Notes: generated from the sequence alone by a model not told the origin. A DNA stretch of 63,014 bases, filler included, from Pelomyxa schiedti (GCA_020536535.1; 10 parts of 10 records of this genome joined end to end with filler, not necessarily neighbours in it), one strand, 5' to 3'. Shown: positions 1-63,014, numbered from the whole stretch's first letter. Program-made: numbers and translations.

Positions 1-830
1 GCGGTGATGCTCCAAGGCACACTCGAGGCACATGAGGAGGTTGTCAGTGGCACAGAACCTCTCAAGTGGCCTGTCTGGGTGCAAAACGCACTTTCCTGTG
101 TGTGTGAGATATTGTTTTTTTGTTGTTGTGTAAATGTTGGAGCAGCAAACCTGATTGGGCCGATTTACCATCATGAAGACAGGCACCAACAGACACATCA
201 TCAGCAAAGACATCCCACACGCAGAGAGATGTCACGCGGTGGCACACCCTGCACTCGACGTCCACATCTCCATGACCCCCCCTAGGTTGTTTTGATCGTG
301 ATGACGACGGTGACAAATAGGCGGATGTGCAGAGTGACGCCATGCAACTCCCGCACACTCCGTGTCCGCACTCCTGTTTCCGAAAGGGTCAGTACTCCCA
401 CACGACGACCCTTTTTTTTGTTGGTTTGTTGTTGTTGGCGGTGCGGCTTCGGTGCGTGGCCCACCAATAGGTGCCCCTGAGGGTCATTACAAGCGATTGG
501 GTTGTAACAGACCCAACAACACTTCGTCTGCTCGTTGCGATTCATTGTTTTATCAAAATCACAACAAGTAATCTTCAGTTATGAAGACCTTCTCTTGGAG
601 TGTGCTTCTGTTTAGGGGGTGTTTTGTGAACCCGTTGGGAGTGTCTTTGTGTCGGTTTGGAGAGTGAACACCATCGGCACAAGTCTTGATTCAGGGAAAT
701 CAAGGTGCACCTCAAACAAAGGCTTTTTAAGGCCTTTGAAAATGAGGGGGGTGTTGTTGGATTGACACTCCCAATCGGAGGCGTGGACAACTTTTCATTA
801 CTGTCCGGAAAAAAAAATCTTTCTTTTTTT

Positions 831-2125
831 TCAGGAGTATGAGTGGTGAAGATGGAAGACTGACAATTCTCCTGAAACATCAAGAGAAAAAAGGGAGAAA
901 ACAGGGAGGCCAGAGAGTGCCTCGTAACATTGGAGCGTTCCCAAACCTTCCTTGATGAAAATGAGGCCCGATGACCAGTGGACCACCTTTCCACGCCCAA
1001 CCCACTGCTTCACAAGCTCATTTGTCCCGACCTCATAGAAACAGCACTGCATTGGGTCCACTTTCAACCCATAGTGTGACTCATCAACAGGTGAAACCCC
1101 AGCTCCAGAACCCTCAAGAACTGTGTACTTTCCAGTGACAACATCCTGAATCAGAGTCTGACCTTTGGTTGTCACCCACAGTGCAACGAAAATCCTCCCT
1201 CTTCTGTCAAGCCAGACGCCATCCAGGATGGTTGCATATCTGAGCAGTGGGTCTCTCCTCACACAGAACTCCTTTGCAACCACAATTGACCTGGACTCAA
1301 AGCACTTCCTGATGTCAACGAACCTCACTCTGCAACAAGAGTTCTTGTCACACACAATGCACATCTCATCACAATCGCCAACAATGGCATAAGGCTTCTT
1401 CTCCCCTGAATCTTCATCACCGCAATGGGCCATCATTTTCCCCAGCACACCAGGGGTGAGGGAAATTACCATGCTGAAGCTGCTCTCACCCATCAAAGCG
1501 GTTGTATCCAGGTCAACCCTGTCAGCCAAAACGGGCAGGTCATCGACCAGCTTCCACACGCACATGCCGGTTGGGTACAGTTGAGCCACCAGCCACTTTC
1601 TGTTGTGCACAAGACTCAGCACTTTCCCACCTGGGAGGCCCTTGATTTCCCTGTTCCTGGCAGTGTCAGGTGCGATTTCCATTGTGGTGTCCGTGACTCT
1701 GGAGAGAGAATGAACCGACAGCGTGGCTGTTGAAAAGTCACACCGGAGTTGGACTGTGGGGCTTATCAGGGAGCTCAGCTCTGTCAAAAAACGAGGTGGG
1801 CTGACAAATCCCACGAGGGGGTGCGTCATTCCCAGGCACGCGGAGAATCCCATAACCACGTGGTAGGGGTCCCACACCGCGCCGGTGGAGGCGACGAGCG
1901 CGGCGATGTGGTGAGAAGCCAAGACTGGGCGAACTCGCGGACGAGGGCCGCCGGCAGATCACTCAGCGGGCTTCTCGCCACGCGGCCGCTTTTGGGTGTT
2001 GAGCAACAACAAATCAGGAACGCGAGTGCTTGGTCTCTGGCCATCACTGCCGCTTCACATTTCACCGAGCGAGAAGCATCGTCGACGCACAACAGCGTCG
2101 ACGCTCGCGAATCTTCCATCATCAT
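831..2125 (-). pseudogene. Expanded intronless hypothetical family member (copy F1), frameshifted near 1900
   Basis: N-terminal motif ARDQALAFLICC..R..SP..LVREFAQSW (ORF 1826-2125) continues in another frame into VVMGFSACLG...NRKWLV (ORF 831-1922). The same motifs occur in five other copies in the window. Confidence 0.7.
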
Positions 2126-2459
2126 CGCGACTTCCTTTTGTTCCTTCTAGAAAATTTTGAATTTAACTAAGAAACAACCGCCCGACGGTTGGGGAGGTGC
2201 GGCGCACGACAATTGTCACGATTGTGGGATGTTTCACGGGGGAGGGAGCGTCGACGAGGAGGGGTTTTCTTGGAATAACGGGGGCACACCGATTCGCAGG
2301 GTATCAGTCCCTGGCCGCGGTTCCCTGGTATTGTTTCTATTTCGTTCTAAATCTCTATTCACCCCCTCTGAGAAGTTTAGTTTTTTTTTCATTTGAGTTG
2401 CTCTTCAACTTTGTGTTTTTGTCCCTGTGTGTGATCGGCGCAATTCTTATTTTGTTGAG

Positions 2460-3762
2460 GAGTAGGAATTGGATTTGAGTTGCCAGGAGTTGCTCATTGA
2501 CGTGGTGGCTGGCTCCGGAAATGACAACCAGACTCTGTCAGGGGCTCCTTCTATGTTTACTCTGAGGGATGGTGTTTTACCTGCTGCACTTCTTGCGAAC
2601 AAGGCAAAGCAATTCGATGATGGCCTTTGTGCCGCTGGTATGGTCTTCTTTTTTGAAGTTCGCATGCTTATACCTTACAATGATTGTTCATTGGGTATGA
2701 CAGTGGAACTTATGGCACAGCACGGAACCGCTTCATTCCTTGGGAAAAGGAAGTTTCTAACTCTTTTGAATGAAGCTCTTGAACGGCAAGGTAGTATTTA
2801 ATCTAAAAAATGTCTTGGCCACCAACACTACTAATGTTTTTTTTTATTTTGGGTCTTTGGGAATCACCACTTACCGTTCAATATCAATACAGGAAATCCA
2901 GTTCCTCTGATAATCGCTGCTGCAGAACTTGGAGAAGGAACCCATAAAGACCTTAAGCCACGGGGTCTTGTGGAAAACGCAACAAAGAAGATAAAGGTAT
3001 TATAATATGTGTTGATGGCATTTGCCACAACCACCGCATAATGTCCGTTCTGTTGCTAACGGCAGTGGGCCAGCGTGAATTCCTCAGCCAGAGCATCTCA
3101 AAACCTCTCTCGTTTTACACCTGGAACCAGGTGCTGACAGCGGTCTTTCAGCAGGACACCCTCCTCCACACCCCAATTGGGCCCCCAACTTCCAATCAGG
3201 TCCGAAATGCCGTGACTGCAGATCCAAGGGTACAACCAACGTACATACTTGGATTAATGTTCACGTTCTGTAGTTGAGCGAATTTTACACCAAATACCTC
3301 AATTTTGTATCAAAGTTCACGGGATCATTTGCAAAGCCAGGCCTTTTTGTGAGTACTACTCTCACAGTCAGCATCTTTTTCTTCTTTTTTTATTTTCTCT
3401 GGGAGATTTATTTTTGCGCCGCAGGGTGGAGCAGCTGACTCCTGTGTTTTGCCACCATCAATCTCTCCTGAAGGGAACTTTATGAAGAAATTGCACCCAG
3501 ATGGACCGATTTCTAAGTCATTCAATCTCATGGATGCCATTGTGGAAGGAGTAAAATCTGGAAGTCTTTCCCTTGCCCCAACCGGGGAATCTGGATGGTT
3601 TGCTTCTTTTTTTTTCACGTTTAACATATCTATTTCCATTTACGCTCTCAGTCAGGTATGAGCACTGCATTTGGGCCCTTGAATGCCTCCTTTCTCCAGA
3701 GAAAAACGCTGAAGCACTGAAGATTCACATGTCCGAAGAATACAAAAGTGAGCTCGCCAATC
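2460..3762 (+). CDS. Intron-containing hypothetical protein (partial, runs into spacer); possibly a DUF3160-like bacterial-type family
   Basis: Exon peptides KAKQFDDGLCAA|VELMAQHG, FLSQSISKPLSFYTW..VFQQD, SGSLSLAPTGESGW, QVxALECLLSPE separated by short GT-AG introns. The family assignment is from recollection only, and one junction near 3000-3065 is unresolved. Confidence 0.5.
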
Positions 3763-3862
3763 NNNNNNNNNNNNNNNNNNNNNNNNNNNNNNNNNNNNNN
3801 NNNNNNTTAATTAATTAANNNNNNNNNNNNNNNNNNNNNNNNNNNNNNNNNNNNNNNNNNNN
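3763..3862. other. Artificial contig spacer N44-TTAATTAATTAA-N44 (also at 11987, 17257, 22083, 25814, 29179, 31678, 54544, 61496)
   Basis: Six-frame stop linker embedded in N runs. Confidence 0.98.
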
Positions 3863-4851
3863 CAGATTCTATGTGGTTCAAAACCTGCAGTATATATAGA
3901 GACTCTCCACCAAGCACTGACCATTGGCCCGTTGTTTTCACCGGCGTTGTTGCTTCTCCATTATCTTAACTCTTCTTCTGCCATGGGCATAGTACACTAT
4001 AAGTACGTGTTGAAAGATATTTGGTTCAACAAATCAGGGTTCATGGCAGAGTGGGAAGACCTCATGGCAACGGTAATCAAGGCCGCGTTGTCACCTTCAA
4101 TCCACCAACCATGGGCATACTTGTATTTTGTTGGTTTGTGGAGGACATTCTGTTCAGACCAAGGTGCTGGAGCAGCCCAAATGTGGGATGGACTATGTGC
4201 ACAAAAGGGTGCCACACTAGTAACCGATGTGGGAACAGTCAACTGGTGGGCTTCATCTTTATCAATTCTGGGACTATGTTACGATTGTGGATTTGGTGGG
4301 GTTCGTCAGGACATCAAAAAAGCAGTGTCACTTTACAAGATGGCTGGGCACTGTATAACCTTGGATCCTGTTACGAATGTGGCAGGGGGGTGGATCAGGA
4401 CTTTGGGCAGGCAGTGACACTTTACCAGAGGGCTGCTGATGCCGGTAATGCCGCGGCAATATGCAAAATTGGGTGCTGCTATCAAGAGGGCACTGGTGTT
4501 GATAGGGATATCAGCAAGGCAGTGGCACTTTACCAAAGGGCTGCTGATGCTGGTATGGCCACAGCAATGTGCAACCTTGGAGTGTGCTATGAAACTGGCA
4601 ATGGAATTTACAGTGATTCGTCCATGGCAGCAGCGCTTTACCATAGAGCTGCTGATGCTGGCAATCCCTTGGCCAGGAGCCACCTTTCTGAGAGTTTTAG
4701 TCTGAACCAACGAGAACACACAGATGAGTTGACGCTCTACCAACAACCCTCTGACCGTGAAGGAACGGCATTCCCCTTTTCTCGTCTGTTGTTTCCACCC
4801 CCTTTCATTCCCCGGCCGGAATCTCCCCGTTGGGTCACAAATCAGTCATAA
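3863..4851 (+). pseudogene. Sel1-repeat protein, copy 1 (5' partial, frameshift ~4345)
   Basis: Repeats ALYNLGSCYECGRGVDQDFGQAVTLYQRAADAG. The upstream frame (LGLCYDCGFGGVRQDIKKAVSLYKMAG) switches frame before ALYNLG. Confidence 0.8.
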
Positions 4852-5335
4852 TCATAATAAGGCAAGGACACACCAACTCAGTGTGATTGTAGATAATATG
4901 GTTGAAAAAATAGTATGGAGTTTTTTTTTTTTAATTCTCCCACGGTTTGGACTGTTTTCATTGAGATAACCACAAGGTTGTGCCTACTTATTAAACCAAG
5001 AAGTACAGAAGAGAACGAGGCGGTGCTAAAAGAACAAACACATACAACAATTAATTTTGTTTCAATTTGGATATTTAATTTGGGATTGAGAGCACCCCGA
5101 TTTGTGGGACTGTAATATCTTTTTGGCACGGAGACAAGACCCATAAGAAAGGCCACTCTACAATTGGGTGTGTCTCCCATTGCAAAAAAATGTTCAACGC
5201 TCCTCCGCATCTAAAACCAACTTTTCCTGAGGAAAGACTGAGAAAAAGTTGGTTTTGATCACGGAGGAGGGTTGTTACCCTCCCTTGAAGTTACCCAAAA
5301 AACTTTTTCACAATTAGGGCACGGGCAAAATTGTT

Positions 5336-5743
5336 CATGGGAGCGTTGTGTAGCCTCTTCTTGTGCGGCGGTTTTTCCATATTGAAACAGCCACAATAGC
5401 CACAACTGAAGCTACAAGTACAATACCAATGGAGATCAATTCCAGGTTCAACTGTGGCTCTGGGGAAACTGTTGTGTGTTGGTACTAGCTGTGGTCAGGC
5501 ACTACGCACCATATCGGATTTGGAGTGCACTCTCTGCCCAATCATTCCCACCATTTAGTGATAAATAGAAGGCCTCCCCGTGTGGTAGTGCAGAGGTCGG
5601 AACTGGGCAAGAAACTTCTGTGGTGCTTTGGAAAGAGCACACCACTGGCTGGAAGACGGATTGATATTTGTACATCCCTGTGCACAATTGTCAGCTGTCA
5701 ACCAACGGCAAACCATTGAAGTGAGGAATACCGATAATCTTGG
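5336..5743 (-). repeat. Near-identical duplicate of the M4 peptidase 3' end (IPT + TM exons), next to a scaffold gap
   Basis: 5280-5743 matches 7217-7683 with few SNPs. Confidence 0.85.
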
Positions 5744-5843
5744 NNNNNNNNNNNNNNNNNNNNNNNNNNNNNNNNNNNNNNNNNNNNNNNNNNNNNNNNN
5801 NNNNNNNNNNNNNNNNNNNNNNNNNNNNNNNNNNNNNNNNNNN

Positions 5844-6461
5844 GTGACACTTTACCAGAGGGCTGCTGATGCCGGTAATGCCGCGGCAATATGCAAAATT
5901 GGGTGCTGCTATCAAGAGGGCACTGGTGTTGATAGGGATATCAGCAAGGCAGTGGCACTTTACCGAAGGGCTGCTGATGCTGGTATGGCCACAGCAATGT
6001 GCAACCTTGGAGTGTGCTATGAAACTGGCAATGGAATTTACAGTGACTCGTACATGGCAGCAGCGCTTTACCAAAGGGCTGCTGATGCTGGTGATGCCGT
6101 TGCAATGTGCAACCTTGGTTGGTGTTACGAAAATGGTACTGGTATTGAAACGAATGTCAACCAGGCAGGGTCACTTTACCAGAGGGCTGTGGATGCCGGG
6201 AGCACCAGGGCAATGTGCAACCTTGGTCTGTGTTACATAAACTTCCCTTCTGGCAGGCACCCTATGATCGAGGGAGTGCTCCTTCTCGAGAGGGCTGTGG
6301 ACGCAGGTTATACAGATGCTCTGTTTCATCTTGCCCAGTGCTACTACAATGGGACTGGTGTTTCTCAGGATCGCATGAAGGCAGAGAAACTTTACCGGCA
6401 AGCTGCTGATGCTGGCGATCCAAGGGCAATGTGCTCTCTTGCGTCGTGCTATCACTCTTAG
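5844..6461 (+). CDS. Sel1-repeat protein, copy 2 (5' lost in gap)
   Basis: About six Sel1 repeats (AMCNLGxCYExGxGV...LYQRAADAG). 5844-6090 is nearly identical to 4414-4660. Confidence 0.9.
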   Translation: MTLYQRAADAGNAAAICKIGCCYQEGTGVDRDISKAVALYRRAADAGMATAMCNLGVCYETGNGIYSDSYMAAALYQRAADAGDAVAMCNLGWCYENGTGIETNVNQAGSLYQRAVDAGSTRAMCNLGLCYINFPSGRHPMIEGVLLLERAVDAGYTDALFHLAQCYYNGTGVSQDRMKAEKLYRQAADAGDPRAMCSLASCYHS

Positions 6462-7271
6462 CACGCCATAGATGTCGGAAAGCGGCTTGGCTAATATATG
6501 TCTGTTTTGGGTTAATAAAATGTAAAACGTGGCGTAGGTGTCATACTGGTTGTACAAATACAAGTGCTTCGGCAAACCAAGAAGTACAGAGAACGAAGCG
6601 GTGCAAAACGAACAAACAACAACAACAACAAGAAAAAAAAGAACACCATCGGCTCCGCAAACACGAGATATGCAAGGTGGGAAATACAATAGAACTCGTC
6701 TCGCGAAACACACGGCGTCGTGCTAGGGCCACCCGCATCCGCCTCTACGTACACACACTGTTTGGTTCACTCCTCAGAAGGACCCGCAGGATCTTCCCCA
6801 ATCTTGGTTTTTTCCATGTTTGGCACAATCGAAAGGATGTGCCCGCGGATCTTCGGTAACACCGCTGCGGTTTCTTCTGTCTGTCCCTTCACTGTGTTTT
6901 TTTTATATTCCCGCAAGTAACTTTGGTTTGTTGTTGGTTGTGTGCGTTTATACAACACAAACCCAGAATACGTGGCTAGCGATTCGATTGCAGCAGAATG
7001 GAAAGCTTGACAAGATAGGAGGTATCTGATGTAATGCAAGTTCCATCGTCGCGGATGCCCAACTTGGGACTTCATGCAGGAACTAGTTTAAAAATCCCAC
7101 AAGCTCGCCACAGAAGTGTACGGCAGCACACAATTTTGTTTCATTCTCCAATTTGGGACCCTGAGAAGCACTCCCATTTGAAACTACAACTGGGGACCTG
7201 TCTCCAAAACATTTACCTCCCTTGAAGCTAACCAAAAAAAAACTTTTTCACAATTAGGACACGGCAAAATT

Positions 7272-10200
7272 TCATGGGAGCGTTGTGTAGCCTCTTCTTG
7301 TGCGGTGGTCTTTCCATATTGAGACAGCCAGAATAGCCACAACTGAAGCTACAAGTACAATACCAATGGAGATCAATTCCAGGTTCAACTGTGGCTCTGG
7401 GGAAACTGTTGTGTGTTGGTATTAGCTGTGGTCAGTTACTACACACCATATCGGATTTGGAGTGCACTCTCTGCCCAATCATTCCCACCATTTAGTGATA
7501 AATAGAAGGCCTCCCTGTGTGGTAGTGCAGAGGTCGGAACTGGGCAAGAAACTTCTGTAGTGCTTTGGAAAGAGCACACCACTGGCTGGAAGACGGATTG
7601 ATATTTGTACATCCCTGTGCACAATTGTCAGCTGTCAACCAACGGCAAACCATTGAAGTGAGGAATACCGATAATCTTGGAAGAAGACTGGGTTCCCAAC
7701 TGCTTAAAATGTTCCCCAAAAACTCGAATCATAGTGTTCGTAGCCTTGGTTGGGATGCGGTAAGGCTCAACGCGTTTTAGCACAAATGGCTCTGTCGGAG
7801 GTGAGAATCGATTGGTCATGGAGGTGCCTCATACCAAAGAGAGTTACAGTGCGCTTACGATTTTTTGGGTACATAGTTTCTCCAGAACTTGATCGGGAAA
7901 ATACAGAGAACGTGAAGCTTCCTTGGGTAGACTGAACAGAGGCTTTTTGAGATCGAGGTTAAATTCCCCACACTGGACAATTAGTTGTACCTGGAATTTG
8001 ATAGAAAAAGTGTGAAACCCAGTGGTAACGATGAATCTCGTACGCAGCAAAAACCATCCCATTGTCTAGCTATAAACCATTACTTAATTCAAGGAAGAAA
8101 ATGCGGTGAGTGGAGACAGACCTCTAAATGGGCAGAATGATTTCTGGGGAAGCCTGTAGCTGAAACCTAGGTAATAAGTTAGCATTAGCAATTAACCGTT
8201 CATACATGTATGTTGAGACTTTCAGCTTGGGGTACATGTTCACTTGAGTGCAAAATCTCGAAGTCTGTACCTGCCCTTGAAACATCAGACAAGGAACAAC
8301 GTATTCCATCATACAAAATGAACTATCCAGACCAAGAGCAGAAATTAGTGATCCTATTTAATGATGTTTCTTACTTTCTTGAATAAACAACAGATTAGAA
8401 AACATCAAATAGAACACACTAAGTTGATTGCAGTCAGCACGTTCCACATACAGAGCTGACTTCATATCACCATAGTTTTTAAGGGGTATATGCGCTTCAG
8501 CTAGGGTCGAGCAAGCATAAGTCAAGTAGGCTGAATATGAAGCAAAATCACTATATGCAGATCCGAACTCCGTTTTTGCCAGCCAGTGAATATGCCATGC
8601 CTTGGAGTTATCATCAAATTCTTTAGTGATTCAATATCCTTTCACCTTCAGCAATCCTATTCCCGTCAGGTTTAGATTGGACACTATTCCTCCATCGGCC
8701 AGGAGTGCATACAGACTCGATGGAACACCTTGGGGAACAATATCACTTTTTGGAATTATGGCTGGGGAGCATGCCCGAGTTGTAATGCACCATCCCAGAA
8801 TCCTCATTAGCGCATTTACACATTCTGGTATGGGCAGCATCGTTCGTACAATTAGGAGCATACATATCCCGGATTCCCTCTAAAGTCTTCTGAGAAAACA
8901 TCCAAAGTGGGAGTTTCTACTCTTATAAGGCTTCCAAGTACACAAATCGCCAATAATCCATCTCGTAGATTTGTCAGAGCAATCCCTGTGCGGGTCACGG
9001 GGTTCTGGCCCTTGGGAACGAACTTAAAAAAGAAGAAAAAGTGATCTCATACTTGGGTACACCAACTGAGTTATGGTTTCCGCAATAATGTCCGAAAAGG
9101 CTTCGTTCAGGGCGCCCGTTTCATAGGCATCACTCAGCTCATTTGTTACACTGGTGACACCATGACCCATTTCATGTAAAATAACTGGTGTAATGAATGG
9201 GCAACTGAATAAGAAACAAGAAACAAAATACCATCTGCGCAAGTTGTGCTTGGACAGAAGATGAAAGATCCAAGAGCAGGAGAAAACGCAGCATTTGGGC
9301 ACATCAGGAAACTCTCCTTCATAAACCTGGCCGTAATGGGAGAATCTAAAAAAGAAAACAAACCACTGTTAAATAGAAGCTTAAACTTAGAAAATTCATG
9401 CCACGACTGTCCCAGGATTTCCAGTTGTGCATGGAAAACATAAAATTGTAGAACACCTCAGATGTGTTCATGAAGGACATCATGACTGGGTCATCCAAAG
9501 GCAATTTGTTGCCCTCTCCCCAGTCAGAGATTAAGGAAAAGTCATGGTAAACTTTCCTGAAATCAGATTAAAAAAAAGTCTTGGGATCAGGGCTATACCG
9601 TCTCATTGCAGAAGGAGATTCTGAGTAATGAGTGCAACGGCCCGTATCAGCATCGATTATCGAAAAACTAGTTCATGGAGTCACAATATCGTGGAAGTAG
9701 GGTAGTGTGGTACTTACGTCTGCAAGAAAACCGATTCGACTTCACATGTAACAACCCACGCGAGGTGTGTTGTGCCACTATTACTTAAGATTGCGAGATG
9801 GGTGTCAGTGACCTGTATATCTAGAGTCCATTGTCAGAGTCAAAGTACAGTTCGAGCCACACACCTCTACTCATGCCACTATTAGCTGCCAGAGTACCAA
9901 GGTGACTAAAGGTCTGGAAAACAGCCTCCCTCCTTGCATCTTCTATGGAGATGTCCGGATCTGTTGTCTTCGTAGACGCGGACCTACAGAAGCTTTAGAC
10001 AGTAACGGGATCGACAGTGACATACAATGGAAAGAGACTGCCAGAAGCTCTGACAATGGCAAGGTCTCTATCAAATTCTACTTTTAAGTGGGAACCTGCA
10101 GAAAAAAAGTGAGGCAAAACACATAAGAAACGGTAATTACCTAGTACAGGGATATTGTGGTAGTACTGTTCAAGCACGTGTATTTTTCTCCCCGTGTAAC

Positions 10201-10609
10201 CTGAAACCATGGTGCCCATATGAACCAGCTCAGATGCAACAACGCCGTATCCGTACCGATTCAGAAATCTCCAAAAAAAAAGTAAGTGAACGATCAAGCC
10301 AAAAAGCCTGACATATTCAGGGGATTTCACACACGAGTCAAGCACTTCAAGTTCACGATGGAATGGATTCTTTGGGTCAAGCCCAAGCGCTTGAATCACA
10401 GACAACAGCGTCCCGCCAACCAAAGCCGTAACTCCGCTGCTCCTTAATACGTGCGATGGTGATTCCGGCACGAAAAACGGCGTCCGTGGACTCACCAGTA
10501 TAGGCACACCCGTAGTGGGCGACACCACAATGAGATCTTGATCTCTTCCCCCCTCCGGCAAACACGACACCGCAACGACCCACACCCACAAGATCCAGAT
10601 CCCTGGCAT
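7272..10609 (-). CDS. Thermolysin-family (M4) zinc metallopeptidase: signal peptide, FTP/PepSY-like propeptide, catalytic domain, IPT/TIG domain, C-terminal TM helix
   Basis: Signal MPGIWILWVWVVAVSC; propeptide EQYYHNIPVLG..LKVEFD and ISIEDARREA; VILHEMGHGVT; GALNEAFSD; DSGMVHYNSG|VPSSLYALLADGG; IPT KRVEPYRIPTKATNTMIRVFGEHF...CPVP...LSLNGGNDW; TM LISIGIVLVASVVAILAVSIW followed by KDHRTRRGYTTLP*. Confidence 0.85.
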
Positions 10610-10926
10610 CCCACCAGCACGTCTTAAATTGTGATCAAAAAAAAAAAAGTTTCCGAACAAACACCAATTTGGAAAAAACCAATTCACCCATAATGGGCCA
10701 GCCGGGGGTTTCCATAAATTTGGGGGTTATAATTTGCATCACCTGTTCTGGTTTCACATTCTTTTCTTTTTTTTTTGCAAGTCACATCTCATAGGTTTTC
10801 ACAGACAAATGGGAACACACATCAGCNNNNNNNNNNNNNNNNNNNNNNNNNNNNNNNNNNNNNNNNNNNNNNNNNNNNNNNNNNNNNNNNNNNNNNNNNN
10901 NNNNNNNNNNNNNNNNNNNNNNNNNN

Positions 10927-11986
10927 CTCAGATGTGTTCATGAAGGACATCATGACTGGGTCATCCAAAGGCAATTTGTTGCCCTCTCCCCAGTCAGAGA
11001 TTAAGGAAAAGTCATGGTAAACTTTCCTGAAATCAGATTAAAAAAAAAGTCTTGGGACCAGAGAGGGCTATACCGTCTCATTGCAGAAGGAGATTCTGAG
11101 TAATGAGTGCAACGGCCCGTATCAGCATCGATTATCGAAAAACTAGTTCATGGAGTCACAATATCGTAGAAGTAGGGTAGTGTGGTACTTACGTCTGCAA
11201 GAAAACTGATTCTACTTCACATGTAACAACCCACGCGAGGTGTGTTGTGCCACTATTACTTAAGATTGCGAGATGGGTGTCAGTGACCTGTATATCTAGA
11301 GTCCATTGTCAAAGACAAAGTACAGTTCGAGCCACGCACCTCTACTCATGCCACTATTAGCTGCCAAAGTACCAAGGTGACTAAAGGTCTGGAAAACAGC
11401 CTCCCTCCTTGCATCTTCTATGGAGATGTCCGGATCTGTTGTCTTCGTAGACGCGGACCTACAGAAGCTTTAGACAGGAACGTGATCGACAGTGACATAC
11501 AATGGAAAGAGACTGCCAGAAGCTCTGACAATGGAAAGGTCTCTATCAAATTCTACTTTTAAGTGGGAACCTGCATAAAAAAAGTGAGGCAAAACACAGA
11601 AGAAACAGTAATTACCTAGTACAGGTATATTGTGGTAGTACTGTTCAAGCACGTGTATTTTTCTCCCCGTGTAACCTGAAACCATGGTGCCCATATGAAC
11701 TAGCTCAGATGCAACAACGCCGTATCCGTACCGATTCAGAAATCTCCAAAAAAAAGTAAGTGAACGATCAAGCCAAAAAGCCTGACATCTTCAGGGGATT
11801 TCACACACGAGTCAAGCACTTCAAGTTCACGATGGAATGGATTCTTTGGGTCAAGCCCAAGCGCATGAATCACAGACAACAGCGTCCCGCCAACCAAAGC
11901 CGTAACTCCGCTGCTCCTTAATACGTGCGATGGTGATTCCGGCACGAAAAACGGCGTCCGTGGACTCACCAGTATAGGCACACCCG
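10927..11986 (-). repeat. Second near-identical copy of the 5' part of the M4 peptidase gene (allele or tandem duplicate)
   Basis: 10927-11986 matches 9457-10512 with scattered SNPs and small indels; it starts at a 100-N gap. Confidence 0.85.
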
Positions 11987-12086
11987 NNNNNNNNNNNNNN
12001 NNNNNNNNNNNNNNNNNNNNNNNNNNNNNNTTAATTAATTAANNNNNNNNNNNNNNNNNNNNNNNNNNNNNNNNNNNNNNNNNNNN

Positions 12087-12239
12087 GTGCCCACACCCAC
12101 ACGCAACGTGAAGCATTGTACCGCCACCACGGGTGATGGGCGTATTGATGTCCCAAGTGGGCGACGGCAACTGGGGCATGTCGCCCCGCTCACACACATC
12201 ACGCATGGCCTGGTACTGATCGTGTGACAGTGTTTTCAT
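12087..12239 (-). CDS. Ankyrin-repeat protein, 5' fragment
   Basis: WDINTPITRGGGTMLHVACGCGH fits the ankyrin consensus; truncated by a spacer. Confidence 0.65.
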
Positions 12240-13190
12240 CCCAGTGATGTGTTTTTTGTTGATTGAGCAAAAATGTTCTGCGTTTCGGTGACAGGTCGCA
12301 TCGCACCAACTGTCAGGGCAGTCATTATACACTGATGAGTCTCCACAGAGGTGGCTTCCAACGGTTTTTATATTTATTTATCTATTGTATTGGATTTTAA
12401 ATAAAATTATGAATATGGGTATTATTTATTAAATATTATTACAATAAATAAATAATTATCCACAATAATGTAATCCTGATTATTTGATTTTATTATTATT
12501 ATTCTCCTGATATAATTTATATTAGGATTGATTTTAATCTCAAATTAAAATAAATAATTACACCTTTATAGGTGGTAACAGTGTAAATCCCCCCTTCTCC
12601 CTTTTCATCACTCAAATTGAATAGGTAACCCAGACTTACAGGCAGGTCCCAGAGAATGTGCAGGTTTGCTCTGCTTTCTCGCGTTCATTTACCCACAATC
12701 CACCTCCTCCTCAGGATGTTGGTGATAAGCTTTCAGCTACAAAGCCGGCAAGGCACCATCTAATCATAAAAAAGCAATGCTGGGAGGGCTGTTCAAGGTT
12801 GAATGTCCGCAGTCTCTTTTGTATTGTGACAAAAGAGAATATATATTATTTTTCCTCTATTAGTTTTAATGGCACAGAGACGGAGTCCTAGAAGACAGTT
12901 TCCCATGAGGCTCCTTGCCCAGGTCACACACCTTTTCTGCCTGAACCACTTTATTTTGTTTTCCACCAATTGAATTTGGTCTTCCTATGTGTTGGTGTGA
13001 TTGATGTGTGACTTAAACACATTAAAGTTGCTTGGCATCATTCATTCCGAATTCATAATAACAATAATAAAAATAACATAACAGGGTGCGTACCACGACT
13101 ACCAGTACTTTCCCATGAGTGCACTGTAGGAGTCCCACTTCTTGCTCATAGTGTTTCTAAGATACTCCTTCATGCTGTGTGGATTGGGCA

Positions 13191-14372
13191 TCATAGTTCG
13201 GGTTGTCTCGTCATCGACGCGATGATGAGCGCCCTCCCGTCCCATAACTTCCTCTTTAGATCCCAGTTTTGTTCGAAGCAGGGCTGTTGGTTGTTGTTCT
13301 CGGAGAACGACCAGCGTTGCGATGGCCACCGTGGGTCAACCGCCACAAGGAGTAAAGGTTTGTGGCAAGTAATGAAAGCTAAAAGGGTGTCAGTCTGAGC
13401 ATCAGTGATTGCGTGCTTTGCAAGTATCTGAGTGGAAGGTGGTGAGCCACAGAACTCCCACACAAAAATTCCACAACGCTGCAGGGTCGTTGCCTTCATT
13501 GTGATTGAGCCATAATCATCTGTGGTGGTGTGAGGAGGAACTCTCCTCTGAAAAGGAATGCTGATGCAGGGAGAGTTGAGGTCGGCAGTGTGGAGCAACC
13601 TGAATTCAGTTGTTGGTGTGCAGGTGGTTGTTGGGCCAACGGAGAGAAGTTCCCAAGGACGGGCAGCACACTCCCTTCAATTGTGTGTGTTTCGTTGGTG
13701 ACCGTGTTGTGGATTTAATGAATGCGTGTGTTGCTTCCACGCATGACCACGCAGATGGGAGAACCACCGAGCACGATAATGGGCCATTTTGGGGGGAAAT
13801 GGAACGATGTCAACCAGCGTGCCCATGAAACCAGTTGTCATCAGCAGCCTGCTTGTATCCTCAACAACTCCACTCCCACTTGGCCACTCTTGTTGTATTC
13901 TCCTCGCCGCTTCTCTCGCCCACGACCCCGCGATGCACCCAACCAGCTGCACAGGCCGAACATCCAGCGTCACGAAGTGCACCGACCTCACGACCCCGAG
14001 AGTGGGCGACAGGCCCATCCACACCTGCAGCTGGTGGTCGCGATTCCTGTCCCGCGCCGCGTGCTCGGTGCTCCCTCCTGCTCTTATGGTGAACACCACG
14101 TCCCTGCAGCTGCACACGACCCACTCCCGGCCGAACTGCTCGACCAACGTGGGGGACGCAGCGAGGGTCCTGGACGGCGACATCTGCCTTGTCCTGGCCA
14201 CAACCGATCCACACGCGAACGCAATGAACTGGTCCGCCGCTGAGATGATCACATCGACTGTGAATTGTGGAGGCCCGATTTGTTGTATTTGCTGTTGTTG
14301 TTGTTGTGGACCAGTGGTGCCAATGCTTGATGTTGAAAAAGATGGGGTTGATTTCGTAACGTTACTGCCCAT
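13191..14372 (-). pseudogene. Expanded family copy F2 (MGSNVTKS start; internal deletion and frameshifts at ~13650-13800)
   Basis: AADQFIAFACGS...SPTLVEQFGREWVV...MGLSPTLGVV; C-terminal HTADLNSPCISIP...AITDAQTDTLLAF in a different frame; lacks the CNSKW middle block of F3/F4. Confidence 0.75.
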
Positions 14373-14435
14373 TTAATTTGTTTTTTTGAGTTTTTTCGTA
14401 TGTGAGTTTTTTCGTTGGAGTTAACACCATAACAC

Positions 14436-15718
14436 TCAGGTGGAGTAATCAAGGAAAGCCAAGAGAGTGTCAGTCTCAGCATCAGTGATTGCATACCTGC
14501 CTGGCCACGAGAGCAACAAGCCTTCTGGCATCTGAACCCGCATGCACTCCCACACAGCAACTCCACCAGAGATACAGTTGGCCTGCTGTCGATCCACCAA
14601 GTGCATACGAGAGCCATCTGTTGCCCCTGGTATTCCCCTCCTGCACGGCACAGAAATGAACGGCGTGCTGAGGTTGGAAGTGTGGAACACCTGGAAGTCA
14701 TCGTCCTTGGTCACCCTCTCCTTTGTGAAAAGGTTGCCACTGACTGGGTGTGGACACTGAGTGAGAGCCTGAGTGCACTTTGTAGTGGTGTTGTAGACGT
14801 GAAATATTGATTTAGCTTCTTCACAGGAAACGACGCTGAGGTTGGAATCACAACCAAGAACCTTGACGTACTTGCTGGGGTCAAACAGGATGGGGGTGGG
14901 ATCCCTCTTGAGCACAATTTCCCTCTGGGAGAAGCTCTCCTTCAAGTCAATGTGCCACAGGCAACACGCTTCAAGGTTGGAAACAGGCATGATCAACACA
15001 TCAGGATCACTCTCACTGAGCATGAGATCATGAGGTATCCTCCCCAGCTTTATTTTCACGCTGCTCTCCTGAGTTAGTGCCTTACCATCACGATCATTCC
15101 ACAGCGTCAGCTCCATTCCCACAGTGAACACAATCCACTTTGAGTTGCAACAGTGCTTGTGCACCTCGACGCTCCGCCTTGGTGCAAGCACATTCTTAAC
15201 CACACGCCCACTTCCATTCACAACATCAATGGTGATCCCAATTGGCACGAAAGCCGTCACCACCACGAGCCTATCACCATGACCACTCGATTTTCCCCTC
15301 CTTCCAATGTGCCCAATGAGCTGGCAAGGTCTGATGGCGGAAGTGGAAAATTGCACAGACCCCACAACCCCAAGCGTCGGTGACACGCACATCCACACGT
15401 GCGCCTGCTCATACCTCCTTATCTCGCTATGGTCCTCGCCACACGCCGGCGTGTCACTCACAGACACAGAGAACACGACGTCGCGGCAGCCACGCACGAC
15501 CCACTCCCTGCCAAACTGCTCGACCAACGAAGGGGACGCAGCGAGGAGCATCGCTGGCGACGACGACGAGGCCCTGGGCCTGAGGCTCGACCCACATGCC
15601 AACGCAACGAACTGCCCAACGGCCGACACCACGGCGTCGAGTGCGATGGGCCTGGTGGTTCGTTGCCACCACAACGGCGGCGGCTCAGTCTTTGCCGACG
15701 TATACTCGTGTTCCCCAT
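14436..15718 (-). pseudogene. Expanded family copy F3; 13-nt deletion just after the ATG puts the start out of frame
   Basis: Open 412-codon body; ATGGGGAACAC-GAGTATACG versus ATGGGGAACACCACCCACAAATCCGAGTATACG in F4. Confidence 0.75.
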
Positions 15719-15797
15719 CAACAATTTTGAAGAGAGACTTCCGCTCCCTGATCAGATCTCCAACTCAAAAAACAATTTAAATGGGCAGTAAGTTTAC

Positions 15798-17095
15798 TCA
15801 GGTGGAATAGGAATCAAGGAAGGCCAAGAGAGTGTCAGTCTCAGCATCGGTGATTGCATACCTGCCTGGCCACGAGAGCAACCAGCCTTCTGGCATCTGA
15901 ACCCGCATGCACTCCCACACAGCAACTCCACCAGTGATACAGGTGGCCTGCTGTCGATCCACCAAGTGCATCCGAGAGCCATCTGTTGCCCCTGGTATTC
16001 CCCTCCTGCACGGCACAGAAATGAACGGCGTGCTGAGGTTGGAAGTGTGGAACACCTGGAAGTCATCGTCCTTGGTCACTCTCTCCTTTGTGAAAAGGTT
16101 GCCACTGACTGAGTGTGGATATCGAGTGAGAGCCTGAGTGCACTTTGTAGTGATGTTGTAGACGTGAGATAGAGAACTGGCCTCTTCAAAGGAAACAACA
16201 CTGAGGTTGGCACCACAACCAAAAACCTTGATGTACTGGCTGGGGTCAAACGGGATGGGGGTGTAAGGCCTCTTGAGCACAATTTCCCTCTGGGAGAAGC
16301 TCTCCTTCAAATCAATGTGCCACAGGCGACACCCTTCTGAGTGTGAAACAGGCATGATCAACACATCAGGATCACTCTCACTAGCATGAGATCCCGAGGT
16401 GTCCTCCCCAGATTTATTTGCACGCTGCTCTCCTGAGTTAGTGCCTTACCATCACGAAGATTCCACAGTGTGAGCTCCATTCCCACAGTCAACACAATCC
16501 ACTTTGAGTTGCAACAGTGCATGTGCACCTCGAGGCTCCGACTTGGTGCAAGAACATTCTTAACCACACGCCCACTGCCATCCACAACATCGATGGTGAT
16601 CCCAAATGGCACGGAATCCTTCACCATCACGAGCCTATCACCATGATCACCCAATTTGTCACTCAGTCTGGGTGTTGATAATTCCCTCCCGATGTGCCCA
16701 ATGAGCTGGCAAGGGGTGATGCCGGAAGTGGAAAATTGCGCAGACCCCACAACCCCAAGCGTCGGTGACACGCACATCCACACGTGTGCCTGCTCATACC
16801 TCCTTATCTCGGTATTGTCACTCACAGTCACAGAGAACACGACGTCGCGGCAGCCACACACGACCCACTCCCTGCCAAACTGCTCGACCAACGAAGGAGA
16901 CGCAGCGAGGAGCCTCGCTGGCGACGACGACGAGGCCCTGGGCCTGAGGCTCGACCCACATGCCAACGCAACGAACTGGCCAACGGCTGACACCACAGCG
17001 TCGAGTGCGATGGGCCTGGTGGTTCGTTGCCACCACAACGGCGGTGGTTCCGTCGTTGCCGACGTATACTCGGATTTGTGGGTGGTGTTCCCCAT
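15798..17095 (-). pseudogene. Expanded family copy F4, tandem paralogue of F3; 1-nt deletion at ~16382
   Basis: CTCATGCT-AGTGAG versus CTCATGCTCAGTGAG in F3 splits ORFs 16358-17215 and 15798-16364. Confidence 0.8.
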
Positions 17096-17356
17096 ACGCT
17101 GTAGTTCTGGGAAAACTCCTCGAATCTGTGGGACTCGGAGGGAGACAGGCGACCTAGAACTGATTCGAATCAGTGCCTGTAAGGTGGGAAGAACCACCAT
17201 TGTAGTGGTTGTCATAGGTTCGGGAGCTCGCCACTGATGATTCGAGAAAAATGTACNNNNNNNNNNNNNNNNNNNNNNNNNNNNNNNNNNNNNNNNNNNN
17301 TTAATTAATTAANNNNNNNNNNNNNNNNNNNNNNNNNNNNNNNNNNNNNNNNNNNN

Positions 17357-19230
17357 CACGCAGTCATTAGCTGCCTTGCCCACATTGGTACTACCACTGC
17401 TACTTCTGGGCCACTACCCCCACCGTCACTGGTGCTGTTTGGTGGTGTTCGTGTGGTGGTTCTGTGGTGGTGACGGTGACGGTGGTGGTTACGGTGGTGG
17501 TGGTTGTGGCCGTGGTTGTGTGTTTGTGTTTGTGGTTGTGGTGGTGGTGGTTGTGTTGTGGTTGTGGTTGTGGTTGTTGTTGTTGTTGTTGTTGTTTGTT
17601 GGAACGAGGGGATGATGAAGGAACTGGCCTTGGCAAGGGCAAGGGCCCTGCCAAGTTGGAACCTCTCAACTGTGACCCTTGTCATTGTTGTTGCTGTTGG
17701 TGAGTATGGGGATTGTAGTTGTATCTCAATTGAGGAGGTAAACGGGAACATCAGTTGGTGCACCATGAGTCCTGTTGTTGTGGGGAGGGAATGTGGGGGC
17801 AGGAAGGAAAGTATTTTTTTTTTTTTATACCAAAATTCCAGACATCTTCTTCAAGAGTGGTTGGAGGAGACCCAGTCACAAATTCTGGTGCTCTGGAATA
17901 TTTCCAGTATCGACTCTGAGGAGTAGTAATCCGGACAACTGGTCGTTCTTCACCACAGTGGAGTGCTATCTTTTTTGGGATGAATGAATGAATGAGGAAA
18001 GGGGGGGGAGGAGTAATGGTTCCTTGGATGGTTACCTTGGCATTAAATGGTTCTGTTCCCGAGTCATCCAGTGACACAATAATCACATTCTCTGTGTGTT
18101 TTGCTGATGTTAGTGTGGAAAAGGGGACGTTGAAAGGGGGCAGGCAGGGAAAAAAAAATGAATGTGTGTTGTGTTGTGTTGTGTGGACTGGACTCACTCA
18201 CCAACACTGACATCACCGTGGGCAATTGGAGGAACCTGCCTGTGAAGGTGGTTCAAACCAGAGGCAACATCTTTCAAGATTTTTTGCCGAAGGGTCATTG
18301 GGAGCACCTGATCAAGAATGATGACCTGGGTGGTAGGAAGTAGTAGGTAGTAAGTAGTAGGTAGTAAGTAGTAGTAACTCTGTTCTTGTCCTCAGAGGTG
18401 CTGCACAGATTCAAGAGATCTCCCAGAATCGGCTTCTTGTGAAACAGTTCCCAGCCGTCAATGCCACCAAGTTCACCACTCAATCGAAGGGAAGGAGTTG
18501 TTGAGCAGGGTGGTGGGAGGGCAGGAAATGTGACTCCAGACAAAGTGAACAACTTAAGAACATTGGTGTGGTCTGGAATCGCAGCATACTTCACAACTGA
18601 AGAGTGAAGAGAAATTTCTTCTGCAACAATGGGTGGTTTTGTGCTCAAGTCACCACCAAAAGGGAGTAATGAGAGTTCAGGGATGATTTCCACAGGCAGA
18701 GAAACCTGCTTGCAATTTTGGCATCTGAGTTCCCCCTCATCACCATCACCATCAGCACTGGTGGTGGGGGAATCCAAAACTTGCTTGAAGGTAAAAGTGG
18801 AGGACATCACCACAGTCTCTGGCAGTGTGAGTAATGCACCTGTGCCACAGTGTTCCAACATGCAATGAGGGCAATAAAATTTCGTCTCTGTGAAAATCTC
18901 AGAGAAACTGGAGCAACTGTTCAAGACATTAACGGCCATTGCCATCAACATGTTGTTCTTGATGTTGTGGCATGGCAAAGAAGCTCCTCCATTGTTGGTG
19001 CTGGGATCAGTGGTTGTTGTAGTTGTAGTTTTTGACCACACACAAAGATCAATGATGTGGTTTTTGCTTCTGTGTGAGATAAGCAAGTAGTGTTGTTGTT
19101 CATCTTCTTGATCAAGAAGAGCAAGGTGTGGATCAATTGTAGTGGTGGCTTCCGTTGAAGTTGTGGTTGTAGTATTAGTGGGTCGGAGGTGGAGCAGCAT
19201 CCCTTGTGTGCTTCTGTGGGATGTAGTTTG
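17357..19230 (-). CDS. Roco-type COR C-terminus plus degenerate (pseudo)kinase, partial at both ends
   Basis: CPHC...CQNC..LPVEIIPEL module; kinase segments LRQKILKDVASGLNHLHRQVPPIAHGDVSV|ENVIIVSLD, AK|IALHC (no DFG), RAPE, DVWNFG. Confidence 0.65.
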
Positions 19231-20417
19231 TTGTGTGACAGCAAAGCAGAGAACAAGAACGAGATCAAGAAAGGATTCTATTATTTGTTCTGTTTGTTGT
19301 TTGTTTTGATTTGTGAGGTTTTGGGTTGTGATTCTAAGGTTGGAGTGTGTCGGGCTTATAAGGACTCGAAAACGACTTGAAATCGAGGTGAATGATCAGG
19401 TAGATTTCCGCGAACTTGATTTCCTAAGATGTCAGGTCTGAGTGCTGACTCAGCAGGTCAGTCTCCCAGTCTCGGCGTTCGCGCTCGTGCTCGCAGAGAG
19501 TTTGCTTGTGTATTCTACAGAATCACACATGACACAGCTGAAGAACATCAGCAAAGAACACCACCACCAACCCCATTGGCAAATAACCAACCTGGGTATT
19601 GGCTCTTTCCAGCCTGTCACACTCCACTCCCAAGCCCGCTTGCAAGAGACAATATTGGCACTACAGAGAGGGGCACATCAACAAGACGAGCTGGCAGAGC
19701 CACTGGCTGGGAATAAAACAACAAGCACACAAGGAGGAGCTGAGGAACCGGGTCTACTGCAGCTGGTGAACCACCAGATAGATGAAAGAATAGCTGTGAT
19801 GGAGAAGACTCTGATTGCAAACATCACTGGGAAGCTGAGGTGGAAGCCGCGTGAGGAAGCCACTGCAAGACCCAGCCGTAACTTCCACACAGAGCAGGGA
19901 GAAGAAGAAGAAGAAGCGGAAGAAACCATGTTCTCTATTACACTTCCTAACACACACAACAACGCGTTGGGACCAGAGAACATCAATGTACACCAGTGGC
20001 TGATACACTGTCAGAAGCTCATGGAAGGATTCTCCAAGAACCAAGTTGCTGAGATGGCTTGTTATGGGTGACTACAACAGCATTGCCATGCACATTTAAT
20101 GTCCTCTGCCTGCTGCATGTGTGTTTATTTCACAGAAAAAAAGAATTATTTTTCTGGACTGGATTTTTTTTTTCTGGACCAGGGCACTTTTGGGCAAAAA
20201 AAATTCCTTTCTCCCTTCAGGGCACAGAGACCACTGCAGGACCAAGCACATTTTCTGGTCCACCCTTTGGGCCAGCTAAATCCAAAAGAGCAGATTTTTC
20301 CATCCACCCCCGACTGAGAACAACACTCCGATTCATCAAAACGAATTTTTTAGTGAGTCCAAAGCTGATGGGTTTTTCATTCTGGGTTTTAAATTGGTTG
20401 TTGAATCATCAATAGAA

Positions 20418-21656
20418 ATGATAACAACAATGTGGAGCGTCACGAGCAGCGGGTGTATAGACATGACACCACTTGGCGGCAGAGTCACGACGCGAGCCCA
20501 ACTTGGCGCACTGGCCGCCGGTGCGACGATCAGCAGGTGCGGCGCCCAGTCGGCGATTTTCCTGGTTATGGGACAGGACCAAGCCACGTCTTTCGTGCGC
20601 ATGCTGTGGCTCGATGTCGTGCGTCCCACGATCAGGCTTTTCAGGCTGTATATGTTTGCATCACCCGTCTCCCGCACGTTGCCAACGGACCTCGTGCTGT
20701 ACCTGTCGTTCTCGCCGCTCCTCATGAGCCTCTCCTCGTCACCAGGCCGAGTGACCACGACACCAAGTGACTTCCGCCAAGTTTATGAGGGGCTCCCACT
20801 GCCGTTCCCAGAGCTTCCACGTTCTGGGACAGGAAATTGCAACACCAAATGGGCGGTCTGTGTGGACATGTGCCCCACAACAACCAGCATCAGTGATGGA
20901 ATTGCGAGAATGAGTGTTGCGCCACTCAAGGGAGGTTGGAGTGTTGGTGTTGACGGTTTCACGTGTGATGTGGACCGCGCTGTTGTTGTGGATGTTCCGA
21001 CAGTTCGTGGCTGCTTTGCAATCCAGGCATACATGGACCAGTCCGTCGACAGGGAGGTTGTTCTGGCTCAAGTCGCTGAGAGTTTCGTTGTGATGGTTGT
21101 TGCTGACATGGAGGATACGTGCAACAGCAAGAAGCTGGCTGTTTTGAGCACGACGAGGTGCGATTTCCCTTCTGTTGGGTACACGTTCTACTCCCTCGTT
21201 GTGATGAGGAACTGGGACGACCCCTTCTCTCCCACTTATGGATCCCGCACCTTCCTTGTGAAGGCCATGTGGGAAGATAGAAACGAAATTCTGAAGTTCA
21301 CAGAGGGGGGAACAAATTCTTCCCCAAATGGACTCATCCAGTGTGACGACATTAGCGATGTGTTTCGCCTGTCTGATTCACTGTTCTGTGTTGCCTTCGG
21401 CACGGAGAATCAAAGGGGATCATTCAGCATCTTTACCCGTGACGACACTGCACGACCGCTGAATCTGCTGCAGCAGATGACATACACATCAAGGAAGAAA
21501 TCCCTTGTCACAGCAGAGTCAGGGTTCATCTTCAGGGTGTACACCACAAGGATTGAAGTAATTGAGCCAACATCGCGGTTTGTTGTCCTCGTCATCACTT
21601 TCCCTGATGTCAAGTGGGTCCACCTCAACACCCCATTCTCATGTTTCTGGACATAA
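20418..21656 (+). CDS. Expanded family copy F5, apparently intact
   Basis: TRAQLGALAAGATISRCGAQS...LSFSPLL...CNTKWAV...VTAESGFIF...IEVIEPTS; uninterrupted ORF. Confidence 0.75.
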   Translation: MITTMWSVTSSGCIDMTPLGGRVTTRAQLGALAAGATISRCGAQSAIFLVMGQDQATSFVRMLWLDVVRPTIRLFRLYMFASPVSRTLPTDLVLYLSFSPLLMSLSSSPGRVTTTPSDFRQVYEGLPLPFPELPRSGTGNCNTKWAVCVDMCPTTTSISDGIARMSVAPLKGGWSVGVDGFTCDVDRAVVVDVPTVRGCFAIQAYMDQSVDREVVLAQVAESFVVMVVADMEDTCNSKKLAVLSTTRCDFPSVGYTFYSLVVMRNWDDPFSPTYGSRTFLVKAMWEDRNEILKFTEGGTNSSPNGLIQCDDISDVFRLSDSLFCVAFGTENQRGSFSIFTRDDTARPLNLLQQMTYTSRKKSLVTAESGFIFRVYTTRIEVIEPTSRFVVLVITFPDVKWVHLNTPFSCFWT

Positions 21657-22182
21657 AAAGCCTCTTGATCTTTAGTGAGGGAAAAAAAATTTCGGACTTT
21701 AATGCAATCCACAACCACGTCGTCGTCACTCGGGGCGCCTCGGAGTGTTGTCGGGCACGATGTTGGGGGACAAAGAAATGTCTCGGAGGTATACATGCGG
21801 TATTTTTTGGGGGTTTTTTTTTTCCCTCATCACCCATCTTGAAAAAGATGACACCAACAACGACGTTGGAAAATCAGCCAACACATGCAACGGTGACGCC
21901 ATCAGGATCCTCCACTTCTTTGAGTGGTGGTGTGGGTCACACAACAACAAGAAACGAGATGATGACCACGAGTCACTTCATCAGCACATTCCAACGTGCC
22001 TCTCACTGGCTTTCTCTGGTGCAATCTCGTTCTCAACAGAGGAAATGAGAGCTCATTGCATGCGTGTGTTGTCGAATTACAGNNNNNNNNNNNNNNNNNN
22101 NNNNNNNNNNNNNNNNNNNNNNNNNNTTAATTAATTAANNNNNNNNNNNNNNNNNNNNNNNNNNNNNNNNNNNNNNNNNNNN

Positions 22183-22303
22183 AGATTTGACTGCAAAAAG
22201 TGCATCATCACCGCCCAAAATCACCGCCCGGGCGGTGATTTTGGGCGGTGATGATACACTTTTTGATAGGGAAAAAAATCACCGCCCACTGATCCAGATA
22301 TGC
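22183..22303 (-). mobile_element. Palindromic ATCACCGCCC-repeat element end (copy 1)
   Basis: Reverse complement of 31429-31548; contains a ~70-bp near-perfect palindrome. Confidence 0.8.
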
Positions 22304-22464
22304 ATTTGAGTTGGTTTTGTGTTGCTTTCTTTTAGTTGTGTTGTACAACAAAATGGAAACACTCCCATCGAAGCCACACAACGCATTGCGTACGAGTACC
22401 AGTTACAAGGGGATAGGGAACCATATTTTTGCCCCGATTTCACCAGCGGCCACTTTCGGTGAGA

Positions 22465-22935
22465 AATCCCACAATTTATCCCACCGAAAAATCAGCGTTA
22501 ACAACACCAAGCCAGCCGAAGAGATTTCCGGAGATTGGAGGGGGGTTTGATGAGGTCGGACCTAGCAGGCTCGGTGGCCCCTGACTGTGTCTTCCTCCCT
22601 TCAATTATCCACAAATAAAAAAACCATATTTTTTTTGTCTGTTTGGGGTTGAATTCGTTCCCCTCCTTCCAGAATAATGGCCTGTAGGATTCCAAACAAT
22701 GTGATAGTTACAATAATTCGTCGACCTGTCACTGGGGTGTTGAGGTGCATTGCACCCGGGGGGAAAAAAAAATTTTTTTTTTCATTTGTGGAATATTGAA
22801 GGGAGGAAGACACAGTCAGGGGCCGTAGAGCCTGCTTGGTCCGACCTCACCAAACCCCCCTCCAATCTCCGAAAATCTCTTCGATTGGCTTGGTGTTGCT
22901 AACGCTGATTTTTCGGTGGAATAAATTGTGGGATT
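22465..22935. mobile_element. MITE/foldback element with ~160-bp inverted arms
   Basis: 22465-22625 (aatcccacaatttatc...ctgactgtgtcttcctcccttcaa) is the imperfect reverse complement of 22780-22935. Confidence 0.8.
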
Positions 22936-23153
22936 CAACTCCAAATTGCCCTTTGATTTTTTCTTCCGTGTCTGATTGGACTTGGCCTTGTATGACGGGC
23001 GTGTGTGGTGTTAGACTGCCCAATACCTTGGCTGTGAAGAGTTAAAAATGCAAGTGTTGCCTGATCCAACCCAGCGGTGTGTTACAATGTATCAGCCATG
23101 TGCCCCGGCTACAGAAGGAGGTATTCGTTGTACTTGGCCAGTGAATGCAGTGC

Positions 23154-25813
23154 TTTTTTTTTTTTTTTTTTTTGCCTTGCCTTGTTCTCCTTCTTGTCTG
23201 AAGCTGCAAAGAGAGAACTGCAAGCAATCTAGCACTTGTTCTAGGACTGTAATGAATGCAAGTTCATTCAAGGGCAGGCAAAGGCCAATATACTCATGAA
23301 AATTGCATATGTATGCAAATACGCAGCTCAGAGGCAAAGCTGCAAGGTGGACAAATATATACAACTACAGTACAGTTCATCTGAGGGTAGAAAGTAGAGA
23401 ATTGCCCAAAAAGCATCAGCTTGTGCATCTTGCTGGCCTCCCCAAGTTGAGCAAGACGCTGTTGAAGGGTGTACTCATTTGTCCCAATGATGAATTTGTA
23501 AACCATGCCTGATGGTGGGTCTTCATTCATTGGAATGCTTCTTAGTGCTGTTCAGTGTTCCTTTGTCATAAGAAGTATCTGGACTACTCCATTTTAACCA
23601 GCATTTTCATCGGTGTGCCTTTCACAGTACAAGAAGAAGCACCCACACACATAATGTGGCTAACCTATACCTCCAGATTGTATTTCTTTCTACTGTATGT
23701 TCCGCAATGGTTATTTGTATCCCAGAGTTGTAACTCTTGCTGGGAAAGTGCTCCTAATCAAGGGCTTGTTGCACGCCAGCCAGGTACAAAATTTAAACAT
23801 GTTTGTTTGTTTGTATAACATCTTCTAACGAATGTTGGGGATTCTTCTCTGGGTCTTCCTTATTCTCTGCAGTAGGTTCCTCTTACCTCCTCCTACAATA
23901 TGAATGAGACTGCCCCCCCCAGACTGCAGCCGGGGTCGCATACAAATTCCCATGAGTGTGATGCTGCCATCTTGGTTATGCGTTCCCTGATCTACCTGTG
24001 TGAAGGGCTTCCCATAATGAACATGGAGGTACAAATTCTTCCCAAATACAATCGTTGATTGCGCTACAGCATTGCGCCACTTGGAGCAGGTGTGGATCCA
24101 CACCCCAACACAGGGAGAGGTGATTTCTTTCAACGCCTGAATGATGGAAAATGTACTGTATAATTCTGGTTGAACTTCTTGGAACTGATTGGCTTTAGAT
24201 TCCTTTGCTAAAATGGATTTCACTGGCTTCCAGCTTGACTGAATTGCGGGCGCACGAATTGTTCCTTGGTGTGCTTAAAGCTGATTTTTTACACAGTGAA
24301 GGTAACAAAGAGTGCGCTGTTGTTGTGTTGCGTGCTTGAATGCTCTATCGTGCTTTGAACTCTGCTGAACATCAATGTGCCTTTTCAGTGTGTTCAGCCG
24401 TGGCTGTGGTTGGGAAGGGTAGCTTGACATCACTAAGTTCGTCTTGTCCACTTTTGCACCAGTTTTCCCTGTATGGGAAAGCTAGTATTACCGTGTGGGC
24501 GTTGGCTTCCTTTTCTCTCTCAATGAGCAGCTGGAGTGGTTGCCGCAATGGCTGTGAATCGCTGTATCTCTGCGGTTCCCCAATCTTCACCAGGATCTCG
24601 CTTACTGCCTATGTTGCTTCTCAGACAGATGGCTCCTCTTTGAAATCCTTTTCTGCACAGAGCAAGCTGCATTGCGGGGTATGGCTCACAACCATTCTCT
24701 TTGTTGCCTTGCCTTGTTTCCTTTATCCTTCTCACTCATCATAGCGGGTTGAGTGTATTATTATTTAATTAAGCAAGGTTTCTACCACAGGTTCTGTGAA
24801 TAGTCTGGCTGCAACGTCGGCCAGTTGGATCCTGGTTGATGCTTTATTATAACACCGGTTGAGTCGAGAGAGTCATCGTCATAACTACTCCATAAGAGAG
24901 ATCTGCTTTTGACTGATTGCATTTGGCCCAATCCCTTGGTAACCTTTGCCTTTCCTCCAGTTCCACTTGTTGTGGTGCTTCGAAGTTCCCTTACCTGTCT
25001 TGCTCTGATGAACTCTGCTGTTTTGTGTTCTTATTCCCCCCTTTATTTGCTCCAGTGCTGGAAATGTCCTCCTTAAGGAAAATAGGATTCAGCTCGAGAG
25101 TATGAAACTGTTGTCTTGCGGGGTACGCTTCAATCTAATTGCTGGGTTGTGTGTAGACTCTTGCTGCATATCAGGTCCTTTGATCAGCCGATTGGCAATT
25201 TCTCCTCTTTTAGTGAGTGGCATTTTATTGTTGAAGAGGGTGCTGTGTTGGGTGGTCCCCTTGCCCGCACTGAAAACGTCCAACAGTATCGGAGATCGGT
25301 TCGTAGAGGGTGTCAATGGTGGTTCATTGTTGTCATGGTTGATGTGGGCATGTTGATCCAATAGGGTTCCTGTCTTTCCCTATTGGTTTCCGTGTATTGG
25401 GAGATATCACCAATCCGGTCTGATTCTTTTCCTGACTCATCACCAAGCATCGTGATGGATCGCATCACCGATCATTGGCGACTTCAGCTTAAGCGTTAAT
25501 TATATTCATTGTATGGTTGGGATAGCACAAACTTGCTCGTTTCCTTCAATCAGGTAGGGAGCATCAAAAGTAAAACCAGTATTTGCAGGCAACAAAAGGT
25601 AGTATGAGAACCAGGAATTTATTTGGATGACATCTGCACTATATGGAAGAATTCAACAGATACAATGTATGATCCCTTTGGTTTGGTGGGGTAGATGAGT
25701 AGGCTACTCTTCAACATCGTGATAGACACAGTGGCTTCAGTGTTCTGCATAAGGTGTGTGATCACGTTGGTCCACGTTTGGGGCATTCCTATATGCTCCA
25801 AAATGTGTATAAT
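23154..25813 (-). mobile_element. Decayed non-LTR retrotransposon (LINE) remnant with poly(A) tail
   Basis: LEHIGMPQTWTNVITHLMQNTEATVSI resembles the LINE RT 3a/4 region; PYSADVI resembles YADD; many stops; A20 run on the minus strand at 23154-23173. Confidence 0.45.
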
Positions 25814-25913
25814 NNNNNNNNNNNNNNNNNNNNNNNNNNNNNNNNNNNNNNNNNNNNTTAATTAATTAANNNNNNNNNNNNNNNNNNNNNNNNNNNNNNN
25901 NNNNNNNNNNNNN

Positions 25914-26030
25914 ACCCCGTGGCCGATGGTCTTGTAGAAAACGCCTTTTTTTTCCGTCTCAGTTCCTCGTCTCTGGACTGAGAAAACTAATAAACCCGAT
26001 AAAAAGTGTGCACACTTGGGCAGTCCCAAG
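25914..26030 (-). mobile_element. Terminal segment of a DNA transposon-like repeat (GGGACTGCCCAAGTG...), copy 1
   Basis: Exact reverse complement of 54424-54540; both copies sit at contig ends. Confidence 0.8.
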
Positions 26031-26134
26031 ACTTTGTTTTTTTGGTTTTTTTTTGTTTCTTCGGGTCTTGTCTTTTTTCTCTGTTTCGAATCATCATTCT
26101 TTATCCTTCAGGAAACTGGTGCTGGTGAGTTGTT

Positions 26135-27143
26135 ATGTACTTGCGAAAGGGTACGGGGAACTACAGAGAGGCCAATCCTACAGATACCTCATTCCTTGTC
26201 AGTGGCAATTTCCCGGTTGTAGAAGGGCTTCGCACACTTCGAGACGACAAAGTATGCCAAGGAAATGGGTGTTTCTGGTGTACTATTTTTTGGGTGGTGG
26301 CCCTGTTTGGTACATTTTTGGGAGTTGGCATTTGGGCTGTGATGTACGATGATCGCTCTGCTGATATGATGATTGGCAGCTGTAACACTTTGGACAGCGG
26401 TTAACTCGTCCCACCCTACACACACTGTTCAATCCTCTCCAACTCCCACACAGAATCGTACTATTCCAATATGTATGGCGAATGTATGGCCCTGTGGGAG
26501 GTTGATATTACAGCTGAAGCAACACAAGGGGAAATTCAAATGTAACAATAACAGCATTACGAGCTATGTGTACCAGTAACATTTGCACATGAACATAGAT
26601 TCTATGGCAAAACAGCCCTGGCTGATGCTGATGCTGGTATTTGGCTAGACTGTTCAGATGCTGATGACCAGCTGGATCAGTGGCATGTTGGTAGAAACTA
26701 CACCTGCTGGTTTGACCCTGATGAAAGTTAGTCCCGCAAGCCATTAGTTTCGCTCTCTTTATACTATTTCTACCTTTAAACACAATGAACGCGATCTATC
26801 CTAACCATTTCCTTTCTGTAGTTCGTACACAGAAGGAGATTACTATTATCGCTATGCCTGGTTCGACTATGATCCGGGTGACGGCTCTATCAATTACTTT
26901 GCGCTGGGTGTTACGTTCCTGGTATTTGCTGGACTCATCTTCGGTGGAGTGAGTGTATTACTCTTGTTCATCCTCTGTGCGGCTTGGTCAGACCAGACAG
27001 AAGTCTCAACACCAACTAACCAGGGCCTGTCTTCCCCTGCTTTGCTACACTACAGCAGTGTGTTTAAAGAAAAGCCTGGGCCTCCCCACAATGATCACCC
27101 CCACTCATCCACTTATGAGTTTCACAGCAACCAGGTCCATTGA
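26135..27143 (+). CDS. Two-TM membrane protein with Cys-containing extracellular loop
   Basis: TM1 IFWVVALFGTFLGVGIWAVM; loop with VGRNYTCWFDP; TM2 FALGVTFLVFAGLIFGGVSVLLLFILC; short introns. Confidence 0.6.
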
Positions 27144-27229
27144 ATGTATGTATGGGATAATAATAAGTCTTATTTATTATGAAAAAAAAGAGGAAGAGCT
27201 GTTGTACTCCTATTAGTTTGTGGGTAGTA

Positions 27230-28476
27230 CTATTCCAAAAGAGAAAGTGCAGTCACGATGAGGAACTCAGTTGCAGTGGGAACGTCAACAGACACATCCA
27301 AGACGGCCACAGTTGCACCAGTGAATGCCTCCAGCACAACAACCTTCCCGCCAACAACCCCAAACAGGTATCCCCTCCCACCGACAACCTGTGAGAACAT
27401 GTACCCACTGTTGATTGCCCTCAGTGGCTGGCTCACGTCGTTGCAGTCCCACAATTCGAATGACCTCGCTGGCCGTGGGTGCCAGGCGCAGAACACAGAG
27501 GAACTGACCTGCGTGATCACACTGCAGTCGCCTGTCACTCGCTTGGGCACCACAACTTCTGATGCTGATGGATCAATCAAAACAACATCCCTGTCTCTCC
27601 CTATCCTCCTGGCAACGAAAACTACGGCACCACTGCGCAGCCTCATCACCCTCACGTCATCTAGTGGTTGATCGACATTAGGCACCACGGCGGATGTGAT
27701 GACTGAAAGGCTCCTAGTCTTGTGCGTGAGGTTGACATCAAACAAAATGAGCTCGACAGTCAGCCTGTTGTAGAAGTGCAGAATGGCCTGGTCATCGACC
27801 ACCTTGTTGAAGGAAATGCCGGGATCTGACTTTTTTGGAACGGCAACCGTGACGGGGTCAAAGCCCTCCACGTGCGAACTCGGCCATCCCTCGGTGTGTC
27901 TGATGGTAAGAGATCCCGCCCAAAAATCGTAGACCATGAACCACTTGGAATTGAAAGCATTCTGATCGGGTCCAGTGGCGAGGATGCCAGACTCCTTGGC
28001 GGCGTGGTCGCACAGAGGCGGAAAGTCCCTGAGAACAACCGGCTCGTCTTTCCACCTGAGAAACCCGCGGCTCACTCCCACCCGCGGCGTCACCCACTGC
28101 ACGACGCCGGCCACGCTCAGCGACCTGGTGCGCACGCCGCCCACGAGGCACTGCAGCGACCGGCACACAGAGAACGACATGATGTGGTCGATCCACCCGG
28201 AGCCCACGGAGCCGTTGACCACCACCACGAAGTCGGTGCGGGTGGCCGGGCCGGCGATGGCGCGCCACAGCAGGGCGACGAGGGGCGGGGACGAGCACAG
28301 GGCGCGGGCGGGGCTGCGGGCGCCGCACCGCGGGTGCGACGCCAGAAGGAGCCCCAGGAACTGGGCTTGGGCCGGTTCGAGGGGCGGACGTGCTGGGGGC
28401 GGGGGGGCACATAGGGCGGTGGGTAGTGCTGATAACCACGATCTGAGGTAAGCCAGTCAAACGCTCGGCGCATCAT
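27230..28476 (-). pseudogene. Expanded family copy F6; 1-nt frameshift in a C/G homopolymer near 28381-28407
   Basis: The MMRRAFDW...HVRP start frame is off by one from AQAQFLGLLLASHPRCGARSPARAL...FNSKWF...VVGGRGYLF. Confidence 0.7.
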
Positions 28477-28740
28477 TTGATTTTTTGATAAAACCGTTTC
28501 CAAACCAGGATCGACTCTAATCTAATTTGGAAGCTGCTACGAAGATCCGTAAGGCATGGGAAAGCCTTCGCAAGTGGAGCTGGGGCGACGCTGGTGGCAC
28601 CGCCATGGGATCCACAGGTCCCATTGTCCACATTTTGATTGTTCATCTAGGCCATACCGCAAGTCGTTCGTTCGCTATGATCTTATAAATAGCTTTGCTA
28701 AAACCTCGCTGCAATCAACCGATTTCCAAACAAGGAAAGG

Positions 28741-29178
28741 AATGTGATGGAACCTTGTTCTTGTTTCTTTTCTTCACTTTGGCACAAGTGAATCCAGAAA
28801 TTTCCCACAGATGAATGGAGTCGGGGCCTTACGCACAGTGCGGAACGAACAAGGCAAGTGTTTGCTGTGCATTGGTTTGTGTGTGGCGGGCTTGTTTGGC
28901 ATATTCCTGGGAGTTGGAATTTGGGCTGTAATGTACAATGTGGGTGATGATGATGTCATGATAATTGGCAGCTGTGACACATTAGCAAGCGGTTCACTAT
29001 TCTCGCCCCCACCACACATATGTTTCATCCTATCCCAACTCCCACACAGAGTCATACTATTCTTCTTCGTATGGAAAATGCATGGCTCTGTGGCAGGTTG
29101 ACATTACATTGGCCATTGTACAACAAGACAACTCAACAGCCTTTCAAATGTAACAATAATATTATTGAGTGAGATAGA
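28741..29178 (+). CDS. Paralogue of the 26135 two-TM gene (partial)
   Basis: GALRTVRNEQGKCLLCIGLCVAGLFGIFLGVGIWAVMY..MIIGSCDTLAS, with the same intron position. Confidence 0.6.
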
Positions 29179-29278
29179 NNNNNNNNNNNNNNNNNNNNNN
29201 NNNNNNNNNNNNNNNNNNNNNNTTAATTAATTAANNNNNNNNNNNNNNNNNNNNNNNNNNNNNNNNNNNNNNNNNNNN

Positions 29279-31428
29279 CTACAGAGGGTGGGGATGCTGG
29301 CATTAACGAATGTGGGGAGGGGAGTAGCTGCGATAAGAAAAGGGCAACCAGTTGCCCTCGCCAGGGAGGAAGGATGGGCTTCACAGGGGAAACTCGCAAT
29401 TCCCCCAGTATGGCTGAAGCTGAGGAAGAAGGCAAAGAAGGAACGGGAAGGGGACAATGTGACCCTGCTCACCAGCGGCGTGGACGCTGATGGGAATCTG
29501 CTGTGATAGCGTGGGAAAATGTGGATGAGGAGCAGAGGCGCGGCTTCGTTGCACTCCAGAACGAGTACCAGGACGTACTGACCAATGACTGGGCAAAGCT
29601 GGGCAGGACCACGGTCCTCAAGCACTACATACCCACTAGAGCGTGTCGACCCGTGTGTTGACCGGAAAAGAAGTTCTCCCCAAAGGAGAAGGAGCAGATC
29701 GACAGGGAGATCAGTGAAATGCTCAGGCTGAACGTCATATGGGAAGGTTGTGGGGAGTGGGTTGCACCGCTGTCCCTTTCCGCGAAGAAAGATGGCACGA
29801 TCAGGATCTGCACCAACTTCCGGGGGCTCAACAAGGAAACAGTGAAGGACAATTATCCACTGCCGAACGTATTTGAGGTCTTGAAATCGCTGAGCGGGTA
29901 TTGTTGGTTCTCTACACTGGACCTCATGGCGGGTTTCTGGCAAGTCCCAGTTGCAGAGGAGGACGCACACAAGACAGGGTTCACTTGCCACAGGGGGCAG
30001 TTCACGTTTAATGTTATGCAATTTGGGATGCAGAATGCCTCTCAGACATTCCAAAAGCTGATGGACAGTGTCCTCAATGGGCTAATAGGAACAGCATGCT
30101 GTGTGTACATTGATGATATCATAGTTGTGGGTCGCACCTTTGAGGAGCACCTACATAACCTGGGGCTTGTGTACAAGCGTCTACGAGGGGCAAACCTCAG
30201 AGCAAGGGCAGCAAAGTGTAAATTCCTGAATAGAACTGTGAGCTACCTTGGGCACACAGTCACGGAAGGAGGAATACAGATGGATCCAGACCGGATCAAG
30301 GCCATAACAGACTGGCCAACACCAAAAGGGTGGGAAGGTGACCTGGAGACTTTTGTTAACATGGCAAACTACTATGCGAGATTCATTCCAGACTTTGCCA
30401 TTGAAGCCATCCCACTGAGGGAGCTAGGGGTGAGGGAAGCACCCTGGGCCTGGAATGAACAAAGGGAGGGAGCATTCAGGCGTATAAAAGAGCTGGTTGC
30501 CAAGAGGCTGTTATTGGAATACCCTGATTATGATAGCAAGTTCGGGTTGGAGATACACACTGATGCCAGCAAGCTCGCGATGGGGGCAGTGCTGACACAG
30601 CGTGACGACAAGGGTGTGGAGAGAGTCATAGAATTCGCAAGCAGGGCCACCAAACCATCAGAAAAAAACCTGGGCACCATCACTGAATTAGAGGCAGCAG
30701 CTGTGGTGTGGGCTCTCAAGAAGTTTAAAAGCTATATTCATGGAGTTGGATGTGTGGTGAAGTCAGACCATAAGGCACTCACCTGGATGCAAGAGCAGGA
30801 GTACCCATGCCCAAAGGTTGCACGGTGGCAGATGGTACTGGATGACTATGGTGCAGTTGTAGAGTTCAGGCCAGGGAAGGAGTCAGGGGACGCAGACGCA
30901 CTCAGCAGGATCCCATCACATGCACTGATGGTAATAGCACTTGGGGACTCGCTCCTCGGGTGGAAAGGGGCCCAGGACAAGGATGAGGACTGTCAGGCAA
31001 TTGCCGAATGGGTGGGGAGTGGAAAGTCACTACCAGACCGATTATTGAAGAAGGTTCCCCCAAGAGAAAGTTTCACCATAGAGCAAGGTGTGCTGTACTA
31101 CCTGGAAACGGATCACAACAGAAGAAGGAGGGTGAAGGCCATTGTGGTACCAAAGGAATTGCAGCACCAGGTAATGGAGGACAACCATGACAGCATATTC
31201 GCTGGGCATCTATCATCAGCCTACACATGGGACAGGGTGAGGGCACATTTCTGGTGGCCGAGGGCAAGGACGGACGTTGTGAATTACTGTGAGTCCTGCA
31301 GGCAGTGTGCTGTAGCAAAGACCCCTGCTCACATGAGTTGCGCCGTGGGACACCCCTTACCAGTCCCATCAAGGCCGGGGGTGGTGATGAGTTTGGATTA
31401 CGTAGGACCACTCAGGACGACCAAGCGG
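29279..31428 (+). mobile_element. Ty3/Gypsy LTR retrotransposon pol (RT-RNase H-integrase), decayed and interrupted
   Basis: KKDGTIRIC; LDLMAGFWQV; YIDD; RNase H TDASK...ELEAAAVVWAL...SDHKAL; integrase H2C2 HDSIFAGH...CRQC. Frameshift at ~29495, TGA at 29659, insertion at 31429. Confidence 0.97.
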
Positions 31429-31620
31429 GCATATCTGGATCAGTGGGCGGTGATTTTTTTCCCTACAAAAAGTGTATCATCACCACCCAAAATCACCGCC
31501 TGGGCGGTGATTTTGGGCGGTGATGATGCACTTTTTGCAGTCAAATCGGATCACCACCCTGGGCGGTGGTTGAGCACATAAGCCAGTCAGTAAAATCACC
31601 GCCCTGGGTTAACCACAAGA
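31429..31620 (+). mobile_element. Palindromic ATCACCGCCC-repeat element (copy 2) inserted in the Gypsy integrase
   Basis: Integrase similarity stops at PLRTTKR; shared terminus GCATATCTGGATCAGTGGGCGGTGAT with the 22303 copy. Confidence 0.8.
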
Positions 31621-31777
31621 AAAAAACTTTTTTTTATGTTGCTCTTAATCTAACTCAATATTTAACAGTGCTGACAGNNNNNNNNNNNNNNNNNNNNNNN
31701 NNNNNNNNNNNNNNNNNNNNNTTAATTAATTAANNNNNNNNNNNNNNNNNNNNNNNNNNNNNNNNNNNNNNNNNNNN

Positions 31778-32060
31778 TGGCAAAGAGAAGAGCGGGCAGG
31801 TCAGCGAGGGTCTTAATTGTGGTCAATGGCTCCTGCTGGGTGACATCCGCACACCTTTCGTCGTGGGCGAACGGCCACTTCTTCTTTACTTCTGCAGGTG
31901 GTGGTTGTGTTTCCGCCTCCTCCTCCTCCTCCACCTTTTGTTGTATTTGGACCGAAGGAGGCTTGTCGTCCTGACCATTCGACGACACCATCTTGTACGT
32001 CACCACGACCAGCGCGCACCCCACTAGCGCTACGAGGAGCGCTTTCTGCCACCGCAACAT
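31778..32060 (-). CDS. Type II membrane protein 5' fragment (glycosyltransferase-like topology)
   Basis: Short basic tail, TM LLVALVGCALVVV, then an acidic/Pro stem. Confidence 0.5.
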
Positions 32061-32165
32061 AAGGAACGTGAATCAGGCTCGTTTAGGTTTCACACACGAA
32101 AATTTTCACGCGGGGGTAGGAGGGGCAGAGGTCCGAGAGTTCGAGAGCGGGACCCAACCTGTTTC

Positions 32166-32332
32166 ACTCCACTTGACTCCAGTTTACATCAGTGTGCTCC
32201 ACTTTGCTCTGTTATCTCCATCTACTCTCACTCCCTCTTTACTCCGATTTACTCCGTGTTACTCCAATTTACTCCGGCTCCCTCCCATTGACTCTGATTT
32301 ACTCTGGGTTACTCCAGTTCACTTCAACTCTG
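32166..32332. repeat. Degenerate 10-bp tandem repeat (ACTCCrnTTT)
   Basis: actccgattt actccgtgtt actccaattt actccggctc ... actctgattt actctgggtt actccagttc. Confidence 0.75.
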
Positions 32333-32508
32333 GCTAATAACAAAAATTCGATTTCCGAATATTCATGCCCATCTTTGCCGTGCTGTGCTAAGTTGTTGGT
32401 GGGAACTTGTTTCTTTTGGGGTAGCTTTCAAAAATTTAAATTGAGACCTGTGAAACAGTGCACTACTTTACATTTTTTGTTGATGATGTTCTGTATGTGA
32501 CACAAGGC

Positions 32509-33750
32509 CTAACAGCAGCTGGATTGTTCTGGTGATTCTCCTCCTTCTTCAGGTGAGTCAACAACGGCAACTGATGACCTGGTGGCTGATGAGGCTCTCG
32601 TGGATTTACTGGTGCTTGCAGAACTGCTGCTCTTGCTTGTTACAGAGCCGGAGCTTGCTTGAGTCTTGGGGCCGGTTTTTGTTGAAGTGGATTGTGAGGG
32701 TGGCTTGGCCTCGAGCATCAGAGAGACTAAAGTGCCAATTGCATCGTAGACACCTTGGCCAGTCTTAGCTGAAGCAAAGTGTAAGGGTAGGTTGGCTCTG
32801 TTCGCAATTGCTTGTGCTGCTTCGTAGTTGACACTGCGGGGGAGATCGGCCTTGTTTCCTGGATCCAAGTTAGACTTGTGAAGGAAGCGAGCGTAACAAT
32901 TAGTACCAATAATAACTATGGGAACGTGAACTCCTCTCGCAGATAAATCAGTGAGCCAGGATTCTATTTTATCCAATGAAGTTTGCTCACATAGTGAGAA
33001 CACAATAAAACACCCTGGTTACAGTCAGGTAAAGTGATGTCAAATTCTAAAGGGAAAAAAAAAAGAGAAACCGTCAGCTCTGTGGAAATAACTTTGTGCA
33101 ATGGAGTCTTGACAAAAACTAATCAGTAATCAACAGGGAGGGAAAAATCATACGAAATCTGAAAGCAATTTTTAAAAAAAAAAAGAGGGAGGTTTTGATG
33201 GCAGGCACTACCGTTCTTGTCCAGCAGTATCCCATACCTTGGAAATAAATGAGGGAGAAACAGAGTAAATGGGATGGCTTACTTGTAGCTTTGCAGTCAC
33301 TCCGTTCACTTTCACAAACATTTTCTTGGAAAAGGGGTTAAAGCCAAAAAAGAGGGAAAGGAGTTCAAGTACTTTGAAGTCCACACCCATAGTCGCAATG
33401 AAATTAGGATCAAACACATCGTCAGCAGCCCTACAAGCCAAGGCCGTCTTTCCAACCCCAGATTCCCCCTATAATAGTACACACACATAAAAAAAAAACA
33501 AGGCCCTTGGGGGAAAGGGAAAAAAACAGGCGTTGCGCACCAACAAAAGTACTTTGTACACTACATCTTGTGACAAGGTAGATTTTGGCAGTCTGACAGC
33601 GGATACACCACTCCCACCGACCACGTTGCCTCCGCTCACACCGGCCCCACCACCCACACTACTACCACCACCACCACCGGCACCGCCATTTGTCGTCATG
33701 GTCTTTGTTGTCGCATCTACGGCCACACCCCCGCCACCGGTACTGGACAT
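32509..33750 (-). CDS. Rab-family small GTPase with C-terminal CC
   Basis: [49 protein letters not shown], ASAK, ends SSCC*. Confidence 0.93.
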
Positions 33751-34089
33751 CTGGCGGAATAAAAAAAAAAACACCAGACCGCCGATCCTGGGCTTTTTCT
33801 GATTTTTGTCTTGTGGCCTAAACTCAACACCTTGCTGAGGTCGGTTACCTTTGGGCGGATGTCTTTCCGAAACAGCGACTCTCTTCTGGTACTATCACTT
33901 TGCGGAAAAAAGACCACAAATTGGAGAGCAGGTGCTGAGGAAGGGAGTTACGGATTGTGGGTTGAATGGTTCATAGCCGAAGACCGCCCGTAGTACCGCC
34001 ACGGCGCGCCTTCACCTCGCCTCCTTCAGGGAGTGCCCTGCAAAAGGAAGGCACAAAAGCACAAAAGTCTAGTAGGAGGCAAGATAATT

Positions 34090-37000
34090 TTACATCACGC
34101 TGCACTTAGATGAAGGTGGAGGTGGTGCGTTGGCTGCCTCAGCCTTCCTTATTTCTCTTACCACTTCTGGGAGTTGTAAGTGCAAAAAGGCTTGAAAAGA
34201 AGGTATTGCATACCATAGAACGATTCCTCAACATTTACACGGATTCTGGCACTGGTTTCAAAGAATGGCACCTTCCACGATGTAGCGAGTGCCTTGGCTT
34301 CGGCGGCGGTCACTTGTCTCTCGGATTCAAGGTCAACTTTGTTCCCAACAAGCACGCCTTGAAAGAAAAAATAAGTCAGTTGGGAATAGGATATGCTCCT
34401 TCACATACAGGGGAAACTGGAAACGTCTTTAGCACGCATTATCTTCTCGCGGTATGTGTCGAGACAATCAAAAGATGCCTTATAGGTGATAGAGTACACA
34501 ATGAGAAAGCCTTGAGATACGCGGAAGTATTGCTCGCGCATTGCGGAGTACTCTTCATCTCCTTGGAATAGTCAGCTGAGTGATTGTAGCGTTGAACCAA
34601 CTTACCCGCCGTATCTAACACATCAAGTATGCATGTCTTACCATCGATGGCACTCGATTTCCTCTGTAAGAAGATTAATAAAAGGAAAGTAATACATGAA
34701 CCAATAGACACACATAAGAATCCTCTATAGTTGGGTCATATTCAGTGACACTGTTGGGACAATAAGTGAAAAAGAGGTAAAGTGCTGCTTTACATACAAT
34801 GTATTCTGAATAAATTGGATGCACAAGGCAGATTTACCAACACCCCCCTCCCCAACTATTGTGATCTTATGCTCCTCCGACTCTCCAGGTTTTGAGGCGG
34901 AACCAGAAGATGCCGCAGTTGATGAACTTGGTTTGTACGAGGCAGCAGTCCCAGGCACATATGATGAGGAGGTGCTTGATGATGAGGAAGAAGATGATGA
35001 AGAGGAAGATGGGGGTGTGTAGGCAATTGTGGGTTTTGAAGGGACAGAAGTCGCACTGATGCCCACCCAATGACCATCAAGAAGTTTGTATTGCGGCGAC
35101 CCGCGGTCATTTCTGCGGTCCCACCAATCATATGGATATGTTGGTTTCTCTTCCACTTTCTCCTCTTCTTTCCTGTGGACGTTTGAATGAAGGAATGAAC
35201 AAAACATAAAAAAAAAAAAAATTCGTGACAACATACACTTTCTCCATGTTTGGGGCAGCCAAGGAATCCATCATTTGAGTCATTGCTTCAGTCATCCTCC
35301 CGTCTTGTTTGATCTCATTCGCAAATTCCTGCAGCTTTTCTTTGTTCGCCTCGCGATAGCACACTGTTGTGTTGATGTGATCAGAAGGGACGAGATGGAA
35401 TTTGGGTATAAATATAAATATAAATGAAAAAGAAGAAGAAGAAATCGGAGGAAGAGAAGAGAAGAGAATGGGGAATGGGTAATGGAGAAGAATATAGAGA
35501 ATGCAGACCCGCAAGAAACATGTCAGTGATCAACGAAAAGTTGCTGAACTTGATGTAAAGCCCTCCTGTCCGTTTCGCCATCTCCTCGTAAAAGGGTCTG
35601 TACTCGTTGTTCGCCTGTGCGTGCACTCCGTATATCTTCACGCCAATGGATGCCAGTTTGTCGACCTCGTCCTTCCACCAGATGGCCTCCTTCGTGTATG
35701 ACGGCGGGTGCGGAGGGCTGTCTCCGATCATGACCAGTGCTTTAGATGAGTTCTCCCTCCATGTCAATGACTGTGCCATCCTGAGACCCCTGTGTTGTTG
35801 TTGTTGTTGTTGTTGTTGTTTTTGTCAGTCACTCACTCACTCACTCACTCACTCACTTGGGCATCAATTTAAAATTGAGCACACACACAAACACAGTGAC
35901 ACAGTGACGCACCATTCATACGCCTCGGGTGTGTCACCACCACCAGTTGCTCTGACCGACCGAGCGAAATTGGAGAGTTTATCGACATCGTTGGTCAGGT
36001 CGATGTGTTCTGTGACATAAGTCGAACCGGCGTCGCAAAAGTCACCAATTCCCATGATGGCGATTTGGATGTCTGGAATCTCTTTCACGAGGCGAGCACA
36101 CGATTCCTGCACTTTGTCTCTCACTTGTTGGAGAACACTGTACATGCTTCCTGTTGTCACGCAGAAACATAAATGAAAATGAAAATGAAAATGAAAAATG
36201 AAAATGAAAAATGAAAATGAAAAATGAAAATGAAAAATGAAAATGAAAAATGAAAATGAAAATGAAAAGTGTGTGTGTCAAAAGGAGGGGAAAGCGGGTG
36301 GGTGGGGCGGCGTGGGGGGGTGGGAGGCCAAATGGGAAGGCGCACGCACCAGTCGTGTCAAAGCAAAACAGAATGTCGATCAGATTGGATGTTGCTCCAT
36401 CCGCGAAACTCTTCAACAGATTCTGTTTCTCCGCTTCCGACATCACCTCAGATGCTGGGACTGGTGTCGCAGGAGTTGTTGGCGTCGGCGGCGGTGGGGC
36501 CTCTGTCACCGTTGCTTTGATGCTGCATTCCCGTGTCAGTCCCGCATCCCCGCACGCCGTCCCGTTCAAAAGTTCCCTCGATCCGAGTGTCAACTTGATC
36601 CTCTCCACGCCAACGCTTGCTTGTGTGGCCACCCTCCGGCGAAGTTCGCCAACGTCGTCCATCCCGTTGATGCTTTGTGAGAAACACTTCCCGGTTGTCA
36701 GTTTCACCATCACTTCGATGTCTGGAACCTGGTGGTGTCATGGAGTTATTTAATGAATGAATGAATTGCCGGCGGGGAAAAAAGGAAATGTGAGAGGGAG
36801 GGAGGGAGGGAGAGAGAGGGAGAGGCACACCTTGACAGGTTCACCAAGTTTCACAGTGACACTGCTTTCGTTCGAGAGGCCCGCTGCAGTGATGGGAATT
36901 GTGTTGTCCTCGAGTGGTTTGTTCCTCGCGAGCAGGATTGCCCTGTTCAAGGGAACCGATGCTGCCTCCGCAGCCCTTCTCCTCAGTCCTCCAACAGTCT

Positions 37001-37482
37001 CAGTTGATGGAACATTGATCGAAACAACTTTTCCTGTTGTTGTTGTTGTTGTTGTGAGAGTGTGCAAAACACAAATGTCAATATATAATTATCATTTAGA
37101 TAGACAGGAAAACGGTGACCAAGATCGCTACAACAAAAACAGGCCATTCATTATGTTATATTATATTCTGTTCTATTATTACATTCAAGCCACACAAACA
37201 CGAACACACACACACACCCGAGGGCGTCTTGACAATGATGCTGAGCAGGGTCCCAGATGACGCCGACGAAGTTGTCATTGTGGGAGGGGGCGGCGCAGCG
37301 GCAGCTGATGACGACGTCGTGGTTGAGGAAGATGATGACGACGATGGCTTTGTGGGAGCCGGAGCAGGAGCCTCGGTGCGGGGCTCGTCGTCGACGTCGG
37401 GCTTGGCCGACTTGGACTTGTGGTGGTGCGACGATGATGACTTCGATTTGGGGCGTTCCTCGTAGTCAATGTCGTCGGACAT
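34090..37482 (-). CDS. Ubiquitin-like x2 - vWA - Ras GTPase - CAAX fusion protein
   Basis: All junctions are in-frame GT-AG. Ubl1 IIVKTPS|[18 protein letters not shown]; Ubl2 [11 protein letters not shown]...; vWA DTT|[19 protein letters not shown]; Ras [35 protein letters not shown]; ends KCSVM*. Confidence 0.88.
36170..36268. repeat. Intronic (GAAAAT/GAAAAAT)n microsatellite
   Basis: About 15 tandem units inside the intron that splits the vWA DTT|GSM motif. Confidence 0.9.
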
Positions 37483-37634
37483 GATAGGTTGCTTGGTTCG
37501 TTGTTTGTTGCTCTTGTCGGTTGGAGGCAAAATACAAAATAGACGAAACGAAACAAAGGCAAACAAAACAAAAGAAGAAGGGTGTTTCTTTGAAGGGAAT
37601 TCCCCGATCTCCCTTCAAATGCGGAACTGTCTTT

Positions 37635-38775
37635 TTACATGAGGGAGCACTTTGGAAAGGAATTAGAGGGAGATTGACTATTCTGGTCACCTCTGTTGCA
37701 GAGTTTAACATCACATCACAAATTGTCATACAATACCAGAAAACACATCACCAACTTGGAGGCCCGTTTTTGCGCATGTCTCAAAGAACGGGAGGTTCAT
37801 GGAGGTAGCAAGTGACACGCCTTGTTCAACTGTGACTTCCCTCTCTGTTTCGAGGTCAACTTTGTTGCCAACGATCACACCTGTCAGGGTGTGGTTAGTG
37901 TTGCTAGGGTATCAAAGATTAACATAAGTTCGTCAATATTTCTGGAGAATTTCAGCACTTACAGGCAAAAGAATGGCCAGTGCCATGCTTGATATGGTGT
38001 ATCCGGTCATAGATTGAACGCACCTTGCTGAAGGAAGCACAATCCGTGATCGAGTATAAAATAATGAACCCTTCTGAAACGTGAATGTATTCATCGTTCA
38101 TTGACTCATATCCTGCAGGTACTGTCCCTGGATCGTAGATAAAAAGCTGGCATGGGATTCCATCCACAGTAATGTCTTTTCTCTGTAATGAATGTTATTC
38201 AAAATGCGGAAAGAAGTTGGAATACCCAACACTCATCCATTGTAGCATCATAGGTAGGAGCAAGGCTGGAAATTTGAAGAAAAATGTGAGCCAGGCTGGG
38301 AGCATGGGTTTTGTTTGACTCACAAGCTGTTTTGAACACATCTGATGCACAACGCTGATTTGCCAACACCAGGTTCCCCAAGTACCAGCAATCTGATGAA
38401 CGGAGTTTTACGTTTGGTTGTTTGAGAAGTGGGAGATTCAGTCACGAAGGTCCTTGGTGGCCTGTATGATACAGCCAAAGCAGGAACATATGAACAACAT
38501 TCTCCAGTTGTTGTAGTGGTCGTTACAGAGCAAAGTGATGCCGACCCACGCGCCGCTTGATCCTCAACATTTGTTGCGATGGATGCACATCCTGAGAATC
38601 ACATAAGTCAATTATGGAACCACACAAGCAAAGGCAACAAACAACCTCCACTTGCACCGTCACCACTTTTCGACGACGGCGTTTCCACGCCCGTGCATTG
38701 TTGCTCACCAACATCAACGGAGCAACACTCTCCGCTATTCGTTGTTGTGCTTTGTGGTTGCGATTTCTCACCCAT
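37635..38775 (-). pseudogene. Divergent Ras paralogue A; last-exon frameshift removes CAAX
   Basis: GEPGVGKS, YDATMDECW, DPGT, GNKVD, ETCAK; CCAAAGTGCTCCCTCATGTAA (PKCSLM*) is out of frame. Confidence 0.75.
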
Positions 38776-38828
38776 CGTGTGTGGCTCCAAGCAAATGATG
38801 GGTCAACGTTGTTTTGGTTATGAGAAAT

Positions 38829-40060
38829 TTACATCAGGTAACACTTTGAGGGAGCGGGAGCAGGAGCAGCTTGATCAGCTTGTAGATCAACGCCCAGACG
38901 GAGTTGAAGTGCATCCCTCGTCACCTCTGTTGTTCATTTGTAGAAGTTACATTCATCAACAGCACTGGAAATGATGGTGGTAGGGGTGAGGGGAAATACC
39001 AGAGAACACATCATCAACTTGGAGGCCTGTTTTTGCACATGTCTCAAAGAACGGGAGGTTCAGTGAGGTGGCGAGTGACACGCCTTGTTCAACTGTGATC
39101 TCTCTCTTTGTTTCGAGGTCAACTTTGTTGCCAACAATCACACCTGTTGTAGTGCATCCACTAGCCGTAATTTCTAAAAATATTTTAAACAGAGATACAT
39201 ACAGGCAAAAGGTTGTCGGGGACAGATGATATCTTTAAGTTCTTTTATGTGGGCATAGGTTGAACGGACCTCGTTGAAGGAACTGGTGGATGTGATCGAG
39301 TATAAAATAATGAACCCGTCAGAGAGTTGGATCTTCTGATCCAGAGAGTCTGGGTCATAGGGCTCTCCTGGATCAAATATACTCAGCCGGCATTGGATGC
39401 CGTCTATTACAAGGTATTTTATCTGGAAGGGTAATAATGTCAAGGAGTGAAAAAATACAAAAAATGACAAGTACCCAACCCTGGCCAATTCCTGAATCCC
39501 AGACAGGTGGTAAGCTTGAAGATATATTATTACGGTCAATAGGCAGAGGGTTTTGCTTTTGTAACCAACTTACCATTGTTTTCGCACAAATTGGGCGCAC
39601 AGATCCGACTTCCCAGAGCGATACAGACCCAGTGCAATCAGTGTGATCAACTTAGTTTTACAGTTGGATGAATTAGCCGTGGGAGGTGCCCTCGAAGCAA
39701 TGAATGAGCCAGTCCTGGGCGGGATGTATGACGCAGCCGACGTTGGAACATATGATGATACAGTTGTTGTTGTGTTTGACAGCTCGTGCTCATCATCATC
39801 ATCACTGGCCTCTTGTCGTGGTGGTAGCTCCCAGAGGGACTCACCAGTCTTGGTGTTGTAAAAGTAGGTGCGGTTGGTGTGGGTGTCCAGCACTGGTTGC
39901 CACGGCGGGTAGCACGCCTGGGCACCGGCGGACTGCGTCGGCACATCCCATTGTGATTTGCCGGTTACTTGGTTGTAGTAGTATGTGCGGTTGGTGTTGG
40001 GATCGACTAGCGCTGTCCAACCTGCGGGAAGTGGTGGCGGGGTGGAGGTTGCCGTTGCTT
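38829..40060 (-). CDS. WW-WW-Ras paralogue B with CAAX (start codon not found)
   Basis: LPAGWTALVDPNTNRTYYYNQVTGKSQWDVP; YPPWQPVLDTHTNRTYFYNTKTGESLWELP; GLYRSGKS; DPGE; GNKVD; ends KCYLM*. Confidence 0.75.
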
Positions 40061-40139
40061 ATGATTGCACCACGAGACAAAAAAATTCATCGCCGATGTT
40101 GATGATAACCGAATGGAATCAGAGGAACAGTGGGTTTTG

Positions 40140-41240
40140 TTACATGAGGGAACACTTTGAAGGAGCAGGAGCAAGTGGCTCAACACCCAGACCAAGTTGA
40201 AGTGCAACCCTCGTCACCTCTGCCACGTGTGTGTGTTTATTTTGGGAACAGAGCAGAGCAGGTGAGGGGTGACATACCAGAGAACACGTCGTCAACTTGG
40301 AGACCGGTTAGTGCACATGTCTCAAAGAACGGGAGGTTCAGTGAGGTGGCGAGTGACACGCCTTGTTCAATTGTGACTTCCCTCTCTGTTTCGAGGTCAA
40401 CTTTGTTACCAACGATCACACCTGTTCAGTGGTGTTGTTGCTTGTCCGCAGCCTGATTTTCCAAATATATTTAAACAGAGATACATACAGGCAAAAGGTT
40501 GTCGGGGACAGATGATATCTTTAAGTTCTTTTATGTGGGCATAGGTTGAACGGACCTCGTTGAAGGAACTGGTGGATGTGATCGAGTATAAAATAATGAA
40601 CCCGTTAGAGACTCGGATATACTGATCCAGAGAGTATGGGTCGGTGAGCTCTCCTGGATCAATGATACTCAACTGGCATTGGATGCTGTCTATGACCAGG
40701 TCTTTTATCTGGAAGGGGTAATTATTATTTCAAGGAGTGAAAATTAAAGAATAACAGGTACCCAGTTCTGGTTAGGTGCCAAGTTCCAGCCAGGTGATAA
40801 GCTTTAAGATACAGAAATGGTTCAACATACAAATGAGATGTGGGCTTTTTGTACTCACCAGCAATTTCGCGCAAATCGGGTGCACAGCTCTGACTTACCA
40901 GTGTGGGACGGAGCCAGTGGCACCAATCTTATTATACACTTTCTTTTGCAGTTGGGTGCATTCCATCCTTTCATGAATGAGCCAGTCCTGGGCGGGATGT
41001 ATGACACAGCCGATGTTGGAACATATGAATATGATACAGCTGTGGTTGTGGACGTTGACGTAAATGTCGTGTTGGCTTGTCCATCATGATGGGGTTGTGG
41101 TGGTTGCTCCCAGAGAGACTCGCCAGTCTCGGCGTTGTAATAGTGGGTGCGGTTGGTGTTGGAGTCGTCGACTCCAAGTAGCGCCGTCCAACTTGAGGGA
41201 AGTGACGGGGAGCACGCCGTGGCTGGAGGTTGATGTCAAT
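40140..41240 (-). pseudogene. WW-Ras paralogue C (frameshift before the P-loop, no start)
   Basis: Degenerate WW LPSSWTAL..NRTHYYNAETGESLWEQP; P-loop APSHTGKS out of frame; exons close to B; ends KCSLM*. Confidence 0.7.
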
Positions 41241-41650
41241 TGCGCGGTTTTGATGAACAGCCAATTTCCCGGAATCCGATTTAACACTTTTGATTGAAGA
41301 GGCAATCAGAAATTAAGGGAAGAGGAAGTTAGAGCACCGATGCTTAAAGGCCGAGCGGGAAAGGCGGACACATTGCACGATGCCCAGCGTTTCTGTGCCA
41401 CCAAAAAGGCAACAATACCCAATAATGGTACTCCAGCATTCACCCAACATAGTGGGGCCTGAGCTCCAACTGCCCCACCACTAACTTGGTGTAGGCCGTC
41501 TGTGACACAGGCAGGTTTGTGTTGCCTACAAACAAGGTTTCTGTGACTGAACATGTAAGACACTGTGTCCAAAACAGAACCGTGGGCAGGAAACCCAGAT
41601 ATGGTACCTTGTTCGACTTTTTCCCCCTCCTCGGATTAAGCATCGTTGCT

Positions 41651-42749
41651 CTACATGAGGGAACACTTTGGAAAAATGGAAGGAAGTGGTGGTGGAGATA
41701 GCAGACCCAGTTGCAGCACTACTCTTGCCACTTCTGTGTGTGTTTGCATTAGAAAAAAACGGCTTGTGTATTGTGAGTGATGGATACAGTCATACCACAA
41801 AACACATCATCAACTTGGAGGCCTGTTAGTGCACATGTCTCAAAGAAAGGGAGGTTCATTGATGTGGCGAGTGACACGCCTTGTTCAACTGTGACCTCTC
41901 TCTTTGTTTCGAGGTCAACTTTGTTGCCAACGATCACACCTGTTCAGTGTGATTGTGGCTCTATCATTGGAGAATTTCGTCACATACAAGCAAAGGTACT
42001 GTCGGTTATATCTTTGACTTTTTTGATGCAGTCATAGGTTTGACGGACCTTTCTGAAGGAAGCACTATCTGTAATTGAGTATACGATCACGAAGCCATGT
42101 GCAGCGTGGATGTATCCGTCTCGTATGCACTCAGATCCTTCGCCAAGTATGAACGACCCTGGATCTAAGATATCAACCTGGCACGGTGTACCGTCTACAG
42201 AAAGCACTTTTCTCTGATATCATAGTGTGTAAAAAAGTGAGTAAAGAACTCATGATCCTGAAAGTACCAAACACTCATCAACTTCAGGGTCAGTGGGTAT
42301 GCTAAAAAAAAATGTGTGAAAAGAGGCTGCTTGGCAAAATACAGAAGAGGGATACAGAGGCTACAACACACAAGTGGTCTCCATCCACACATCTGATGCA
42401 CAACATTGATTTTCCAACACCAGGTTCGCCAAGCGCCAGCACTTTAATGAATCCGTCTGGATTTTGATGTTGGTACGATCTATCAGTTAGAGCTTCAGGC
42501 ACTACGGTCCTGGGTGGCATGTATGACGCAGCCAAAGTCGGGACACATGAACAGCATTCCCTTGTTGTTGTTGAGGTTGTGGCATGCTCCTCAACACCGG
42601 TGACTGTTGCTGATTTAGGCATCAACACGAGCACACAAAAAACAACAACAACTGATACCAGCGTCAAAACCTCCACTGTCACTGGCACCAGAGGTTGTCG
42701 AATCACCATCAACATCTGACTGCTTGGTTGTTTGTGGCTTGTCACCCAT
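41651..42749 (-). CDS. Divergent Ras paralogue D with CAAX, apparently intact
   Basis: MGDKPQTTK...GEPGVGKS...TDPEVDECL|RKVLSVDG..DILDPGS...GNKVD...ETCAL...PKCSLM*. Confidence 0.8.
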
Positions 42750-42872
42750 TCAAACCTTTGTTCAGATGTGATGGTTTTCTGTGAACATGCCTTACGAAAG
42801 AAGGCGAAGAAAGTCCAGAATAATAGAATGTGTGGTTTAGTGGTGACGGGGTGGGTCTGGGTAGTTTCTAAA

Positions 42873-44572
42873 CTATAGCTCTACTTGGTTCTCTGCCTCC
42901 TCTATTTGCTTCCGTAGCTCCTCGTAGAATGTCCTTGGCTCAACTTCTTTGGCCTCTGGTAGTTCTGCTTCGTTCGTTAGTTGGTTGGAGAAAGAGGGCA
43001 GCCTTGTACCTTTGGGAAGATCGGAAAAAGAAGCCGACTTTGATCCCATCAGAAACCCGGAAATAAAACCTTCTACTCCTTCAATTGTAAACGGACCAAC
43101 ATAACGAGAAAACCTGGTGGGCATCAGTAATAAGGAAAAAAAGAAGAGTGGGAGCGTACACGGATTTCTTGTTGGAGATTAGAACGACAGCAGGGAAGCC
43201 GCTATGCAAGTGGAAAGTATTGATAATATCGGGCTGCTCAAGAGCTCCAAACCAGGAAAATTGCACACGGCCTTTGAACTTCTCTGAGACTTTCTGTAGG
43301 CGGTCCTCATATTCGTCTTGCTCATCCGGAAAGTTGAACGGGTCAAACACTTAGCACTTGTTAGGTTTGTCAATGAACTGTAGAATCTCAACCCGCTACG
43401 GAGCAGAGAGGCTTTGTAAGACAATGTTTAAGGTCATCGTTGCTCATCACTCGGATTACATCCCATGTATTGTCGTTTGTTTCAGCTTGAGCTTTCTCGC
43501 TTCCCTCAGAGTTGCCCTGCTGTTGCTTGTACGCAGATTCAGCATATTTAAGAATAAAGGGGTACAGTTCGGCGTGCGCAATGTTGCCTTTGAAACTATT
43601 TGGAACTTAAGAGGTCTCTATATCTAATACTATACATTTCAAGTGTCTCGTCATTCTCATTGGTGATTATAAGAGTTGGGAACTTCGTTATTTGGTATTT
43701 CTCCACTGAATTACTGGATGTTAGGAGGAACCGAACTTGAAAGACAGAACTTACCCAGCTCTTTGTTGGTGCTCTTTACGAGACCAAACTTAAGAACTCT
43801 ACCGAAGTCAACTGCCAGAGATTTATACAAATTGGCTGGCTTATCTTTTTCTGAGAAGAGAAGTACTTTCCCTACTCCTTTGTTCCTGTGTTGTGTTATA
43901 CACATGTATTAGTTTGTGAAGTACTTACTTGGCAAAGAAACCGTCCTCTGACCCTGAGGTTACAACACTGACAAAGTCAGGAATGTATGAAAGTGCGGTG
44001 TTAGCAAGCCCAGCAGCTGTGCGTGGTCCGTTGTAGTCAATGGGTTCCTGAGATATGTGAATATTCGAATTCACAACAAGTATGTTCATACTTTGTATAA
44101 GCCCTTCTCAGCTTTTTTAGGTTCATGCCCAAAAATCTTGATCGTCGGGAAGCCTGTGTAAAAAATTATCTGTAAGATTCGAAGTCTCATAAAATAGGAG
44201 GAGTACCTTGTACTTCAAAGGCCCCACAGAGCTCTTTCTGCTCATCGCAGTTAACGGCACCTACTTCGACCAAGCCGTGCAAGTTCTGAGCGGCTTTGAC
44301 GTATTCCGGTGCCAGTGCCTTGCAATGACCGCACCCTTTTCCAAGTTAAAATTTACGTAACTATCAACAACGGGTACGAAACAAAAGGGAGGATACACAC
44401 AAGGAGCATAAAACTCCACCAACCAGACATGGGGTGAACCAAACACCTTCTGGCCGAATTCGTCCTTTGTCAATGACACCACACCGCTGTTTTTGTCATA
44501 CAGTCCACTCCCAAACACGCCACCGCTCACCGCAAATACGATTACGGCAATGACGCAAGATCTAACAGACAT
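42873..44572 (-). CDS. Protein disulfide isomerase (P5/PDIA6/MPD1-like, one active thioredoxin domain)
   Basis: Signal peptide; VWLVEFYAP|WCGHC; VGAVNCDE; GFPTIKIF; ends NQVEL*. Confidence 0.9.
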
Positions 44573-44851
44573 CCCCGCCAACAACTCCCTTTACAACTTG
44601 TTTATGGTTGTACGCTTGCTTGTGCTCGTTCAGTGGCTTTTTTTAAAAAACGAGAGCCTCCGATCTGGATGCCAAAGGACACGTGTCCAAGACAAAACTC
44701 CAGGAGGATCCCAGGAGATTTCCACCACTTGGCATTTGTTCCCTGCTGCTGTGCTCCGTTTTGACACCATTCCCCTGCAACTTTCTACTGACATCGTTTC
44801 GGCAGATCTCCGAAATAAACACAGGTGTTGTGTTAGGGGTGTGAGTGTTAG

Positions 44852-47800
44852 ATGGCTACGAGGGTACAGTTCCGGCCACTGCGTGGAGCATGTACAAGCA
44901 CAAGTACTGGCGACAGTGGTGGTGGTGCTACGACGTCAGGGGGAGGAATGTGCTACTTGCTGACGCTGGACGACTACAACATTCTGTTGGACTGTGGGTG
45001 GGACCACGGCTTCAAGGTTGAGGACTTGGCCGAGCTGGCAAAGTACGGTTTTCCTTTTGTGCGGTGCTGCGCTGTCACGTGACAAACGTGTTTTGGCTTT
45101 TCCTTTCAGGGTGGCGAGTAGCATTGATGCTGTGCTGATCACCCATTCTGATATTGAGCATATTGGGGCTCTGCCCTATGCAAGAGCGAAGCTCGGTCTC
45201 ACGGCGAAAGTATATTCGACTATTCCAGTGTATTCAATGTCTCAGATGTTCTTGTATGATGTTTATCAATCCGTGGTGGAAAGGTACATTCTACAAGAGA
45301 GGAGTTCAAGTTATAGCACCAACCATTAACTCTTTCAGGGAGGGTACATTCGCTCCTTTCACTTTGGATGATGTTGATGCTTGTTTCGAGCCAGCTATTT
45401 TCAAGAACTTAAAGTATTCTCAACACCTCCCACTCGAGGGTAAAATCACATATCCTACTCTGGAGATATTTACACAACACAGGAAAAGGCAGGGGCATTG
45501 AAATCACACCCTATGCAGCAGGCCACATGGTTGGTGGTGCTGTGTGGAAAATATCCAAAGAATCTGAGGATTTTGTTTACGCCGTTGATTATAACCACCG
45601 CAAAGAACAGTTTGAGATATATGCAAAGCCAGCAATTATTCAAAGAATTTAGGCACTTAAATGGGACTGTATTGGATATTTTGAAGCGCCCAGCTATCCT
45701 CATTACTGATGCCTATAATGCTTCCAATACACAAGCAACCCGGAGGAAACGGGATACAGAACTCGTTGGTAATACCCGCAATGGCAGTTTGTTTCCTGAC
45801 AACGTTGTAGTATCAATAACTGAAACACTGAAAAATGGTGGCAATGTCTTGTTACCAATTGACACTGCTGGCAGGTCCCTTGAACTAGCACTTTGTTTAG
45901 AGAAACACTGGGCGCACAACAGGTTTTCCGTTACTTTTCCCACTGTTTCACCCACGTGGTAAAAAGATTTGGCCATTTTGGTCTCGCTTTACTGAACTAT
46001 AAGAGCTTCTATACTCTCGAGTTTGCCAAAAGTCAGATAGAGTGGATGAGTGACTCGATTACGAAGTCCTTTGAGGCAAATCGAGACAATCCCGTAAATC
46101 CCTTTGCTTTTAGGTTTTTCCCTTTTGAGTATTATGTCGATAAACTTCTTTTATAGTTACCTGAAGCTAACTCAAAGTTTGAGTGAACTGTCTACTCTTC
46201 CAAGGCCAATGTGCGTTCTAGCTAGCCAGCCAACTCTCACGTCCGGTTGGCACCCAAGACCTTTTTTTTTACTGATTCTTTGGAAAGGGTTCGCACAAGA
46301 TCTATTTATTGATTGGGCCCCAAATCCCAAGAACCTTATTATTTTTTCAGATCGGTCTTCACCCGGAACTTTAGCACGATTCCTAGTAGAGTCGTCGCCA
46401 CCACCCCAGGAAGTTACCTTAAATGTGGTTCCCTTCCTAAAGAGATTGAACATTCACCAACATTTCAGGTGAGTAGGATGGTGGATCTCGAAGGAGAAGA
46501 ACTTTCTGAGTACCTGTCGAAAAACCCCCCTCCACCTCCTCCTGCACCAGTTAAAACGTTTGTTGGGGGTTATGTTTCATTTCTATACACTAATATTCTA
46601 ATAGCGAAAGTACAGCAACATCTGAAACTCAAGGAAACCCACAAGTTGCATCTCCTTTTTCTAAAAGTTACGATATGACACCAACTATGTTTAGCCAAAT
46701 GGGCATGAAAGTGCATTACACTCATACACGTTTCATGTCTAAGATTTACTCCACAGACGTCAACATTTCCTTTTGTCGAGCCTGCTCTCACTTTTGACGA
46801 ATACGGTTTGGTTATTAACCCCGACGAGATACTACCCAAATCGATTCCCCTGAAACCAGAAGTTGCCTAAAAACAGCTTAGTTTGTAATCTAACATTGCT
46901 TTTCACAGAGAAAGCCTTCTCCAGAACCGCAACCGCCTCCACCTCCCCCAAATCCAAAGAAACGTGTTACAAATACTCGCAGAGTTTGTTTTCCCTGCTC
47001 TCTACCTTCTTTCCAACGAAACGTAGATCCCAGTCAACTGCAGAATCCTTTATCTCGATTTTGAGGGCCGTGTCGATGGGAAGTCCATTCGGTCCATTCT
47101 TACTCACGTTTCTCCCAGAAGAATAATATTTGTGAGAGGCTCACACCCTTCGCTCGGGCAGCTCACAAACTGGTAAACTTCAACTTCTGGGAAATTATAA
47201 CCTCAAAAAGGTGTGAGACGTACTTAAAATCTGTATGTAAAAGTGTGCATTCACCGGCCATTGGAGAGTGTGTTGATATTACTGAAGATACTACTGTGTA
47301 TAAGGTAGAGTCTACTTTCATCCAGGAGCTTATAGTTACATTTTACTCAAAGAATTAAGATTTCCCTGAAAGACTCTCTGCTCTCTGAGATAGACTTCTC
47401 AAAGGTTTCAACTCATCAATTAGTTTCCCGTCACGAACTAGATTCTAGGTTGGCGACTGCGAGGTAGGCTACGTGCAAGGCCAGATTGTACCGGTTGCCG
47501 GCACTGCTACGCTTGCACCGCTATATTACGATCCACTTCCCAACTACAGTTATGACACTGCGGAACAGGAGGAGGCACCGGCGACAGATGCTCCCCCGGA
47601 CTCACACAAACTTGTGGAAACCCTTCCAGGGAGGAACACGTGTCCTCCTGAGGGACACCAAATGGTGTTTGTAGGCGATGTGAGGCTGAGCGAGTTTTGT
47701 GAAGTCCTTTCACGCACCGGTGTTCAGGTACACAAAAAACACACCCATCCAAACAATCACTGATACCCATACAGGTACTCATCGACCACGGAATCCTCCT

Positions 47801-47975
47801 TTGTTGTGGGGGAAAGGTGTCCCTTCAAAAGGTAATCAATCACCCCATACCCACCTCCTCACAATCACACCAGGTTGATGTTGACGGCAACAGCCAAGTT
47901 ATCATCAATGGCAACCTGTGCCCAGAGTACTTCAAAATACGTGACCTCCTCTACACCCAGTACACCAAGCTGTAG
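44852..47975 (+). CDS. CPSF2: Cleavage and polyadenylation specificity factor subunit 2 (CPSF100)
   Basis: ILLDCGWD; [14 protein letters not shown]; [12 protein letters not shown]; [10 protein letters not shown]; [13 protein letters not shown]; DFEGRVDG; [12 protein letters not shown]. Confidence 0.95.
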
Positions 47976-48080
47976 AGCACCTCCAATTGTTTTAAAAAAT
48001 AAACCTCGCCATTTTGTCCAACGCGAACAAGGGTGCCAAGGGAGTGACCATGCTCTGAAATCACCACAACAAAACAAAGG

Positions 48081-51000
48081 ATGAAGACGCCGCTTGTAGC
48101 GGCAGTGAGTGCGCGGCGCATGGCGCTGCCCCTGGGCCTGATACTGGTCACCGAAGACGACGAGTGGGGGGGCGATGGCGACGCCGTCGGTGCCCCGGGC
48201 GCAACCACCGCCACGACCACGACCACAAGCAGCAGCAGCAGGAGTAGCGTGGGGGGCGTCAGCGACAATGCTGCCGGTGGGGGTGGTATAAGAGGGACCC
48301 ACGACGACAATATTGATGTAGATGTAGATGTGAACGGGAGCGGCGGCAACGGGGCTACGGGCAGGGGGGGCGAGCCCCAACGAGTACGCCAGAAGCAGGA
48401 GGACGCAACCACTTCACCGTCGTCGGCATCGGCATCGTCGCAATCAGGAGCTGGGGGGAACGTAACAGGACCCCCGCAACCGCAACCGCAACCGCAACCG
48501 CAACCACTGATTGTGGGAGGGAACAAGGCCAACTCAATCACCGCTGAAATTGTAATCAACATCACAACTGCTGCTAGTGCTAGTACTAGTAGCGGAAGCT
48601 GTCAATTGATCCAGTTGAATGAATTGAACTCTTTGAGTGCTCTGGATATAGACAAAAATGTACAAACTCAAATGCAGGTGCCCAGAGCAGAGCCTGACCT
48701 TAAACTTGGTGGTATAACTGGCGGTCATACAGGAAACCACGTGGATGTGGATTTGTCTGGAAATGCCAATTTGACTCACTCTACTTCTGAAACTCCTCCC
48801 TGCAGCTCTACAGCGCCTCAGGGTGGCAGTGTTAAAGCTGACAGTGCTTCTGTTGGTTGTACTCATAGTCTTCCTGATGATGTGTCGCTCTCTGAGGAAC
48901 AACAAAGAACTCTTAGCCTTGTGTTGCGAGGAGAAAACGTATTCTTCACAGGTCGGAGAAGTTTGCTATCATCTTCCCCATTGAAGAGTTTGGCCAGGAT
49001 GTGCAGGAACAGGCAAGTCTGTTATGATCAGGGTCATAATTAGAGAGTTGCATAAACTGGGAAAAATAGTTGGAGTCACTGCACTCACAGGTACAAAAAC
49101 CCGTTCATACTTTACACCAACAAATAAAAAAAAAGGAATTGCCGCTGTGCAGATTGGTGGTATTACTCTGCACAGATGGGCTGGCATCAAGGTGAAACTT
49201 CTTCTGCGGCAATATCCTAACAGTCATCTAGTTGGCCCGGAATGCCACTGATCTGGAATGTGCTTGGAGTCAAAAAATTGTATGGCGGGACACTGATGCT
49301 CTCGTAATTGATGAAGTGAGTGAGAGACTTCAATAGTTGCATAACACTTTGAAAGATATCTATGATGCCTGCTTCACTGTTCCATCATTTGGATGTAATG
49401 GGGAGGCAAATAAGAGGAAACTGTGATTTGCCTTTTGGTGGATTACAATTGATACTTTCTGGAGATTTTTATCAACTCCCGCCTGTTTTCCAGTATAAAA
49501 CCTCCCTTTCTTTTTTCCACTCTGAGGACTCTTAAGATCTCTTCACCAAATGCCATCACGTATACCACCAAGTCACCCAAGTGAATCCAGCAAAACCTCG
49601 TTTGAAAGCGATATTTCAGGAAACACCAAGGGTGGAATCAAACGCAAAAGGAGGCCAGTAGATGAATACTTTGAGAAAGTCGAAACATTCTACCGCAACA
49701 AGTTGTGTTTTCAAGCCATTACATGGCAAGAGAGCGTTTCAAATGTCATTGAGTTGACAAAAGTATTCCGACAGAAGTACTTCTCTGCCCTGGTCCAACG
49801 GAGAATAACATCTGACATTAGGGATAAAGACTTTGTACAAGTCCTGTCAGAGATAAGACGCGGTTCCCCTACATCTCAGTCTATTGCTACTTTGCAATCG
49901 CGAGTGGGTGCTTCCACTGATCCTGATATACTTCACTTGTTTGCAGTGAATAGTTGCGTAGACTCTTGGAACGCTGCAAAGCTTCAACGACTCAGTGGTA
50001 TTATTGTAATTTTCCCCAGGTTTGATTACAACGGCATTCTCTTTAGGTCCATTATATTCCTATCACAATGTAAAGTATACAAGCAATAATGACCGGTAAA
50101 AATTCGTATCCTTTTTCTTTATGAGTGAGGGACACTTAGCCGTTTACTGCGACTTCTTGACTCTCTCCTTGCTAATGCGGAGCTTAACCTCAAGATTGGG
50201 GCTAGAGTATGTAATCTGTTATATCTCTTTTTTCTTTGTAACACGACCAAGGTTGTACTATTGAAGAATATTGACGGCCAGCTTGTAAATGGTAGCCAAG
50301 GTACCGTTGTTGCTGCACTGGATCAAACAGATCCAAGATGCGAGAAACCGCCATTGTCCTGCCCAGCACAGGTAGTATCGCGTCATACTATCCACTAATA
50401 CAACTAAAACTGCATAGGCATGGTATGATGCCAACCGAGAGGCCAAGATCCCTGTTGTAAAGTTCGATGGTAAATCTTCTGTTACTGATCTTTTCATCAT
50501 CATAACTTTCACAAGGATGTAGCAGAGAAATATGCGTACTCCCAACAGAATGGTCAGTTGAGATCAGCGTTTCTCGCTTTGGCAAGTAGAATTTGAGTAT
50601 CAACCCCTTGACCATCCTCAGACGAAGTCGAGGAAGAAACTGCTACCCTGGAACAAATTCCCCTGAAGCTGGCATGGGCATTATCCATTCATAAAAGTCA
50701 AGGAATGACATTAGAAAATGGTAAATTCTGACATTCTCTAGTCAACATTAACACCTCTCTTAGTGGAAGTTTCTCTTGCCGAGGTAACTCGAAGGTAACA
50801 AATGAAGAGTTCACCACTTCAGATATTTACAGCGGGTCAGGCCTATGTTGCCCTGTCCCGTGTTACGTCACTCTCAGGCCTGCACATAAAATCCAGCTTC
50901 TCTCCAAATGTGCTCCGTGGGTGCGATAGGAGAGTACAAAATTTTTATTCCCAACTACAAGGTATTCTGAATCATTCATTCGGCAATATACTCATTTATT

Positions 51001-51537
51001 CCCGGTATTACAGGCAGTACAGCAGCCCAGACTCTTCCCGAAGTGGACAACGAAATTGCCGAATGGTTATCTTCTGTTTCCGATGAGGCCTACTCCTCTC
51101 AAGTCTCAGGAGCACTTTCTAGTAGCACCTCTGGTTTCTCAGTAACCCAACAGCACCAGCGAGATCCAGTCCAAGCAATTCCTATTCCATCAGCACCACT
51201 TCCTGAAGACTCCATAACAACTACAGAGACTTCCACTCACAATACTACGCAACAAGTACATTCCGGAACCGAACCGGCATTGCACCCTTCACCTTCCCAA
51301 TCAATTCTCAACACAGTCCTCCCAGTCCCACTCACCTCAACAACCACTTCCCCAACCCCAAATAGAAACACCCTGCACCATTCTGCTAAGCAACAACAAG
51401 TCGTCCAGGTGCTTAGCTCCGATGATGAGGATGGCACTGTGTCAAGGAAGAGGAGCAAAACAGCACTGCAAGAAGAGTCTCCAACAGGAGGAACCAAGAA
51501 AAGGAGAACAGCACAAACAAACAACAACAGCCAATAG
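48081..51537 (+). CDS. PIF1: Pif1-family 5'-3' DNA helicase
   Basis: NVFFTG|CAGTGKS; GIAAVQIGGITLHRWAG; VIDEISM; PFGGLQLILSGDFYQLPP; QIPLKLAWALSIHKSQGMT; GQAYVALSRV. Confidence 0.95.
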
Positions 51538-51852
51538 AATGCTTGTGGTAGTTGTTTTTCCATCATTTTTGATTCGGCAATGTGATTAGATGTTTGAGGG
51601 TGACAGTGCCGGTACTATCTTTCCCAGGAGTGCACCCTAAAGTCAAAGTGTTCCCACCCTCCAGTAAATGGGTCCACTTTGGGAGAAAAGCCCCACAGTG
51701 GTTACGCTTTGAGCAATTTGGAGAGCCACAGATCGGGATCACCCTGTTCCAANNNNNNNNNNNNNNNNNNNNNNNNNNNNNNNNNNNNNNNNNNNNNNNN
51801 NNNNNNNNNNNNNNNNNNNNNNNNNNNNNNNNNNNNNNNNNNNNNNNNNNNN

Positions 51853-52638
51853 CGTTCAAAAGTTCCCTCGATCCGAGTGTCAACTTGATCCTCTCCACGC
51901 CAACGCTTGCTTGTGTGGCCACCCTCCGGCGAAGTTCGCCAACGTCGTCCATCCCGTTGATGCTTTGTGAGAAGCACTTCCCGGTTGTCAGTTTCACCAT
52001 CACTTCGATGTCTGGAACCTGGTGGTGTCATCATGGTGTTATTTAATGAATGAATGAATGAATGAATTGCCGGCGGGGAAAAAAGGAAATGTGAGAGGGA
52101 GGGAGAGAGAGGGAGAGAGGCGCACCTTGACAGGTTCACCAAGTTTCACAGTGACACTGCTTTCGTTCGAGAGGCCCGCTGCAGTGATGGGAACTGTGTT
52201 GTCCTCGAGTGGTTTGTTCCTCGCGAGCAGGATTGCCCTGTTCAAGGGAACTGATGCTGCCTCCGCAGCCCTTCTCCTCAGTCCTCCAACACTCTCGGTT
52301 GATGGAACATTGATCGAAACAACTTTTCCTGTTGTTGTTGTTGTTGTTGTGAGAGTGTGCAAAACACAAAGGTACAAAGGGCATCAAGACTCCCACAAAA
52401 TTAATTAATTAACATGCATAAGATAACACACAATGACACAGCACAGTCAACACACATACGCACCCGAGGGAGTCTTGACAATTATACTCAGCACGGTCCC
52501 TGTCCCCGTCGTCCCCGTCCCTCCTCCGCACGAAGATGAAGACGTGACCGCCGATGAACTTGTCATTGTGGGTGGCGGCGCGGCTGCTGACGACGAGGAG
52601 GAGGGTTCTGAGGTGTCAACATCTTCGTGGGACGACAT
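51853..52638 (-). CDS. Paralogue of the Ubl-Ubl 5' half of the fusion gene (partial; 3' end lost in gap)
   Basis: 51853-52370 is nearly identical to 36562-37072, but exon 1 differs (MSSHEDVDTSEP...IIVKTPS). Confidence 0.8.
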
Positions 52639-54128
52639 TCGGTCAATGTCGTTTCTTTGTTCGTTGTCGGTTGAAAGTGTGTGCGGTTGCTCCCATCAGT
52701 TCAGTTGCTTCCTTCGAAGTTCTGCTGGGTTGATTGCAATTCTACCGGGACTTGGCTGAATAAAAAAAACACCAGACCGCCGAAACTGAGCTACGAGTTG
52801 AAACGCGTTTCCTCAACTTCCAAGAAACAACACACACGGTGATGGAACTGGCGAGGCTACAAACGTAAGTTTTGAAAAGAAACTTTTGATCAAAAATCCT
52901 GCACAGTCCTATTCACACCCCGATGATCAGGTGTCGTCACTATACAGCCATGAAGTAGACACCAACAACAAAGTATTTATTTATTTTAATTGATAATAAT
53001 TGATTGAGGAGTTTGTGGTGAAAGTGGTGTGGGCTTATACGCCCTGTCTCCCATGAATTCCAAGTATTCAGTGGATGCGCAGCACAGCATCGTGTGCCAT
53101 TGAATTCCCAGAAGTTGTACGACTGACTCTGTGATTCCCTTTTTCGGGAAGTCATCACTTTCACACAGGGCAAGGGCCGCTCACGCATCGACGTGGAGGA
53201 GTTGGGCACAGCAAACGAGAGTGATACGGACTACGACGAGGACCACGGCGACGTTGTAGAGGCTGGCACCGAGGGCGAGGCGGGGGAAGGCAGGGGCGCG
53301 GGCACGGGCCGGAGACTGTGTGGCAGCCTGTGTGGGGGCGGGGGTGGGTGGAGAAGTCGCTGGTGTGTGTGGTGTGTGTGGGTAGAGGCACGCCAGGCAG
53401 GAAGGGACTACAGGTGAACGTGGAAGGAACAGGTCCCCAGTACCTTAATGTGAGGCCACATAGTAATGGCACAAATATCTGGAACCGACCCAATGCAAAA
53501 CCACGAGAAAAATGGATCTTTGCTGTTAAACAACTGCCATGAGAATAGTTAAAACAATTGAGAACGAGTCCAACTTTTTACGTGAGCAGGATTGAGACAA
53601 GGCAAACTGGGGTTTCCAAAGTGCCGTGAGGTGTTGAATCTCGTGTGTTGTGTTCCTTTTGGTCGCGGAAAAGGGAGGGAACACAATTGGGGTGCTCTAT
53701 GGACTAGCTGCCTCCCGAGAACGCGCTCCCACTGGTTTTTTTTTGTTAATATGAACCTATTAATGAAAGAATGTTGCCTTTTTTTTTTTAGTTTCAAAGC
53801 TGTGTGGTGGATAACACAGTTGTGAGGATAAAAATTGGGATGGGCCAGAGTGTGGCCAAACATCCACGAGGCACTGGAGTTAGTTTGCAATCAGCAAAAA
53901 ATCTACGCCATCCCTTACGGTCATCAGCTGTAGCAACACCCCAAGCGCAAGGCGATCCTTCCTTCACCCGTGTGACTCGCTTTTTGTTGCCGTTCTCCTT
54001 TCCTTAAAATTGTGGGTTCCTGGAAGAATTTTCCGTTCCCAGTCATCAGACGAACTGCAGTGTATGGCAACCACAAAGTTGAACGATAACACGGTGGGAG
54101 GTGGCGGAGACCCGAAACAACGCAGCGA

Positions 54129-54423
54129 ATGGCGGCCAACAAGAACAATAACACGGTGGGAGGTGGTGGAGACCCGTTCGATGGGGGACTGACATGCAGC
54201 GTGTGCATTGGGCTGGTGACGAACCCCGTGACGCTGCCGTGGTGCACCCACACCGTGTGCCGCCTGTGCGCGGGGCCCCTCCTGGGCCTCCTCCCACTCA
54301 CTGTGGGCACTGCCCCTCCCACCGCCCCCGCCCCGCAGCTGCCCGGATGCACCTCCTCCTCCTCCTCCTCCTCCTCCTCCTCCTCCTCCTCTTCCTCTTT
54401 GGGGTCCAGCAGCCCAACCATGG
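54129..54423 (+). pseudogene. RING-finger (C3HC4) gene start interrupted by a transposon end
   Basis: CSVCIGLVTNPVTLPWCTHTVCRLC, then a (TCC)n run and the repeat at 54424. Confidence 0.6.
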
Positions 54424-54543
54424 TTGGGACTGCCCAAGTGTGCACACTTTTTATCGGGTTTATTAGTTTTCTCAGTCCAGAGACGAGGAACTGAGACGGA
54501 AAAAAAAGGCGTTTTCTACAAGACCATCGGCCACGGGGTGCAA
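54424..54543 (+). mobile_element. Terminal segment of the DNA transposon-like repeat, copy 2
   Basis: Identical in reverse complement to 25914-26030. Confidence 0.8.
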
Positions 54544-54786
54544 NNNNNNNNNNNNNNNNNNNNNNNNNNNNNNNNNNNNNNNNNNNNTTAATTAATTAAN
54601 NNNNNNNNNNNNNNNNNNNNNNNNNNNNNNNNNNNNNNNNNNNCAGGAGAGGGACCCCTTCTTCTTTGTCAATGTGGAACAACTGGCTGCAAAAACCAGG
54701 GAACTGGTGGGTGCTAAAAAAGCCCCCCTCCTGTACTAATAAAACATTGTTTGCTCAATTTTCATTTGGTGACTCTTGTATTGATT

Positions 54787-57083
54787 TCACCAAATGAAAT
54801 ACATCAACAAAAACAACATGAAACATTGGTTTGGTGTGGAACGAGTTGTGGAACTTGGAGTGGTAGTAGAAGTTGAACTTGATTCTGAGGAAGATATTTC
54901 TACCAAATCCACTATCACCAGAGAATCAGAATCCACATTCTGGGTAACCTTTTGGGTATGATTACTTCCAAAGTCAGTCCTCTTTGCTAACAAGTTCCTT
55001 GGTATAGCAGACTGTTTTCATCTGCAACCAGGTTCTCCATTGACAGTATGATTTCTTCCGTGGAGTAATCCCCCTGGCATAGAACAGTATAATTCACTTG
55101 GACTTCAGTAAGTATCACAGTTATGTCCCTGTCCACCACTACGTTGCATGAAGAATTCAATTGAAGTGCGATGGAGTTCACGTAAACACTGTCTGAGCTA
55201 ATTACTAAAGCAACTGCATATCCTGGGAAAACTGAGCTCCAAATGTAGATGGAAGAGTTGCTTTACACTCTGTTTAATGCCGGTATGAATTTGTATTACT
55301 TCGGGAGGGAAAACTATTCACCTGAATAGGCCAGTTGCAGCCCAAAAGTAACTTTCGGTTCCTCTGAGTTCCTCTTAGTTAAATCGAGGGAGAATTAAGA
55401 GACCTGGCTCCACGCTGTCACATATGTCGGACCAAAGTAATGCATCAGAACTAGGGAAGCATCCTCTTGTGCAATCGCGAGAAGGCGGGGGAATGCCGGG
55501 CCCATAGCATACTGAGTCTATGTAACATGATCCGGCGCTCACACAAGAACATAATGTTGGGGGTTTTGAAACAGGATCTTCACACCCACAATTGGGAGGT
55601 GCAGCTCCACAATCTACGCAAGAATCGGTAAAAAGAACTGTTTTGGTGTTGGAAACATGGAAAACAGATTTAAGAAAGGTAACCAGAAGTAAAGACCAGT
55701 GAAGGCGCTTGTATCACCATACACATATGTATCGTCTAGATTTCTTTGGGGTACAGTTAAGTGTCATAGATATGGAAATAAGGTTGTATGCTCACAGTAT
55801 TTTAAGGTCTGGTAAGGTTGAAATGCATGTGGGTATTTGTCCTGTCACACGCGTGTTATATAAGAACCTAAAAACTCTCAACTTGATAAATTTGAGAGCT
55901 AAAAAAATACAGGGTTTTCAGTGCCTGTAGTGAACAAAAAGAAGTCGGAATGTCACCAGTAAAATAATTCGATATTAACAATTCTTAGTGATTGAGGTAC
56001 AGTTCAGTCAAAGAACTAAGATTGATAACCCAGGAAGGTATTGACCCTGTGAAGTTGTTGTCGACTAAATTTCTAAAACGGATTTAGAAGCCTAAGGCTA
56101 CAACTGAGATGCGTACAAATTTGAAAGGAGAGTTGCACTTCCCAGCGAATATGGGAGTGATCCAGAAAACTCATTGCGCATCAGGATCCTAAATAACCAT
56201 GTTCAGTACAACAAAAACAATTTATGAATACGCACAATGAATTGAGATTGCCAATGCTCGAAAGATCTGGTATGGTTCCAGTAAATTGGTTGTGTACGAA
56301 AAGACTAGTCCATTGTGAGCCACATTTCAGATAGGGCAACTCCGTACATGTAACTAATTGTAGAAATATCCACAAGGTAGTCAAGAATAGGACCTTGGAA
56401 GGGAACGTCAATGATATTTCTAGGGAGTATGTGTAAGGATATCAAGTCTTTTAGGGTGTGCATGGTTTGCAGGTTCACAAGATGTGACAGTTGGGGGGAA
56501 ATTGTCCCTTCCAGTAAGCTGGAGGACAATAAACTGGAGAAAAAGTGTGAAGGGGTAGAAAAAAAAAAAGCAGTCATACAGCGCTTCCAGCGTTGTGAGA
56601 TTATAGAATGCAGGGGGTAGTGTTCCAGAAATGTTGGAGACAGAAATTGACCTGAATAGAGATGTGAGAGTTTCTAACTTGCAACAAACAAACAGATAAG
56701 TTATATGCCCAAAAGCTGATATGCACGATGGTAAAGTTCCCTGCATTGGTTCTTTATAGAAACTCCTTTTTTTTTTTGGAATTAATTCTATCTGAAATGA
56801 CTCAAAAAAAGGTTGTCACGAACAATTCTTTCAGGTGGCCGTCGCCCCAACAAACAACACGGTTCAGTGCCACCTCACACGGGGTCGAAAATGTGCATGG
56901 GTCACCGGTGGTCCATGACGTCACGCCCATGTTCTTGAACTCGCACAGGCAATCGGCCTCCAGTTGCAGCGACGAGTCGGCCATCGCAACACCACCGCCA
57001 CCCACAATGGCGCCAATGCAACAACACCACAGTGCAAAGGAACCCAGCTTAGTCCCGTGTGCCGACAGCTGTTTGCGACCCAT
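54787..57083 (-). CDS. Secreted/surface plant-type LRR protein with Cys-rich region, S/T stalk and hydrophobic (GPI-like) tail
   Basis: Signal peptide; LRRs NISGTLP, LEGTISP, NQFTGTIP, NEFSGSLP; SSSTSTTTPSSTT then CFMLFLLMYFIW*. Last junction unresolved. Confidence 0.75.
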
Positions 57084-57394
57084 CAAATTTTTGTTGTTTC
57101 TTCCGTTTGAGCGAACAGGCGTTCTCGCGTGCCGTAAACAGAAATTACGCGCAGAGCCGTGAGTGCCTCATCGTCTTTCGGCAAAAACCATTTATTTAAA
57201 TAAATGAAGCAATCAAAGGGACAACCAGCACAATCCTGACTTCCACTAGAGTCCAGAGTTGCGCACGCAGCTTGTTTTGCTCCAGGATACAACTTCATCA
57301 TACACCGAGGAGCTTTCCCCTCTGGCCAGTTCTGTTTCCAGAAGGGAGAGTCAGGCCTTCAGCAGATCTACTCGGCCGACAGACGCAAGAGACG

Positions 57395-60075
57395 ATGAGC
57401 TGGGCGACGTCAGAGCCGTGCGGTGGGCCGACGAGGGTCAAGTTGGTGTTCGGCGGGGGGCTGGGGAGGTGCGGCGGCGCGCGACAGATCTCGTCGGGGC
57501 GGTGCCTGTGGTCGCCCCCGGCCAACTTGGCCACGGTAGCAGATCTGTCGTCGGCCATCGTGCGTGCTTTTGGGTTGCAAAAGGCCACGTACGTTGTTTT
57601 GTTAGTCCCGATTTTTTTTTTTTTTTTGTTTCTTAATTTCAATTGGTGTTTTCGTTGCGACATAATTCACGCAGCTGTTTTTTTTTTTTCCCCCCCGTTC
57701 ATATGTGTATTATTGGCTTTAATTCGTGCGCTCAAGAACTATTTAAATTTGCAGGGGGAATGGAGTTCTATTGTCTGTTGATGGGTTTACTGTGCCAGCT
57801 AATTCTCCTATTTCAATCTTGTCTTCTACTGACGTGATAACGTACCCCTTATTTGTTTCCCCTTTTTACCACTTAATCGTGTAGTATTACTCCTGTTCCA
57901 GAGGAAGCTGATTGGAGCATTCCTATTCCAGAAGTAGTTTGCTCTCCAGGAGAGGAAGCAGAAGAAGCTGAGGAAGACAAGGCCACTCAACATGTGCCGA
58001 AAAACCCCAAGTCTTCCCTGCAGACCAAAGAACCAGAAATCAAAGAAATCCCTGTAGAAAAACCGAACCTCAAGGGAAAGTCTGCTGTCAGTGTGCCTGT
58101 TGAAAAAAAGGAGGAACCTTCACGGAAGAGACAACCATCAAGGCCGATTGTGCAAGAAACAGTCGCCGAGGAAATGCTTGAAGTTGATTCAAAGGCAAGT
58201 CCCACGGAGTCACCTCACGAACATGCACCCGCAAGTAAGAAGATAAGAGTCAGTCATATACAAGTCCCGCCACAACAACCCGAAGCTGCTAAGAAACCCA
58301 ACCAGAAACCAAAGCAACCTGAACCTGAGAAAAATGTACTGAAAAAGTCAAGCACCAAGGTACCAATTGCCATTTGAGAATTACTAAAATTTCCCTAGGC
58401 AATAATTACTCCCTCCATCAAACCAACCACTACATCGCCAGCTCTGCCCATTAAGCCAAGTCCACCAACTGACTCACCATCAACCACAGCTCCCATAATT
58501 TCAAAAAGCGAACTCAGGCACGTTTCAGCAGCTCAGTTTGGAAAGAAGATAAAATTTGGGGACGATGGAGAAAGTACACTCTACCCTTCCTCCTTGATTG
58601 TCTCACTTGACACTGTTATCAGTTGAATCACAGGAACAAATACAGCCCGCTTTCATTGTGCAAGGAAAGAAAGGAAGAAAGGGCAGAAGAATTGCTCAAG
58701 AGCCAAGTACAGAAAAGAAAGAAGTCACAGAAGCACCTGCAAATAGAGTACTGGACAGCAGCAGTGTGACAGGCGGGACAGATGACATTCAAACAAATAA
58801 AAGTTTTATTATAAGGCAAGGAGATACATTACCAGACAGTATGACATCTTATAAAACACTCATTTGTTTACAATACTTCAGTTGCCAGCCAGCTTGGTAA
58901 GACTAATAAACGAAAGCAACTTCAACAACCTCAACCTCCAGCACCCACGCCCGCACCTGCACAGGAGAAAAATGAAGAGAGAGTAGAAGAGCCCGAGGAA
59001 GACTACAATTCTGTCCCACCTTTTACTGGCCCGCCAATGGTATTTCCTCTTGTTATGCTAATACTAGATTACACACTATTTCCAAGGTTGGAGATGTAAT
59101 CGCATTCAAGATGGCAGAACTTTCGCTTGCTACCTGGTCTCCAGAAATATCTGGCTGGAAGGTTTTCATCTTTCATCTCNNNNNNNNNNNNNNNNNNNNN
59201 NNNNNNNNNNNNNNNNNNNNNNNNNNNNNNNNNNNNNNNNNNNNNNNNNNNNNNNNNNNNNNNNNNNNNNNNNNNNNNNTAATACTAGATTACACACTAT
59301 TTCCAAGGTTGGAGATGTAATCGCATTCAAGATGGCAGAACTTTCGCTTGCTACCTGGTCTCCAGAAATATCTGGCTGGAAGGTTTTCATCTTTCATCTC
59401 CTTTTATTGTTTGAAAACAATGACAACCCAAAGGTCGCTGAGATCACATCATATGAAAGTACAACTGGTGTGCTCTCCCTGAATTTGCTCAAATCCAAGT
59501 CCTCCTCGACGTAAGTACTCAACACCCACCCAAACCTCACACCACTTAAACCAATCCTCAGCACTTGGAGTGGGGAGCAGGAAGGAGCACTTACTCTGCA
59601 CCAGCACAACTTAATTGATCTCCGGCTCTGTTCCCGCCCTAACAAAGAACCAACAGCCACATCCACCAGCACACCAGCCCCAACCCAATCGTCACAACTA
59701 ACAACAGCCACTTCCACAACAAGCAATCTCAGCAATACAAGCTCATCGCCGGCACCAACTACAGATACAAATACTGCAACTCCCAGTTCCACCGGCAGTT
59801 CAACAACGAAAAGTTCTATTGAACAATTTACATCCACAACAACCACATCATCCTCATCCAGCAAGCCAACATCAGCACAACAACCTCACCGCCGCTACAC
59901 TGGCCATGGTGTTGGTTCACTGTTACACAGGCTCAGGAGAAGTGCCCAAGAGCAACCAGAGTCAGAACAAGGAACCAATACTCATGCCAACGATAGCGGT
60001 GACTCTTGCGCCTCTGTGGCCTCAACAACACCACAACTACAACAACAACAAGCAGAGCCGGCAAAGAATGAATGA
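57395..60075 (+). CDS. COIL: Coilin
   Basis: N-domain RVKLVF...CLW..TVADLSSAIVRAFGL...VDGFTVP; low-complexity middle; C-domain DYNSVPPFTGPP|VGDVIAFKMAELS..WSPEISGWK. Confidence 0.8.
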
Positions 60076-60239
60076 GGAGGAACAAGGCATCACTGGAAAC
60101 CCTATAATGCAATCAGTATGTGAGTTCCGGACTTTTTATTTATTACATTAGCCTCGCTTTTTGCAATTTCTGTCTTTTTGCGGTATAAATTATTACTATC
60201 TATTTGTTGTTAGTTTTACTTACCCTGTTTGGGGAGTAA

Positions 60240-61495
60240 CTAGGAAGTGGTGGCAATGAGAGGCTCCAACTTTGGGTCCTCTTGTAGCCATTGTTGTGTG
60301 TAGACCTCGTTTTCTTCTTGTGTGTGATTGTTGTTGCTATTGTTGCTGTTGTTGTGATTAAGCTTTTCAGCCGAATCCATTTCGACTTTGGGAAGCCGGT
60401 GTTTGATGTGCTTCTTGTAGAATTTGAGGTCTTTCACAGTGGTGTAGAATATCCCAGCACCTACAACACCAAGAGAAAATACCGTCCCTACAATGGCCAG
60501 AGTTGCAAAGAAAACCTATGGGAAGTGAATGAATGTTCGATTGGTATGAAGAAAATGGAATACCGATATCAAGGTTTCAAGTGCATCCCAACTACATTCG
60601 TCCATGTCACATGCATAGAAAAATTGGGAATCGAGAAGTGTCCAATCCTTGTTTATGTGTCAGGAGGTTTTTTTGTTTCGCGGCAATGTAAGATAGGTTT
60701 ACCACTGATATTGGTATCATCAACTCGGGGTTATCCATCACACAGTATGCTGTAGCGTTGACATCTTTACCGATTGTCTCATTGACAAGGCTTAACATGA
60801 ACGCAGAGTCACGGGCATTGAAAACCCCGTTGTCGAATGAGGCCCTATCAGTAGCATAAGAAGGAAGCGAACCTATGGGATGTATTCACTGGTAATTGTA
60901 AAGAACTATTTGTTCCATCTGAACTTTGGGCCTATAGGAAGAGAATTGTGCCAGAGCAAAAGTCGACATCACAGATAAGGCAATCGAGGCACACACATCA
61001 TCAGTGGTATCATGCCCCAAGTCTATGCAAGTTTCAATGCACTGCTCAGTGAATGTTGCCTCCCATGCATAAGCATCAAAGGCCAATTCAGTTGTATTAC
61101 ATGTCTGAGTACCACAGCCAAGCATAATCTGCCTCAGAGTCAATGGGGACTTGCATGGGCAACTATACTAAGAGGTGAACAACAAAAAAACATAGTGAAG
61201 AGAACATACCTCAAGCCATAAATGTCTGGGTTAGCCAAAAGTGGAATAGAGAGGTCATCATGACTTACAACAACCCTCACAGTTGCCCTGTTATTCAACC
61301 TAAAATAATCCATATTAGAATAGCAGGGGGAAAAAAAAAAACCAAAACCCAAGCGAGATATAAATTTCGAAATTACCTCATTAGGCCCATGAACACAGCG
61401 ACAACGGCTATTACGAGAATAAGGAAAACGTAAGCGATGGCCCTGAGCCAGTCGCGCTCCTCGTCCTCGTATTTGACAGGCCGCAGCGACGCCGA
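60240..61495 (-). CDS. Two-TM hypothetical membrane protein with Cys-containing ectodomain (5' partial)
   Basis: TM AIAYVFLILVIAVVAVFMGLM; TM VFFATLAIVGTVFSLGVVGAGIFY; short introns. Confidence 0.55.
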
Positions 61496-61595
61496 NNNNN
61501 NNNNNNNNNNNNNNNNNNNNNNNNNNNNNNNNNNNNNNNTTAATTAATTAANNNNNNNNNNNNNNNNNNNNNNNNNNNNNNNNNNNNNNNNNNNN

Positions 61596-61980
61596 GAAGC
61601 CGTGGCCGTTCTTCATGTACAGGTCACGCATTGCGGTGAAGTTCTCTGTTCCCGCTGTGTCAAGTATTTCCAGAACACACGCTCTTCCGTCGATATCCAT
61701 TTGCTTTCTCTGTGGACGCAAGGTTAGAATGTATGTTCGTTTTAAAGCTGGTATATGTATTTGTTCGTTTAATGGTTTTATGTGTGAATAATAATAACAT
61801 GCAGGAGGTGACACTCACATAAGCATCTTCGATTGTTGGGTCATATTTCTCAAGGAAGATTCTTTGGACGAACTGCACTGTGAGTGATGATTTCCCGACG
61901 CCACCAGAACCAAGCACCACCAGTCGGTACACGTTGTTGTTCTCACTGTTGTTGTTGCTCTTTCTTGTTGTTCTTGACAT
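61596..61980 (-). CDS. RAP1: Rap1-type small GTPase (3' partial)
   Basis: [29 protein letters not shown]|[26 protein letters not shown] (Thr61). Confidence 0.92.
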
Positions 61981-62308
61981 CTTTGCGTTTTCTCTTGTCT
62001 GCTTGTTTATTGTGTGTTGTCTTTTTATTTGAGTTATGAAATCGTGTTGCGTTTTGTTTTATGGACATCGGACTTGATCTGAAAAAGAGCCTCCCTTTTT
62101 TTTTCTTTATGCTCGGTACCACGCGTTTATCTGAACCGGGATAAAAATCTTCTTCAAATAATCGGTCCGGTACTTGCGACGGACATCGCGTTGAAATATG
62201 GGGTGAGGCAAGTTGTCTCTGATGCGACAGCTCGGTGTTTGTGACTGAATCGTGCATGTTGTTGATCAAAATTTTTCTTTGTACAAAAGGCAGAGGTGGG
62301 TAATGACA

Positions 62309-63014
62309 TCAAAAGAGGGAGGTCTTTTTGGTTGCTCTTGCCATGATCTTGGCCTTGTCCTCCTTGCTGAACCCGAACACGTCCATTACGTACGGGAGTA
62401 TAACCTACGTTGGGGTAAGTTGGAGCTGTAGCGGAATGACAGGATAACCTTGGGATTGTCTGTGAGGAACAACTTGAACAGGGTATTCCGCATGTACCTT
62501 GCGGGAAATAGAGTTAGTTGATTGGTTTTAGTGCGAGGTGGAAGGTGGGTACTGTAGGTCGACGGAGGGCTGTTGCGCTTTAAGGGTGTTCAGTTGAGCA
62601 AGACAATCGGACTCGCTTTTAATGCTTGCAGCCAGAGCTTCACTGAGGACAGATATCTAACAAATTTGGTTAGCCGGAGAATTCCGGAAAAGGCATGCCT
62701 GGTCCATAAGTTCCAGTTGAGAAAGTTCAATATCGGCGGTAAGGTCTCCATTGGGCTTCCCGTCTGTTGAAAGTCATATTTTGAAACAAGGTTCAAATCG
62801 TTACCGGAATGGAGCTGGGACTTGAGTCGCGTGAGAACCATTCCCACGCATTCATCTCGGGTTATTGAGGTTTTGGCCGGCGCTGGCGCTGGTGCTGGTG
62901 TTGGTGTTGCCGTTGGTGTTGGTATTGTTGTAGGTGGAGTAGTTGGTGTTGCTGCAGTGGAGGTTTGGGGTTCAACTGTTTGTAAGAGTGGTGCCGATGT
63001 TTTTGTTGAGCTAT
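62309..63014 (-). CDS. GRIP-domain golgin, 3' part
   Basis: Spliced VDLQ|YMRNTLFKLFLTDNPK|VILPYVMDVFGFSKEDKAKI with the invariant GRIP Tyr. Confidence 0.75.

What the first reader, a model, noticed from the sequence alone, without database searches (positions are those of the whole stretch)
34090..37482. Intact Ubl-Ubl-vWA-Ras-CAAX fusion gene
Seen: in-frame GT-AG junctions join two ubiquitin-like domains, a MIDAS vWA domain (DTTGSM...GGGDTPE...IGD, the VwkA-like type), a Trp-rich motif ([17 protein letters not shown]), an S-rich linker and a full Ras domain ending CSVM. The key junction EKV|KEEEK at ~35173-35237 is in frame. Established: Ras proteins are normally stand-alone, and Ras effectors bind through ubiquitin-fold RA/RBD domains. 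Inference: a prenylated self-contained switch in which the Ubl domains act as intramolecular effector/autoinhibitor or proteasome tether and the vWA as a metal-dependent sensor. I know of no described protein with this architecture.
Basis: partly seen in the sequence, partly recalled or inferred. Interest (0 to 1): 0.85.

Follow-up and report, generated by a model that had tools for sequence, protein, structure and literature searches.

The report
Ubiquitin-vWA-Ras fusion from unnamed amoebal family
An anaerobic-amoeba gene really does make one membrane-anchored protein out of two ubiquitin-like domains, an integrin-like metal-binding domain and a Ras switch; it is not a one-off but belongs to an unstudied family of amoebae and invertebrates whose switch part can be Ras, Rac or missing.

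Summary
The fusion is real. A 12-exon, 778-codon gene on the minus strand (37482-34090) is spliced as predicted. The key vWA-to-Ras junction appears in all four single-cell RNA runs (one study), one 2,172-nt contig runs from Ubl1 to the Ras end, and variants are 22 synonymous to 6 non-synonymous. It is not unique. Pelomyxa schiedti has an orthologue sharing 10 of 11 intron sites. The wider family, Ubl-Ubl-vWA-Trp hairpin-[GTPase]-CAAX, carries Ras in Archamoebae, Rac in many other amoebozoans, a decayed GTPase in dictyostelids and a sponge, and only CAAX in many invertebrates. I found no paper on it. The Ubls are ubiquitin/ISG15-like, show no RA/RBD match, and are equally conserved without a GTPase, which argues against a built-in Ras effector. 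The vWA is closest to integrin beta-I domains. Ubl1 has a Glu invariant in 75/75 homologues, placed like the MIDAS ligand of Rsa4/Ytm1. Best model (inferred; AlphaFold gave no sign of docking): a prenylated Ubl-MIDAS latch with an exchangeable GTPase. This copy's Ras has Asp at Gln61 and Ser at Gly75.

The parts
34090..37482 (-). Whole gene, 12 exons, 778 aa: low-complexity N-terminus, Ubl1, Ubl2, vWA with helical extension, Trp hairpin, Ser-rich linker, Ras, CAAX
37218..37482 (-). Exon 1: ATG, Ser/His/Pro-rich low-complexity N-terminus, first strand of Ubl1 (37245-37228)
   Evidence: RNA covers up to about 37384
36831..37033 (-). Exon 2: rest of Ubl1
   Evidence: Pfam ubiquitin E 0.008; RNA
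36867..36869 (-). Ubl1 Glu (equivalent of P. schiedti E137), in the loop before the last strand; candidate MIDAS ligand
   Evidence: 75/75 in Ubl1 versus 39/75 in Ubl2; 99% in 84 sequences; position
36350..36728 (-). Exon 3: Ubl2 (36719-36507, no C-terminal diglycine), Pro/Thr linker, conserved pre-vWA helix (36419-36405), MIDAS start DTT (to 36351)
   Evidence: Pfam ubiquitin E 0.0005
35913..36150 (-). Exon 4: vWA; GDFCD (36046-36032) and GGDTPE (35941-35924), beta-I-type SyMBS/MIDAS residues
35509..35789 (-). Exon 5: vWA; GDSPPH (35725-35708, last MIDAS Asp) and ITDMFLA
35237..35363 (-). Exon 6: helical extension of the vWA
35173..35236 (-). Key 64-nt GT-AG intron joining the vWA module to exon 7; same site and phase in P. 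schiedti
   Evidence: RNA joint in X1-X4
35067..35132 (-). Trp-rich motif W-W-D..D..P-x-Y..W, predicted short beta-hairpin, conserved across the family; not a WW domain
   Evidence: no WW hit
34872..35066 (-). Ser-rich flexible linker, length-polymorphic (12-nt in-frame insertion in run X3)
34167..34871 (-). Ras domain over exons 7-11: G1 34853-34830, effector loop YDPTIEDSY 34740-34714, G3 DTAG then Asp (34559-34557) at the Gln61 site, Ser at the Gly75 site (34517-34515), NKVD 34343-34332, ETSAR 34259-34245
34090..34166 (-). Exon 12: end of helix 5, Pro-rich tail, CAAX box CSVM (34104-34093), stop

Best explanation
SHOWN: one spliced, selected gene of an archamoeba (a Pelomyxa relative) in an unnamed family with the core Ubl1-Ubl2-vWA-Trp hairpin and a C-terminal slot that holds Ras (Archamoebae), Rac (many other amoebozoans), a decayed GTPase (dictyostelids, a sponge) or only a CAAX box (Mastigamoeba, D. 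discoideum DDB_G0280503, many invertebrates). The vWA is a cytosolic integrin-beta-I-like domain with the MIDAS and most SyMBS residues. INFERRED: the CAAX box is prenylated and holds the protein on a membrane. The invariant Glu of Ubl1 supplies the sixth ligand of the MIDAS metal, in cis or between molecules, as Rsa4 E114 and Ytm1 E80 do for Rea1/Mdn1, and the Trp hairpin may add a second contact. This gives a metal-dependent latch that hides or frees the MIDAS and the ubiquitin-like pair. The fused GTPase is an exchangeable address and timer that couples the latch to Ras or Rac signalling membranes through outside GEFs, GAPs and effectors; it is not the ligand of the Ubls. In this copy Asp at 61 and Ser at 75 probably slow the GTPase cycle.
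For: RNA joints and a 2,172-nt spliced contig. 22 synonymous to 6 non-synonymous differences, pN/pS 0.08, P 1e-9; none non-synonymous in vWA exons 4-6. P. schiedti orthologue with 10 of 11 intron sites shared. Family and slot states. vWA tree: Archamoebae/Ras group 100/99, Rac group 100/100, animal group 98/97. Top structural matches are integrin beta-I domains, Z 16.4-17.8, rmsd 2.6-3.0 A over 181-193 residues; the only sequence hit in PDB is integrin beta-6, aligning DTPE and the last Asp..His (E 0.0075). Metal motifs kept in 52-60 of 60 GTPase-less members. Ubl1 Glu 75/75 versus Ubl2 39/75. Precedent: PMC6624252 (UBL Glu completes the Rea1 MIDAS; a C-terminal hairpin adds a contact); PMC4678814 (Ytm1 E88 in an exposed loop near the end of a 97-residue UBL). 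Ubl, Trp motif and CAAX occur together (confounded by kinship).
Against: AlphaFold gave no sign of Ubl docking: pTM 0.63 for the 468-residue Ubl-Ubl-vWA-hairpin piece of P0151 is about what the rigid vWA unit alone would give by my rough estimate (no metal in the model, no coordinates or PAE returned). Ubl1 Lys6, Gly10 and Gly47 equivalents are as invariant as the Glu, and ubiquitin itself has Glu64 (own knowledge), so the Glu may be ubiquitin heritage. Equivalence to Rsa4 E114 rests on position in the fold, not on a superposition. TFIIH p44 ties with integrin beta in the fold search (Z 17.2). The sequences are not independent (many molluscs). All RNA is from one sample record and one study, held as contigs. 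No biochemistry exists.
Confidence: 0.42

Rival explanations
1. The Ubl pair is a ubiquitin/ISG15-like adaptor that recruits ubiquitin-binding machinery (proteasome receptors, p97 cofactors, deubiquitinases), while the MIDAS captures an acidic residue of an outside client. The protein is a membrane-bound client shuttle and the Glu is simply inherited from ubiquitin.
For: The 50 best Foldseek matches are di-ubiquitin, ISG15 and OASL-type tandems. Lys6, Gly47 and Lys48 equivalents of Ubl1 are 82-99% conserved. Weak TUG-UBL1, UBX and Rad23 matches. No docking signal. The same vWA is used without Ubls, fused to WGR, BRCT/WWE, EF-hand or PARP domains, so it can have outside ligands.
Against: The Leu8/Ile44/Val70-type patch is variable in Ubl1 (the column equivalent to Val70 is mixed) and is not kept in the window's Ubls (read by eye). 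Ubl2 lost the Glu in half the members while Ubl1 never did.
Confidence: 0.3
2. The GTPase is mostly a passenger: fusion to a Ras or Rac gene gave the vWA module a CAAX anchor, and the G domain then decays or is deleted. Asp61/Ser75 here are early decay. Compatible with either model for the core.
For: Decayed domains in Mastigella, dictyostelids, Protostelium paralogues and Sycon; deletion with CAAX kept in Mastigamoeba, Planoprotostelium P0225 and D. discoideum. Two of four variants inside the Ras domain change the residue, against none of ten in vWA exons 4-6 (small numbers).
Against: Intact G boxes and full effector loops are kept in P. schiedti, two environmental Ras fusions and about 15 Rac fusions. 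The window's G1, effector loop, G4 and G5 are intact.
Confidence: 0.17
3. One reading: the Ubls fold back as RA/RBD-like effectors or autoinhibitors on switch I of the fused Ras.
For: Ubiquitin-fold domains do bind Ras (established). The effector loop is intact. One weak Plexin_RBD match (E 0.006, 30 residues) in the Physarum Ubl1. pTM 0.52 for full-length P0152 is a little above my estimate for free domains.
Against: No RA, RBD or PI3K_rbd match for six Ubls and none among the 50 best fold matches. Ubl conservation does not depend on a GTPase. The slot holds Ras or Rac, whose effector loops differ.
Confidence: 0.09
4. Two neighbouring genes or an assembly artefact, joined only by the reader's splice guess.
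For: The region is a tandem array of Ras-like genes with assembly gaps and a partial duplicate. The RNA evidence is contigs from one study.
Against: Junction skipped in four runs; the family's Trp motif and the Ras P-loop lie in one exon; orthologues from a genome and from intron-free contigs have the same fusion and intron site.
Confidence: 0.02

Closest known systems
Unnamed database family Ubl-Ubl-vWA-(GTPase)-CAAX: Pelomyxa schiedti 'Ras GTPase' (P0152), Physarum P0169, D. discoideum DDB_G0280503, invertebrate 'uncharacterized proteins'
   Same: Domain order, metal motifs, Trp hairpin, CAAX; 69-75% identity in vWA exons and 10 of 11 intron sites with P. schiedti
   Different: This copy has Asp at Gln61 and Ser at Gly75; most relatives carry Rac or no GTPase; no member is described in the papers I could search
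Rea1/Mdn1 MIDAS with Rsa4/NLE1 or Ytm1/WDR12 UBL (PMC6624252)
   Same: A MIDAS vWA, a UBL with a conserved exposed Glu near its C-terminal strand, and a hairpin after the vWA
   Different: There the partners are separate nuclear proteins, the MIDAS is alpha-I-like and an AAA ring supplies force; here all is one prenylated chain, the vWA is beta-I-like, and binding is untested
Integrin beta I domain
   Same: Best fold match; MIDAS D-x-T-x-S..E..D and SyMBS-type Asp and D-x-P-E residues
   Different: Cytosolic; no signal peptide, PSI, hybrid, EGF, membrane helix or NPxY; no ADMIDAS Asp pair; no SyMBS Asn
cpRAS-VWA proteins (PMC2430557)
   Same: Ras-family domain and a vWA in one chain; scattered amoebozoan/animal range; relatives without the GTPase
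   Different: cpRAS is circularly permuted, N-terminal, with a Sec23-type vWA and zinc finger; no Ubls, no CAAX tail as here
Ras subfamily small GTPases
   Same: G1-G5, complete effector loop, CAAX; best PDB hits M-Ras, K-Ras, H-Ras
   Different: About 600 residues of N-terminal domains; catalytic Gln replaced by Asp
ISG15 / linear di-ubiquitin / OASL tandem Ubl
   Same: Two ubiquitin-proper folds in tandem
   Different: No diglycine; cannot be conjugated as a modifier without processing for which there is no site

Membership tests
Ras subfamily GTPase domain | G1 GxxxxGKS, G4 NKxD, G5 SAK/R | tested here: met
   [17 protein letters not shown]
Ras subfamily GTPase domain | Core effector loop YDPTIEDSY, no Rho insert | tested here: met
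   PDB hits are M-Ras/K-Ras/H-Ras
Ras subfamily GTPase domain | Catalytic Gln61 after DTAG | tested here: not met
   Asp; splice site and base confirmed in three RNA runs
Ras subfamily GTPase domain | C-terminal CAAX | tested here: met
   CSVM then stop; prenylation itself untested
Ras subfamily GTPase domain | GTP binding and hydrolysis | not testable with these tools
   needs biochemistry
RA/RBD Ras-effector domains | Profile or fold closest to RA, RBD or PI3K-RBD | tested here: not met
   ubiquitin-family hits only; di-ubiquitin/ISG15 fill the 50 best fold matches
RA/RBD Ras-effector domains | GTP-dependent binding to switch I | not testable with these tools
   model coordinates were not returned
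Integrin beta subunit | Beta-I fold with MIDAS DxSxS..E..D | tested here: met
   DTTGS, E of DTPE, D of GDSPPH; Z up to 17.8; consensus from 10.1101/2020.04.29.069435
Integrin beta subunit | SyMBS (acidic residue, then N-D-x-P-E) | tested here: inconclusive
   invariant Asp in GDxCD and D-x-P-E present, Asn replaced by Gly
Integrin beta subunit | ADMIDAS S-x-x-D-D | tested here: not met
   SMYSV follows the MIDAS
Integrin beta subunit | Signal peptide, PSI/hybrid/EGF stalk, membrane helix, NPxY tail | tested here: not met
   no such domains in Pfam scans or the model
Rea1-type MIDAS-UBL pair | Conserved exposed Glu in the UBL loop before the last strand | tested here: met
   75/75; two residues before strand E139-144 in the model; positional match only
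Rea1-type MIDAS-UBL pair | Glu completes the MIDAS metal site | tested here: inconclusive
   pTM 0.63 shows no confident docking
Rea1-type MIDAS-UBL pair | AAA+ ring on the MIDAS chain; UBL-WD40 partner | tested here: not met
   domain scans
cpRAS-VWA | Circularly permuted G3-G4-G5-G1-G2 order, N-terminal to a Sec23-type vWA | tested here: not met
   canonical G1-G5 order, C-terminal (definition)
VwkA-type vWA alpha-kinase | Alpha-kinase domain | tested here: not met
   no kinase hit in any exon or orthologue
VwkA-type vWA alpha-kinase | vWA domain of the VwkA subfamily | not tested
   no VwkA sequence was fetched
ISG15/FAT10-type modifier | C-terminal diglycine after the second Ubl | tested here: not met
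   Ubl2 runs into a Pro/Thr linker (ORF 36042..36713)
WW domain (my first idea for the Trp motif) | Match to the WW profile | tested here: not met
   no WW hit for exon 7, while neighbours' true WW domains score up to E 3e-20; motif is family-wide

The most novel reading that the evidence does not exclude
An undescribed, Amorphea-wide cytosolic 'inside-out integrin beta' switch: a beta-I-type MIDAS carrying its own tethered ubiquitin-fold ligand (Ubl1 Glu), anchored by prenylation and opened or closed by the nucleotide state of a fused, exchangeable Ras or Rac domain. It would be a second, independent MIDAS-UBL system besides Rea1/Mdn1 and the first with the ligand in cis.
Probability: 0.25. 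Interest if true: 0.8.

Novelty: new variant of a known kind. Interest (0 to 1): 0.58.

Why it matters
It defines an unstudied protein family present in tractable organisms (Dictyostelium, Physarum, molluscs, echinoderms) and gives one sharp test: a single invariant Glu as the ligand of an integrin-beta-like metal site inside the cell. If right, MIDAS-UBL latching is a general mechanism and not special to ribosome assembly, and beta-I-type metal sites have a cytosolic role linked to Ras and Rac. The family is also a clear case of a domain slot that has held Ras, Rac or nothing while the CAAX anchor is often kept. The natural Asp61/Ser75 Ras under selection is a side interest for Ras enzymology.

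Tried and rejected
Two-gene or artefact reading: rejected by RNA and orthologues. Trp motif as a decayed WW domain taken from the neighbouring WW-Ras genes: rejected. Lineage-specific fusion born in the local tandem array: rejected, as the fusion is shared with P. schiedti and Mastigella; the neighbours more likely derive from the 3' half of this gene (inference). Profile search of the vWA alignment against PDB sequences gave nothing significant (best E 0.13). Foldseek on the two models was filled by Ras and by di-ubiquitin. NCBIfam and the ESM Atlas gave only generic GTPase/vWA labels. As the operators asked, the joined spliced protein was never searched, aligned or folded: searches went exon by exon by reference, and natural homologues P0152 and P0151 stood in for structure prediction.

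Full report
Observation. The gene lies on the minus strand from ATG 37482 to TAA 34090. Twelve exons joined by eleven GT-AG introns of 44-199 nt give 778 codons with no internal stop, checked exon by exon with phases. Pfam by exon finds two weak ubiquitin matches, VWA_4 and Ras. Four single-cell RNA runs hold the stretch; they are one sample record and one study, kept as contigs. Laid on the locus, all four skip exactly the 64-nt intron 35173-35236 that joins the vWA module to exon 7. One 2,172-nt contig of run X3 runs intron-free from exon 2 to the end of Ras. Exon 7 alone holds both the family's Trp motif and the Ras P-loop in one frame. The 28 single-base differences between RNA and assembly are 22 synonymous and 6 non-synonymous (pN/pS 0.08, binomial P 1e-9), with no change of residue in vWA exons 4-6. 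The fusion is real, expressed and under purifying selection. The start codon is inferred, not covered by RNA.

It is a family. Exon 5 found 608 relatives among the 50%-cluster representatives, and natural full-length hits were then used as queries. The core is Ubl-Ubl-vWA-helical extension-Trp motif. The C-terminal slot differs: intact Ras in Pelomyxa schiedti (P0152) and two environmental transcripts (P0151, P0002); a decayed Ras-like domain in Mastigella; Rac in Physarum, Protostelium, Planoprotostelium, Dracoamoeba, Stenamoeba and many environmental sequences; decayed GTPases in dictyostelids; a decayed Ras-family domain in the sponge Sycon; and only CAAX in Mastigamoeba, D. discoideum DDB_G0280503 and many molluscs, hemichordates and echinoderms. 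The P. schiedti gene shares 10 of the 11 intron sites and phases, including the key one, though not the gene neighbourhood. In a vWA tree the window's exons fall in an Archamoebae group (100/99), apart from a Rac-bearing amoebozoan group (100/100) and an animal group (98/97). The host is therefore most likely an archamoeba related to Pelomyxa (inference). Ras and Rac in the same slot need at least two fusions or one swap; the tree does not give the direction, and some GTPase-less rows may be truncated transcripts.

The vWA. Folding the Ubl-Ubl-vWA-hairpin part of P0151 (pLDDT 89) and searching 48,161 chains put integrin beta-I domains on top (Z 16.4-17.8), with TFIIH p44 tied at 17.2. The only PDB sequence hit is integrin beta-6 (E 0.0075), aligning DTPE and the last Asp..His. 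Against the beta-I consensus in 10.1101/2020.04.29.069435, MIDAS is present with Thr for the first Ser, SyMBS is present without its Asn, and ADMIDAS is absent. These residues are invariant or nearly so in 84 homologues and are kept in GTPase-less members. The protein is not an integrin: it has no secretory or membrane parts.

The Ubls. They match ubiquitin-family profiles and di-ubiquitin/ISG15 folds, with no RA or RBD hit, and there is no diglycine. Ubl1 has a Glu before its last strand in 75 of 75 two-Ubl homologues, against 39 of 75 at the same site in Ubl2. [quoted passage not shown] The family's Trp motif is also a predicted hairpin after the vWA and goes with the Ubls (101/115 versus 25/97, confounded by kinship). 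This is the basis of the latch model. Against it, AlphaFold's pTM of 0.63 is what the vWA unit alone would give by my rough estimate, other Ubl1 residues are as invariant as the Glu, and the match to Rsa4 E114 is by position only.

The Ras. G1, the full effector loop, G4, G5 and CAAX are intact. The Gln61 site is Asp, confirmed by the splice joint and by three runs with no other letter there; the orthologues with intact Ras keep Gln. The Gly75 site is Ser; in K-Ras, G75A lowers nucleotide exchange and signalling (10.1101/2022.09.20.508702). Loss of Gln61 usually impairs hydrolysis (established knowledge; no paper on Asp61 was found). The likely result is a slowly cycling switch; this is untested.

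Mechanism. Most likely (0.42): a prenylated, metal-dependent Ubl1-MIDAS latch with an exchangeable GTPase as address and timer.

Known systems and novelty. cpRAS-VWA proteins (PMC2430557) are the described Ras-vWA fusion, but they are circularly permuted, in reverse order and Sec23-like. Ten searches of the open literature found no description of this family. Interest 0.58.

Limits. The joined spliced protein was not searched, aligned or folded; homologues stood in for it. No contig was taken for human and no step needed referral.

Noticed in passing
window 37732-42745, minus strand: Four head-to-tail Ras-like genes directly upstream (G4/G5 exons at 37741-37878, 39004-39141, 40282-40419, 41800-41937), 89-94% alike in DNA to each other and 65-67% to the fusion gene. 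They share its linker motif and several intron sites but have worn G1, switch I and G3 motifs: probably fast-evolving pseudo-GTPases copied from the 3' half of the fusion gene. No RNA contig lay on 37675-38500.
   Followed up: partly
window 39780-40016 and 41092-41190, minus strand: Two of those Ras-like genes carry true WW domains (two and one) in place of the vWA module.
   Followed up: partly
window 51853-52640, minus strand: A second copy of the 5' part (different N-terminus, Ubl1, most of Ubl2; 95-99% DNA identity in the Ubl exons), cut off by the N gap at about 51752-51852: a recent paralogue whose remainder is not in the assembly.
   Followed up: partly
window 32509-33750, minus strand: Rab-like GTPase gene directly downstream, with Gly/Ser-rich ends and a CC terminus; its intron near 33468-33539 is spliced in run X3.
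   Followed up: no
P0175, P0093, P0255, P0037, P0050, P0263, P0248, P0070: The same vWA family is fused elsewhere to BRCT+WWE, WGR, EF-hand+WWE, PARP or PH domains, which hints at a link to ADP-ribose signalling; bacterial and viral short forms also exist.
   Followed up: no
L001:1890-9836: In P. schiedti the orthologue lies next to a large Ras + LRR + Roc-COR + kinase gene, another fusion with a small GTPase domain.
   Followed up: no
window 42873-44584 (-), 44994-47763 (+), 48081-51537 (+), 54129-54494 (+): By eye only: thioredoxin/PDI-like, CPSF2-like, Pif1-like helicase and RING-like genes.
   Followed up: no
window 35786-35863, 36159-36278, 36786-36831, 37034-37056: Introns of this gene hold short tandem repeats (CAA, GAGT, TTTTCA-type, GGA/CT-rich), typical of this genome piece; they blocked joint listing for introns 1-4.
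   Followed up: no
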